This document shows, in pieces, positions 1-64,000 of a DNA stretch of 64,000 nt. This DNA is from Eledone cirrhosa. Taxonomy: Eukaryota. Positions within the stretch are counted from its first letter, which is position 1; each line of letters begins with the position of its first letter. Location of the stretch: NCBI GenBank assembly GCA_964016885.1, contig OZ024745.1:71548001-71612000 (forward strand), given 5' to 3'. The position numbers and the translations under genes were made by a program. The notes under the pieces were generated by a model. That model saw only the letters and a program-made list of their open reading frames with translations, was not told the origin of the DNA and searched no databases.

Positions 1-1433
1 AGTAATCGCTGTAAAAACTGTAACCCCAGAATAATGTCTGTTTCATGTATGTAGAACATGAAACAGACATTATTCTGGGGTTCTACATACATAAACATAT
101 ATTTGTAAACAATAAAGAGTAACCCCTGTTTATTCAATCAACAAAAACATAATAGATTTTATTCTATTACAATCAGATTGTAAAAATTCTATTGATTAAA
201 ACCAATTTGTTTTGCTCTTTTCACCACTCTACACAGTATATAAATAGCAGCCAAATCTCTTAAATTCCAGAGACAAAAATGATGGCCTTGCCATGGCTAG
301 AACACCTTTCATTGTAAGTTTTCTTGATCATGACTAACCTGAGGCTAAACAACAACAGCTGTATTAATAATATTCTAAATAGTTCTTTTCTCCACTACTA
401 CACACTATATAAACACTGACCTAGCAAAGGAGCCTCTATGAGATCACTCAACCTTCCAAAAATAGCAGCCAAATCTCCCTCAAATTACACCCTTCTGTAT
501 TAAAAAGACATGTTGGGTAATATGAACCTAGGTTCTCTGCACAGAGACAAAAGATGGGATGGTCATGCCTGAAATACATTTAATATTAGGTCTGCTTATT
601 AGGGTTGACCTGAGGGTAAATACCAACTGTATAAATATTTTAAACTGTCCTTTTCACCACTACCACATACTATACAAATATTTCACCCCTTTCATTGTCA
701 TCATTAGCATCATCATTTAACAACTTTTTTCCCTGATACCAAGGGTTAGACAGGTCCACATAAACCAAGTCAGTACTGAAGTGGGGCTTCTGACCTCCTA
801 GACAGGCCAGGATATCTGCATTTCATTTACGTACAGTTCTATCAAGTGCATAGGGGTAATTGTCATGTTTTTGACACAACTGAAGGGTCCTCCCAACTCT
901 TTATTTGGCAAGCTTTCTATGACTAAATCCCCTTTTTATCACCAACCACTTTACAGCATGTACTGGGTGCACGTACCATATAGATCACCAACACTTGTAA
1001 TATTCTTGACACAACTGCATGATCCTCCCAACCCTTTGTTTGGCAAGCTTTCTATAGCTGAATATCCTTCCTATCACCAGCCCCTTTACATGTGTTTCAA
1101 TTAATTTTGAAAATAACCAAAATTTTGGAGGAATTTAATAAAATAACTAAACTTTTCATTAGTAAGCTGACATTTAGAACATTACTCAACAAAAATTTCT
1201 AAAATAGAATTATGAAAGAAGGTTTTAATATAAGGATAAACATTTGAAGACAAGCAATTTTGTATCATAAACTCAGAGGGGTATCAAAAGGGTTAAACTG
1301 TTTAAATATTTTAAACTGTCCTTTCTTCTAAAGTATACACACTACGTAAATATATTTCACTATGTAAATATATTTCACACCACCCCCAATAAGTGCAGAG
1401 AAGAAATAATTGACACCTTTTTATTCACCTTAC

Positions 1434-1634
1434 CTGCCTTCATTGTGGCTACCACCAAATGCTGCACATATACAAGAATAGACAGGGCAATAGAGAGCAT
1501 AATATATCCACACTGTCAGAGTGTATAGTATGGTCCTCAGCAGAACAAAAACAAGTATAACTGAGAAGATAAATCTTTGAATTAAGCCTCATTGTTCATT
1601 GTACTTGCTTTAGGTCTGTTTAACCAAGGCTAAC
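1434..1634 (-). other. Putative 201-nt non-coding (3'UTR-type) exon
   Basis: Bounded by acceptor tttttattgctgcag and donor CAG|gtaagg. All three frames contain early stops. Confidence 0.35.
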
Positions 1635-1959
1635 CTGCAGCAATAAAAACACATTATAAACATTTTTATTGGCCTGATCTATATTTTTCATGCTGTAATC
1701 TTATTCTAAAATTTACTACTTTCATCCAATATTAGCTGTGTATCAATATTTATAAACTAAATATTTATCAACTGATTTGTTCTGCTCATATAATTTTAAT
1801 TCCAAATACTTTAAACATCATCTTTAATAAACAAATACTGCAATATTTATTATAAATTACAAAGAAACACTATATCGTTTATTATTTCTGCTTTGCTTTA
1901 AATCAAATATAACTGGATTATATTACCTAGATTTCTTGGTGTCAGTCTGTGGCATACAG

Positions 1960-2510
1960 AACTGCATACAGTTAGAATAATCAGGATGTGATTGAATAGA
2001 AGATTCATTGAATCTTGGCATCTTCAGAGAAAGCTCCATTCCTGGTTCAGCCTCACTGGGAAAATAACCTGCATAAAAGGTTTTATATATATAATACAAA
2101 ATAACAACCTTTTTTATGTTCTAAATAGCATTGTGATAACAAGAAATTTAGTGCTAAATATATGTTTTATCTGGGTTATAGATATATGCATGTACATATA
2201 GTAATAGGGTTGTATATTAAGACATATATGATATGTTTACATATAATAAACATACTTTATATGTTTATTATGAGCCCCACTATGTTAGTGTTACTCTAAG
2301 TAATCCTAGCTGGTCAAGTTTGCACTATATGTAAATAAGCATCACAGCCAATATATTAATTGCACTATATGCAAATGAGCTTCTCTAGTTGATGTTTCAT
2401 TTACAAACAAGTATATAAGTTATAAGCTTATTCCTGTGTCAGTATCAAATGAGTAAATATGTCACCAATGATGGATAAAAATCCCAAAACATGTGTCTGA
2501 CGTTCTCATA
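1960..2510 (+). mobile_element. Highly decayed Penelope-like 3' end with degenerate hammerhead motif
   Basis: RRFIESWHLQ resembles the PLE endonuclease tail. A hammerhead-like fold lies at 2459-2503. Confidence 0.35.
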
Positions 2511-3558
2511 CAGCTATTGATATAGCTGTGACATCATCACAGCTTAAAATATTCAAAGGCAGACTCTTGTGTATTTACTATACATAAACATATTGTATAT
2601 ACCTTCAAATACATCTCTATTGTGTACATATAGTGTACCTGATGTACTTCAAGTAACAAGGTGAATGGGCAGTAAACAGGAAGTAAAAAGAATGACTGTT
2701 CAGCAGTGGGTGGGGAGTTGTAGGGTCAGCACATCATCATCATCATCATTTTACATCCGCTTTTCCTTGCTTGCAAGGGTGGGACGGAAACTGATTCTGG
2801 CTTGATTTCTACAGCTGGATGCCCTTCCTAACACCAACCTCATTTACAGTGAGTGATGCGTGCTTTTTTTCCGTGGTGCCTACACGTCCACTTTACAGTG
2901 TGGGCTGGGTGCTTTTTTGCCGTGGCACTTCCACAACCACTTTGCAGAGGAATGATAGGGACCCCAGTCCTATCATCTCATTTCTACAGCTGAGTAAACA
3001 GGAGCAATGTGAAATAAAGTGTCTTGCTCAAGGAAACAACACATCACCTGGCCTGAGAATTGAACTCACAACCTTTCGATTGCAAGCCCAATGCTCTAAC
3101 CACTAAGCCATGTGCCTCCACAATTCTCACTAAACAGACTACAGCCACAAAGTAAATAAATAAAGTGGATGAAAGAATTTGTTCATACTGAGCGCAATAA
3201 TAATAATGATTTCTACATTAGGCAAGGCCAGCAATTTGAGGGGGGGGGGGGGGCGATTAAATCGACCCCAATGTATTACTGATACTTTATTTTATTGACC
3301 CCGTAAGGATGAAAGGCAAAGTTAACCTTGGCAGGATTTGAACTCAGAACGTAAAGGGTCAAGATGAATATTGAAATAACAACGACAATAGTAATAATAT
3401 ATGCATATAGTAATAATAATAATAATAATAAACATATAGCAATAGTAATAATATATACATATTTACACACACACATTCATTGTTTCGCACTCACACACAT
3501 GTATACGCACATACATACGCACACATGTGTATAGACACACACACATATATATACTTAT

Positions 3559-3590
<32 letters not shown>

Positions 3591-3757
3591 GCGTGCATGT
3601 GTGGTTATATGCTTGTGTGTGTGTATATACAATGACCATTTCTTTGCTACCTCCATTATTTGACCATTCAAGGGCTGATGTATTTGAAGAAATTCAGATA
3701 TCTTCCTCTCTATTCAGTCTTTGCTCTCTCTCTCTTTTCCTGCTTATGTTTATATAT

Positions 3758-3889
3758 AAGTTTATATAGAAAAGGCTTCGACAGGACTAGTACTGTTTCA
3801 TTCGTATGAAATCATCAGGAATGCCCTCCTGGTGATTTCATACGAATGAAACAGTACTAGTCCTGTAGAAACATTTTCTATATAAACTT
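3758..3889. ncRNA. Palindromic element with type I hammerhead-ribozyme motifs (best copy on minus strand, 3828-3771)
   Basis: Inverted arms of about 63 bp flank a 6-nt loop. The minus strand reads GAGGGC-A-UUC CUGAUGA UUUCAUACGAAU GAAA CAG UACUAGUC CUG UC^GAA GCCUUU, giving the conserved core, stems I and III, and a GUC cleavage triplet. Confidence 0.65.
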
Positions 3890-4019
3890 GTCTTCACTCT
3901 ACACATGTATTGAATATTTACTGTGGTTACCCCCAACCCAACTCAGGATCTACTTAGCATACACACACACACACACCATCGGCATATCATTTAACATCCA
4001 TTTTTCCACATGCGTGTGT

Positions 4020-4340
4020 CTTGTTATATGAGGGGCCCATCAAACCTGAATTACCCCCAGATGCCCCCAAGGTCTAAATCTAGTCCTGTGGCCAGGCAAA
4101 TATTAGTCAGAGTATGGTGTGGAAGCATCTACAGACTGATCAATATTTTTTATAAAAGCAAAACCTCCTGCCAATCCCTCAAAATCAGGAGTTTGGGATG
4201 CAATTCTGTGAAGACCATCAAGAACAAAGATGCCATTAATGCCGATACTATAGCAACATAGATTCGCTACAAATTTGATAAACAAGCTCTGAATGAATAA
4301 GAAACTTGTGAGAGCTATATAGATTATATACATGGAGAAA
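4020..4340 (+). mobile_element. Possible RTE 5' end / APE endonuclease start remnant
   Basis: LKIRSLGCNSVKT..IA..IRYKFDKQALNE loosely resembles the APE N-terminus (LKIG.WNVRT..RY..DI.AL.E). It is degraded. Confidence 0.3.
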
Positions 4341-5055
4341 GGATGGTATTGAAACAGTAGTTATGGATCAATGACATGTAGAGAATTGTTATATTGACAA
4401 CTAAAAAGATAGTAAATGATAGAATTAGAAGAGAATTGAACAAAATGTCTTGTGGTATTTAGTTATAACCCTTAACATTGTGGATTCAAATCTTGCTGGA
4501 TGTATCTTGGATGTATCCTAGCCTTTCATTCTTCCATTGTCAATAAAATAAGTACCATTCAAGAATTAGAGATTAATGTATTCAATTATATCTTCCTACA
4601 AAATGTATAATATGTGCCTCACTATATTGACAACTGAGGCTTTATCTCTTTCTCTGTACAAAAGAGAAGTTATCAGCAGAGTTACATAGGTATAAGATGT
4701 GTTTCACTAAAGATACAGAATTTGTAACAGTAAAGAATCTAGTTGGACAGGAGATGAAACAGTGAAGTGAAAAGGAATGTGAAAGACAAACTTAACATAA
4801 TTGAAAAACAACCAGAAAAATTGTACAGATTTCAGTTTAACTTCTGCTCTTCAGTTTGTTGGTTCAATATTTGAAATTGTGCCATAAGCTAGCCAGAACT
4901 AAGAAAAAGTTAAGACAATAAAAAAAAAGTAGTGTCTTGTTGAGAAAATTATAAAAATATGTGAACAATTTGAAACAGGTTATTTCAAGCTGTAATAAAA
5001 AATTTAAAAAAATTAATTAATTAAAAAAAACAAATGATAATAGGAACAATACTGT

Positions 5056-5325
5056 TTATACATCCTGCTGATGATAATTAAGATAATGATAAGAGGAGGA
5101 ATTAGATGATAATGATTTACCTGTGTTATTTGAGGATAGTGATAAATTTGTAGAAGTTTGTCTTAAGCCATCACATGTTAATTTAGGTAAATTCTGATTG
5201 ATTAAGTAGTTAAATGGAGAAGTTTTTGGTAAATTTATCTTATTTTGCAGCTGTTCATTTGCAGTTTCATTGTTTTTCAACTGTTTATAGTTGTTTTCTA
5301 ACCATAATGGTTTTCGTCTTGGTAT
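5056..5325 (-). CDS. Probable second coding exon of the HSF5-like gene (IPRRKPLWLENNYKQ...HQQDV*)
   Basis: A strong acceptor (ttgttctcctttatag) precedes 5325. The phase-0 frame is open to TAA and matches the phase-0 donor at 12959, giving a joined protein of about 339 aa. An internal donor CAG|gtaaat after 5121 is an alternative. Confidence 0.6.
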   Translation of the reverse strand: MPRRKPLWLENNYKQLKNNETANEQLQNKINLPKTSPFNYLINQNLPKLTCDGLRQTSTNLSLSSNNTGKSLSSNSSSYHYLNYHQQDV

Positions 5326-5924
5326 CTATAAAGGAGAACAAACCAAAGAAATTGAATTTTGTCAAACATAAGGACAATTAAAAGTATTGAATTAACCCTT
5401 TCATGATCACATATTTTATAAAATATACTCTATTTCAATTAATTATTGAAAAATGTTTATGGATTTATTAGAATTATTAATTATTTCATTGTTAAGGTAG
5501 TAACTTGACATATGGTTCCTATATAAAATTATGTTGAAGTATTATTGTGGTGATGATGCTGGTAGTTGCAGGTGTGGGTGCACTTCTACTACTGGCAATG
5601 GTGGTAGTAGTAGGAGTTGGGTAGTTGTGATGGTGGCAGTAGCAGCAGAAATGGTGATGATGATGATGATAATGAAACATATATAATTCACAGCTATTAC
5701 TCAGGTTTTATATTTTACCAACAATGTCACACTATCCCACAATGTTCATAGTTCTGCATAATGTAAGAAGGGCATGTTATATCATGTTTTCTGATCCAGA
5801 CAGTAACACTCTATAATAATGAAATACATGATCTCAGCTACAGCTTAAATCTGTCACATATTCTGTAGAGTAGTAAAAACAACTTGATTTATATTTTTAA
5901 CCTTTTCATATTAAAACGCCTTAA

Positions 5925-6145
5925 CCCTTTAGCATTTAAACCAGCCATATCCAGCCAGAATTCTCTCAACTCTTTCTGTTCAAACCAGTCGTAACTAGTC
6001 ACTCATACCAATGTTAAGGTATTGTTCTCAAAATAAATAATATCAAAATCTCATAGATTCGATATTGTGTGAGATAATTATGTGAGATAAAGCCGTTACC
6101 ATGAAAATACAACAATATATATAGAGTAATGTGAATTCTAAAGGG
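5925..6145. mobile_element. piggyBac-type MITE (second copy at 37255-37453)
   Basis: Termini TTAA|ccctttagcatt...aattctaaaggg|TTAA. A similar internal sequence with TTAA flanks occurs at 37255-37453. Confidence 0.75.
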
Positions 6146-6691
6146 TTAAACTGCCTCTGGTTATGATATGAAACTCTTTGTTTTAAAGTGCTTATAATGA
6201 TTTCTAATTGAGGAAAATTTGGAGGAAAATCAAAGTTGATTATATCAGCCCCAGTACTTGATTGGTACTTTATTTTATCTACCCCAGAAGGATGAAAGGC
6301 AAAGTTGACTCATGGCAGAATTTGAACTCAAAAAGTAAGATGCCAGAACAAATACTGCAATAGCATTTTATCTGAAGCTCTACTAATTCTGCCAATCCAC
6401 CATGCTGATAAGTTTCTTGGGTTGTCTGAATATTGATATTCACTATTACTTGAAGTTAGAAAAACAATTTCTTTAATATCAAGTATGTAAGGACCAAAAA
6501 GGAAATTAAATTCCCTTTCAAACATTTTGAAAGCCTTCAGCTATGCAATTTGGAAACTGATGACATAGTGCTGAATAAACAGGCAAAACTCCAGAGTAAC
6601 AAGACTCCCTTTTTAGCCTTAATAATATTGAATATCAAACCTTTACTTTGGCATTGAGTACTCCTTTCTCTCAGCCGTCAACCATATACAG

Positions 6692-6732
<41 letters not shown>

Positions 6733-7028
6733 TATATTACGCCTCAGTGTCCTTCTTTGTCTGCATGTTGGACAACAGTCCTTATTCTTCTGTTTTATTA
6801 TTTCTCTCCTTTCTATGTTTTTCTCCTTCGGCTAAGCCCTGGCACACTCTATATTATTTGTGTAATTGACCTAAAAGCATAACTTGTCTCTACCTGTTTT
6901 GTAATGTTCCAATGTGCACTGGAATGAATAGTATCAACCTTAATATCATCTAAACTATAGTGATTTCCAGAGGTTCACTGTCTGTCTTTCCATTTTTTTA
7001 ATTGTCTTTGTCCTGCGTGCTCCCTATT

Positions 7029-7059
<31 letters not shown>

Positions 7060-7260
7060 TAGGGTGAGTAAAATTCCAGAGATCCATGGACGAGTTATTT
7101 CCAGCGATCTCTGTCCTTCATTATCACTGCTATGTCCTGCATCTCCCAGAGACCAGTGTCCTCTGTGTTACTTTCAAATTAACTTTGTATATATGTATGT
7201 ATGTATAAATATATATCTGTGTGTGTGTATATATATATATGTGTGTATGTGTGTGTATAT

Positions 7261-7513
7261 AAGAAGGCTGCGTTGGTATGCACATGGAGGATGACCACTG
7301 GGTAAGGAAGTGCCAAGAAATCCCAGTGGAAGGAAAACGCAGTAGCGGAAGACCATGAAAATCATGGGTGGTGTAGGTGAGAGCTGACCTCAGATCGCTG
7401 AAGCTCACAGAGGAGATGACGAAGGACCGTGACGAATGGAGAGATGCTGTGCTAAATAGGACCCATCCCACCCTTGCAAGCAAGGAAAAGCGGATGTAAA
7501 ATGATGATGATGA
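7261..7513 (+). mobile_element. RTE-clade LINE 3' end with (TGA)n tail
   Basis: Reads RRLRWY.H..GRP.KSW..V.ADL..L.L..EMTKDRDEWR. The final ~50 bp is nearly identical to the SINE tail at 2732-2785 (opposite strand). Confidence 0.75.
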
Positions 7514-7553
7514 TATATATATATATGTGTGTGTCTGTGTGTGTATGTGTATC

Positions 7554-7603
<50 letters not shown>

Positions 7604-7609
7604 TGTGTG

Positions 7610-7673
<64 letters not shown>

Positions 7674-7690
7674 CATATGTGTGTGTGTAT
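7514..7690. repeat. Compound (TA)n/(TG)n microsatellite (representative of dozens, e.g. 24680-24752, 43355-43396, 51525-51556, 61290-61331)
   Basis: Direct inspection. Confidence 0.95.
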
Positions 7691-10600
7691 CATCAAAACA
7701 GACATTAAATAATTGTTTCTACTTTAGGCACAAAGCCAGCAATTACCCAGTAATGAATAATGATAGATATTATTATTAACACGAAGCGAAGGATCTGAAA
7801 ATGTTGTCGTCATGACTTTCACCTACACAAATACAACTAAATCGAGAGGAGCCTCTAGGTGATCACTGAACCTGCAAGAGATATGAACCAAATCACAATC
7901 TACTCTTTTGAACAATGATCACTACATTGGATAATATAGTCTTAGATATACTATATAAAAGATGGGGTGATCAAAATTGGAACAGCTTTGATCAAAGATC
8001 TGCTAAACTGTGGCTGGCTTTAGGCTAAACAACAATGTTATGAAGGAAACAAGAGGCAAAAAATATACTGTTGAACCTGCTCTCCATTTTATTGTTGTAG
8101 CATGAAAACAATCAATTTTATATCCACTCTCAATTATCAATTAATTAATGATGAAACAAGCCTATAGTCCATACAGTTTATAAACTAAGATAACCCAGAA
8201 ACGATGTAGCTATTTTAGTTACATAAATATTTGTCATTTAAAATATGTATGAGGCAACTTTGTAATCCAATCATATTATTAAGTATGAATAAACAAGATA
8301 AAGTCAGTGACTAATATGTATATAAACACTAGATATATAAACCAAGATATATAAACATTAGGTGTATTGACCTTGAAGTCAACTTTGCCTGCCAATGTTA
8401 ACTTTATCTTTCACCTTTTAAGGATCAATGAAATCAAATACCAGTCTAAGGTAGTGGATTGACTGGATTTTTAGAGCATCAGACAAGATGTTTTGCAGTA
8501 TTTTTTCCAGCTCATTTCACTTCAAGTTCACTCCAAGTATGGCCTACTTAATTTGTCACCTAGATTACCTCACTGATTAAATAGTAAAAAAAAAACAATC
8601 CTGGGATCATGTCGCCATTTTAGTTATATAAACTGCAGTCAGTGTTGCATGTCCTCCTTAAAATGTAGTTGTGTCACTGTTCTGTGTATTACACGTATCT
8701 GCAACAATGATGATGATTTTGAAATTGTGTTGTCATTTAAAATATGCGTAAAACACTTTTGTAATGTAATTATCTTATTAAGTAACAAATAAGTTGTACA
8801 ATAAGTATGAATACACAAGATAAATACACTGATTATTATGTATATAAACAGTTCCAGTAAAATATTTATATGAAATCAATAATTTGTTGCAGAGGTAAGG
8901 GTATTGAACTGGGTCATAGTTTAAAATGGCCTTTCTTTATTGCCCTAAAATTTGCTGAGGTCAACTTAGCCTTTCAATCTTTCTGAATTAATAAAATAAA
9001 TACTATTAATTCTACTGAAAGATAATATATAGTGACAGAAGGTACATCGACCATTATACAATCAGAATCTGATGAAATAAAATTAAAAGTGGTGAATGAT
9101 TACATTTTGAATAATTTTCATGACTATGACAAAAAGGGTGTATCAAAAGATTATTTTACAGAAAAACAAGTTTGAAATATCTCTTTAGTTCAAATTTTCT
9201 GCATTATCAGTCTCCAGCTACAATATGTTTTACTTTTTCTTACATTAATTCTTTTTACATGGTTTACATTCAATGCTCTATACCAGAAAATTGTACAGTC
9301 ATACAAACTCTGGATATTTGCATGTCTGAGGCAAATATTTGCAGTGAAGCTATCCTTTCTGCAAATAGATCAAACGTGAAATAAATTGGTTTTCCGTGAG
9401 AAAGAGGGAAAGTCTAATGTTTATAATCACTATTTACCAACAAAGACCAGCACTAGTTTTATCAGATACTGCTGTTTACTTTATCCTTTCTAGAGTTTAT
9501 GAATCATGAAATGTGAACAGTATCTATTTTCAACTTGGCTTGAAAATGCATTCAGTAGAATATAAACTCTAATAGTGGACACAGCATAGCTGGATGGCCA
9601 AGAAGTTTGATTTGCAATCATAAGATTTTAAGCTTAATCTCACTGCATGGCATCTTGAACAAGTATCATTTACCATAGGTTCAGGTTGTCCCAAACTTTT
9701 TGGAGTGAAATTGGATAAACAGAAACTGTTGCGAAACCCATAAGGACTGTACCTGTAATTTAAAGAGCCAGTCATATTGCACACTGTCTCAAGCTGAATC
9801 TCACTTACAATTAAGTTAAGGGTACATGTTTGTCGAATACTCAGCCAATTGCCGTTAATTTCATGAGAAGGTCATTCTATTGATTGAACAACTCAAATGC
9901 TTATTGTCAAAATCAACAGAGGTTCATTTCATTCTAAGAGATCAGTTGTGTAGCAACATAGTTAAAGTATGTCTCAAACTTTGAGAATCATTGGGTCAGA
10001 GCCTATCTCAGTTTCCTTGGAGTTAGCAACTGAGAGTATAAGACTTCACCTTGGACAGGATGCCAGTTCATTACAAGGTTATTCCCCAGTCACAGTTGGT
10101 ACTCAATTTTCTATTCACTTACATGGACTGGAGTAATGTAAAATGAAGTGTCTTATTCAAGGACACACCACATTGCCTAGTCTGGGAATCAAACTCACTA
10201 CTTTACAATCGTGAGCTGAACATCCTAACCACAAAGCTACCTACTCATGACTGATTATAAAATAATATACTGACAATAATTTTGAATCCAGAATTCCACT
10301 TGATGCCGCATTGACTGTGTGTGTGTATGTTTATCTTGATATGTGTCTTCACATTGACACTGCTTGTGTAGTCAGTGATATTTATGTCCCAGAGCCCAAC
10401 GATGCAACATGTGAAGATGAGTGGAGTAAATACATTACTTAAAAACAAGCAATGATTGGGATCAGGAATGGCATCTAGCAATAGAATACAGCCTAAAACA
10501 AAACACCCATCCAACCCATATCAACACGGATAAACAAATGGGAAAATGATGATGTCAATAACAGTGACCATTAAATTAATGTGCTCGATATACTCAAATC

Positions 10601-12958
10601 ACCTTGGTTTCAACTCATATATTTACTGGTGTGCTCTCCCTCAGATAAAACATGTAATAACTTTGATTGCCTTAGTTTTTACTATTATTGTTGTTGTTTT
10701 GGTTCAAATCAAAGATATTCTAGCTATGTCCATCCACTGTTTTGTATACTCTTTTGACTGTTCTACACTATGGGCTGTGGCCATGATGAGACACTGCAAT
10801 CAGTGTATCTAGAACTACATTGTTCATAGTGCCCTTCTATTTTTAAGATGGTAGAATATGATTTTATGGAAATTTGGCACTATTTCTAGCAAGTCAAGCA
10901 ACCATGTAGAGTCTCTCTAGTTAGCTCACTTGTTAGCTTTAGTTTATTTGAATGACAGTTGAGATGTTTAGCAATAGGAAAGACACCCAATTGTAAAAAC
11001 AATTATCCTATACAGGATACTGTGGTAAAATTGAATGTAAATCAGTGCAAACCAAGATATGAAGGAAACATTTACAAATAGCAAACCTTGACATAAGCAT
11101 AAGGATATAAAATTTGAAGTGGGGATTAATCTGCACTACAACAACAAATATTTAAAGGTTATTTTCCCAGATAAAGCAAGGGTTAGCCTTGTATGAACCA
11201 CGACAGAGCCTCATAATCTTCATGAAGTGCTTTTTGAAGCAATATTTTATAGCCAGATGTCTTACTTGGTAACATCCCTTTTAGTTGCCTGTTACAACAC
11301 ACAGACATATCGTGTGCCTATTATAAACCAGATATACACTGTATAAGTGGTCGACAATACTTGACTTCTATGAATTTTATCAACTCTACTGGAAGGATTC
11401 AAGATAAATCTGACCTTAGTGAGGTTGGAACTCAAAATGTGAATGCATATAACTACATACCACAAGTCTACTGGTGCTGTCATTCACCTCCCTAAGCTTT
11501 GTCAAATAATTGTTTCTAACACAGGTACAAAACCATCAGATTGGAGGGAGAGCCTACTCAATTAAACCACTCCAATACTTGTCCAGTACATAATTTTATT
11601 GAACAGATGGATGAAATGCAAAGTTGACTTTGGTGGGATTTGAACTCAGAATTTAAAGAGCCAGTACAAATATTACAATGCATTTTGTTCAATACACTTA
11701 CAGTTCTGCCAAGCCCTCAACCTAAGCATCAACTTAAATATTTCTGGAAAAACAAAGATCAATTAACCTAATTATATAAATCAATTAAAATATTGTCCCA
11801 AATATTGTATTGTTTATTAATTAGTGCAAAAGATAGTGCTTTTTAATCAGTCAAAATGAAATAGAGGGATTAATTCATATTTTCTTTCCCATTTTCTTTG
11901 TTTTAAATTCATTTTCCAACAATTTTTCCCAGCAAATTTAGATGGGGTGATTTTTTTTATTTTCATTTATTTGTTTGTTTATAATTTTCTTTGAATAGTT
12001 AAAATAGATATTCTAACTATTAATCCTTCAACCATATCTGATTGATTGAGGTTAGTAGGACAAGTTGACTCATTCATCACTTGACTAGAAGTTGTGAATT
12101 AGCAGAAGTATTAGAACATCAGACTAAATGCCTTGTGGTATTTACTTTGGTTCCTTGCATTCTGAGTTCAAATCCCACTGAGGAACCATGTTTTCCTCCT
12201 TCTGAATAAATATAGTACCCGTCTAGAACAGTGAATTGTCAGTATTGTTAGAGCTCTGGATGGAATGTCCTGTGGTATTCTGTGCTGCTTTGGCCTACTT
12301 AGGTGGAACAGTTAAACTGTCATCTGATTTAACACTACCACCTGGACATTGGATACTTTTACTAAAGTCCATTTTGTTGTAAGCATTCAGGCCAGTCTTT
12401 TGGGTCCTGAAAAGGGGCATCAGCACTGCTCTTCCCTGCTGTCTAATACAAAAATAATAATAGCAAGTGTTGAATTCATGACTTTAGTACAATCAGTTAA
12501 CCTTACTACATTTCACATAATTGGAACTCAAAATAAGACTGGTGGGTTGGATTTAGAGTGTCGAAAAATAATGCCTAATGGTATTTATTCTGACTCTTTA
12601 CATTCTTAGCATGGTCAACTTTCGATTCCATCCTTCCAAGTCAATAAAATAAAGTACTAGTCAAGTACTAGGGTCAATATAATCGATTTTCCCCTCCTCT
12701 CAAATTGTTGTCTAAATGAGAAAACATAAGGGTTAGCAGAATCATTAGAACATTGGACAAAATGTTTAACGGGTTTTAGTTATGAACCTTTACATAGTGA
12801 GTTCAAATTTTGCTATGGTCAGCATCGCCTTTTGTCTTTATAGAATTGATAAAATCAAGTAGCAGTTAATTACTGGGATAGGTTAAATTTAATTAGAAAC
12901 TATCATTAGAACTCAGAAACTTATAATGAAAAAGAACAAAAGTTAATGAAAAGATTAC

Positions 12959-13708
12959 CTCCCAAGGATGACCTGAAAGTAAGCTGTCCTCAATAACACA
13001 TTTAGCTAAAGCACACAAGTTTTCAGTGTCCAGACGTCCACTGGTATCACTTTTTGATTTCTTAGTCCTGGGTCTTTGGATCTGATAAAGGAGTTCTGGA
13101 TGATCTCTTTGAAACAATGGATGGTAATACTCATAGGTCAAATGCCTTTTGTCAGAAGTTTCCTCTTGCCCAGAGTTCAGTACGTGATCGTAATAATCCA
13201 TCTTATCACAGCTAACAAGATCAGCCGAGACACTGTTGCCTTGTCCTTGAGAATTTGCTTTATCTGATGCATATTTGAATGATTCAACTGCTGAATCATA
13301 ACCATCCTGATAGATATTCTTTTTTCTTTCTGTTTTCCGGCTGGCTAATATCCGAGACATTTTGCGGAAACCATACATGTTCAATTGGCGGATAAAGCTT
13401 CTAAAGTTTTTTGTTTTAAAAGACCAGAAATATACTGATTCATTAGAGGCCATTGGTACCAAAAGAAATGGCGATTTCTGCGGTATGTTCTCTATTGAAG
13501 CAGCTGATGAGTTTTGCGATGATGGTTTTAATGATGTTGCTAAATACTGATTTTCAAAATCAGTCTTGTTGATACGAATAGAACAGCCATCAGCTCCCCA
13601 TGAAATGGCTCCAGTCTGGCAATGATTGGTGATCCGCCAAAGTTTCACTGGGAACCGACTAACAACTCGGTCACTAACAGACTGCTTCAATGGTAGAAGT
13701 TTTGGCAT
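12959..13708 (-). CDS. HSF5-like heat shock factor, first coding exon (HSF-type winged-helix DNA-binding domain, about 13654-13073)
   Basis: Translation contains FPVKLWRITN..AISWGADG..FENQYL, FKTKNFRSFIRQLNMYGFRKM and EYYHPLFQRDHPELLYQIQR, the HSF DBD signature. FP.KLWR and FKT.NF.SFIRQLN.YGFRK are closest in style to HSF5. Acceptor tctttattttcag precedes 13727, ATG is at 13708, and donor GAG|gtaatc follows 12959 (phase 0). Confidence 0.88.
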
Positions 13709-13904
13709 TTCGGTTTCCTTTTCTATACTGAAAATAAAGAAATCAATATATAAATCAAGTGGGTGTGTATACATCATCATTTTATGTTTATACATACATG
13801 CATAGCTAGACAGACTAAAATAAGTTAGTTTTACTGATATAATGTCCCCCCACAACATTTTGTCACCATATATAGGTGGATAGTATATTTTGAGTTCATC
13901 CCGT

Positions 13905-14274
13905 CTTTGCTACTTAATCGAAAGATAAGATTTCAAATTTAAGGATGGACAAATGTTCAAAATAAAAGAAAATTTCACCTGCAACTTGGAAAACCTAATC
14001 TATGTGATTACATGCTGTGGATGTCTGCAAAATTACATAGGGCAGATGGGGGATTTCCTTATGCAAAAGAATGACCATATACCGCCAACAAATCTATAAT
14101 GAAAACATAAGAAATATCCCCGTAAGCAGCCACATTACAGCATATGCAGGATTAGATATACCCAACTTCAAAATTTTCCCACTCTACAAATGTTCAGACT
14201 CTTTCACTCAACAACAGAAAATAAATAAAGAAAAACAATTCATTAAAAAATATAAACCAAAATTAAATATGTAA
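13905..14274 (+). mobile_element. Penelope-like element fragment, GIY-YIG endonuclease
   Basis: Reads FKFKDGQMFKIKENFTCNLENLIYVITCCGCLQNYIGQ, then a frameshift, then RMTIYRQQI..PVSSHI..KEKQFIKKYKPKLN*. This is the typical PLE GIY-YIG C-terminus. A probable 3'UTR continues to about 15100. Confidence 0.85.
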
Positions 14275-16112
14275 TTGTCCCCATTAAACTATAAATAGTG
14301 ATCTATGAATGGGAATAAGCAATTTACACACACCTGTGTGCAAACATTTGCAACCACACACATACACCAGAAGATAAAAGGGAAAATCATAACACCAAGG
14401 AAACCTCTAAACACCTTTTTCCTTCCCCTCTTTTTGTTCTCTTCCTTCCTTTCTCTCTCTTTTCTTTATTTCCTGTTTTATTTACTTATTTATTTTTTAT
14501 TTATTCTTTTTTTTTCTTCTCTTCTTCCACCAATCCTTCAGAAACCCAACCTCTGCACCACCACCCCAGGTCCCCTTTCAACCATGTTTATACCTATATT
14601 TGTATTTATATTTTTATCCTTGCTTTTATCTGCAAACCCTAAAAATAATCTTGATCACTTGACACACATACCACAAGACACAAGAAAATGTCTATATCCA
14701 CTCTTAGCTTTTTCCAGCTACTATACAAACCCAGAAAACACTGACTTTTTGATACAATTGTACCTCATCTAAATACCCACACAAAAAAAACACACATTAA
14801 AAATGCCACCAAGACCATTATTATAATAAAAGCATTTTCTATTTTTAACCAAGTAAATTCAATTGAATTCTGACCTGTTGAACACCCACTTCCACCTTCA
14901 TAAAGAACATATATATATGAGGAAATTTTGACAGAGAATTCCTATATATTCAAATATATGAAAAAAACCTTTCTTAATATTTAATATTTTGTAAGATTGA
15001 TATACCAATCGAAACCAGTTATATTTAATGTAACAATTATCAGATTAAAGAAAAAAATAACCCTTAAATATACTGTGCTTTTTCACTTATACTTTTTAAC
15101 CTTTGATTTGTATGGAACTGTATCCCTTTTTCAAATATATATGAGTGTATTTGTATAGGTAGACACTGTAAAGAAGCCCATTGTATATGTATGTATATAT
15201 GTATCATCTTCATCCTTATCACCATCATTATACGTTTTCCATACTGGTATGGCTAGAATGGGTTGACACAATCTGAGACAAGAACGGTTAGAGAACCAGA
15301 TCTTGCCCATATATTCCATCTTTTGACATGATTTATATGGCTCGATGCCCTTCCTAATACCAACCAATTTACAGAGTGTACTGCATACATATTATTATAA
15401 CACTCGCACTAGCATTTTACAGAGTGGACAGGGTGCTTTTTATTGCAGTCAATAAATAAAGTACCAGTACTGGGATCAATTCTCTCTCTCTACTTCTCTG
15501 GAAAAAATCAACTCTGTTTCGACCTGGAGACTGATGTGTTAAGCCAGGTTTTAAATTATTGAAACAAGCTATGTCAGAACGGCGCCCCTATGATTCCATC
15601 AAAAGTTAAGAGCCTTTTGACAGAAAGTTATAGATTTGTGGGCAGGTGATTGTCGATTGTATAGACGCTAGTACTTGATTAGTACTTATTTTTACTGGAA
15701 AGATGAAAATTTAACCTAAGCAAGATTCAAACTCAGAAAAATAAAATGATGTAACTAAATTTAAATATCATTATTAAGGTGGCAGGAGAGGGCGGTGGAT
15801 TGACAGTATATGTAAAGCGCCTGACAAAATGTTTTGCAGCATATAATTATGACCCTTTACGTTCTGAGTTCAAACCCCACCGAGGTTAGCTTTGCTTTTC
15901 ACTTTTACAGGCTCGATAAAATAAAGTACTAGTAATGCACTGGGATTGATTTAATCGACTTTCCTCTTCCCTTCAAATTTCAGGCCTTGTGCCTATAAGA
16001 GAAACCTTTATTATGAACATTGGCAATCGTTGGAGCTTCGGACAAATCCATAGCAATATTTTTCCGGCTCTTTACGTTCTAAGTTTAAATCCGAATGACT
16101 AACTTCATCCCT

Positions 16113-18310
16113 TATAATAATGAAATTATTGTGTAGAGTGCTCAGGTGCACTACAACTTGTCAAAGGTGCATGTATAGTACATAGAATAATACACAAATG
16201 TCAGGGAAGGGAATAGTGTACGAGTCATGATATACATGTGTGTATGTGCATGGAGGGGGAATATTAGTTGTAGTGTTTGCGAATCTCGGGAAGCATGGAG
16301 GCCTTAAAGGATGCAGTGTCTCGACAGCTAACAACCGATGCAGGTAGTTTGTTCCATGCTTTAGCAACTCTGAGCGTGAAAAAATGTTGCCGAAAGTCAT
16401 GGGAACTGTGCTGTTTTCTGACTTTGTGGGCATGCCCACATGTGTTAGACACATGGAAATCAAAAAGGTACTCAGGGTTGTTGTTGGCAAGATGGTTAAC
16501 AATTTTGTGGGTGTTTACCAAGTCAGTTGCCAGGCGTCGGAGCTTCAATGTATCCATGCCCAGGGAAGCAAGGCGCTCAGAGTATGGTAGATGCCTGATG
16601 GGGGGTATTCGCTTGGTTGCACATCTCTGAACAGTTTCCAGGCGGTCAATGTTCTGAGCAAGATAGGGGTTCCAGACTGGTGATGCAAATTCTAAGTGTG
16701 GCTGCACCATAGCTATATACAGCTTTAAATAGATAGCTGGAGAGCGGCTGACAAAGGTCTTGCTGAGTGATGCTAAGACATCCTCAGCCCTCTTGACAAT
16801 TTTAGAGACGTGCTTCGTCCAACGCAAATCGCTGCTGACCATAATGCCCAGGTCACGTTCACAAGAAGACTTCTTGATATTAGTGCTGTGGAGGGAGTAT
16901 GTGGACGCTGGGTTTTTACTCCCAAAATGCATGGTGGTGCACTTGTCCACAGCTAGCTTGAGTTGCCAGTCTGAGATCCATTGTTGCATTGTGTCCAGGT
17001 CAGACTGCAAGCAAGATCTATAGTGTTCAGGATCTGTCCTTTTTATCTCAAGGTACAGCTTGATGTCATCTGCGTACTTTAGTACTGTGGAATTCTTTAA
17101 GTTGGCATCTATGTCATTAATATATGCCACAAACAAAAGTGGGCCAAGAACAGATCCCTGTGGTACACCAGATGACATCTCATATGGTGAGGAATGCTGC
17201 CCCAGAACTGTGAGTACCTCTTTTCGACTGAGAATGAAGGACTTCAACCAGTTAAAAAGATCATCCTTCACACCCATTGCAGAGAGTTTTGCAATAAGCC
17301 TTTTGTGTGACACAGATGTGAAAGCTTTCACAAAGTCAAGGTAAACAACATCCACCCATGAGCCGCCATCAGTGATCCGGGTGATGTCTTCAAGAAACTC
17401 GATAAGTTGATCACAGCAGCTGGAGTTGGGGATAAATCCAAATTGCGAGGGCCGGATAAGACTGTGAGAGTTCCAGAAGTTCCAAAGTGTTTCTCTGACA
17501 CAGGATTCCATCAGTTTGGCAATGCAACTACTAAGACTGACTGGACGATAGTTCACAGGTGATGTGCGGTCACCCTTTTTGAACAGAGGAATGACACTGG
17601 CAGTTTTCCACTGTTCTGGAATAGCATCGTTGTTCAGACAGAATTGGAAGAAGCATGATAACCGGTGCAGAAGGAAGTACCCACAACGTTTAAGAAGCAG
17701 GTACGTAACACCATCAAGACCAGGAGAGGCATGGTTGCGTTTATTTTTTAGGTGATGTCGCAGCATTGCAGGTGTAAATTCCATGGTTGTAATAGAGTCC
17801 GGTGTCATAGGTGGTGGAGATGGTACACTCTGGTCTTCAATAGTGAAAATGCCTGCATATCATTCAGCAATGAGCTCTGCGCATTCTTTGGGGTCGTCAG
17901 TAACCTGGCTTGTGTGGGGATTGTGAAGAGGACCAACTGGAGAGTGAGGCCTCTGCTTTGAGTGAACTTACTTCCAGAACACCTTACTGTCAGGGTTGGT
18001 TGCTATGCGCTGCTCAAATTGAAGCACTGCCTTTTTTCTCACCTGTTTGAGGAGGTTGGACGATCTATTTCGCCTCTTCCTATTAATGTCTGATTTGTGA
18101 AGTTTGTACTCACGTTCAGCATTGCGACGTTCTTTTCTGGCAACACGAACTGCTGCAGTCTCCCAAATTGCACTTTTGGGATGTTTTTTCCGCTTACGTG
18201 GCACTGATGCTGCACATGCTGTCCATATTGAGCTCAGGATGTTCTGGAGTACAGTATTGACATCTCCAGAGTCGTAGAACTCAAGCCAGTTTGGCCGTTG
18301 CAACTCGGTA
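16113..18310 (-). mobile_element. 5'-truncated CR1/L2-type LINE, reverse transcriptase nearly intact
   Basis: Motifs SPGLDG, PLFKKGDR..NYRPVSL, YLDF.KAF, SGVPQGSVLGPLLF, YADD and RDLGI are present. ORFs 18339-17968 and 17808-16264 share a frame, split by one stop. The 3' end reads tagtgcacctgagcactctacacaataatttcattatta. No endonuclease domain. Confidence 0.93.
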
Positions 18311-19110
18311 CATTTATCTATCGATAAATTAAGTACCAATCAAATACTAGGGACGATATAATCAACTTTTCCCTCTCTAAAATTACCGATACCGTGTTTA
18401 AAGTAGAAATTATTATTAAGGTGGTAGTAGTTTAGAAGAAAAAAGAAAAACTGGGAAAAAATAAAAGAACTGCAGCATTGAATTATGTCCCTTTAAATTC
18501 TGTGCTCAAATCTTATAGAGGTTAACTCTGTTTTTCATAACATCCAAAATCTAAATAAGTAACAATTATTTTTAAAAAATAGAGTAAATAAATAAAAGGT
18601 TTGGGCACTTCTATCATTACCTTATCGTATTACTCAAATACTCTAGGATGATGATCAAATCGTTAGCTCATCGGACGAAATGTTCTACGGCATTTAGTAA
18701 CGGTTCTTTATATTCTGAGTTCAAATTCTTAACAGGATCAATAAAATAAACTACCAGTAACGCACTGAGGTTGGTTTAATTGACTTTCCCCTTCCACAAT
18801 ATTGTTGGCTTCGTCACTAAATCATATCACAGAGAATAGGGTCTTAGGATTTACCTGACCAAAACATCTATAAATGTTATTGAGACCCTTCTGTTGTTAT
18901 GTCGGTGAACGGGAAAAAAAATTTGACTGGTGAAAAAGTTTAAACAGGAATTTAGGTGTTTTTTTTTTGTCTTTATAGATATCAGTTACCAGTATTTCTA
19001 CATTTTTTGAGTCGATATTGAAATTCAGCAGAGGTATATTTTGCATGATTGTAGATGACGATTACGTTTTTTTTTTATTTTAAATTCTCAATTGTAGAAA
19101 TATTACGTCG

Positions 19111-19380
19111 TGGAAATGCCTAAACAGACTAAGATCTGGTGTTGGACGTGCAAAAATCACTCTTGCAAAATGGAGATGTTTAAAGGATGGGGACGTTGTG
19201 TGTGACTCCAGCATCGAACCACAGACTACGCAGCACCTCCTGATATGCCCTTTGCTGGTACACCCTTGCTCAGCATTGGACTTGGCAGAATTTAATTAGA
19301 AAGGACAGCAATGTGTTCAGCTGTGGCGGAACCACATCAAGCCAAGCTTTGTAACTGACACTCTTGTAGACACAAGAAGA
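19111..19380 (+). mobile_element. Vingi/Ingi-like LINE 3' fragment
   Basis: Translates as WKCLNRLRSGVGRAK..LAKW..CD..QTTQHLLICP..C..LDL, a CCHC-type C-terminus, and ends in gacacaagaaga. Confidence 0.7.
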
Positions 19381-19490
19381 TTACCAACATGAAATTGGAA
19401 GGCATGATGAAACAATTTCCGAGTTTACGATTAGTCAACTACAAATACAGATCGAAAGTATTCACTAAATAAAAATATTATCGATCAGGA

Positions 19491-19815
19491 GTCTGGGACG
19501 CCACAGTCAGTTACTCTTTTGCTTCCTCCAACATCAGGGATGCTGCGGTAAATGTGAAGGTCACTTGCTTCCGTTGCCGAACGAAATAAAATCCTAAAAT
19601 ACCGGGAACTATCAAATAACTAGTTTTCCAGCCTGTGGTGTTCAAGACGTTTGGTGCAGCTGGGCCGCTGATAGCGAAGTTCTTGTCATCGTTGGCGGTT
19701 CGGCTCGCTTTACTGAGGTATCGGGTGATGCTTGTGAGGGTGCCTGGTTGTTTCAGCGTCTTAGCCTTGCCATCACCCGCGGTAATGCTACTACCGTGTT
19801 GACTCTTGGGGTATG
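19491..19815 (+). mobile_element. CRE-like (restriction-like endonuclease) non-LTR retrotransposon 3' fragment; second piece at about 25941-26035
   Basis: Frameshifted VWDATV..AE..K..KY..FQPVVFKTFGAAGP..FL..GD..EGAWLFQRLSLAITRGNA. Confidence 0.7.
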
Positions 19816-21825
19816 CGGCCGATTGTTTTTGTTTATTTGTTATTTTCTATTCTCTTGTTTTAATCATATATGTTTGTGCATTATACTTGTGAGATTCATA
19901 GCAATAATTAATTGTATTTATTATATGTGTTAATATTTTCATTCTAATAATGATAGTAAAAAAAATTTTATTTTTATATTAATATAATCTTCACCTTCGA
20001 AATCGTAATTCTACAAAATGTATACCCCCCCCCCCCCCCAATCATTATTTAGAAAGTTATGAGAAAATAAAGTCGGGGAGGTAATTATTTTTTTCTTGAA
20101 CATGAAAAACATGATGCGTATGAGAGTTGAAAACTGTATCAACAAACTTCGTTGGTACATGACCTAAAGAATTGGAGAAGAGAGTTGACACTAATAAATA
20201 GGTAAATTCCAATACAGAGCTGAAAACTAATATGCCACAAAATAGCCTATAATATTTGTTCCGGTTCTTCACCATGAATTCGAATCCCACCTAAGATAAC
20301 TAAAATATCTTAAAATAAAGTAACTGTTAGAGCATCGAATGAAATGCCTTGCAATACTTATGTGATAGACTTAATTCGCTGCCAACATGGATGTGTTTAG
20401 TGAAGTTCACAGTCTTGGAAGCCCTGAAAAGTCATGGGAACGGCTCTGACCAAACAGTAAAATATATATATATAATATATAGTTATGTTATATATATATA
20501 TATATTCCATGGCTCCTATCAATTACTCTATAAACCAAGAGCGCCCAGTCTTTTAAATACTACAAGCTATGTTTTCCGAACATCATGTCACTGATAACTC
20601 AAAATGGAATCCGTATAGGCGCGTTTTAAATAGGGCGGTACCCATCCCTTTCTATTATAGTTCAGAATATAGTTCGGCCTATTTGAGAGAGGAAGGGGGA
20701 AGAATCGGTCAGTACTGGTATCTTATTTGTCGACACAGAATGAATGAAAGGTGAAGTTGGCCCGTCGTGATTTGAACTCCGAGAGCCCGAATGGATACCG
20801 CAAAGCAATCTATTCGACGCGCTAACTACTCCGCCAATTCACCGCTTCACATGAACCGTGTTTAATTCCCTTAGAACTCAATGTCCAACGAGGATATTGT
20901 TCGCGAATTTATGTAATAAAAAGAATTTTTAGTTTTCTCTTACATATCCCTGAACTGACATTATAATTTAGTGGGGTTGTTATTTTACTTATAATCACAG
21001 GCATTCCTACCAGGACCATCCTGCCTTTTTTCAGCCATTATATATCTAGGACTACCTTATCCATTGTATCATTCTATTTTTTAATGATAAAGTCTAGCTG
21101 AAGTATTTGAGGGACATTTGGCTGTTATTGCTAGCAGGTCGAGTGACTACATAGAAGATCCCTCGTTTGCTTGTCGGGGAAACATTTGGTGAATGGGAAG
21201 TTGTAAATTCTTGCCTTTCTCCAAGACCATTAGTGAAAGTTGTTGTTTGGCCCCCAAGTCGACCTTCGTTGAGCATAACCATCCCATTTTGTTAGAGGCA
21301 TCTAAGGCATTATTATCTATTGCGTCCTTCCATGCCAGAGACGGTGGGGTTTCATTTGGCGGAGATATAGCTGTTATTTCTAGCAGGTCGAGCAACCATA
21401 TGGAGGATTTTTCATTGGTTCATATAGAAACTAGGTCGAATATTCTGGTTGCTAGGAGCTTAAGGCTTATTATATGTAATATATTTAAGTTTACATCTCG
21501 AAATTGCGTACCTGGATAAAGGAAAACCAGTCGCCTGTGATGTTGACAGTTAGCAATAATAAAAACTAGGTAAAGTAGTGTTGCACCTGAATAAAACTTA
21601 ATAATCTTAGAATTTTTTTTCTCACACAATGGCACAACGTCACAAATTATTAGGGAAGTGGTATAATCAATTGGTTGGAAATCTAGGATATACTGGTGTT
21701 TATTTTATCCAATAAAAGTCGGAAGAAACTCTCAGGAGAGTTGGACAGCAGAAGGTCTTCAGAGACGAAACCCCCTCAAGTAAGTGTTCCGGCCCTTAAC
21801 TTAATAATTAAAGAAAAATACTTAC

Positions 21826-22200
21826 TGCTTTACTCTTCGTAAAACTTTTTCGTTTTTTTTTTTCCTTTTGTGAGCAGAATTAGAATCTCAATTGCATTAA
21901 TTAATAACAAAGAAAATTATTCAGAATAAAGACCTAACATAGAGAACACCAAAATGTTGATTCAATATCAAAGACGACGTGACTTTAAAAAAGAATTTAT
22001 CCCTTCTACGGATATTCTGTCTTCTTCGATAATGTCTTCTTAAAAATAGTAAAAAAAAATTTTTCCTGTGTGGAACGCAAGAGGATCGAAACGCCGTCTC
22101 TGGATCTGCCTTCACGTGCTCGGCTCTACTACGAAAGGCCGCGGCTGGTGACATCAGCGTCTCATTCAGTGGATGGAGAACGCCGCTGAGTCATAAAAAT
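21826..22200 (-). promoter_or_regulatory. CpG-retaining promoter and probable non-coding first exon of the HSF5-like gene
   Basis: GC/CpG-rich patch at about 22070-22230 with CACGTG and TGAGTCA motifs. A consensus donor GCA|gtaagt lies on the minus strand at 21826/21825. No in-frame ATG upstream. The TSS position is approximate. Confidence 0.45.
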
Positions 22201-22279
22201 GGAGAGGAAGAAATAGCGAAATGACAGCGTAAGGGTTGACCTATTCGTGACTATTGTATTTCTGATGAAATACACTCTA

Positions 22280-22467
22280 CAAAGGTCGGATGAAAAGTTC
22301 ATAGGCTGACCAAAATGCTCTCATACAATGACAAATGTTTATCTTTCAACATAGTCCCTGGAAAGAAACAATGCTGTTATTAATAAGAAGAGTTGAAATT
22401 AATAAATGCAAGATTTCACAGCGCTAGCGTTACTCCTTCATACAGCCTATGAACTTTTCAGCCAACC

Positions 22468-22471
<4 letters not shown>
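22280..22471. mobile_element. Mariner-derived MITE
   Basis: Imperfect TIRs of about 29 bp (c/t.agg.t.gg.tgaaaagttcataggctg) with TA on both sides. Confidence 0.75.
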
Positions 22472-22504
<33 letters not shown>

Positions 22505-23364
22505 CAATTAATTAATGAAGAATTTTGAGGGATTTACTAAAATGAATAATTATTTCGAAAGTGACTTAACATGGTTTTTATATAAAATTATATTGAAATA
22601 TTCTAATTTAAATAGGAAACTTTTAAAATGGGTGTTTTTGTTTCGTAAAAGGGGTGAAACGGTTTGATCAATTCTGTTGATAAAATAATTAAATAACGGT
22701 CAAAATGCAATAAGCGAGAGTAAAATTCGGTGAAAATGAGCCATATCTAACATGATAATGGGCCAAATATTTTTTTTTCTTCCGTAAAAGAGTTAGATTT
22801 GCACTTTTATACATTCATTTTGCTTTTGTGTTCTTTTAATTTGTTTTGGTTTTATTCGTTTCTTTAATTACAAACATTTAATCAAAACATGCAGTACATG
22901 AGATTGACTGATTTTACTTTCATTAGGGTTTTGCCAAATAACTCAGAAGAGGGCCATATTAATCAGGTCAACTTTGCAGGGTTGATATTATCGTCTTTCC
23001 CCTCCCCACTGAAACGACTGGCCTTGTGCTTAAACCAGAAACTATTAATAATACTTTTTATTTTTTTCGTTTGAGAAAATAAGGCTTCGATGTTTCGGAA
23101 TACACACCGGTCTTAAACAAAACTCTCTGTGATTTTCTCAGAAGCGTACCGTGGAGTGTCAATTTTCGGCCAACTTTGGTTAAGGCTGGCATTATGGTAC
23201 GGTACAAAATACTCGGGGAAGAAACCTCTTCGGCGTAGCCTTTTTGTGCATTGCTATTAAATCCTTTATATACGTGGAGTCGAAAGTATGTTGCATTTAA
23301 AGAAGGGGGGCGGCAAATTTGGCTACCGCACAGGGCAACTAAAACCCATACTGCACCACTGGCT

Positions 23365-23630
23365 TTATACCATATCAGATGCATTTCTCTCGATTCACCC
23401 TCAATTTTTCTACGCCAAGTGTTCTTTGGTCGCCCGGGCTTCCGTGGGATGTCCATCTTTATGTTACATTTGGTATCCTGTCCTGGTCCATTCTAAGTGA
23501 GTGGCCTTGCCTCCTCCCGAGCCGCCAGCGTTTTATTTCAAGGACCACACTCCTCTACCAAATCAGGATAAAAGAATCATGCATGATAGAGGCACCCTAT
23601 GAGATGGAATGATTGATGCAACAGATATCG
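23365..23630 (-). mobile_element. RTE-clade LINE 3' fragment
   Basis: Frameshifted GHSLRMDQDRIP..RKPGRPKNTWRRKIEGE motif. Confidence 0.7.
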
Positions 23631-24678
23631 TTGGTTATTCTTTGTGACACCGACCTTTCCACCTTGTCTGTAATCAGTAACTGGGATATGTTGTTCAACA
23701 AACGTTGTGGGTTTGTTCGCTTGCTTTTTACTATAAAATAGGCTTCACATGATGCTTTATATAATTTCATATTGTATACTAAAAAAAAATATTAAATATA
23801 TAAATTGTAATAAAATGCAAAAGTACATTATTGAATATATGACTTCGACATATATTTTAACAACAGTTACCAGTACCGGATTTATTGGGAGGGGGGGGGG
23901 GTGAAACAATTGTCCCGGGTCCTCCGCTGCTAGGGGGCACCACCACCGACAGCCGTAACAATTTATTTGTACCCTCAGTTGGGCTTTTTAGTTTTATCCA
24001 TTTAACAACGAGGACTATTTCTAACAAAAAGTATTTAATGTCCTTACTGTGATAATCATAACATTTTTAAAAAGTTAGAGTTATCAAATGTGTCCTCAAA
24101 GAACTGACCATCCCTGTAATATTTGGCGTTCTCACATAGTTACTGAGGTCGCTTTGACATAATCAAAGTGAGACTTATGTATGTTTCTTATTCATAAACA
24201 TATTGTATATTCTTCTGTCTACGCCTCTATTTTTATATATACTTCCATTGATTGTCCCATGTTTTTTTTGTTTTTTTGTCAGCACCATCTAGTCTTCTCC
24301 AAGAGATTTAACCGCTATTTCTAGCGGCTCGTGTAGATCCTCCTTCGTTGGAAGACCTATATTAGTTGTGCCAATCCCGGCTAATATCAACTCTGCCTCT
24401 TTCCAGGATGGAAATCGATTATTATCAACTATTTCTACCGACCTTCCATCTATGTTAGAAATCATTAATTGTTTCTATTTTATCGACCCCGTAAGGATAT
24501 GAACTCAGATCGTAAAGGGACGTAACTACGCTGGAAAGCGTGTCTGACCCTCTACCAATACTGCCAATTCACTGACTGCCCTGTTAGAAATCATTAATAT
24601 TAATACGTATGTGTACACACACACACATATATATGTATATATGTTTAACTCCAACACGCTCCAGTATTTTAACCCTTA

Positions 24679-24754
<76 letters not shown>

Positions 24755-26407
24755 GATAAGATTTACTACTTAAATTACTAGTGCGACTATCTTTCAATTT
24801 TGTATTCGGTACTTTAATGAAAATAGAGGGTAGATATTAGTTTTTACATGCAACCAATTATATAAATACGTATAATATTCGTGTATTTATCCAAGTGATT
24901 TGGGAATGTTCAGCCTAAAATACATTGGCAATATACCCCAATGTTTATATTTATGGTAAAGCAGCAAACTAGCAGAATCCTAAGAACTGTATAGAATGCT
25001 TAGTGGTATTCGTTCCAGTTCTCTGCACCCGTCAAGGTCAACTATAATAATTGTACTCTTATGATAAAATACATATATATTATTTTATCTTTGTCATATA
25101 CAATTTATATAATTTAAGCTGGTGTTTGGAACATAACTTACGAATTAATTGAACAGTATCTAATAAAAACAAGACATACTATTAAAGGGAACGGAAAAAG
25201 AAGGGAGAAAAGAAAAAGGACCAAGCAACGGAAGAAAGGGAGAGGGACAGTCATTACACCCCAGTCTGAGCGATACCTCAGCCGCGCAAAACGGCAAAAG
25301 CGTTACTGCGGAGAATAGCCAGAAACACCAACTGCAACTGTCACCCCAACTTAACAGAGCTCCCTCCTCAAGCGGGCCGCCATCTTTCCGACTTTTCGGA
25401 GGAAATCAGCAGTTCGGGACCAAGGACGCCAGAGGTCTCGACGGAGACCGGTGCAAAAGAAGCAAATCAACAAAAGAACCAGAAAAGAGATAAAGATATT
25501 AAATTAGATATGTTCATTGAAGTACACAGTCAACAGGGATTGCTGTGTTGCCCATTAAAAATGTTTGAGTTCAAATCCCGCCAAGGTCAACTTTGCTTTT
25601 CATTCTTTCGAGGTCGATAAAAGAAGTACCAGTCCAATACTAGAATCGGTTCTCTCTCTCTAAATTGGTTATGTTCAGACCTGGAGAGAGGGTGGGCTCT
25701 GTCAGGTTTAAAGTTCCAACGACGCTCCTACGACTCCATCAGGAATTACGGTTCCATGCACATATAATAGTAATTAACTTGCAGCAAAATGAATAATCAT
25801 TATTGCTATTATTAAATATTATTGTTTCTACTTTTAGCACAAGGCCAGCAATTACCATAGTGCATTACTGGTGCTTTATTTTATTGACCCCGTAAGGATG
25901 ATAGGCGGGATTTGAACTCAGAACATAAAGGGCTATAACTCTGGGCCGCTGATAACTAAGTTCTTGTCATCATTGGCGGCTTGTCAAACTGACCAATTAT
26001 GTCATGCTTGTGAAGGTGTTTGGCTATTCCAAAGCCGCCTATCTATGATCCTCAGTTAAACCAAGAGTGTTTGTTGGCTTGCCTCTATAAGTTTTAGAGG
26101 GAAACACCAACTTTCCCTGTTGAAATGTGTAATTAATTAAGCGTATACGTTCTTTTTCTCTTGACTTGTTTGTTTTGTAAATCATATATAAGTTGTGATT
26201 ATATGTACAATATGTTTTAATTAATAAATTTAAATTTTATTCATATTTGTCAAGGCCAACTTCCGGGATCGATAAAATGGATTTACAGTCAAATACTGGC
26301 GTTGATTTAATCGATTCTACCTTCCCTTCTAACCGCTGAACTTGTGTCTTAATGCCTTTGCAGTTCTGTCCATTGGGTACAGCCGAGGTACTGAGTCTCT
26401 CGCTCTC

Positions 26408-26523
26408 TCTCTTTGTCCCGCTGCCTAATAGTCCTTGCTCTTTCCCTCATTTTTCTTCACATTTATGACATTTACAGTCTTTTCCACTACTTTTCTATAC
26501 AATCGTATCTGCCCTTCTTTAAC

Positions 26524-26577
<54 letters not shown>

Positions 26578-26806
26578 TCCCGCTGCCTAATAGTCCTTGC
26601 TCTTTCCCTCATTTTCTTCACATTTATGACATTTACAGTCCTTTCCACTACTTTTCTATACAATCGTATCTGCCCTTCTTTACCCCCCCCCCTCTCTCTT
26701 TGTCCCGCTGCCTAATAGTCCTTGCTCTTTCCCTCATTTTCTTCACATTTATGACATTTACAGTCTTTTCCACTACTTTTCTATACAATCGTATCTGCCC
26801 TTCTTC
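26408..26806 (+). repeat. Three tandem ~113-bp near-identical units separated by variable (CT)n/Cn tracts
   Basis: Unit ctctttgtcccgctgcctaatagtcc...tacaatcgtatctgcccttctt at about 26408, 26570 and 26694. Confidence 0.9.
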
Positions 26807-27900
26807 ACCCCTCCCCCTTTTTTTTTCATTACTTAATTTTACTTTTATCTTTTTTTAATACTTCCGTCATTGTATAACTTCTGTTTGTAAAATATAGTTG
26901 ACATATTTTCAAAATGTATAAAGGAAACTAAACCTCACTGATTTGTGTGTAGTAAACTCAGATCTTGAATTTAGACATTGGCATAAAACGAACATTTTAT
27001 AGATAGGCCTGTGATGTTAGCACCGTTTCCCGAAAGATTTTGCTAGTTTGGAAATCTTGCGGGAATTTTATTCATAATTCTTACAGAATGAAAACATGCA
27101 CACAAATAATATGTACAATATTTAATTACATAAATATTTCACACAAAAAACAGACTCAAAACGAAAGAAACTATTAGCGGAAAAAAATTATTAAAAGAAA
27201 ATATAATTCGAAGAAAATATTTTGACAGTTTTCTATATACAACATCATGAAGACACGTAAACGGTAGAGTTGAGCCAAATGTTTTATGGGATTCAATCCT
27301 GTAGTAGTTTATACATTTGAACTTTGATGTTACTCGAGTCTAGACATCATCTTCCATTGCTAAGAGTCAATAAAATTAAGATTAGTAAGATATGAATTTG
27401 AGGTCAATTTCATCGGAAATGAAAAATGTTTTCTTTTATCATTCTCGACGGAAATATATATTAACACAGTACTTCACTTGCATTTTATTTTATTGACCAA
27501 AGAAGGACAAAGTTGACCTCATTGCCATTTAGGGTATATATTATAATGGTTAGTACATGTAGTTCAAGGGGATAATTTTGTTTCATTGTAACCAGTCCAA
27601 ACATAGTTTTAATAATTGTTTCTACTTTTGGCACAAGGCCAGCAATTATCAGTGTATTACTGGTACTTTATTTTATCGACCCCGTAAGGATGAAAGGCAA
27701 AGTTAACCTCGGCGGGATTTGAACTCAGATTGGAAAGGGCCGCAACTCTATGCGTCAAAGCATGACGTCCGACCCTCTACCGATTCTGCCTGAAGATAGC
27801 GACAATGGGTTAAGTGTCTCACTATCTGATACTTACACTATGTTGTTCAATCGAACAGATCTTTGATCAAAGATATTTCAACCACGACTATCCAGTCTTT

Positions 27901-28633
27901 GGCGATATCCAATTTTAGCTGTCTAAATGCCGCTTACTTGCTGCAGTTGCTGCTTACTTCAATGTATGAGGCTATTCCAACAAATTTACATTCCCCTTTT
28001 TTCGATTTATTTGCCACTGGGGCATAGATTTCTTTATTTGCCCCTTTTTTGTTTGTTTGTTTTTTTGCGATTTATTAGCCTTTTGGGGTCACACACGCCC
28101 CCGTAGAAAGTGTGCGACCTTTCTGCCAGGGAGCACAGAGAGAGGGGGGTGCTCCCTTCTCTTACCTGTACAAGCCGATATAGAGAGATGGCCCACTTAC
28201 ACGGGCCATTATTGCTACTTTCACCCATCTTTCATGGAATTGGCTGGGACTGAGTGCCTTTTTCGGGTGAAAGTAGCAATAATGGCCCGTGTAAGTGGGC
28301 CATCTCTCTATATCGGCTTGTACAGGTAAGAGAAGAAGGGAGCACCCCCTCTCTCTGTACTCCCTGGCAGAAAGGTCGCACACTTTCTACGGGTGTGTGT
28401 GACCCCAAAAGGCTAATAAATCGCCAAAAAACAAACAAACAAAAAAGGGGCAAATAAAGAAATCTATGCCCCAGTGGACAATAAATCGCAAAAAAAAAAA
28501 AAAAAAAATCTATATTTCTTTTAACGGCTAAAAAAAGGGGGAATGTAAATTTGTTGGAATAGCCTCATACATTGAAGTAAGCAGCAACTGCAGCAAGTAA
28601 GCGGCATTTAGACAGCTAAAATTGGATATCGCC
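27901..28633. mobile_element. Foldback-type non-autonomous DNA transposon (Merlin- or Mutator-like)
   Basis: Near-perfect inverted arms at 27901-28226 and 28265-28633 with a 38-bp spacer. Termini are GGCGATATCC...GGATATCGCC. Direct repeat cagtcttt at 27893-27900 and 28634-28641 is an 8-bp TSD (a 9-bp reading is possible). Confidence 0.85.
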
Positions 28634-29456
28634 CAGTCTTTTTTTATAGGTCTCTAAAACCAAATTATCTAATGTGGCCATTCCTTTTTAAAGAAATATG
28701 GGGTGTGATTTGGAGGGAGATTTAGTTGTTATTTCTACAACACTGTACGAGTGAATAGTGTTTCATTAGTAGATACTTCCGTTGATCAAAATCAACAAGC
28801 TCGCAATCCATATTTTACTTTACTTTATTTTTTGTTATTATTTTGTGCATTTTTTCGTGTTATCCCCACGTTTTATTGCGGACATAAAATAAACACCATA
28901 AATATATTTATAATAGCTTTTTTAAAGACTTTCAAGACCAATCCTTTTTTTTTTTATGTATTTTATTTTACAGCAATATAAAGTATTTCTGTAACTTGAA
29001 TTATTGTCGTGAGACAAAAAAAAGCGTTTCCTCTGCTTATCTCCCAGATTTATTAATATAAATGTTCTTGACATTTATTTATTACTTGATACAACATTTT
29101 ATTTGCATTTTTTTCATAAAACTACGAAGAAATTCTCTTTATTCCCATTATATTAGCTTCCATTTTCTCTTCATATTTCTATAAAACATCTTCTTTTACT
29201 GTTTTCAGCCATTAGAATGCAGCCATACTGAGGCACCGTCTTGATTTATTCGATTATATCGACTTCGGTACTTATTTTATCTATCACTTTTTGTTGAACC
29301 GCTAAGTTACAAGATATAAACAGACACAAACCTACACTCGTCCCCCTCCCTCGCTTATTAAATTTTGCTAATCTATCTCCGGCAAAATTTTATTTTAAGT
29401 GGAAGCATTCCTGTGTCTATTAATTTTCTTTATACATTAAAAAAACATACATGACA

Positions 29457-30322
29457 TCTCATATATATATATAAAACTGTGGTTGTCTGTCTGTCTATCG
29501 ATTTTTGGCACACATCTCCTCTTAGAATCTCTCACGGAATTGCACCGAAATTGCTAGACTTGTACATTGAGCCCTAGCGAAGACATCGGAAAAAAGAAAT
29601 TTCAAATTGACCCACCCTATGTGACGAAATCGAATATAATGTATCGATTTTTGAGCGTAAGTTATCAGTTATTTCCCTTTGTTCTGTTTACATTGAGCGT
29701 CTTACGTAAAAAATTACGCTGGCTTTAACAGTTGTCGAGCCAGCAAAATATTGACCTGCAAAATTCATCAGTTCGAACACTAAGCTTCCGTTTTGCTTCA
29801 TTTCCATTTAAAAGCATTTTAAAACAATATTTTTACTTGAAAACAAGTCTATTTAAAGACTACGTAAAACAAGCAAATATTTCGTCGTTAGGCGTGCAGA
29901 CAGACAGTCGTGCAGAGAGGTGATATACGCGTGCAGACAGATAGTCGTGCATAGAGGTGATATAGGCGTGCAGACAGACAGTCGTGCAGAGAGGTAATAT
30001 AGGCGTGCAGACAGACATAACTGATAATTTGGTTACGCTAATGTTTTTCTCTGCGTTGCAGTGTTTACATTTTCGATCTTTGTTAATAAATAACCAGTGC
30101 AGTTTCTATCCCCAGCATCCTCTTTTGTTATAACATTCGGGTTATCGTTATGTTTTCTTAACTTCATAAGGCATATTGTTGGTTGAGGGAATATTAATCA
30201 AAAACACCACATGCAAGTCTGCACAGTAGACACTACAGTTTTTAAGCCAAGAAAGAAACTTAACATTGTAACTTTAACACAGCTACTGAGCGACCCCGAG
30301 CAACGCCGGGCTTTACTGCTAG
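29457..30322 (+). mobile_element. Non-autonomous Helitron
   Basis: The 5' end is A|TC followed by (TA)n-AAAA and GTCT repeats. The 3' end is hairpin cccgagcaacgccggg followed by CTAG|T. No TSD. Confidence 0.8.
29889..30017 (+). repeat. 37-bp minisatellite, about 3.5 copies, inside the Helitron
   Basis: Unit taggcgtgcagacagacagtcgtgcagagaggtgata starts at 29889, 29926, 29963 and 30000. Confidence 0.9.
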
Positions 30323-30492
30323 TACGTTATAAAATGAATAGACGGGTTGGGGGTTACAATGTATAAACTAAACAACTAATTCTGTTTTGTTTTTTAAATC
30401 AACGGAGACAACCTAGAAAAATTACCCCCCCCCCCCCCACACACACACACACTTATTCCACCCCTCTATTATTTGGGACCCGAGAGTATATA

Positions 30493-31785
30493 CAGGGTGT
30501 GGACGATATTTGTTCGCAATTTTCAACTGCTAATTTTATCCAATTTTTTTTACTTCCGTTGTCACTCTTGTCTTCATAAAAACTGACTATATTTCCATTA
30601 TTTATTTTCAGAATAATTGATTATGAATAATTTTGAACCTCCAAATTTGTGAAAGAGACACGGACTTCTTCTTAGAATCTGCACCGGGAGGACAAATAAG
30701 GAAACTTCAGACTTTCTCAGCGTCAGCAGGAGAATGGTGGAAAAGGTCAGAAAGGAATTGGAAGATTCAGGATTCGACTACGAAGCAACATCAGAGAGGA
30801 AAACACATGATCGACGATCTGACGCCTTCAGAACGCCCAAGTTCGTCACTGAAGTTCAGGATATCATCAACAATGAAACTAGCAAGTCGATGCATGCCAT
30901 TGCAAGGGAGAAAGGCGTGGATGAAAAGCTCATTAGGCTGGTGGTACATGAAGACATTTGCTACGTTTCATACAAGATGAGGAAAGGACAATTTCTGTCA
31001 AAGGCGATGCAAGAAAAGCGACTGAAGCATGCAAAGAAGCTGATCAACAAGTTGAAACACCCACTGGAGCCAAACATGCTGTGGTTTTTCTCCGACGAAA
31101 AAAACTTCTGCCAAGACCAGAAGTTCAACTCCCAGAACAACAGGTGGCTCGCTGTCTCATCCAAAGACGTGCCCAGAGTCATGCAGACAAAGTTTCCAGC
31201 GACAACATTGGTCTTAGGTGTCGTCAGCAGTCAAGGTGACGTCATGCCACCTCACTTCTTCCCTGCGGGCCTCAAGCTGAACCCCGATGGCTACATCCAC
31301 ATTCTGAGCGAGGTAGTAAAGCCCTGGATCGACCAGGTAGCTGCAGGTAGGCCGTTCGTGTTGCAGCAAGACTCAGCGCCCTGCCATACCAGCCGAAAGA
31401 CCCAAGCCTGGCTATCAGAGAACTTCGTCGACCACACTTCACCTGACATCTGGCCTCCCAGCTCGCCTGACTGCAACCCCCCCGATTTCTTTGTGTGGGG
31501 CGCAGTGGAACGAGACACCAACAGATCTAGCTGCAATACGAAAGACGATCTGAAGGCCAGGATCACAAGTGCCTTTAGGGGCCTAAGTCGGAGGACAGTG
31601 ACGAAGGCCTGAAGCCTCTTCCGAGGCCGTCATCAAAGCTAATGGCGGGTTTATCGAGTGAGATCGAAAGAAGAAGTCCTGAAGACAAACTGATCCAAGT
31701 TTGATAAATATATCTTAAAAAATAAAACTAGTGTGTTATTTTTTCCTAGACAGTAATCTTGTGAACAAATATCATCCGCACCCTG
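30493..31785 (+). mobile_element. Full-length Tc1/mariner transposon, DD37D (maT) family, inactivated
   Basis: 27-bp TIRs (cagggtgtggacgatatttgttcgcaa, 3 mismatches) are flanked by TA. The transposase has FSDEK, QQDSAP and SPDCNPPD, with 37 residues between the 2nd and 3rd D. ATG is at 30623, with premature TGAs at 30650 and 31610 and a small 3' deletion. Confidence 0.93.
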
Positions 31786-31971
31786 TATATATATATATAT
31801 ATTATTGAACGTCTATTTTTCCACGTTTGACTGGGTTAGATGGGTTGTCACCTTATAAGACAAGTCATATATATATTATTCTACTGTAAATTTATTTATA
31901 TGCTCTGTTTATATTTTCATTCTGAAAGAATTGCAAACGATTTGAAATGTATTTATGAAATAAACCTTTTC

Positions 31972-32005
<34 letters not shown>

Positions 32006-32122
32006 CTTCTGCCTTCTACTGGTACCATCGGAGGCAAGAGGAACCCCAGCAGCTCAAAAACAAGTGTTGTTTACAAATTTGGTGTGTCCACGTATGCGTT
32101 GATATCTGTGTGTGTGTGTGTG

Positions 32123-32421
32123 TGCAAAGCGTAAACAGAAACAACAAAGCAAACAGTACAATGAAGAAATATATTAGTTTAAAGATTGATATAGTCTGAA
32201 AAGAGTCTTTACATTTCAGACACTAATCCTTCATCAGAAGATAGAATGAGAAATAAAAGATAGAAAGATAGAGAAGAAGAGGAAAGAACAGAAAAAGCAC
32301 TTCTGATAAAGGACTAGTGACTGAAACGTAAAGATTCTTTGCTACTGCATCAAGCATTAAACTAATATATTTCTTCATTATACTGTGTTGTTTGCTTTGT
32401 TGTTTCCATTTACTTTTTGCA
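32123..32421. ncRNA. Different inverted-repeat element with minimal type I hammerhead motifs on both strands
   Basis: Arms of about 118 bp surround a purine-rich spacer. Minus 32240-32207 reads CUU CUGAUGA AGG-AUUAGUG-UCU GAAA UG UA^AAG. Plus 32300-32333 reads CUU CUGAUAA .. GAAA CG UA^AAG, with a palindromic ACGU stem III. Confidence 0.6.
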
Positions 32422-32432
32422 TATATATATAT

Positions 32433-32537
32433 AAATGAGTTCCAGAGGACTAGAACTGTTTCATTCATATGAAATCATTAGGAATATCCTGATGATTTCA
32501 TACGAATGAAACAGTTCTAGTCCTGTAGAACTCATTT
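32433..32537. ncRNA. Second copy of the palindromic hammerhead element
   Basis: Inverted arms of about 51 bp. The + strand at 32489-32530 reads CUGAUGA UUUCAUACGAAU GAAA CAG UUCUAGUC CUG UA^GAA. Confidence 0.6.
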
Positions 32538-32689
32538 CTTTATATAATAAAGATGCCTATACTCTACCAATGTATTGAGTACCTTTTTAACTGTGGTTAA
32601 TTCATGACACCGCTCGTAACCTACATATATATATATACTTAGGCTTAGATTTAGATCCTCCTGTGCTAAGTAGCACATTGGCCAACAGT

Positions 32690-33270
32690 CTTCCTCCAAC
32701 ACACATGATCCACTGCTGCCCTTTTGCATCCATACCAGGGGATGTTGACAGCCTCTAGATTGTCTTGAAATTTCCACTGCCAGGTGATCTTCCGTCTAAT
32801 CTTTTCTGTTTGCCTTCAGGAGTGCCAATGATAAGGTAGACAGATAATGTGACTAGCCAGGTAGAACCAACTCTCTGTAATTATCTCTTGTAGTGGTCAT
32901 GTCTTTTCTCTTTTCAGGATCTCTTCATTTGTAATCCGATCTCACTTGGTGACTTTCATGATATTTCTGAAGCACCTTAAATGGAATACATTCTGGTTTC
33001 TGTCAATCTTTGCATATATTTTTGTAGAGAGAACAATAGTGTTGTATAGATACAGCTTGACATCTATGTTGACAGTTGAAGCTGATCAGACAGGGCATTT
33101 GCTGGGACACCGCTGCCGTCTTTCTAATGCAATCTTTTTGGCATTTTGTTGCAATGATGTTGTTAGCTGCTGCAGATTTGAATTAGTCTCAGCTATCAAG
33201 GCAATGTCAGCAAATTTCAGGTCCATCAGCCTTGTCTGTTCTCTCCACAAATTCCTTAGTTGGGTCTACT
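32690..33270 (-). mobile_element. Decayed RTE LINE fragment
   Basis: Minus-strand remnants LMDLKFAD(IALI) and W.PEGK.K..KITW, with many stops. Confidence 0.55.
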
Positions 33271-34749
33271 ATCAGTCATTTCAAGACAAAGTTGGCAGCT
33301 TGTATCATCATCATTTAACGTCTGCTTTCCCTGTTAGGATGGGTTGACCACAACATGTGGTCATGTTGGTGTCACAACAAAAAGCACCAAGTTCACACTG
33401 TAAATGTACTTGCCATTAGGAAGGGCATCCAGCCATAGAAACCAAGCCAGAAACAGTTCTGTATGAGCAAGACACGTTCATCTGATATTTGACTTGTCTC
33501 ATAATGGGACAACTTATCTAACCCATGCTAGCACTAGTGTGGAAAAATGGACGTTAAACGATTTTTGACTAAGTACCAACTGCTTTTTAATAGGTTTATC
33601 ATTGAGATGATAGTGGTGGAAACCAGCTTCCTACTTAGATAGCGGTCTGTAAGAACAAGGCTCTTCTAGCATAGCACCCTCCAGGGTAACACGTTTGCAA
33701 TTTTGTCCACAGGGACCATGAAACAACATCTACCTGATATTTTACAAAGGACATAAGACAATCTAGTATAATATTACAGTGAATAAGGCATACCCCCCTT
33801 CTCTCTCTATATACATATAATATATACATACATGTCAACTTACTGAAAAGTGAGACAATAAAATGAGTTATTGGATTGCTTTGAAGCTGTAAAGTTTATA
33901 TATATATAATGAATGCAAGTGTGGAAAAATGGATATTAAATGGTGATGATGATAATAATGAAGAAACATCAATCCAGAAAATATTTTATAAGAGAAAATA
34001 CTCAAAAACAAATATAGGAATTTTTTACTTATTTTGCACATTTCCTGATTTTTTTTCTATCCATGCATAAAGTGAAACAAATATTGTATGTTGTCAAGTA
34101 ACACATCACAAGCAAAACCAACACCACACCACACCCTACCATCTTAAAAAATAACATATTAGGCAATGTAATTCATGGTATTCTTATACCTAAAAATGAG
34201 AAGGAATGTTCATGGCTGGTTTGCATGTGGTCTATTGAAAGACACTCAGCATTCAAAGGTAAACCTTCATATTGTAGTGTATTTTTGTTGAATTTATTTT
34301 CTTTAAGGTTTATCTTATCAACTATTTATGATTCATAGAAAAATCCATTTATATTTCTTGGAGATTTCAGATGACAGCATTGTAAAGTTTCAATTTGATA
34401 TCAAATGAGATCCAGTGGAAATATGAGAAAATGCATATATATTTATGAATGAGGCAACATATATGACAAATCCTTCCTTACTTTCTCAAACACTTATTGT
34501 TGTGAATTCCTGTTCTCTTACCTCTCCAAAATAAAGATGCCTCTAAAATCCTAAATGGCAAGTTCACAGCCAGAAAGCCAGCTTAAGTTAAAAACTTCTA
34601 GGGTGGAACCAAACATTGAAATACTTTTCCATAAGGTAACATGTAAAGAGCTCTTAACTCTTGATGGAGTTATAGGAGCATTATCATATCACACAATATG
34701 ACTTGGGCATTTCAAACCTGGTAGAGACCACCCCTCTCTAAAGGTATAA

Positions 34750-35010
34750 AGTCTGTTTCAAGCCCAGAGGCTCATCAGGCCAGTGTTTATCATGGTTTCC
34801 ATGGCGTTAAGTGACAGAGTACAAAACTCCCCCTGGAACAGGATGCCAGTCTATCGCAGGGTTAAACCCCTAGCTACTGCTGCATTGATTTTAGTTGAGT
34901 ATACTGGAATAATGTGTAAAGAAGTGTTTGGCTCATAACCCTGTCCAGAAATCAAACCCACAACATTATGATCATAAGTCCAATACAGCTACCACTAGGC
35001 CACATACTTC
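34750..35010 (-). mobile_element. SINE family B, tRNA-like head plus conserved core (other copies about 2985-3122, 9970-10240, 35605-35712, 37670-37920, 56960-57130, 57520-57620)
   Basis: Head ggcctagtggt.ag..g..ggact.atga.c..aa.gttgtggg.t.gatt.c, then gtg.ccttgagcaagacact, and a core ctgcgat.gactggcatcctgt.cagggg. Confidence 0.75.
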
Positions 35011-38000
35011 CACTCCAGAGTGAAAAAACAGCCAATTTCTTCTCAAGTGAGGAAGAATTGATCCCAGTGCTGGACTAGTACTTTATTTATTGACTTCGAA
35101 AGGATGAAAGGCAAAGTTGACCTCAGGGGGATATTTAATTCAATGCCCTAAGAACTCTGCCAATTTGCCACCGCCTTTCCCATAAGAAGCAATTTCCACC
35201 CCACCCCCAAAATATTTTAAAGATTAGTTAATTATTAAATATATTTTTACGTTTTTTTCTGTCAATTACAGTGTTAATCACCTAGCTGCTACTGATACTC
35301 ATTTTCAGATGAGGAAATTGGAACAACATGAAATCAAGTATATTACTTGATGGTACAATATGACATGAGAATCAAACCTATGATCATATAATTGTAAAGC
35401 CATCACCCTAACCACTTGGTCATGCACCTTCATCACACAATATATTGTATAAACTCTCTCTCTCTCATTCTGATCAATCGACAAGATCACAGACCTCATT
35501 CACTTGCCAAGTGGGGAGGACCTCATCAAACTGGACCAAGGAAACAATGTTTCCGTTAGTCTTTCCATTGCTGATACTATCTACCAGTCGCACCTCATGG
35601 CAGAAGGAACAACGCAGAATAAAGTGTCTTGCTCAAGGACACAACACATCACCTGGTCCGAGAATTGAACTCACAATCTCACGATTGCTAACCCAGCTCT
35701 CTAACCACTAAGCCTGCACAATTGTATAAACATTAATGACATATTGTGAAAACATGTCAACAAAATATTGTAAAATATATCAAAGAATATAAAAAACATC
35801 AACAAGATATTGTAAAATTTAAGAACATTAACAAAATATTGTAAAGACAGAATTAAGATATTGTAAAAAAAACATCAGTAAATTTTATTTTGAAAATTAA
35901 CTTTCACACTAATCTATTTTGAATGTTCCCAAAACTGATAAAATAAAAAACAAACATAATTATCTAATATTATTTTGTAATTTTAATTTTAAAAAAGATA
36001 ACTTAAATGAAGTATATAATTTAGCTAATGGTATTTTTTTTTATTAACTGACTAATAATTAATAGAATTTGCTTTCTAAATAAATCTATTACTTTCTCAT
36101 CAGTTCTCTTGTTGACATCACTTACACTGTAGAGTAATAGTAGTGGTGGTGCCAGTGATGGTGGTTGTAGTGGTTGTGGTGGTGACAAGCAGTGTTTGTG
36201 GTAGTTGTGGCAGTGGTGCCAGTGATGGTTGTGGTTGTGGCAGCAGTGGTGGTGGTGTTTGTGACAGCAGTGGTGGATGCGGCAGTGATGGTGGTGCCAG
36301 TAGTGGTTGTGGTTGTGGCAACAGTGGTGGTGGTGGTTGTGGCAACAGTGGTTGTGGTAACAGTGGTGATGGTAGTCATTACATTAGTGGTGGTAGCAGT
36401 GGCAGTATGAAACTGCAAGTAAAGCTACATTTGAGATGTGATTTCCATACCTGGATGTGTCATTTCACTTAACCCTTTTATAACCATATTTCTCATGAAA
36501 AACACTGACTATGATTTTCAAAGAATTTGGAGGAATTTAATATCAAATAACTTTCTGAATATGAAGCTGGTGTTTGGAGATTAACTTAACAAAGGTTCTT
36601 ATATAGAATTATTTAATGCTTTTAGATAAATATGAATACGTTAATCATTTTATTACTATTTTATTTCTAATTAAAAGACATTGCCTATGATTTTCAAATA
36701 ATTAAGAATTTGGAAGGATTCAGTAATATAGCTAACCTCATCATTATGCAGGTGTTTGGAATATGACTTAATAAAGGTTCTTATATAAAATTATGATGGA
36801 AGGATTTAAGATAAATATAAACAACTTAATATTGTAGAAGCAGGTAAAGTTTTAGGTGGTTTGATATCAAAAAGGTTAACATGTTCCTTGTATCCATTTT
36901 GGAATGTGACACTTTATCTCTTTCCCTCTTTCACCACCACCCTCTCTTTTTTCTCCTCTCTTTCACTCCCCCTCTCTTTCATCCCCTTTCACTCTCTTCC
37001 ACTTTTCCCAGCTCTTTCACCTCTCTCATTCTCCCCCACTCCTTTCACCCTCACACTCTCTTTCATTCTCCCCCTCTCTTTCCCTCTCCCCCTCTCTTTC
37101 AGTTCCTTCTCTCATTCTCTGATTTCATTGTTTTACTGAAAATATCTCGCCTAATCCTCAGGTATTGACTGCTCCCAACAGGTCCAGTACTATGGATTAC
37201 TATAATGCTAAACATAGTTAACTAAAGGTGTGTACCATATGTATACTCACTTAAACTTTTAGCATTTAAACCGGATGTATCTGGCCAGAATTTTCTCACC
37301 TCTTTCTGTTCAAACCAGCTATAACTTGCCACTCATACTGATGTTAAGGTAATGTTCTCAACATCCAAATCTCACAGATCTGATATTATGTGAGATAAAG
37401 CCTTTACTGTGAAAATATAATAGTATATATAGAGTAATAAAAATGCTAAAGGGTTAAAGTCAAATTTTTAAAACTATATTTATGTTAACCCTTTTGATAC
37501 CAGCTCTCTGCTAGTTCTATAGAATAAAACCACCCATTTTAAAGGGTTTCTTTCTAATTACATTTAAATCTTATGTTACAAATATGTTAATAATTGTTTC
37601 AACATTTGGCACAAGGCCAGCAATTTGAAGGGAATGGGGAAAGTTGATTAGATCCTCCCTAGTGTGTTCTAAAGTCTGTCTCAAGCCCGGAGGTTCATCA
37701 GGCCAGTGCTTATGGTTTCTGTGGCATTAAGTTACTGAGAGTACAAGACTCCCCCATGGAAAAAATGGCAGTCCGTCACAGGGCTAAACCTGCATATATT
37801 ACTGGTACCCATTTTTAGCTGAGTATACTGGAGCAATGTGAAATGAAGTGTTGTGCAACCCAGTCAAAGAATTGAACCCACAATTTTATGATCATAAGTC
37901 CAACACACTTATTACTAGGCTGTGAACCTTCATCCCAGTGTGTTACTGGTTCTTTATTTCATTGTCTCTGTAAAGATAAAAGGCAAAGCTAACCTCTGCG

Positions 38001-38489
38001 GGATTTTAACTCAGAATGTAAAGGGTCGTAACTATATGCTGCAAAGCATGTTGTTGGATGCTCTACCAATACTGTCAATCCATCGCATGATAATAATTGT
38101 TTCTACTTTAGGCACAAGGCCAGCAATTACCCAGTGCATTACTGGTACTTTATTTTATCGACCCCGTATGATAATAATGAAATAATTTTAGTAAATCCTT
38201 CTAAATTCTTCATTAATTAATTTAAATACAGTGTATTTTATGAGAAATGTAGTAAAGAAAGGGTTAAATTTATGGAGTTGGCTATTACATGGACACTACT
38301 GTTGAGAGATTGAAATTCACACTACAATAAAAAATAAAAAAATACTGTAACAGTAAGTAGAAGCTTCAATGAATAATAAAACAAAAACAATGACTGATAA
38401 TCATAATACTGATGTTAATACCTGTTTCTATGTACTAAAACACACTGCCTACTAACAAAACACATAAGGCTGGCTAACTCTAATAAATA

Positions 38490-38735
38490 TTTCTTCTTCT
38501 TCTTCTTCTTCTTCTACAAGAGTCATGGGGGCAGAGTCCTCAAATACTCCTTCCAGCGGGTCCTATCAGAAGCAACCATATCCAGCTGAATTCCCAAGTG
38601 AGACCAGCCAAACTCATGGATGTTATCCAACCATCTTGCTCGGGGTCTGCCCCTGGGTCTCCTGCCAATTGGTTTTGTCCATAAAATCTGTCCAGCTCTT
38701 TTTTCCTGAGATATTCTAACCACATGCCCACTTGA
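38490..38735 (-). mobile_element. RTE LINE 3' end with (GAA)n tail, copy 1
   Basis: GHVVRISQEK..GRRPRGRPRARWLDNI..DRTRWKEYLRTLPP* followed by (gaa)n. Confidence 0.8.
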
Positions 38736-40409
38736 TTATTTAAAAAATTAATGAAAAATCATGGTCAATATATTTCATTAAAAATATGGTAACACAAAAG
38801 TGTTTAATATAATATCCATTCATAAACCTCAACCAAAGGGTTGGTGTTAGGAAGGACATCCAGCCATAAAAACCATGTCGAAATATGGAACATGTGAGCA
38901 AGATGTGGTTCTCGGACCCATTTAATTTCTGACTGAAAGAAAGCTAGCTTTTGTTTTGTATGTAAAACAGCATTGCTATATAAAGCTGTTCACTTGTAAT
39001 GCAAGGATAATCAATATGTGTTGAGTGTTGAGGACATATATCAGTATTCATGTAATATTGCAGTGTAATATATATATATTTACAACTAGAATGACAAGTT
39101 TGATAATGTCCTCCCATAAACATTGTTCTTGTATGCTTTGGAAGCACAATGGGCGATGTTGTTAGCTGACATTGTTTTTCACAATACGATTTCTAATAAC
39201 AGCTCAGAAATGGCATCCTTTTATAAGATACAACTTCAGCTTTCAGTATTGATACGTCTCTCTCACCCTCTCTCTTTATCTCTTCCTGTTTGTATGTGTA
39301 AAGCTAAGCAAATGACTAACTAAATTATGACTAATCTTATGTAGAATGGAATGCTAGTTTTTCCCCTTCCATACATACTGGTTTTAATATACCAATGAGA
39401 TTCATAGAAGCAAATAAAATGAAGTTTGACCAGGAACAACAAATGATACACACTTACACTCAAAGACCCAGAAACCTAGAATTTTATTCACCTGGTCATG
39501 TTGTTTTAATAACAAGTTAGACATAGACTTTAAGTGTTTAACTTGAATGAAATAGGAACAAAGACACAAAGAGGTGTTTTTGCAAATGTCTGCATAACTT
39601 ATTTTTTAAATTGTTTGTCAGAAAAATCATAATATATAAAAGTCCGTCCGTTCCTATGCCACGATAACATACACTCAGTATATAATGTAGTATTAGTGAT
39701 AGTGCCACGATAAAATGCATTCAGTACACTTTGTTTAGTGGTAGTGATAGTACCACAATGAAGTACACCCAGTGCACTTTTTAATATGCTAGTGCTGGTT
39801 ATGATAAAATGTAATTTATACACTCTGTAAAGTGGTTGGAATTAAGAAGATAGGAGCAAAATGTGATATCTCTAATCTGTTTAGCCTCTGTTCACCTGTC
39901 CAACCCCAAAAGGTGGGGAGGATGTGTCACCCACTCACACAGACACTCATACACAATATTATTCAGACAACATCACTCTTCACTTTTCAATAACATTTCC
40001 CACACAGTTGTCACCCCACACACACAACTTAGATATCTAATGTTTGACATGCTTTATGCTTATCATGACTAAAGACTTTGACAATATCCTCCACATTTTA
40101 ATGTAACACCATCCCTACTAGTTTCCTTTATTCATAATCAGAAGTTCAAACTGATACCAACCCACCTGAAGCCACCTATGGTTCTTTGATACATCTTAGA
40201 CCAGTTAGTGAAGAACACATCAATCATTTGTTTTGTTTTGAACTGTTTTTACAGGTAATAGCCCTGAAATATTATGTTGAAATATACTGGGTAAAAACAT
40301 TACTTTTTGTTTTATTTGTCATCCTTTGCCCTTTATATATTTCTACTGGCTTTCTGAAACTTATTCGTCAGTAAATTTTATATTGGAGCTGTGTCAATTG
40401 TCAAGGTTT

Positions 40410-40635
40410 GCTGCGACCTATGGGCATGTGGCTAGAATGTCTCAAGAAAGAATCGATGGACAGATTTTATGGGCAAAGCCAACTGGCAGGAGCCCCAGTG
40501 GTAGACCCCGAGCAAGATGGTTGGATAACATTCATGGTTGCTTCTGACAGGACCCGCTGGACGGAGTGTTTGAGGACTCTGCCCCCCTGATACTCCCAGA
40601 AATAAGTGGACAAAGAAGAAGAAGAAGAAGAAGAT
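40410..40635 (+). mobile_element. RTE LINE 3' end, copy 2
   Basis: YGHVARMSQER..GRPRARWLDNI..DRTRW..LRTLPP* followed by (gaa)n. Confidence 0.8.
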
Positions 40636-42546
40636 GTTATGATGATGAAATTAATATTTCTACACTATTATGTTCAGATATATACAAATAGAAAAGAGTT
40701 AGCCAGACTTATTTGTTTTGTTAGTAGGCAGTGTGTTTTAGTACATAGAAACATTGGTATTAACACCAGTATTATGACTATCAGTCATTGTTTTTGTTTT
40801 ATTATTCACATAAAATTATGATGTAATATTTTAAATTTAAATATCTGTTTTTCAAGAGATAATTTTGTATCATAGAATGAGGGGTAATTTCAGGCAGGTT
40901 GTTATTAAAAGGGCTAACACCACAACTAGGCTATTAGGTATCTTTAACAGAGTCTATACCATTGTATGTATGCAGTCAAATACATGTCAAAAATGAAGAT
41001 AACTTGCATTCTCTCACCCAGCAGTCCAGAGGCCTTGAGAAAACGTCATGGCCCTTCATAGTCTGAGTAAACCATATAAAAAAGATAAAATATTATAAAA
41101 AAGATAAAATATAATGCTAATGATCGCTATCATCAGTGGATGATGCCAAGAGTGGTTTGGTTTGCCTCAAAAACTTTTAGAGGGCAAACACAACATTCCC
41201 AGTTGTAGAATGCAATTGAGCCTGCATGTTTTCCCCATTCTTTCTGACCCCTTTTTATTGATATGTTTCTTTTGTAAATCATAAAAAAAGAAGACATTTT
41301 CATTTTAATTAATCACAGAGTTATAGCATGACAGACCAAGTAGGTGATGGATTAATTCTTTAATTGCTTTTCTTTTCAAATTATATTCACATTGTTTATA
41401 TCAAAATAATGCATTTTTGTAGATGTGTTCAAGCAAGGTGTATCATCATCATCATCATCATCACGATTTTACATTTATTTTTCATGCTGGCATACATTAA
41501 ATGAGTTGTCATGTTCTGAGACTAGACAGGTCAGATGACCATGTTTTGTTAATATTTTATATGCATTTTTCTTTATTGTGGCACCAGTACTACCACCTTA
41601 CAGAGTGGACTGGGTGCTTTTTATCATGACACCAGCATTACATATAAATGTATTCTGAAAAAAAAGATGCCACCTTTTCTTCAGAAAATAAATTTTACTC
41701 TCTTCTCCGATGAATTGAGTGCTCATGTCATAAATGTTATATGTATGTAAGTACATAAAACATTAACCTCTGTATATAAGTATATATATATATACACACA
41801 TGTTGTAAAGTGATTGGTGATAAGAAGGGCATTCAGATATAGAAAGCCTGCCAAACAAAGGATATGGAGGACCTTCCAATTATGTCAAAGACATGCAACC
41901 TCCTCTGTGCATTCGATAGAATATAAGATCATACGTAAGTGAGATGCATCCCCACACATCTGGCCTATCTGTGAGGTCAGTAGCCCCTGTTAACAGGGAA
42001 AGTAAACGTTAAATAATGATGATGCTGATGATGATATATATATATCAACGTCAGCATCATTTTACATGTTGTTCCATGCTTGCATGGGTCCTTCTCAGTA
42101 CAGCATCTCTCTATTTGTTGTGTTCCTTTGTTATCTTCTCCATGAGCTTTAGTGATCTGAGATCAGCTTTCACCACTTTCATCTATGTCTATATATATAT
42201 AATTAATGAATGAAACAAACAAAACACAGGAGGCAATTTTGACAGTTATATTAGGTTCACGCTTGATGGAAGTGGAGTATCTATATAATTATATATGTAT
42301 GTGTGTGTGTATGATACACCTCTCAGGCAGGCTTTGTGATAGATTTAAACTCAAAAGTCATTCACCCTGTTTTTCTCACTCTCAATAGAAAATATGAGAT
42401 TAAACAGAATAATGATAATGATGATAATAATAATAGTAATAGCACAAACAAATAAATATATATAGATAGATAAATGTAGGCAGTAAAATTAATAGTATTA
42501 TAACTAATAGAATTTATAAATATATAACTAACTGAAAATACAAAAT

Positions 42547-42770
42547 TTCTTCTTCTTCGCCCACTTATTTCTGAGAGTGTCATGGAAGCAGAGTCCTCAA
42601 AAATTCCTTCCAATGGGTCCTGTCATAAGCAACCATCTCCAACTCATCTGACTGGATCCCCAAGTGAGACCAGCCAAGCTCATGGATGTTATCCAACCAT
42701 CTTGCTCGGGTCTTCTGCCAGTTGGTTTTGCTTGTAAATTCTTTCCTGAGACATTCTAACCACATGTAAC
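42547..42770 (-). mobile_element. RTE LINE 3' end, copy 3
   Basis: RARWLDNIHELGWSHLGIQ..DRTHWKEFLRTLLP* followed by (gaa)n. Confidence 0.8.
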
Positions 42771-43357
42771 AGCAAACCTTGACAATTAACACCGCTCCAA
42801 TATAAAATTTATTGATAAAAAACGTTAAAGCATACATTATATGAATATCAACAACACAAGATATAGTTTTTATCACTTATTTTTATCGATATTGGTAGAG
42901 TGTTGGATAAAATACTTTGCCGTATGACTTTCTACATTTTGAGTTCAAATCTTGTTGAGGTAAGCTTTGTCTTTTATTCTTCCAGGGCCAATAAGATAAA
43001 GTACTAATTAAATAATAGGGTTGATATAATCAACTCTCTCATCCCTTAGAAATTATCATTTATTTTTTATTGATAATTTTTGGAATACTTTGGATGTATG
43101 TAGACTTTCGGTATTGATTGAAGTTTAGGAATGGAATCTTCTTAAATTGATGTGGTAATGAATTTTTGAGGTAACAAATGAGTTCTGTAGCAAATAGGAT
43201 TTATTACTAAAGGGTAAACTGAATTTGAATAAATTACTTTAAAAAGATGCTGACAATTTGGGAATGTTGATTCATTCAAAATTGTTGCATCCAGATCACA
43301 GAAGCTGGTTCAAATTGGACTTCATAAAAATGCTCTTACAAAAGTATGTATATATAT

Positions 43358-43396
<39 letters not shown>

Positions 43397-44965
43397 TGTA
43401 TGTATCCAATCCAAGGCTTTCTCATTCTTCTTGGAGGAGTCCCTCCCTGATTGACCTCTACCACTTTCTGTTTGGTTTTGGTCATGTCAGGTGTGTAACC
43501 TTACACACCACACGTGACTAACTTGGTGTTGGAGAGGCTATTTAACCCACATGCTGGGGATGTGGTGACGCAACAAAAAAGCACACAGTCCACCCTGTAA
43601 AGTGGTAATGTTGGTGACACAACAAAAATCACCCAGCTCAACCTGTCTGTTGGTTGTTTTGGTGCCACAATAAAAAGCATCCAGTCTTGGCTGTAAATGT
43701 GGTTGGCATTAGCAAGGGCATCCAACCATAGAAACCAAGCCAGAAATAGTTCTGTATGAGCAAGACACAGTCAACTGATCTGACTTGTCTCACAATGGGA
43801 CAACTCATCTAACCCATTCTAGCATAGAAAATGTATGTTAAACAGTAATGATACATACATATATTTGTATAAAAGTTGTCCCCTATTTTTTATCCCCATA
43901 TTTGGGTTTTTCCACATATCTCATTTAAAATTTGTCCCCAGTTCTTCACACATACCAGTTCAATATTTGTGAAAATGGTTTTATGATGAACAATAGTTGC
44001 AATGAGAATATATATGAGCTAAGAAACATTATTTATGTGGTTTGGTTGTACAAAGTATTATTCATCTAGAGTCTATTTGAGCTTCTGCTTCTTGATACAA
44101 TATTTTGAGTTTTTAGTTTGAATTTCAGTCCCTCAAATCTAGCACACATGTAATAATTGACCACATAAATTTTACCTAAAAAAATAGTCTAAAAGATTTT
44201 ACTTTTACATGAGTATATATGGTGTGCGTAGGTGTGTCCATGTCTAGTAACTTTTTAACACCAAATGAAATTGATAAAATATGTAACAGACTTGTAAAAT
44301 ATTTACTGAGATTGATATGATCCCTTTAAGGAGGTGCTCCAGCATGGCTGCAGTCAAATGACTGAAATAAGAAAAACAATATGAAAAATATCACTGAGTT
44401 GAAGAGACCTCAGTGAACTTATCTATCTGATTATCTTTAACACAGAAATCTTATAAACATCCTTGACAAATGGAGCAGATATACATGAAGATATTTTAAT
44501 TCAAGCAGGTAGCAGGATATCTAATATTTAACTACTACATATAATATAGTTGTTGTATAATCATTAAAGAAGGCCAGTGAAGTGTACAGATGGTTGTGTG
44601 GTTAAAGAGTTTGTTTCACAACCACATGTGGCCTGTGAGCCACAGTTTGCCCATAACTGCCATAAGTGTTATTAGGGGATCAGAGAGATTATTTTGCAGT
44701 ATTCATTTTGGCTCTTTCTGTTCTGAGATCAAATCCCTCTGAAGCCAACTTGACCTTTCATCCAGCCTAGTACTGGCATTGATTCTCTTCCCCCACCCTC
44801 TCTCTCTTTCTTTTTGGAAAAAATTGGGCCTAGTTAAACTCAGAGGTGGGCAGATCAGGCCTTAGAAAGAATTCTGAACTTTGCAGATAAATTGCAAAAA
44901 ATTCAAGATACATGGAAATACAAGGGCTGCCAGAATCATAATAAGTGGGAAAACTCTGACATTAA

Positions 44966-45211
44966 CCCTTTCATTACCATATTTCTAAAGAAAGTCACAG
45001 CCTATGATTTTCATATAATTTTGAAAATAATCAAAGGTTTAGTGCAACAACTAACTTTATCCTTATTAAGCTGATTCTCAAAACATAGCTGAACAAAGAT
45101 TTTTACCTAAAATTATAATGGAACGTTTAAATTTAAATATGAACATTTTAAAGTAAATTGTTTGTCGCCGTAGAACTGGGGATGGTTTCAGGTGAGCTGG
45201 TAACAAAAAGG
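44966..45211. mobile_element. Second piggyBac-type MITE family (related pieces at about 1090-1296, 5393-5540, 36469-36879, 38170-38267)
   Basis: Termini TTAA|ccctttcattacca...tggtaacaaaaagg|TTAA, with a shared AT-rich body among copies. Confidence 0.65.
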
Positions 45212-45409
45212 TTAAAAATATTTTTTAATCCCAAGTCATCCCTGATTTAGTAGATGTATGATCAAAAGTGATCCAAACATAGCTATGTTTTACCAAACCC
45301 TCTAATGTTTTTCATTTCTTATTAAGATGGTAGAGTGTGATCTGAGGGAGATTTGGGAGCCATTTCTAGCTGGTCATGCAACTACATAAACACTTCTGCA
45401 TTGCCTCAT

Positions 45410-45650
45410 AACAATGATGATGGCAATGGTGTGATGATGATGATGATGATGATGACAATGGTGTGATGATGATGATGATGATAAGGGTGTGGTGATGATA
45501 ATGATACTGAGGATGAAGATGTTGATGAGGATGATGATGATAGTGGTAGTGGTGGTAATGGTGGCAATAATGATGGTAATACCAATGATGATTGCAACGA
45601 TGTCAATAATGAGAATGTTGATGATGATGTTGATTATGTTAACAAGGATG
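45410..45650. repeat. Degenerate (ATG/GTG)n trinucleotide tract
   Basis: Direct inspection. Confidence 0.85.
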
Positions 45651-46671
45651 ATTCTCAGCTCATGCCAATTTCATTGGTGACATTTATAGATGTTTTACTG
45701 TTCTCCTTTTAATGTCTTCTTCCATGCATGTAGTATAAGTTAAATCCTTCATTCTCAGTAATTCAATTTGTTTGTTTTTATATTTCTATTAGCTGTTACC
45801 ATGTTTCCTAGTTTTAAAAGAGTGGATCGTAACAGAGAAATATGTTGTCTATTCATAATTTTCAAATGTCAAGCATCTTTTCACAGTAAAAAAAAATGTG
45901 CCCCAAAATGAAATACCATTGTTATTAACAAGAGTTTGCAATGTTAGATATATAAACATCAAAGCACAAATGTGGCTGTATGATTAAAGATTTTGCTTCA
46001 CAATCATGAGGTTTTAGGTTCATTCTCAGTGCACATAGCACCTTGGAAAATGCTTTCAACTATAGCACTGGCTTGATCTAGGTCATGGGATTGAAATTTG
46101 GTAGATGGAAATATATATATAGATAGATATGTAAAATAGCAACAGCGACACCAAGTGGTTTTGGCTTGTGTGTTTAGCAAGCCTTTTCAAGTACTCACAT
46201 GATTAGTGGTCTCCTCGGTCATAGCACCGCAGACTCTATTTATAGACCATGTCTCACTCGCATGGAAGCGTCTGCCAGAGACGCTTCCGTGCAAGCGAGA
46301 CATGGTCTCCCGACCATTCCCGCATCAAAAGGAACAAAACTGTCTAACCTCTGCTAGCGTGGAAGATGGGCATTAAACGATGATGATGATATATATATTA
46401 TATATATATATATATAATTTTTTCATCTATTATTTATAGTTATCAACTATTGTTATAGTCATTTGCATTGGAGCAACTACATTTTAAATATATATATATC
46501 ATCATTGTTTAATGTCTATTTTTCATGCTTGCATCTGTTAGATGGATTGTCACATTATGAGGCTAGGCAGTTCAGGTGACCACATCTTGTTTATCTGATC
46601 CAATTTTGGCTTATTTTTCTATGGCTGGATGCCCTTCCTAACATCAATCACATTATAGCATGTACTGGGAA

Positions 46672-46950
46672 CTTTTATTGTGGTACCAGCATGACTACCT
46701 TACAAAGTTGACTGGGTGCTTTTTGTCACAGCACCAGCATGACCACCTTACAGAGTGGACTGGGTGCTTTTTGCTATGGCGCCAGCATGACCAGCTTACA
46801 GGGTTGACTAGGTGCTTTTTGTCATGGCACCAGCATGACCAAATCGCAAGATTGACTGGGTTCTTTTTATCATGGCACCAGCATGGCCACCTTACAGGGT
46901 GGACTGGGTGCTTTTTGTCATTGCACCAGTATGACAACTTACAGAGTGAG
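46672..46950. repeat. 48-bp minisatellite, about 6 copies, within a family C SINE
   Basis: ccag(c/t)atg recurs at 46686, 46734, 46782, 46830, 46878 and 46926. Confidence 0.9.
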
Positions 46951-47339
46951 CTGATTGGATTTTATATAATTTTGGGATTTATTGAGTTCATAATTGTTTA
47001 TAAGCAACATGACTCAATATATCAGAGGTAACCCATCCAGTCCGCTGGGGTTGTGGGGATGCCAGCACGTGGTACCCCATTTGCTCACCATACGGATTAA
47101 TAGGCAAAGTTGTAAACTATTGTAAATAAATCTATTTATGTTTAAAAAAAAAAAAAAGTTCATTGTTTTAGAGTGACTGCTAATAATTTGATTTTGAAAG
47201 GACTTTGAACAAAATTCAAGGACAATGTGCAAAATTTGGACAGAAAATGACGACAATAAATACACAAGAAAAACACATATATGTCTTTGTCTACCTTTGT
47301 TTCCAGCGGTACTTTACTCAATTTATTCAACTAACATTT

Positions 47340-47995
47340 ATAGTTTTGCCCTGGACACCAAATATTCACACTGCAAGAAATCATGGGAGTATTGCTAAGA
47401 GCTATATTCTTTTTTTGTAGACCTTGAAAAGGCATATGACCACATTCCTCAAGACCTGCTGTGGAAGGTTCTGCAGGAGTATGGGATTGATGGTCAACTT
47501 CTTGAGCCTGATGTCTCTATACGAATTTGTGTTTGGATAAATGGTGTTAAATCAAAATCATTCAATGTGGGAGTTGGACTCCGCCAAGGATGTGTACTGT
47601 CACCTCTTCTGTTCATTATTTTCAAGTACCAGTAATGTACTGGGTAATTGCTGGCCTTGTGCCAAAAGTAGAAACAATTATTTTCATGAACAGGATTGAC
47701 ATGCGCAGCCAGGCTGGAAGTGGTACCATGATTGACGGGTGTAGAATCAGTTGGCTGGAATTTGCAGATGATATGGTGTTACTTAACTCAACAGAAGGTG
47801 ATCTCCAACTTTCACTTGACAGGTTTGATGCTGAGTGCTGCATGGCTGGAGTGAAAATCAGTGCTGCAAAAACTGAGACACACATCTTCTCAAGGAAGCC
47901 TGTGCAGTGCACTCTACATGTGAATGGAGTTCTGCTGAGGCCAGTGGAGAAGTTCAAACAATTTGGAGACGAGTGATGGAAGGCAGGAATTGTGA
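47340..47995 (+). mobile_element. RTE LINE reverse-transcriptase fragment interrupted by a short SINE
   Basis: Motifs FVDLEKAYD, GLRQGCVLSPLLF, FADDMVLL and GVKISAAKT. A SINE piece at 47625-47676 lies between attattttca duplications. Confidence 0.85.
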
Positions 47996-49547
47996 CCTAA
48001 AGAGAAGCCATAGCAAAAGAAATAAGCAGGAATAGCTAGTGATGTATAAGAAAGAATTTTAGAGTTTCTTTAAAGTCTTGAAATTTCCATTGGGTTTTAT
48101 AACATTCTGTGACATGATCAAAAAGTTCTAGAACATTCTAAGACAAAAAAAGCGGTTGGACAATCAAGGGTACAAATATATCATTCACAGAGAAGGAGTA
48201 TTAAATGGACAAGGCAAATCCACTTCCTTAGTCTATCTGAAGGTAGGGTGAATCTATTCTACAAATTTATCGACATAAGAAGGATGATCAACAAAGTTGA
48301 CCTCAGCAAGGTTTGAACTCAGAAATCAAAGGGCTGTAATTATGTATTTTATCCGACGCTCTGACGGTTTGCTAAAACAGGGATTCAGATTATTATTGTC
48401 ATTTATACAAAACAAAAATGGTATTATGCTAATGATGATGATAATGATTGTCTTCTACATTTTCTGCACATTTATCTTATTTTATTCAATTCATGTAAAT
48501 TCTCAAATATATTTCTATAATTTAAATAAAAAAAATATATATATTGTACTGATATAAGTGAAACGTTTAAAATAAACACGAATTGTTAAATATTAGTATA
48601 TCACAGAGATTCTTGGAAATTCATTTTATTAAACTAAATCAAAATGTTAATTCAGCTTCTATCCTCCTTTTGTAAAAATGTAGAAAGAATAATAGATTAA
48701 TTTAAGAAGAGGGGAAAAAGAAGAGAAGTCACAGCAAATATAATTACATAACATCACGTGAGACGGTTGATCCTCCAGGGACTCTTCTCTTAATCACTGC
48801 TTCTACTTCAACATATGATTGTATAATTAATTTTAGCAAATATTTGTATTTTTATAAAATTAATTACGGTGTGCATCCTTCATTATAAAAAAATATTAAA
48901 TAATTATATTTTGATAACCGATTAATATAAGCTATATAGATATTTGTAGATAGCATTGAATTATTATTATTTTTTCTGGTTGCTAAAGTTTCGGTCGATA
49001 CGATCCTAAAAGAACAGTAAAGGGAATATATACGTATACAATAATACAGTTAATTAGGTGCATTAGATATGTGCATTATAGATATAATTATGCTGTCGTG
49101 TACATAAATATATGCAGTATCTTACGTAGGCAAATTTCTGTCGTCTTTTTTTCAAAGTTGTCAAAACAAAACTTCAATATTCCCCTTTATTGTCATAATA
49201 ATCTAACGTTCCCTCCTTTCTTTTATTTCATATCTGATTTACACCCCTAACTCGTTCATCTTCTATTAAGCATTCATCAAAGAATTTCCCATCCTTGAAA
49301 AGTCCTAATTTTCTTCAGGGAATAAACATCGCAATTACTATCCAATAATGTCATACGACATTTTTCAGAGCTAGCTTTTATTATTAGGTTTGCGCTCATT
49401 CAAATATTATTTATATCATACTACTGTGTTGCATGCGAATATATTTCTTCACTTCATTAATTATCAAGAATATATATATATATGTGTGAAGAGGATGCAA
49501 TGTCCCAGCCCAGCCACGAATAAAAAGATCAATTCATATTTTTTTTT

Positions 49548-49945
49548 TACTTATTAGCTAACAGTGAAGGGGTCTATTAATTACTTTATATATATTAGTA
49601 CTTGTTAATGTTATAGTAGAACTAGTAAGCCAAGTTATGTATGTGTGTTAAAAAACATTTGTTTATTTTTTATATTTTGTTTTACTTACTAACAGTGTCT
49701 GCCACTAGTTATATTAATATAATTATTATTAGTACTTATTTGTGTGGTTATAGTAGAATTAGTAAGCGTAGCTAAATTTAAGCTAAGTTATGCATGTGTA
49801 TTGAAAAAAAAACAATACAAAAAAAATTTTTGTATCTTAAAAAAAAGTTATTAATAGTAACGGCTATTACTAATATTAATTAAATTAATATTAGTACTTG
49901 TTGGTGTTGTTATAGTAGTAAGTGAAACTAAGCTATGTATGTCTG
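49548..49945 (+). repeat. Diverged tandem triplication directly upstream of the dynamin promoter
   Basis: attagtactt.t..tg..tatagtag...agtaag..aag.tatg.atgt.t.tt occurs three times (about 49548, 49682, 49845). Confidence 0.7.
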
Positions 49946-49949
49946 TTGC

Positions 49950-50288
49950 GTTGTGTGTTGTGAGGTTGTGCAGCTCTGTGCTTAATACGTTAATTGCAGT
50001 AGGATGTAAGCGGCCCTACGTCAGCCGACCATTTCAGTGAGAGAGAAGAACTAATTCCGCCATCATGACAAACTGACCACAGTTGGAGCTGTCAGAAGCT
50101 GGCCAACCCGATCACTCACTCACACACATACATACAGACAGACACAGACAGATATTCTATTCCACAAGGGATTTATTAAAAACAAATTATTTTAAATCAC
50201 GTGTGAAAGGAGGAACGAACGAACGTAAAAGAGTGAGAGTGTGGTGAAAGAAGTCGAGTAAGAAAAACCCTCTCTTAAAAATTCAAAA
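49950..50288 (+). promoter_or_regulatory. Dynamin promoter/5'UTR region
   Basis: CpG-retaining stretch upstream of the ATG with an ACGTCA half-CRE (about 50018), a YY1-like CCGCCAT (about 50057) and an E-box CACGTG (about 50198). TSS not determined. Confidence 0.45.
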
Positions 50289-50452
50289 ATGTCGGGTAAT
50301 ATGGGTATGGAGCAACTTATTCCTATAGTAAATAGGTTGCAGGACGCTTTTGCCACCCTCGGGGTGCCCATCTCTTTGGATCTGCCGCAGATAGCTGTTG
50401 TTGGAAGTCAAAGTGCAGGAAAGAGCAGTGTGTTAGAAAATTTTGTTGGCAG
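50289..50452 (+). CDS. DNM: Dynamin (classical), first coding exon: GTPase N-terminus with P-loop
   Basis: Translates as [46 protein letters not shown](R). Donor AG|gtcagt splits the Arg codon (phase 2), as in vertebrate dynamin exon 1. ENFVGR favours classical dynamin over Drp1. The exon 2 motif (DFLPRG) was not seen before 64000. Confidence 0.95.
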
Positions 50453-50667
50453 GTCAGTCAAAGTATATATATATATATAGATCTTTCAATATATTTTGTC
50501 ATACTTCTGTATATTACATATGCATATATATGTATATGTCTGGATGTGTGTGTAAATATTTCATTTCGTACTTTAACTCGTACACATCTGTAAATAAAAT
50601 ATATATGTGTATAGAATTTTATGTGCGCGTCACAAAATAGTTAATATGATCCTTTCACTCACATTTT

Positions 50668-50701
<34 letters not shown>

Positions 50702-51143
50702 GAAATGTGTATGAATAATTTTACATAGATGTCACAAAATATTTGATAATCGTTTTATATATACAAAAACATGATATTTGTATATGCTTGTGTGTGTAAT
50801 TTTATGTAGGTGTCACACAATATTTAATGTGAAACATATATATATATAATATATATATATACACATACATAATGTATGGCATTATATTGTATAGATATCA
50901 CTGAATATTTTATGCAATACCTTCACACACTATATATATTCATATGTATGTATGTATGTGTGTGGTTTTCTGTGTCACTAGATATTTAATGTCATACTTT
51001 TATATACACAATAGCTAAATATTCAAATTCACTACCATTATTCTCTTCAGAAAATATACTTTACACTTTACTGATACGTATTGAGTGCTTATTCAGTTAA
51101 TGTTTGAATGTTTTAAGTACAATGATATCTTAAACACCCACTT

Positions 51144-51197
<54 letters not shown>

Positions 51198-51521
51198 ATT
51201 CAAACGAAATGTCATCGAGTTTGGGGTATTCATGCCTACCACCTTCCTATATCGTTAATGTTTCAATTTTTATTATTTTTGGAAGTTAAAACTTAAAGAT
51301 ATTCAATGTTTTATACACACACAGAGATTCATATATATATATATATATATACATTGATTCGTTTAAAAAAGAATGTTATTGTTTGTAAAATTCGCTTTCT
51401 AGTCCTCCGTACAATATTATAAACAAATACTAAGTCTATACATTAAAATCCACTATATACTTGCTAGAAACCCTGCGTGTATATTGTTTGTTTGAGCATA
51501 ATAATTTATATACATGCATGC

Positions 51522-51559
<38 letters not shown>

Positions 51560-51967
51560 GAAAGGTATAGAAAGTATTGTAGCAAGAAGCCAACAGTATT
51601 CCATATTTATGTATAAATAAATACTTTATATTGTAATTGAATTGAGTGCCTTTCGTCTTTTCGTTGATAATTTGTATATACTTACATATACATATGTATA
51701 TATTTAAACACGTGTGTATAAATTATATATACACGTGTATGTTTGTGTATATTACGTATACATACATACGTATTATATAGAAACGCGCGCGTGTGTATAT
51801 CATACATTTGTATCACACAAACATGTGTATACAGAGGAGTTTAACTGCTGGATTGTAATATATTTGTAGACATAGATAGGGTATTGCAAATTTATTATTT
51901 CCTCTCTGAAAATATAAGATTTCATTCTTAATGTTATGTAAAACTCAAAGATTTCTTCTATCGCGCG

Positions 51968-52010
<43 letters not shown>

Positions 52011-52093
52011 TGCAGGATCCCGATGTGAAAAAGGTACTCAATACGTTAGTAGATTATAGGTATATTCATTTTTATAAACATAGAAATCACTTC

Positions 52094-52175
52094 TACAGGA
52101 CTAGAACTATTTCCTGTTTCATTCGTAAGAAATCATCATATGATTTCTTACGAATGAATCAGTGCTAGTCCTGTA
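52094..52175. repeat. Third, decayed copy of the palindromic hammerhead element (in dynamin intron 1)
   Basis: Arms tacaggactag..ttcattcgtaagaaatcat and atgatttcttacgaatgaa..ctagtcctgta. The central CUG of the core is lost. Confidence 0.6.
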
Positions 52176-52214
52176 ATCATTCCTATGATAAAATAAATAT
52201 ATGTGTGTGTGTAT

Positions 52215-52250
<36 letters not shown>

Positions 52251-54497
52251 ATTCATTTTATTAAGGCTAAACAGTGAGTCTTGTTACTCTGGATTTAGAC
52301 TAAATAAAAATGAATATTAAAACTCTTTCGGTATTGAGTACACTTTTCTCTCACCCGTCAACCACATACGGATATATATATAATGATAAACGTAAAACGG
52401 TTTAGATATTTATATGATATGTAATATATATAATTATATATAATGATTTATAATATATCTTTTATTTTTGGTATTGATGGCTATTTGAAGGTGGGGTTGG
52501 GGTCACAATATGATTATTTCTTAAAATACTTAATTTTATGAAGAAAAAAAAAAAACAAGCTCTAACATGGTAGCAGTGTGTGATTTGTAATATATAATGC
52601 ATGCACGCACACATACAAATGAAACATACATATGTGTATAGATACACACACGCGTACATATGTATATATAGTATAAACACAAATGTACATATGTATGTAC
52701 ACGCGCGCGCACATACATATGCTTATTTGCATGGGTGTGCATGAATGTATGTATAATATCATGTTTCTTTAAACTTTGATACCTTCTAGTAGATAAAATG
52801 CGATGACATGCATGGACGAAAACCAAAGATCCCATGACATCCAATCACCCCCACCCCCACCGCCTAATTATTATTATTTTATGTGGCCCTTGGCTAATCT
52901 TGATCGAACAGTCCAGGTAAGGAAGGGTAATTAGTATTTGAGGGAGATTTGGCTGTAGTTTCTTGCAGGTCGAGTGACCATGTAGAGGTTTCTTCGTTGG
53001 CTTGGTGTAGCAGAAATGATAGCAATCGCAATGCAAATTTTAGTTTTCGTCCCCTATAGGCTATGAGTTCAAATTATTCCTGGGTCGGATCGATAAACCT
53101 AGAGAACCAGTAATACACCAAGGTTGATTCACTCTGTCACATTGCTCTTAAACAAATTTATATCGTTGTAGTTTGAAGGGAAATCATTATTAAACAGTAT
53201 TGGGGGTCGATTTAGTTGACTTTTCTACCCCGTCAAATTACTGAACTTTTGCCTAAATTAGAAACCGTTATTATTATTGGCAGAGGCTTTAGAGCGTCGG
53301 ATAAACGCGTAGCAGTCTCTTTACGTTCTGAGTTCAAATTCAGCTGTGGTCAACATTGCTTTTCATCTTTACGGGGGTCGATAAAATAAAGCACCAGTAA
53401 TGAACCGAGGTCGATTTAATCGACCTCCTCCCCTATTGTTGCCCTTGTGCCTAATTTAGAAACCATTATTAGTGAGGTGCTGTAGTGATAGATTAATATC
53501 TAGTTTTGTCCTACGTTTTGAGTCTAAAAAAAATCGCACCTGTTTTACTTTCCGTTTTATCAATCCGATAAGGTTGGTGGAGTATCTGTAAAATATATAT
53601 CAGTAACATACGAGGGTACAGTCAATCGATCATATCGATCATTTCTAAGTTTGTAGCTCTGTGCTAAAGTTAGATCTCATTATGATGGTTGGTCACCACT
53701 GCCACTGCCATTATTAAAATGGTCACCACCCTAATAATAATAATGTTGATGAACTCATTATTATTTGAGTGGTCCTAGCTTGAAGCACTTCACAGCACCA
53801 CCCACGTTGCTTGGTGTCCTTGAGACCAGGCATGAATGTCACAATTTGCTATAAACCCATCTTCTTCGATATATTTTTAAATGCATTATGTATAAATCAA
53901 CAAAATGAACTAATCAAAACAACATAAGCATTGTCTGCAGAAGACCGAACTAAGTCTACCCATTGATCTATGCTGAATGGCAGCTGAAGTTAACATTCCA
54001 CTAGATATGTACCAGTAATATATTGAGGACGGGAGATTATCAACTGTTCTCGCCCACACTCCTCATACAACCCCCACCCCCCACAAAAAACGGCCTCGTT
54101 TCTAAGAAAGAAATCAATATTGATGATCATTTGTCGATAATATTATATTACATGTCTTAATAATATTCACTGAAAGGGGGCGTTACCTTTGTATATCGTT
54201 AATCGATGATTACTGTTGTTGTTAACATCGTTAATTGCATCGAAATTTAGCTTCGTCTTAAATTTAATTAATGACCGCACACTAAAATTTCATGTATATT
54301 TTACATTTCACTGGTCTTTTGATGACATCTTAGGGAGAAATAGAATGCTTACAGAAAGATATTTAGGATCTTTATTCAGTTGACTTCCGCACTTTTTGAT
54401 GGCTTATATAATTTCTACTACCATCAGCAAGCACTGCTACTTGTTAGATCTATTAACATTTGTTGTGTTTCAAATATACACACATTCTGTATGTGTG

Positions 54498-54534
<37 letters not shown>

Positions 54535-56609
54535 GTTAATGTTGGATTGTAGATTTATTGGTATAAAAATAACAAACTTCCCGACGAGTTGACTATATAC
54601 ATGTAGCAGTCTACACTACACTACACACACACACACACGTTTATATATAATTAATGTAATGTAATATATAATATTGTAGATTTATAGGTATAAAAATATC
54701 ATTTACTGAGGTGACTCGTAATGTATTTATTATATGTTGTATTTGTATCTTGGTTGAATGGTATTCAAATTTCGTTTGAGCCAACGGCTAATTCATCCAG
54801 ACTCGGAAAACTCGAGTACGGCCAACCAAGATACACACACATAAAAATATATATATATATATATATACAGATATGTGTGTGTATTGGAGCACACCTTGTT
54901 TCCCTTTTGACTCATTTAGCACACGTGATTTAGTTGTCACGTTATGTATCCAAATATATGTATGTTCTTTTCCAATTCTGCTGTTCATGTGTTATTACTG
55001 TTCGAAAGATCGATCGATCGAACTTAATGGGTTTTTTTTTTTTCTACAACGAACTACTGAAAAATTCTGTTAATATTTCAGTAAAGTTCCTCTCGTATAA
55101 ACTTCTAATTATACAGAATCTCTCTTCCTACATATCTCTGTTTCTGTTTCTCTTATTTGAAGACATATTCTCTCATTGATTATATGTTTTTAGAAAGGAA
55201 CGACGATTAAAGCCACAAGAGCTTACTGGTAGATTCTATTTTTGGAAATTATCTATTTTGTGGCTTTTTCTTCTTCTTTTTTTACTCAAACCATTTCACT
55301 TCCGTAAGGTACGACTCAAGTTTTATCAGAACATTAGCTTTATAATTTATCCCTCTAAGGAAAAATCTGAATGATTTTTTGTGGGGTGGTGGATGGGGAA
55401 AGTCTACAATAATAATAATTTCTAATTTAGACACAAGACCAATAATTTGGTGTGTGTGGAAAGTCGATTATATCGACACCGTACTTAACTGGGACTCATT
55501 TTATTGCCCTCTTATTTGACTGGTACTGTATTTAATCCCCCCACCCCCCAGAATGAAAGGCAAAGTTGGCCTTGGCGTGATTTGAAATTAGAATGGAATG
55601 GGCCGGAACATACCTAAAAACACCTTTCCAACGCTCTAACATGTCTGCCAATCCACCAATGTAGTAGTAGTAGTAGTAGTAGACTCTAATTTAGGCATAT
55701 GGCCAGCAATTTAGGGGAGGGGAAAGTCGATTAAATCGAACCTACTATTTGACTGGTACTTTAGGCCCCGGATGGATGGTTAAAAAGCAAAGACGACCTC
55801 GGTGGGATTTGAGGTCAACTAAGCCATTCAACCTTCCGGGATCGACAAAATAAAATACTGAGGACGGTATATATAAAAACCACCACCGCCACCACCATTA
55901 TTATTATTGGCAGAATCGATCGAGCGTCGGACAAAATGCTTTACGAAAGTTTTCTTTTGCTTCATGCGTAGATGTCTATGGATTTTTAGCGATTGATTAT
56001 CACATGTCTAAATGAAGTATCGATAAATTTGAAATATTAACTAACTCGAATGTGATGTAATAATTTCTCTTAAGTTATACATTAAACAGATTGGTAATCT
56101 GGTTTATTATAAATTCTAAAGAACACCAAATGTCAAAATTTACCAAAAATTATAAATTCGGTTACGTATAAATGATATCTTAAAAAAGCCATGTTGAATA
56201 AGTTAGATAAATATGTTTTATATAAATAGAATATTATGTTATATATATTTATAGTTTATCTATTATATATTATAGTTGTTATATATTATATATATATGCT
56301 ATATAAATATATTATGTAGATATCTGTGTGAGGTACTGGTAGCTGTCGCTTATTTTGTGCATATTTAATTTTATATTTGGTATTTCCTTTTAAATATTGA
56401 TTTAAACGAAATATGACATATTCGAAGCTGTTATTGTTGTTTAGCTCTAAGTCAGTACCGATAGAGCAGGTCTATGATGATGAGAAGCATTCCAGCCGTG
56501 ATCATCCCGTATTTTTACTCCTGAGGATGTTGGACTTATAATCATAAGTTCGTTAGTTCAGTTCCTGAATCGGGCGGCGTTTCGTGTTCTTGAACAAGAC
56601 ACTTCATTT

Positions 56610-56740
56610 CAGTTGCTTTTAATGATATCGCTGGGGTCCCTATCATTACCCCCCCCCCCCAAAAAAAAAAACTTCCTATGAGGTACAACCTCGTAGGAGG
56701 TCAGCTAAACCTGCATAGCTGTGAGTTGTAAATTTCACTT
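56610..56740 (+). repeat. Local repeat in dynamin intron 1 (further copies about 58745-58860 and 60220-60310)
   Basis: Shared aaaa.acttc.t.tgag.ta.aa.ct.gtag.a.gccagctaaa.ctgca.ag.tgtgag.tgtaa.tt. The first two copies follow a family B SINE head. Confidence 0.65.
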
Positions 56741-58019
56741 TTCTTTAGTGGGAAACATTTAAGGGAGATTTAGCTGCTATTTTTAGCTGAGCAGATGATT
56801 ATATAAAAGGTCGCTCGTTAGTGCGTTGATTTGATCGTTAAACATTTTTAATCGTTGCACACATTAAAAAGGAGCAATTTTCCAGTTCCTTTTAAATTAT
56901 AGTAAACTTTTTCAGGGATATTAAAATATTGCATTACCTCCCACCCCTGTGAAGCTGTTACTTGAGTTCGATTCCTGGACTGGACATGACTTTTTGTGTC
57001 CTTGGGTGAGGTATCTTATTTCACATTGCTCCAGTCCACTCACCTGAAATGTACCAGCAGCTGGAGTTTGTGATGCACTGCTGCCCTGTACTCTCTCACA
57101 TATTGCAACATGAAACCTGGATAAGCTCCAGACTTCAAAACCATGTAAGTGGACGTAAAACCAATAGGGGAAAAAAAAAAAAAAAAATAGAAGTTACTCT
57201 CCACGACTCTCTTTTGTCATAAAATGGATTCTTCAGTTAAGTGAACTAAAATATCATCGTTTAACGTCAACTTTCCATTTTGCATGGGTTAGACGGGTTG
57301 TCACATTATGAGACAAGTCAGGTCCAGAGACCATGTCTTGTTCTTACGGATCTGTTTTATTTTATTAATTAAAAATATTTGTGCTATCTTGAATATGATA
57401 TGAAATTTAGAACTCGCATCTATGCAGGTGTAACTGGCCTTCTACAAGTTTGTATCTTATAGGATGTTTCTTGAGTGTTTTAATGATAAGGGCCTCAGTT
57501 CTATCTAGGAAAAGTAATGTGAAATGAAGCATCTTGCTGAAGAACACGGTGCGTCACCAAGTCCAGTGTTTGAACCCACAACCTTATGATTATGAGCCCA
57601 CTATCCTAACCACTAGGTCATAGGCCTTTAATATATTCTGTAATGTATAATCATCACATCTCTTCTATCTTGCAGGTGGTTAGAAAACCTTATTAGTGTT
57701 AGTTAAGTCAAACCTAGTCCATCATCATCCTTGAATCTTCACTTCTATGCTGGTATGAGTTGGACAGGTTCCCACCATCTCAGACAAGACAGGTTTAAGA
57801 ACCACATCTTGCTCGTACATTCTATATTTGTTAGGGTTGTTGTGGCTGGATGCCCTTCCTAATGCTAATTACTTTACTGTATGTATTCAGTGCATTTTAG
57901 CATGGCACCAGCACTACCACTTTAGTGTGTATTTTATTATGGCAAGGTTTGAGAACCATGTCATACTTGTATGTTCCATATTTATGGTATGTGTGGTTGG
58001 ATGCCCCTTCTTAATACCA

Positions 58020-58382
58020 ATTTACTGTGTGTATTCAGTGTATTTTCTCGTACACCAGTACTACTAATTTACAGTGTACTGGTTGCATTTTATCATGGTT
58101 TCAGCATTACTATCTTACAGAGTGTGCCAGATGCATTTCATCATGGCACCAACACTACCACTTTTCAGAGTGTATTAGGTGCATTTTATTATGGCACTAC
58201 CACTTTTCAGGGTGTATTAGGTGCATTTTATTATGGCATCAGCACTACCACTTTTCAGAGTGTACTGAGTGCATTTTATTGTGGTTTCAGTACTACCACT
58301 TTGCAGTGTGCTGGATGCATTTTATCATGACACCAGCACTACCACTTTACAGAGTGTACTGGGTGCATTTTATGACACCAGT
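58020..58382. repeat. Related ~48-bp minisatellite, about 7 copies, within a family C SINE
   Basis: Unit approximately tttcagagtgtattaggtgcattttattatggcaccagcactaccact. Confidence 0.85.
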
Positions 58383-58879
58383 ATGTCAACCCATATTATG
58401 AATTTTACATTCTTTTAGGCTATTGTTGCTCTGTTATGTAACATTTTTCAACCTCCTGTTCAAAAGACTATGGAAGGGACAAACCTCATTTAATTGATGT
58501 ATTTAGGTCATATTTATATGTATATTTCATATCTATATTTTAGATTAAAAAATTTTTTTTTTAAACTTGATTAAACTTGATTTTTTAAAACTTGATTAAA
58601 CTTGATTTTTTAAAACTTGATTTAATGTGAAGGTGTGTAGCTTAGTTGTTAGGGTGTTGGACTCATGATCATTAGCTATGGGTTCAATTCCTGGACTAGC
58701 AGTGCATTGTGTTCTTGGGTAAGATGCATAATTTCTCATTGATTTTCATGATAGGACTAAGACCCCTATCATTAAAACACCCAAAACACTTCTTGTGAGA
58801 TATAATCTCTTAGGAAGCCAGCTAAATCTGCACAGATGTAAGCTGTAATTCATTTCAATTCTGTCGTTAGGTTTTCACT

Positions 58880-59065
58880 GCCATTGGCAGTATCGGTAGA
58901 GTTGGACGCCATGCTTTGACGCATAGAGTTACGGCCCTTGCCATTCTGAGTTCAAATCCCGCCGAGGTTAACTTTGCCTTTCATCCTTACGGGGGTCGAT
59001 AAAATAAAGTACCAGTAATGCGCTGGGATAATTGCTGGCCTTATGCCAAAAAGTAGAAACAATTA
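58880..59065 (+). mobile_element. SINE family A, young representative copy (more than 20 copies in window, e.g. 3205-3360, 6200-6405, 11510-11720, 15780-16010, 20700-20845, 27612-27790, 53270-53470, 55415-55950, 59248-59360)
   Basis: Recurrent ggcag.atcg.tagag..tcggac...ctgagttcaaatcccgccgagg(B-box-like)..tttcatcc..ggggtcgataaaataaagtaccagt..gctggccttgtgcc.aaa.tagaaacaatt. Confidence 0.85.
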
Positions 59066-60924
59066 TGTGAAATATGCATGATATTCCTGATTAACACCTT
59101 GTATTAACATAATTTTTGTTTAGCACGCATATCTTACCGTTCTTGGTCTGGCTCCCCCTCAGGTTAAGGTAGCAAAATGCTTATTCCACCATTTAAAGCT
59201 AACGTGTGATGATTATATATATATATATATATATATAATCATCACCAGTTCAAATCCCGCCGAGGTTGACTTTGCCTTTCATCCTTACGGGGGTCGATAA
59301 AATAAAGTACCAGTAATGCACTGGGTATTTGCTGGCCTTGTGCCTAAAGTAGAAACAATTATATATATATATAATCAACATTATCTAACATCTGAGTTCT
59401 TTGCTGACAAGTGTTGGACAAGTTGTCACAACCCAATTAGAGCTATTGTCCTCCTAGACATGTTAGGGACAATTTCTCACTCATACATTCTGATTTTGGT
59501 ATGATTTCTACAGTTGGGTGCCTTTCCTATCACCAACTGCTTTATAGAGTGTACTGAATGCATTTTATCATCAACATTAGCCCCAACACTTGGTTGTCAT
59601 CTCCTTGGCACAACTAAGAACCTTCTTCTTGGCTCTTTGTTTGGCATGGTTGCTATAACTGAATGCCCTTCCTAACAGCAATGCTATATATATATATATT
59701 CATATGTATATTTATATATGTAACTCACTCTTCTTCCTCCAAGCATGAAACTAATACAACTTCATGTTATTGCAAACTCTTGTTTTTATTTCCTATATTT
59801 ATATATTTATATATATCATCATCATTGTTTAAAGTCCATTTTTCCACGCTAGCATGGATATATATAAATATATATTTGTGTGTGGGAGAGTGGCAGTACT
59901 GTATTCTAACCAGCATCACAATATATTTAGCTAGTGAATGATGAGAGGAAACGTACTGTTTTACTCTTAACACTTATCTCACTACTTTGTATATCCCTTT
60001 TGGTGTTATTTATTATTGTTCACTCATATGATTAAATCAACAACAAACAGGGCCCAATGTTATATCTACATAAACAGCACTAGCAGTATTCTTTCTGACT
60101 CAATTTGAAGTATGACTTATCGACTTATGATTAATAAACTACAGTTAATGAAGTCTGCTCAAAATAACTACTATTGATACATTTGTCATTACCAGCGCAA
60201 GTTGTTTCTATTATGTTACCTTTCATTAAAACATCAAAAAAACTTCCTATGAGATACAACCTTGTAAAAGGCCAGCTAAATCTACATAGATGTGAGCTGT
60301 AAATTTAATTTTTCATTTTTACCAGAAGAAAAGATAGCTTAAATCTTTTTATACTAAACTGCATAAAACAAACCCTTATTCTTTGAAGAGTTTATATTTA
60401 TCTAAAAACCTTCCATCATTTTTTGTAAGAACCTCCTTTAAGTATGTCCCAACCATCAGCTAGATAAGAATGTTATTTTACTAAATCCTTCTCAATTCTT
60501 GATTATTTTCAAAACTATTTTAAAATTGTAGGCAATGCTCTGTATTAGAAATATGGAAAGAAAAGTGTTAAAGTGTTTATATTTTATCTAAAAACCTTTC
60601 ATCATAATTTTAAGAACCTTTATTGCTCCAAACACCAGCTTGACAATAAGATAGTTGTATGCTATCGTGGAAAGTGGACATTAAATGATGATGATGATTT
60701 TACTAAATCTTTCCAAATTCTTGATTATTTTCTAAATGTTTTGAAAATAACAAGCAATGTCTTTCATTAGCGGATGAACTACAAAACTCCAAGAGTTCAG
60801 CTCTCTTGAATATTCAGTAAGCCATTGACTGATTCATTAAACATGTCCTTGACATCCAAATATCTGAAGAGACTTGTTCATAAATTCATGCTTGCTGTGT
60901 GTTTATAATAAGAATATCGTGTAG

Positions 60925-61275
60925 GTGTCACGACAAAAAAACACACAGTCCACGCTGTAATGTGGCCGTGTAGGCAACACGGTAAAAACCTCCCAGTCCC
61001 ACACTGTAAATGTGGTTGGTGTTAGGAAGGGCATCCAGCTGTAGAAAACCCGCCAGACAGTCCACGCTGTAATGTGGCCGTGTAGGCAACACAGTAAAAA
61101 CCTCCCAGCCCCACACTGTAAATGTGGTTGGTGTTAGGAAGGGCATCCAGCTGTAGAAAACCCGCCAGACAGACCTATGCGAGCAAGACAACCACTCTTG
61201 CCTCAAGTGGGAAAACCCCCGTCCAAACCCATGTAAGCGTGGAACAGGGACGTTAAACGATGATGATGATGATGA
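60925..61275 (+). mobile_element. SINE family C with RTE-type (TGA)n tail and an internal 112-bp tandem duplication (other copies about 2732-2945, 15225-15440, 33305-33560, 43550-43850, 46500-46950, 57720-58380, 61337-61540)
   Basis: Recurrent tggttggtgttaggaagggcatccagctgtagaaa..gagcaagaca..aacccatg..gacgttaaacgatgatg. The duplication has a 112-bp period at 60946, 61058 and 61170. Confidence 0.8.
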
Positions 61276-61287
61276 TACCCATGCATA

Positions 61288-61334
<47 letters not shown>

Positions 61335-61759
61335 ATATCATCATCACCGTTTAACGTCTATTTTTCTACACTAGCATAGGTTAGACGAGTTGTTGAGATG
61401 TGAACCAAGCCAGATCTGATAGCTGATTTTAGTTTGGTTTCTATGGCTGGATGCCCTTCCCCATGCCAACCACATTTCCAGTGTGGACAGTGCTTTTTGT
61501 TTGTGACATTTACATGGCCACTTTATAGTGTGGACTGGGGTGGGGAGGTGCATGGAGATTGGCGAGGTAGATCTAAGGTGGGGCACTTATCAAGGGAGGG
61601 ATGTTAGGATGTTGGAGGTGTATGGCAAGGGGAAGTAAGGGAGAGTAGTGTGTACTAAAAGGATGCTTTAACCAGTACACATGGGAAGGTGTATTACTGT
61701 ATTACTGCATTACTGTATTACTGCATAAGGCCAAGAATCTCAATCTTGTGTCATCACCT

Positions 61760-63420
61760 TTGAGAGGTGTAATTGTACAATTTCAGCTTTTACCGCTTTA
61801 TCCCAAGTGCCCTGCATCTTTTATACAGCTGTCATCCTGTATACACAACACATGTCCATACCGATGCAATCTCCTCTCCTGCACACTGCATTTGATACTT
61901 CTTATACCTAATTTCTCTCTCACTTCATTTATGTGTTGCTGTTCATGTGTTATTTTACAAATCCATCAAAGCATGCAAGCTTCATGTCTTTCCAATGTTC
62001 GCAGGTCCTCTGCACACACCGCCCAGGTCTCACTACCATGTAACATTGTTGTTCGTAAACACACATCTCTCCTTCATTTTGAGGGAAAAACCTTTTGTAG
62101 CTAGCAATGGCAGTAGCTCCCTGAACCTTTTCCTTCCCATTCTCACTCCGGCTACTGTATTTTCGGCACACACACCTCCATGGCTAATTTGGTTACCCAG
62201 GTAGCAAAACTCAACTGCTTCTATAGATTTTTCCAAGAATTTGATTGCATTTGTTTCCTGCGAGTGTTTGTTACTTATTGCTCCTGTGCAAGGCCACAAA
62301 TAAAATCTGAAAGCCCACTACATCTCTTTACCCATAGCTTGAATTTGGGGCAGAGGATGGAATTTCTACCCACCCCTTTTTTACACACTGAGCAGGGCCT
62401 TGTTTTCCTTACTACTTACTAGAACTTTGGTCTTTGCCAAGTTGACTTTAAGACCTTTTGATTCCAGGTTATACTTCCAGCTCAGAAATTTTTTCTCTAG
62501 TTTTGATATAGATTCAGCTATGAGAGTTAGATCATCAGCATACAGGAGTTCCCAAAGCATCCCGTTTTAAACTCTTCTGTTATAGCCTGGAGGATGATAA
62601 GGACCTTAACTTGCACACTAAACTCCTTGCTCTTGTCATTAACTTTAACCTTACTGACAGCACCTCAGTACATAGCTTATACTGCTCTTATTAGTCACTC
62701 TTTTACTCCTAGTTTCCTAAGTACCCACCAGCTTACTGAACGGGGGTCCCTGTCAAAAGCTTTCTCTAGGTCGACAAATGCTAAGTAGAGGGGGGGGGGG
62801 GGTTATTTTTAGCGAGTTACTTCTGCAATGGCCTCACAAGGAAGAGGGCATCTGTGGGGCTTTTTCCTTGCGCAAATCTGAACTGCATCTCATCTAGGTT
62901 ATTTCTATCCCTACTTAGTTGAACAATCACTCTTTCTGTAACTTTCATGACTTGGTCCATCAGTTTGATGCCATAGTAGTTCCCTCTGTCTAGTGCATCA
63001 CCTTTGTCCTTGTAGCAGTTGACACTGCTGCTGCTATGCCAGTCATTGAGTATAGCACTATTTTGTATTACTTGATTAACAATATAGGTGGTTATGGAGT
63101 ATTCTACCATCTCAAATGCTTTCTGCTGCTCTGCCTGTTTTCATGTCCTTAATGCCTTACTTACTACACTGCTATTAACGTGTATCTCTGGTCCCTCTGT
63201 AAGGTCCACCTGAGGCAGGCTATCTTCTCACACATTTTTCTCATTCATCAGTCTCTCATATTGATACTTCCATGCTGCCTTTATTTTGGTTTCAGTGAGG
63301 GCAAGTGCACCATTGTCATTAGGAACACACTTCTCTCCCTCAATATCACTATTGAATACACACAGCTAAGATCAAGAAAGGCCTAGAATGGCATTGTTAA
63401 ATCACAACTGAGGGTAATGG
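61760..63420 (-). mobile_element. Decayed RTE LINE (RT region) in dynamin intron 1
   Basis: Motifs KGDALDRGNY.GIKLMDQVMKV, EMQF.F..GKS.TDA.F, AFVDLEKAFD, WELLYADD, FCYLG and FRELLPLL, with multiple frameshifts. Confidence 0.85.
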
Positions 63421-64000
63421 ACTTCACAATGACATTAAGGTTCATGAGAAGTGTTTCATCCTTGATCTGTCTAATTCACATTTAAAAAATGATAATGTTG
63501 ATGTATTAAATGTTATGGTTTAGATACAAGTTGTGATGCTTAATAGTTGGGTACACAAATCCTACTTCATTTTTCTTTATTTTTTTGATTAGTAAAAGAT
63601 ATGCTTATCTTAGATTTTTGACTAAGTACCAGCATAAAAAAGCAGACATAAAATTGATGCTGATGCTGACAATTAAGGCTTTCATGCATGATGAGTGCAG
63701 ATATTTGTGATAACCAATGGTTCTGTTATTGACCCTAATCTCATATTGATCCTCTGTACCACATTGAAATAAAGGTCATAGACAGCTTATTTGAAAATCC
63801 CATTATTAATCTATGCTTCCAACAATGTCATGTTACTTTTTTTTAATAAGAGAGGAGAAGGAGCAGTGTTCATGACCTTTGGAAGCCTTCTCAGACTGAT
63901 GAGATTTAGGTAGTTGGTGGATCTGTAAAATGACAGGAAGGGATTTCTAATTGGTTGAAGTTCTGACAAATAAAAACTAGGAAAGGTGCTTAGTATGTTA

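What the first reader, a model, noticed from the sequence alone, without database searches (positions are those of the whole stretch)
3758..3889. Palindromic mini-elements encoding a hammerhead ribozyme on each strand
Seen: a ~130-bp hairpin whose minus strand (3828-3771) folds into a type I hammerhead. It has a 9-bp stem I with one bulged A (GAGGGC-A-UUC / GAA-GCCUUU), the CUGAUGA core, a short stem II, GAAA, a stem III ACAG/CUGU closing a near-palindromic ACUAGU loop, and a GUC cleavage site. The plus arm carries the mirror motif (CUGGUGA..GAAA..GUA). The same element recurs at 32433-32537 and 52094-52175, each next to a shared g.attga.ta flank and AT microsatellite. Established: Penelope-like elements and non-autonomous retrozymes carry type I hammerheads, often with palindromic stem III that allows dimeric cleavage. 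Inference: this is a non-coding, ribozyme-bearing mobile family that could self-cleave whichever strand is transcribed. The 3771-3828 copy is sense to the HSF5-like transcription direction. Caveat: the stem II closing pair is U-U, not canonical.
Basis: partly seen in the sequence, partly recalled or inferred. Interest (0 to 1): 0.75.

Follow-up and report, generated by a model that had tools for sequence, protein, structure and literature searches.

The report
Penelope leader copies forming hammerhead hairpins
This hairpin is two back-to-back copies of the ribozyme-bearing end of a Penelope-type jumping gene, a known kind of insertion; the copies likely come from the capped start of the gene's own RNA, and the ribozyme is predicted to be buried in the hairpin.

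Summary
The palindrome (3758-3889) and its hammerhead motif are real, but it is not a stand-alone two-strand ribozyme element. It is two head-to-head copies of the hammerhead end of a Hydra-clade Penelope-like retrotransposon (PLE), plus a one-sided tail of about 67 nt, in (TA)n. The family has roughly 70,000 insertions.

An intact sister element (L137) has the homologous hammerhead and tail running into a PLE ORF; two copies of the window's own subfamily also run into that ORF start. The U·U pair is usual in Hydra hammerheads. Only 1 of 6 arms in the window keeps both core and stem I, and read-through RNA is predicted to bury it (about 62 kcal/mol).

34 of 36 palindromes carry exactly one tail and none carries two. 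One insertion is spliced in both arms. Cleavage and the transcription start are untested. The scan noted PLE hairpin stubs before on other DNA.

The parts
3758..3826 (-). Tail-less inverted copy of the PLE leader (hammerhead unit). Begins at G3825 (GGCAUUC), preceded by one G (3826) that the parent lacks.
   Evidence: parent sequence. The G at 3826 could also come from the other arm.
3774..3825 (-). Type I hammerhead motif: stem I 3825-3819 / 3779-3774 with bulged A, CUGAUGA 3818-3812, U·U 3811/3800, 3-bp stem II, GAAA 3799-3796, 4-bp stem III, predicted cut between 3780 and 3779
   Evidence: activity untested
3827..3889 (+). Direct copy of the same unit; core A6G, 5' strand of stem I mostly lost at the junction
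3890..3956 (+). One-sided PLE tail; in full-length relatives it runs on into the ORF start
32424..32624 (+). Second insertion: palindrome 32424-32546 and tail; plus core intact with 2-bp stem I, minus core G5A
52013..52185 (-). Third insertion: tail about 52013-52079, palindrome 52080-52185; C3-U4 lost on both arms, insertion in loop III

Best explanation
The hairpin is two head-to-head copies of the hammerhead-bearing end of a Hydra-clade Penelope-like retrotransposon, one with a tail and one without, likely made by reverse transcription of the capped 5' leader of the element's own RNA and predicted to be a promoterless dead end. SHOWN: homology of arm and tail to the pLTR end of an intact PLE; tail on one arm only; short copies start 30 nt after the parent's TATA-like box, often with an extra G; variable junctions. 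INFERRED: the pLTR promoter starts transcription at the first base of hammerhead stem I. The PLE protein nicks both strands of a (TA)n site and primes at two internal sites on the RNA (arm end, about +65; tail end, about +135), as shown in vitro for another PLE. On a promoter-initiated RNA both cDNAs reach the cap after 65-135 nt, the cap is copied as an extra G, and the two cDNA ends join by microhomology to give the palindrome. Full-length copies need a read-through RNA whose 3' copy of the same sites is used. The ribozyme is under selection in the parent lineages, where it would cut about 45 nt after the start; in the palindromic copies it is a passenger.
For: Parent link: copies with a shared ~550-nt upstream pLTR lie downstream of one GIY-YIG ORF family; in L137 and 7 other of 19 ORF loci the hammerhead and tail lie directly upstream of the ORF (protein). 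Window-type copies L015/L156 and L158 run from the tail into the same ORF start, and window-type long copies share the TATA-like box. Start site: base TATA+30 is the A of AGATTC (2 young copies) and the G of GGCATTC (5 old copies). Old-subfamily solo copies joined to (TA)n: 7 of 8 start at that G and 5 have an extra G; no long copy has TATAAA..GGGCATTC. Young subfamily, hand tally of 72 places in the first 100 of 443 rows: 47 read AGATTC, preceded by G 21, T 12, A 4, templated C 10; 25 start one base later. Extra G 21 of 37 against at most 1 of 30 near the cleavage site, Fisher p 1.5e-6. Tail on exactly one arm in 34 of 36 palindromes, on both in 0. The commonest junction occurs in only 7 of 36. 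Arms agree at subfamily sites (22 of 23 and 23 of 23 informative) but are only 87% alike against 85% between copies. Long pairs have asymmetric junctions (L119, L128, L133, L135, L148). Both arms of L135 lack a GT-AG intron that 26 of the 28 listed copies retain.
Against: No RNA data: the start site and cap are inferred from DNA alone. No intact ORF was found for the window's own subfamily; the intact parent is a sister at about 76% identity. The young family's start overlaps a splice acceptor, so a second, unseen donor ending in GAG could mimic part of the extra-G class (one weak candidate at L137:3492). RTs can also add bases without a cap. The 12 T-preceded cases are ambiguous with the microsatellite. 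About 27 of the 36 palindromes were found with a tail-containing query, one pair (L162) is probably mis-paired, and the 2 without a detected tail are damaged or cut off. The 7 identical junctions could be a small palindromic master lineage. The active hammerhead fold is not the predicted minimum even in the parent leader (4-12 kcal/mol above the ensemble). Stem I covariation is modest: 2 pairs, 6 cells, 6 of 500 shuffles, on 11 hand-picked rows; stems II and III do not vary.
Confidence: 0.72

Rival explanations
1. Same PLE origin, but the minis are ordinary, randomly 5'-truncated copies of the 3' end of full-length RNA; the reverse transcriptase stalls at the hammerhead structure and adds a base.
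For: Truncation occurs all along the element. 5' truncation with an inverted partner is the published pattern (PMC8557442). A structured RNA could stall RT.
Against: 5' ends fall at TATA+30 in two subfamilies with different first bases and drop sharply upstream: 10 of 72 extend further, 4 of them by two or more bases. The extra G is specific to that site.
Confidence: 0.15
2. Fold-back: one cDNA snaps back at its 3' end and primes its own copy, possibly from an antisense template as proposed for rotifer PLEs.
For: Palindromic junctions with microhomology; arms agree at subfamily sites; both arms of L135 are spliced. Self-priming was proposed in PMC3846280.
Against: The tail-less arm often extends further 5' than the tailed arm (about 15 cases against 7-9 by hand), which snap-back of a tailed cDNA cannot give. 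Long pairs join unrelated points. The extra G and the spliced copy point to a sense template.
Confidence: 0.08
3. One reading: a non-autonomous retrozyme- or MITE-like palindrome that is itself transcribed, self-cleaves on either strand and is mobilised as a unit.
For: Very high copy number; one junction recurs in 7 of 36; one intact motif in the window copy.
Against: No promoter in the minis, heterogeneous junctions, solo copies as common as palindromes in the random sample (5 against 4), arms decay independently, hairpin outcompetes the ribozyme by about 62 kcal/mol, no tandem units.
Confidence: 0.05

Closest known systems
Hydra-clade Penelope-like elements (Craig et al. 2021, PMC8557442), including Hydra-1_Obim
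   Same: Single ORF of about 713 aa with C-terminal GIY-YIG, RW(R/K), DKT, CxCX5C, CxxC and CxH; (TA)n targets; hammerhead near the 3' end with U after A9 and U before G12; inverted 5'-truncated partner; one-sided tail.
   Different: A different family: its core string and N-terminus were not found in the paper's supplement. Stem III is 4 bp with an 8-nt loop (published Hydra loops are 1-3 nt). The tail is about 67-70 nt (30-40 in the paper). The 3' UTR is long and microsatellite-rich and lies inside a GT-AG intron.
Poseidon PAc of Anolis (Frangieh et al. 2024, PMC11167929)
   Same: Two internal RT start sites bounding the tail, both target strands cut and extended, uncleaved RNA as main template: all match the genomic pattern here.
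   Different: Another clade; shown in vitro there, inferred from insertions here. In the parts read, the paper does not describe short leader-only insertions or a cap-derived base.
Drosophila virilis Penelope (PMC4209133, PMC2377424)
   Same: Intron whose 3' end meets the 5' strand of hammerhead helix I; inverted terminal repeats.
   Different: There the promoter is TATA-less and the 75-bp intron begins 46 bp after the start; here a TATA-like box lies inside a ~2.2-kb intron and the inferred start is at helix I itself.
Animal non-LTR retrozymes (10.64898/2026.07.22.740005)
   Same: Non-coding, type I hammerhead, PLE-derived.
   Different: Retrozymes are tandem head-to-tail units with a hammerhead in each; these are head-to-head or solo.

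Membership tests
Type I hammerhead ribozyme | Core CUGANGA, GAAA, NUH with three stems | tested here: met
   Window minus arm and family; only 1 of the 6 arms in the window
Type I hammerhead ribozyme | Core conserved more than loops; compensatory changes in stems | tested here: met
   (126 arms). Covariation only in distal stem I and modest
Type I hammerhead ribozyme | Match to an Rfam hammerhead model | tested here: not met
   the models may not cover the U·U variant
Type I hammerhead ribozyme | Self-cleavage | not testable with these tools
   No pile-up of insertions starting at the cut site: 11 of 30 places within -2..0, 7 at +1, 6 at -3/-4 (hand tally)
Hydra-clade PLE (parent) | Single ORF, RT plus C-terminal GIY-YIG | tested here: met
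   L137 ORF with YRDD and GIY-YIG-like region. PF01541 below cut-off, E 0.001-0.002, on L119/L131; no Pfam RT hit; 1190 homologues, top ones 38-53%
Hydra-clade PLE (parent) | RWK-type motif, DKT, CxCX5C linker, CxxC and CxH | tested here: met
   RWRAFF, SDKTKN, CNCLNKEAC, CDLC, CMH read against PMC8557442 section 11 and printed Hydra proteins
Hydra-clade PLE (parent) | Hammerhead in pLTR, (TA)n insertion, inverted copy, one-sided tail | tested here: met
Hydra-clade PLE (parent) | Placement in an RT phylogeny | not tested
   Reference Hydra proteins were seen only in a paper supplement, not held as stored sequences
Non-LTR retrozyme | Tandem head-to-tail units each with a hammerhead | tested here: not met
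   Copies are head-to-head or solo
Non-LTR retrozyme | Circular RNA | not testable with these tools
   No RNA data
MITE or fold-back DNA transposon | Symmetric terminal inverted repeats and a fixed internal sequence | tested here: not met
   One-sided tail, variable centre, PLE parent

The most novel reading that the evidence does not exclude
These tens of thousands of mini-insertions are a fossil record of the PLE reaction: both arms are cDNAs primed at two internal sites of one capped, uncleaved, sense RNA by a dimeric enzyme and run off its cap. The hammerhead sits at the very first bases of the mRNA, where cutting at about +45 would remove the cap and act as a switch between translation and copying, and splicing of read-through RNA swaps its stem I.
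Probability: 0.45. Interest if true: 0.65.

Novelty: new member of a known kind. Interest (0 to 1): 0.42.

Why it matters
How PLEs make inverted ends and tails, which strand is the template, and what the hammerhead does are stated as open in PMC3846280, PMC8557442 and PMC11167929. A young family with an intact ORF, a predicted start site, a 135-nt leader and thousands of short products makes these directly testable. The family also scatters roughly 30,000 long hairpins (4 of 9 sampled insertions) through a 3-Gb genome; in transcribed regions they would form double-stranded RNA (inference). As a claim of a new two-strand ribozyme element, the finding is ordinary.

Tried and rejected
Rfam: no hammerhead hit. 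Scanning 30 GIY-YIG loci for the element found only one neighbouring stub; the parent's endonuclease scores below the Pfam cut-off. The endonuclease fragment after the tail in L011 belongs to another Hydra family and was rejected as parent. Pattern searches for a long copy with GGGCATTC gave none or one palindrome. The paper on dimeric PLE hammerheads (Lunse et al.) is not held. The fuzzy scan timed out and was replaced by nhmmer. Cofolding two monomers favours a dimer, but the predicted structures are not clearly the catalytic dimer, so it was not used. A Helitron/Helentron reading of the small terminal hairpin was dropped once the PLE ORF was found. Look-up of earlier findings by sequence was blank.

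Full report
Observation. The window holds a 132-bp inverted repeat at 3758-3889 (63-nt arms, 94% complementary) and two relatives at 32424-32546 and 52080-52185. The minus strand 3825-3774 has all hammerhead core residues and three stems. Rfam finds no hammerhead. Only this one of the six arms keeps both core and stem I: the plus arm reads CUGGUGA with 2 bp of stem I, the 32 kb copy has a 2-bp stem I on one arm and G5A on the other, and the 52 kb copy lacks C3-U4.

Family. A search of the 3.0-Gb genome gave 1778 candidates, of which 40 were scored. The 27 distinct loci printed show the palindrome plus a tail of about 70 nt on one side, mostly between AT-rich microsatellites. In 39 stretches at round-number positions (389,800 bases) there were 13 arms in 9 insertions, 4 palindromic and 5 solo, and none in the reversed control. 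That scales to about 69,000 insertions (95% range 32,000-131,000). The host looks like an octopus from genome size, repeat content and earlier AI notes; I did not test this.

Parent. Two copies with shared upstream sequence (L064, L069) led to a young family, 95-97% identical, 2711 candidates. In several of 20 stretches fetched, one GIY-YIG ORF family lies upstream in the same orientation, followed by a microsatellite-rich 3' UTR and a ~550-nt pLTR ending in the hammerhead. Of 19 ORF loci, 8 have the hammerhead and tail directly upstream of the ORF, and L137 has an unbroken frame. The protein has RWR, DKT, YRDD, CxCX5C, CxxC and CxH, the Hydra-clade marks in section 11 of PMC8557442, and resembles the Hydra proteins printed in its supplement (by eye). 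This family is a sister of the window's (about 76%). For the window's own subfamily, L015/L156 and L158 continue from the tail into the homologous ORF start, and long copies carry the same TATA-like box. No intact ORF of that subfamily was found.

Ribozyme. Over 126 ungapped arms (of 131 distinct; heavily weighted to the two families searched), core and stem II/III columns are 92-99% constant apart from a CpG site (86%) and one loop III site (85%), while loop II and distal stem I differ by subfamily. Stem I variants pair: GGC(A)UUC/GAAGCC, AGAUUC/GAAUCU, GGAGCUUC/GAAGCUCC. On 11 hand-picked rows this gives 2 pairs and 6 cells with double changes, 6 of 500 shuffles, which is modest. The family triplet is GUA. 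The U·U at the foot of stem II occurs in 14 of 25 Hydra families in File S2 of PMC8557442 (hand count). The isolated window arm reaches the active fold at 3.7 kcal/mol above the ensemble, the parent leaders at 5.7-11.9; in the palindrome the cost is 62-65 kcal/mol on either strand. Read-through self-cleavage is therefore unlikely.

How the minis arise. Of 36 paired arms, 34 have the tail on exactly one arm and none on both. About 27 came from a tail-containing query, which does not bias against two tails; long young copies carry the tail in 20 of 40. The spacer between arms varies from a 3-nt overlap to 15 nt, and the commonest form occurs 7 times. Arms agree at subfamily sites (22 of 23, 23 of 23) but are barely more alike within a copy than between copies (0.874 against 0.848; own arm best in 2 of 27), so they were made together and then decayed separately. 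Long pairs join unrelated points, as in L119, where 380 nt of pLTR meet ORF base 278.

Start site and extra G. Base TATA+30 is the first base of stem I in both subfamilies. Old-subfamily solo copies joined to (TA)n start there in 7 of 8 cases, 5 with an extra G, whereas the parent reads CC or CT before it and no TATA-bearing copy has GGG. For the young family I tallied by hand the 72 places in the first 100 of 443 rows: 47 read AGATTC, preceded by G 21, T 12, A 4 and templated C 10; 25 start one base later. Near the cleavage site, 30 places are spread without a peak and at most 1 has an added G; Fisher p 1.5e-6. Copying of the cap as an extra G is known for other retroelements (recalled, not looked up). 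Both arms of L135 lack a GT-AG intron ending at stem I, which the other 26 of 28 listed copies keep, so the template was sense RNA and both arms probably came from one molecule. Against this reading: no RNA data, a splice acceptor overlapping the young start, and possible cap-independent base addition.

Comparison with print. Inverted truncated partners, one-sided tails and (TA)n targets are described (PMC8557442: passages, section 11, supplement passages and part 2). Palindromic junctions were read as self-priming on an antisense template, left open (PMC3846280: passages). Two internal start sites, two-strand extension and uncleaved template were shown in vitro (PMC11167929: parts 1-2 of 4). 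PLE hammerheads, opposed pairs and the intron at helix I are in PMC4209133 (parts 1-2 of 4). Also seen: PMC2377424 and PMC6765202 (passages), the retrozyme preprint (part 1 of 5; supplements closed) and PMC13282606 (part 1 of 3). Eight searches showed no listing on leader-only PLE insertions with an added G; the library lacks most subscription papers and Repbase, and I did not check the octopus repeat library, which may hold this family. Earlier AI notes, seen after my reading was formed, reach the same PLE-stub verdict on other DNA; they are not independent evidence.

Verdict. A real feature and a new member of a known kind. The PLE origin is about 95% sure; the capped-leader, two-primer mechanism about 70%. 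Interest 0.42.

Noticed in passing
L135:2694(+) and 428(-); intron in L131 about 5945-8194: Both arms of one insertion lack a GT-AG intron running from about 85 nt after the stop codon to the base before ATTC of stem I; the other 26 of 28 listed copies retain it. Splicing would cut stem I from 6 to 4 bp.
   Followed up: partly
L011, L032, L060/L068, L076/L077, L055: Several unrelated hammerhead motifs, some beside PLE ORFs, also have U after A9 and U before GAAA; the L060/L068 family reads CAGAAGA in the core.
   Followed up: no
L026, L055, L063, L073, L074: Insertions often sit tail-to-tail across one (TA)n run, next to other PLE ends.
   Followed up: no
window 3930-3950 and family tail ends: Small hairpin (CCCGA-N6-TCGGG type) at the tail end in old and young subfamilies; a candidate signal for the RT start.
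   Followed up: no
window 12893-13909 (-): HSF-type DNA-binding domain exon (PF00447, E 4e-19).
   Followed up: partly
window 30653-31612 (+): 319-aa Tc1/mariner-like transposase frame (weak DDE_3 and HTH hits).
   Followed up: partly
window 16264-17859 (-): 531-aa LINE-type reverse transcriptase frame (PF00078, E 9e-37).
   Followed up: partly
window 27997-28494: A 500-bp foldback with 91-95% complementary arms, unrelated to this family.
   Followed up: no
window 32123-32421: Another inverted repeat with CTGATAA..GAAA between its arms, next to the second copy; perhaps another PLE end.
   Followed up: no
L066:6710-7619, L076:7918-9901, L118:9075-9901: Tandem 310-510 bp units each with a hammerhead-like core: retrozyme-like arrays of other families.
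   Followed up: no
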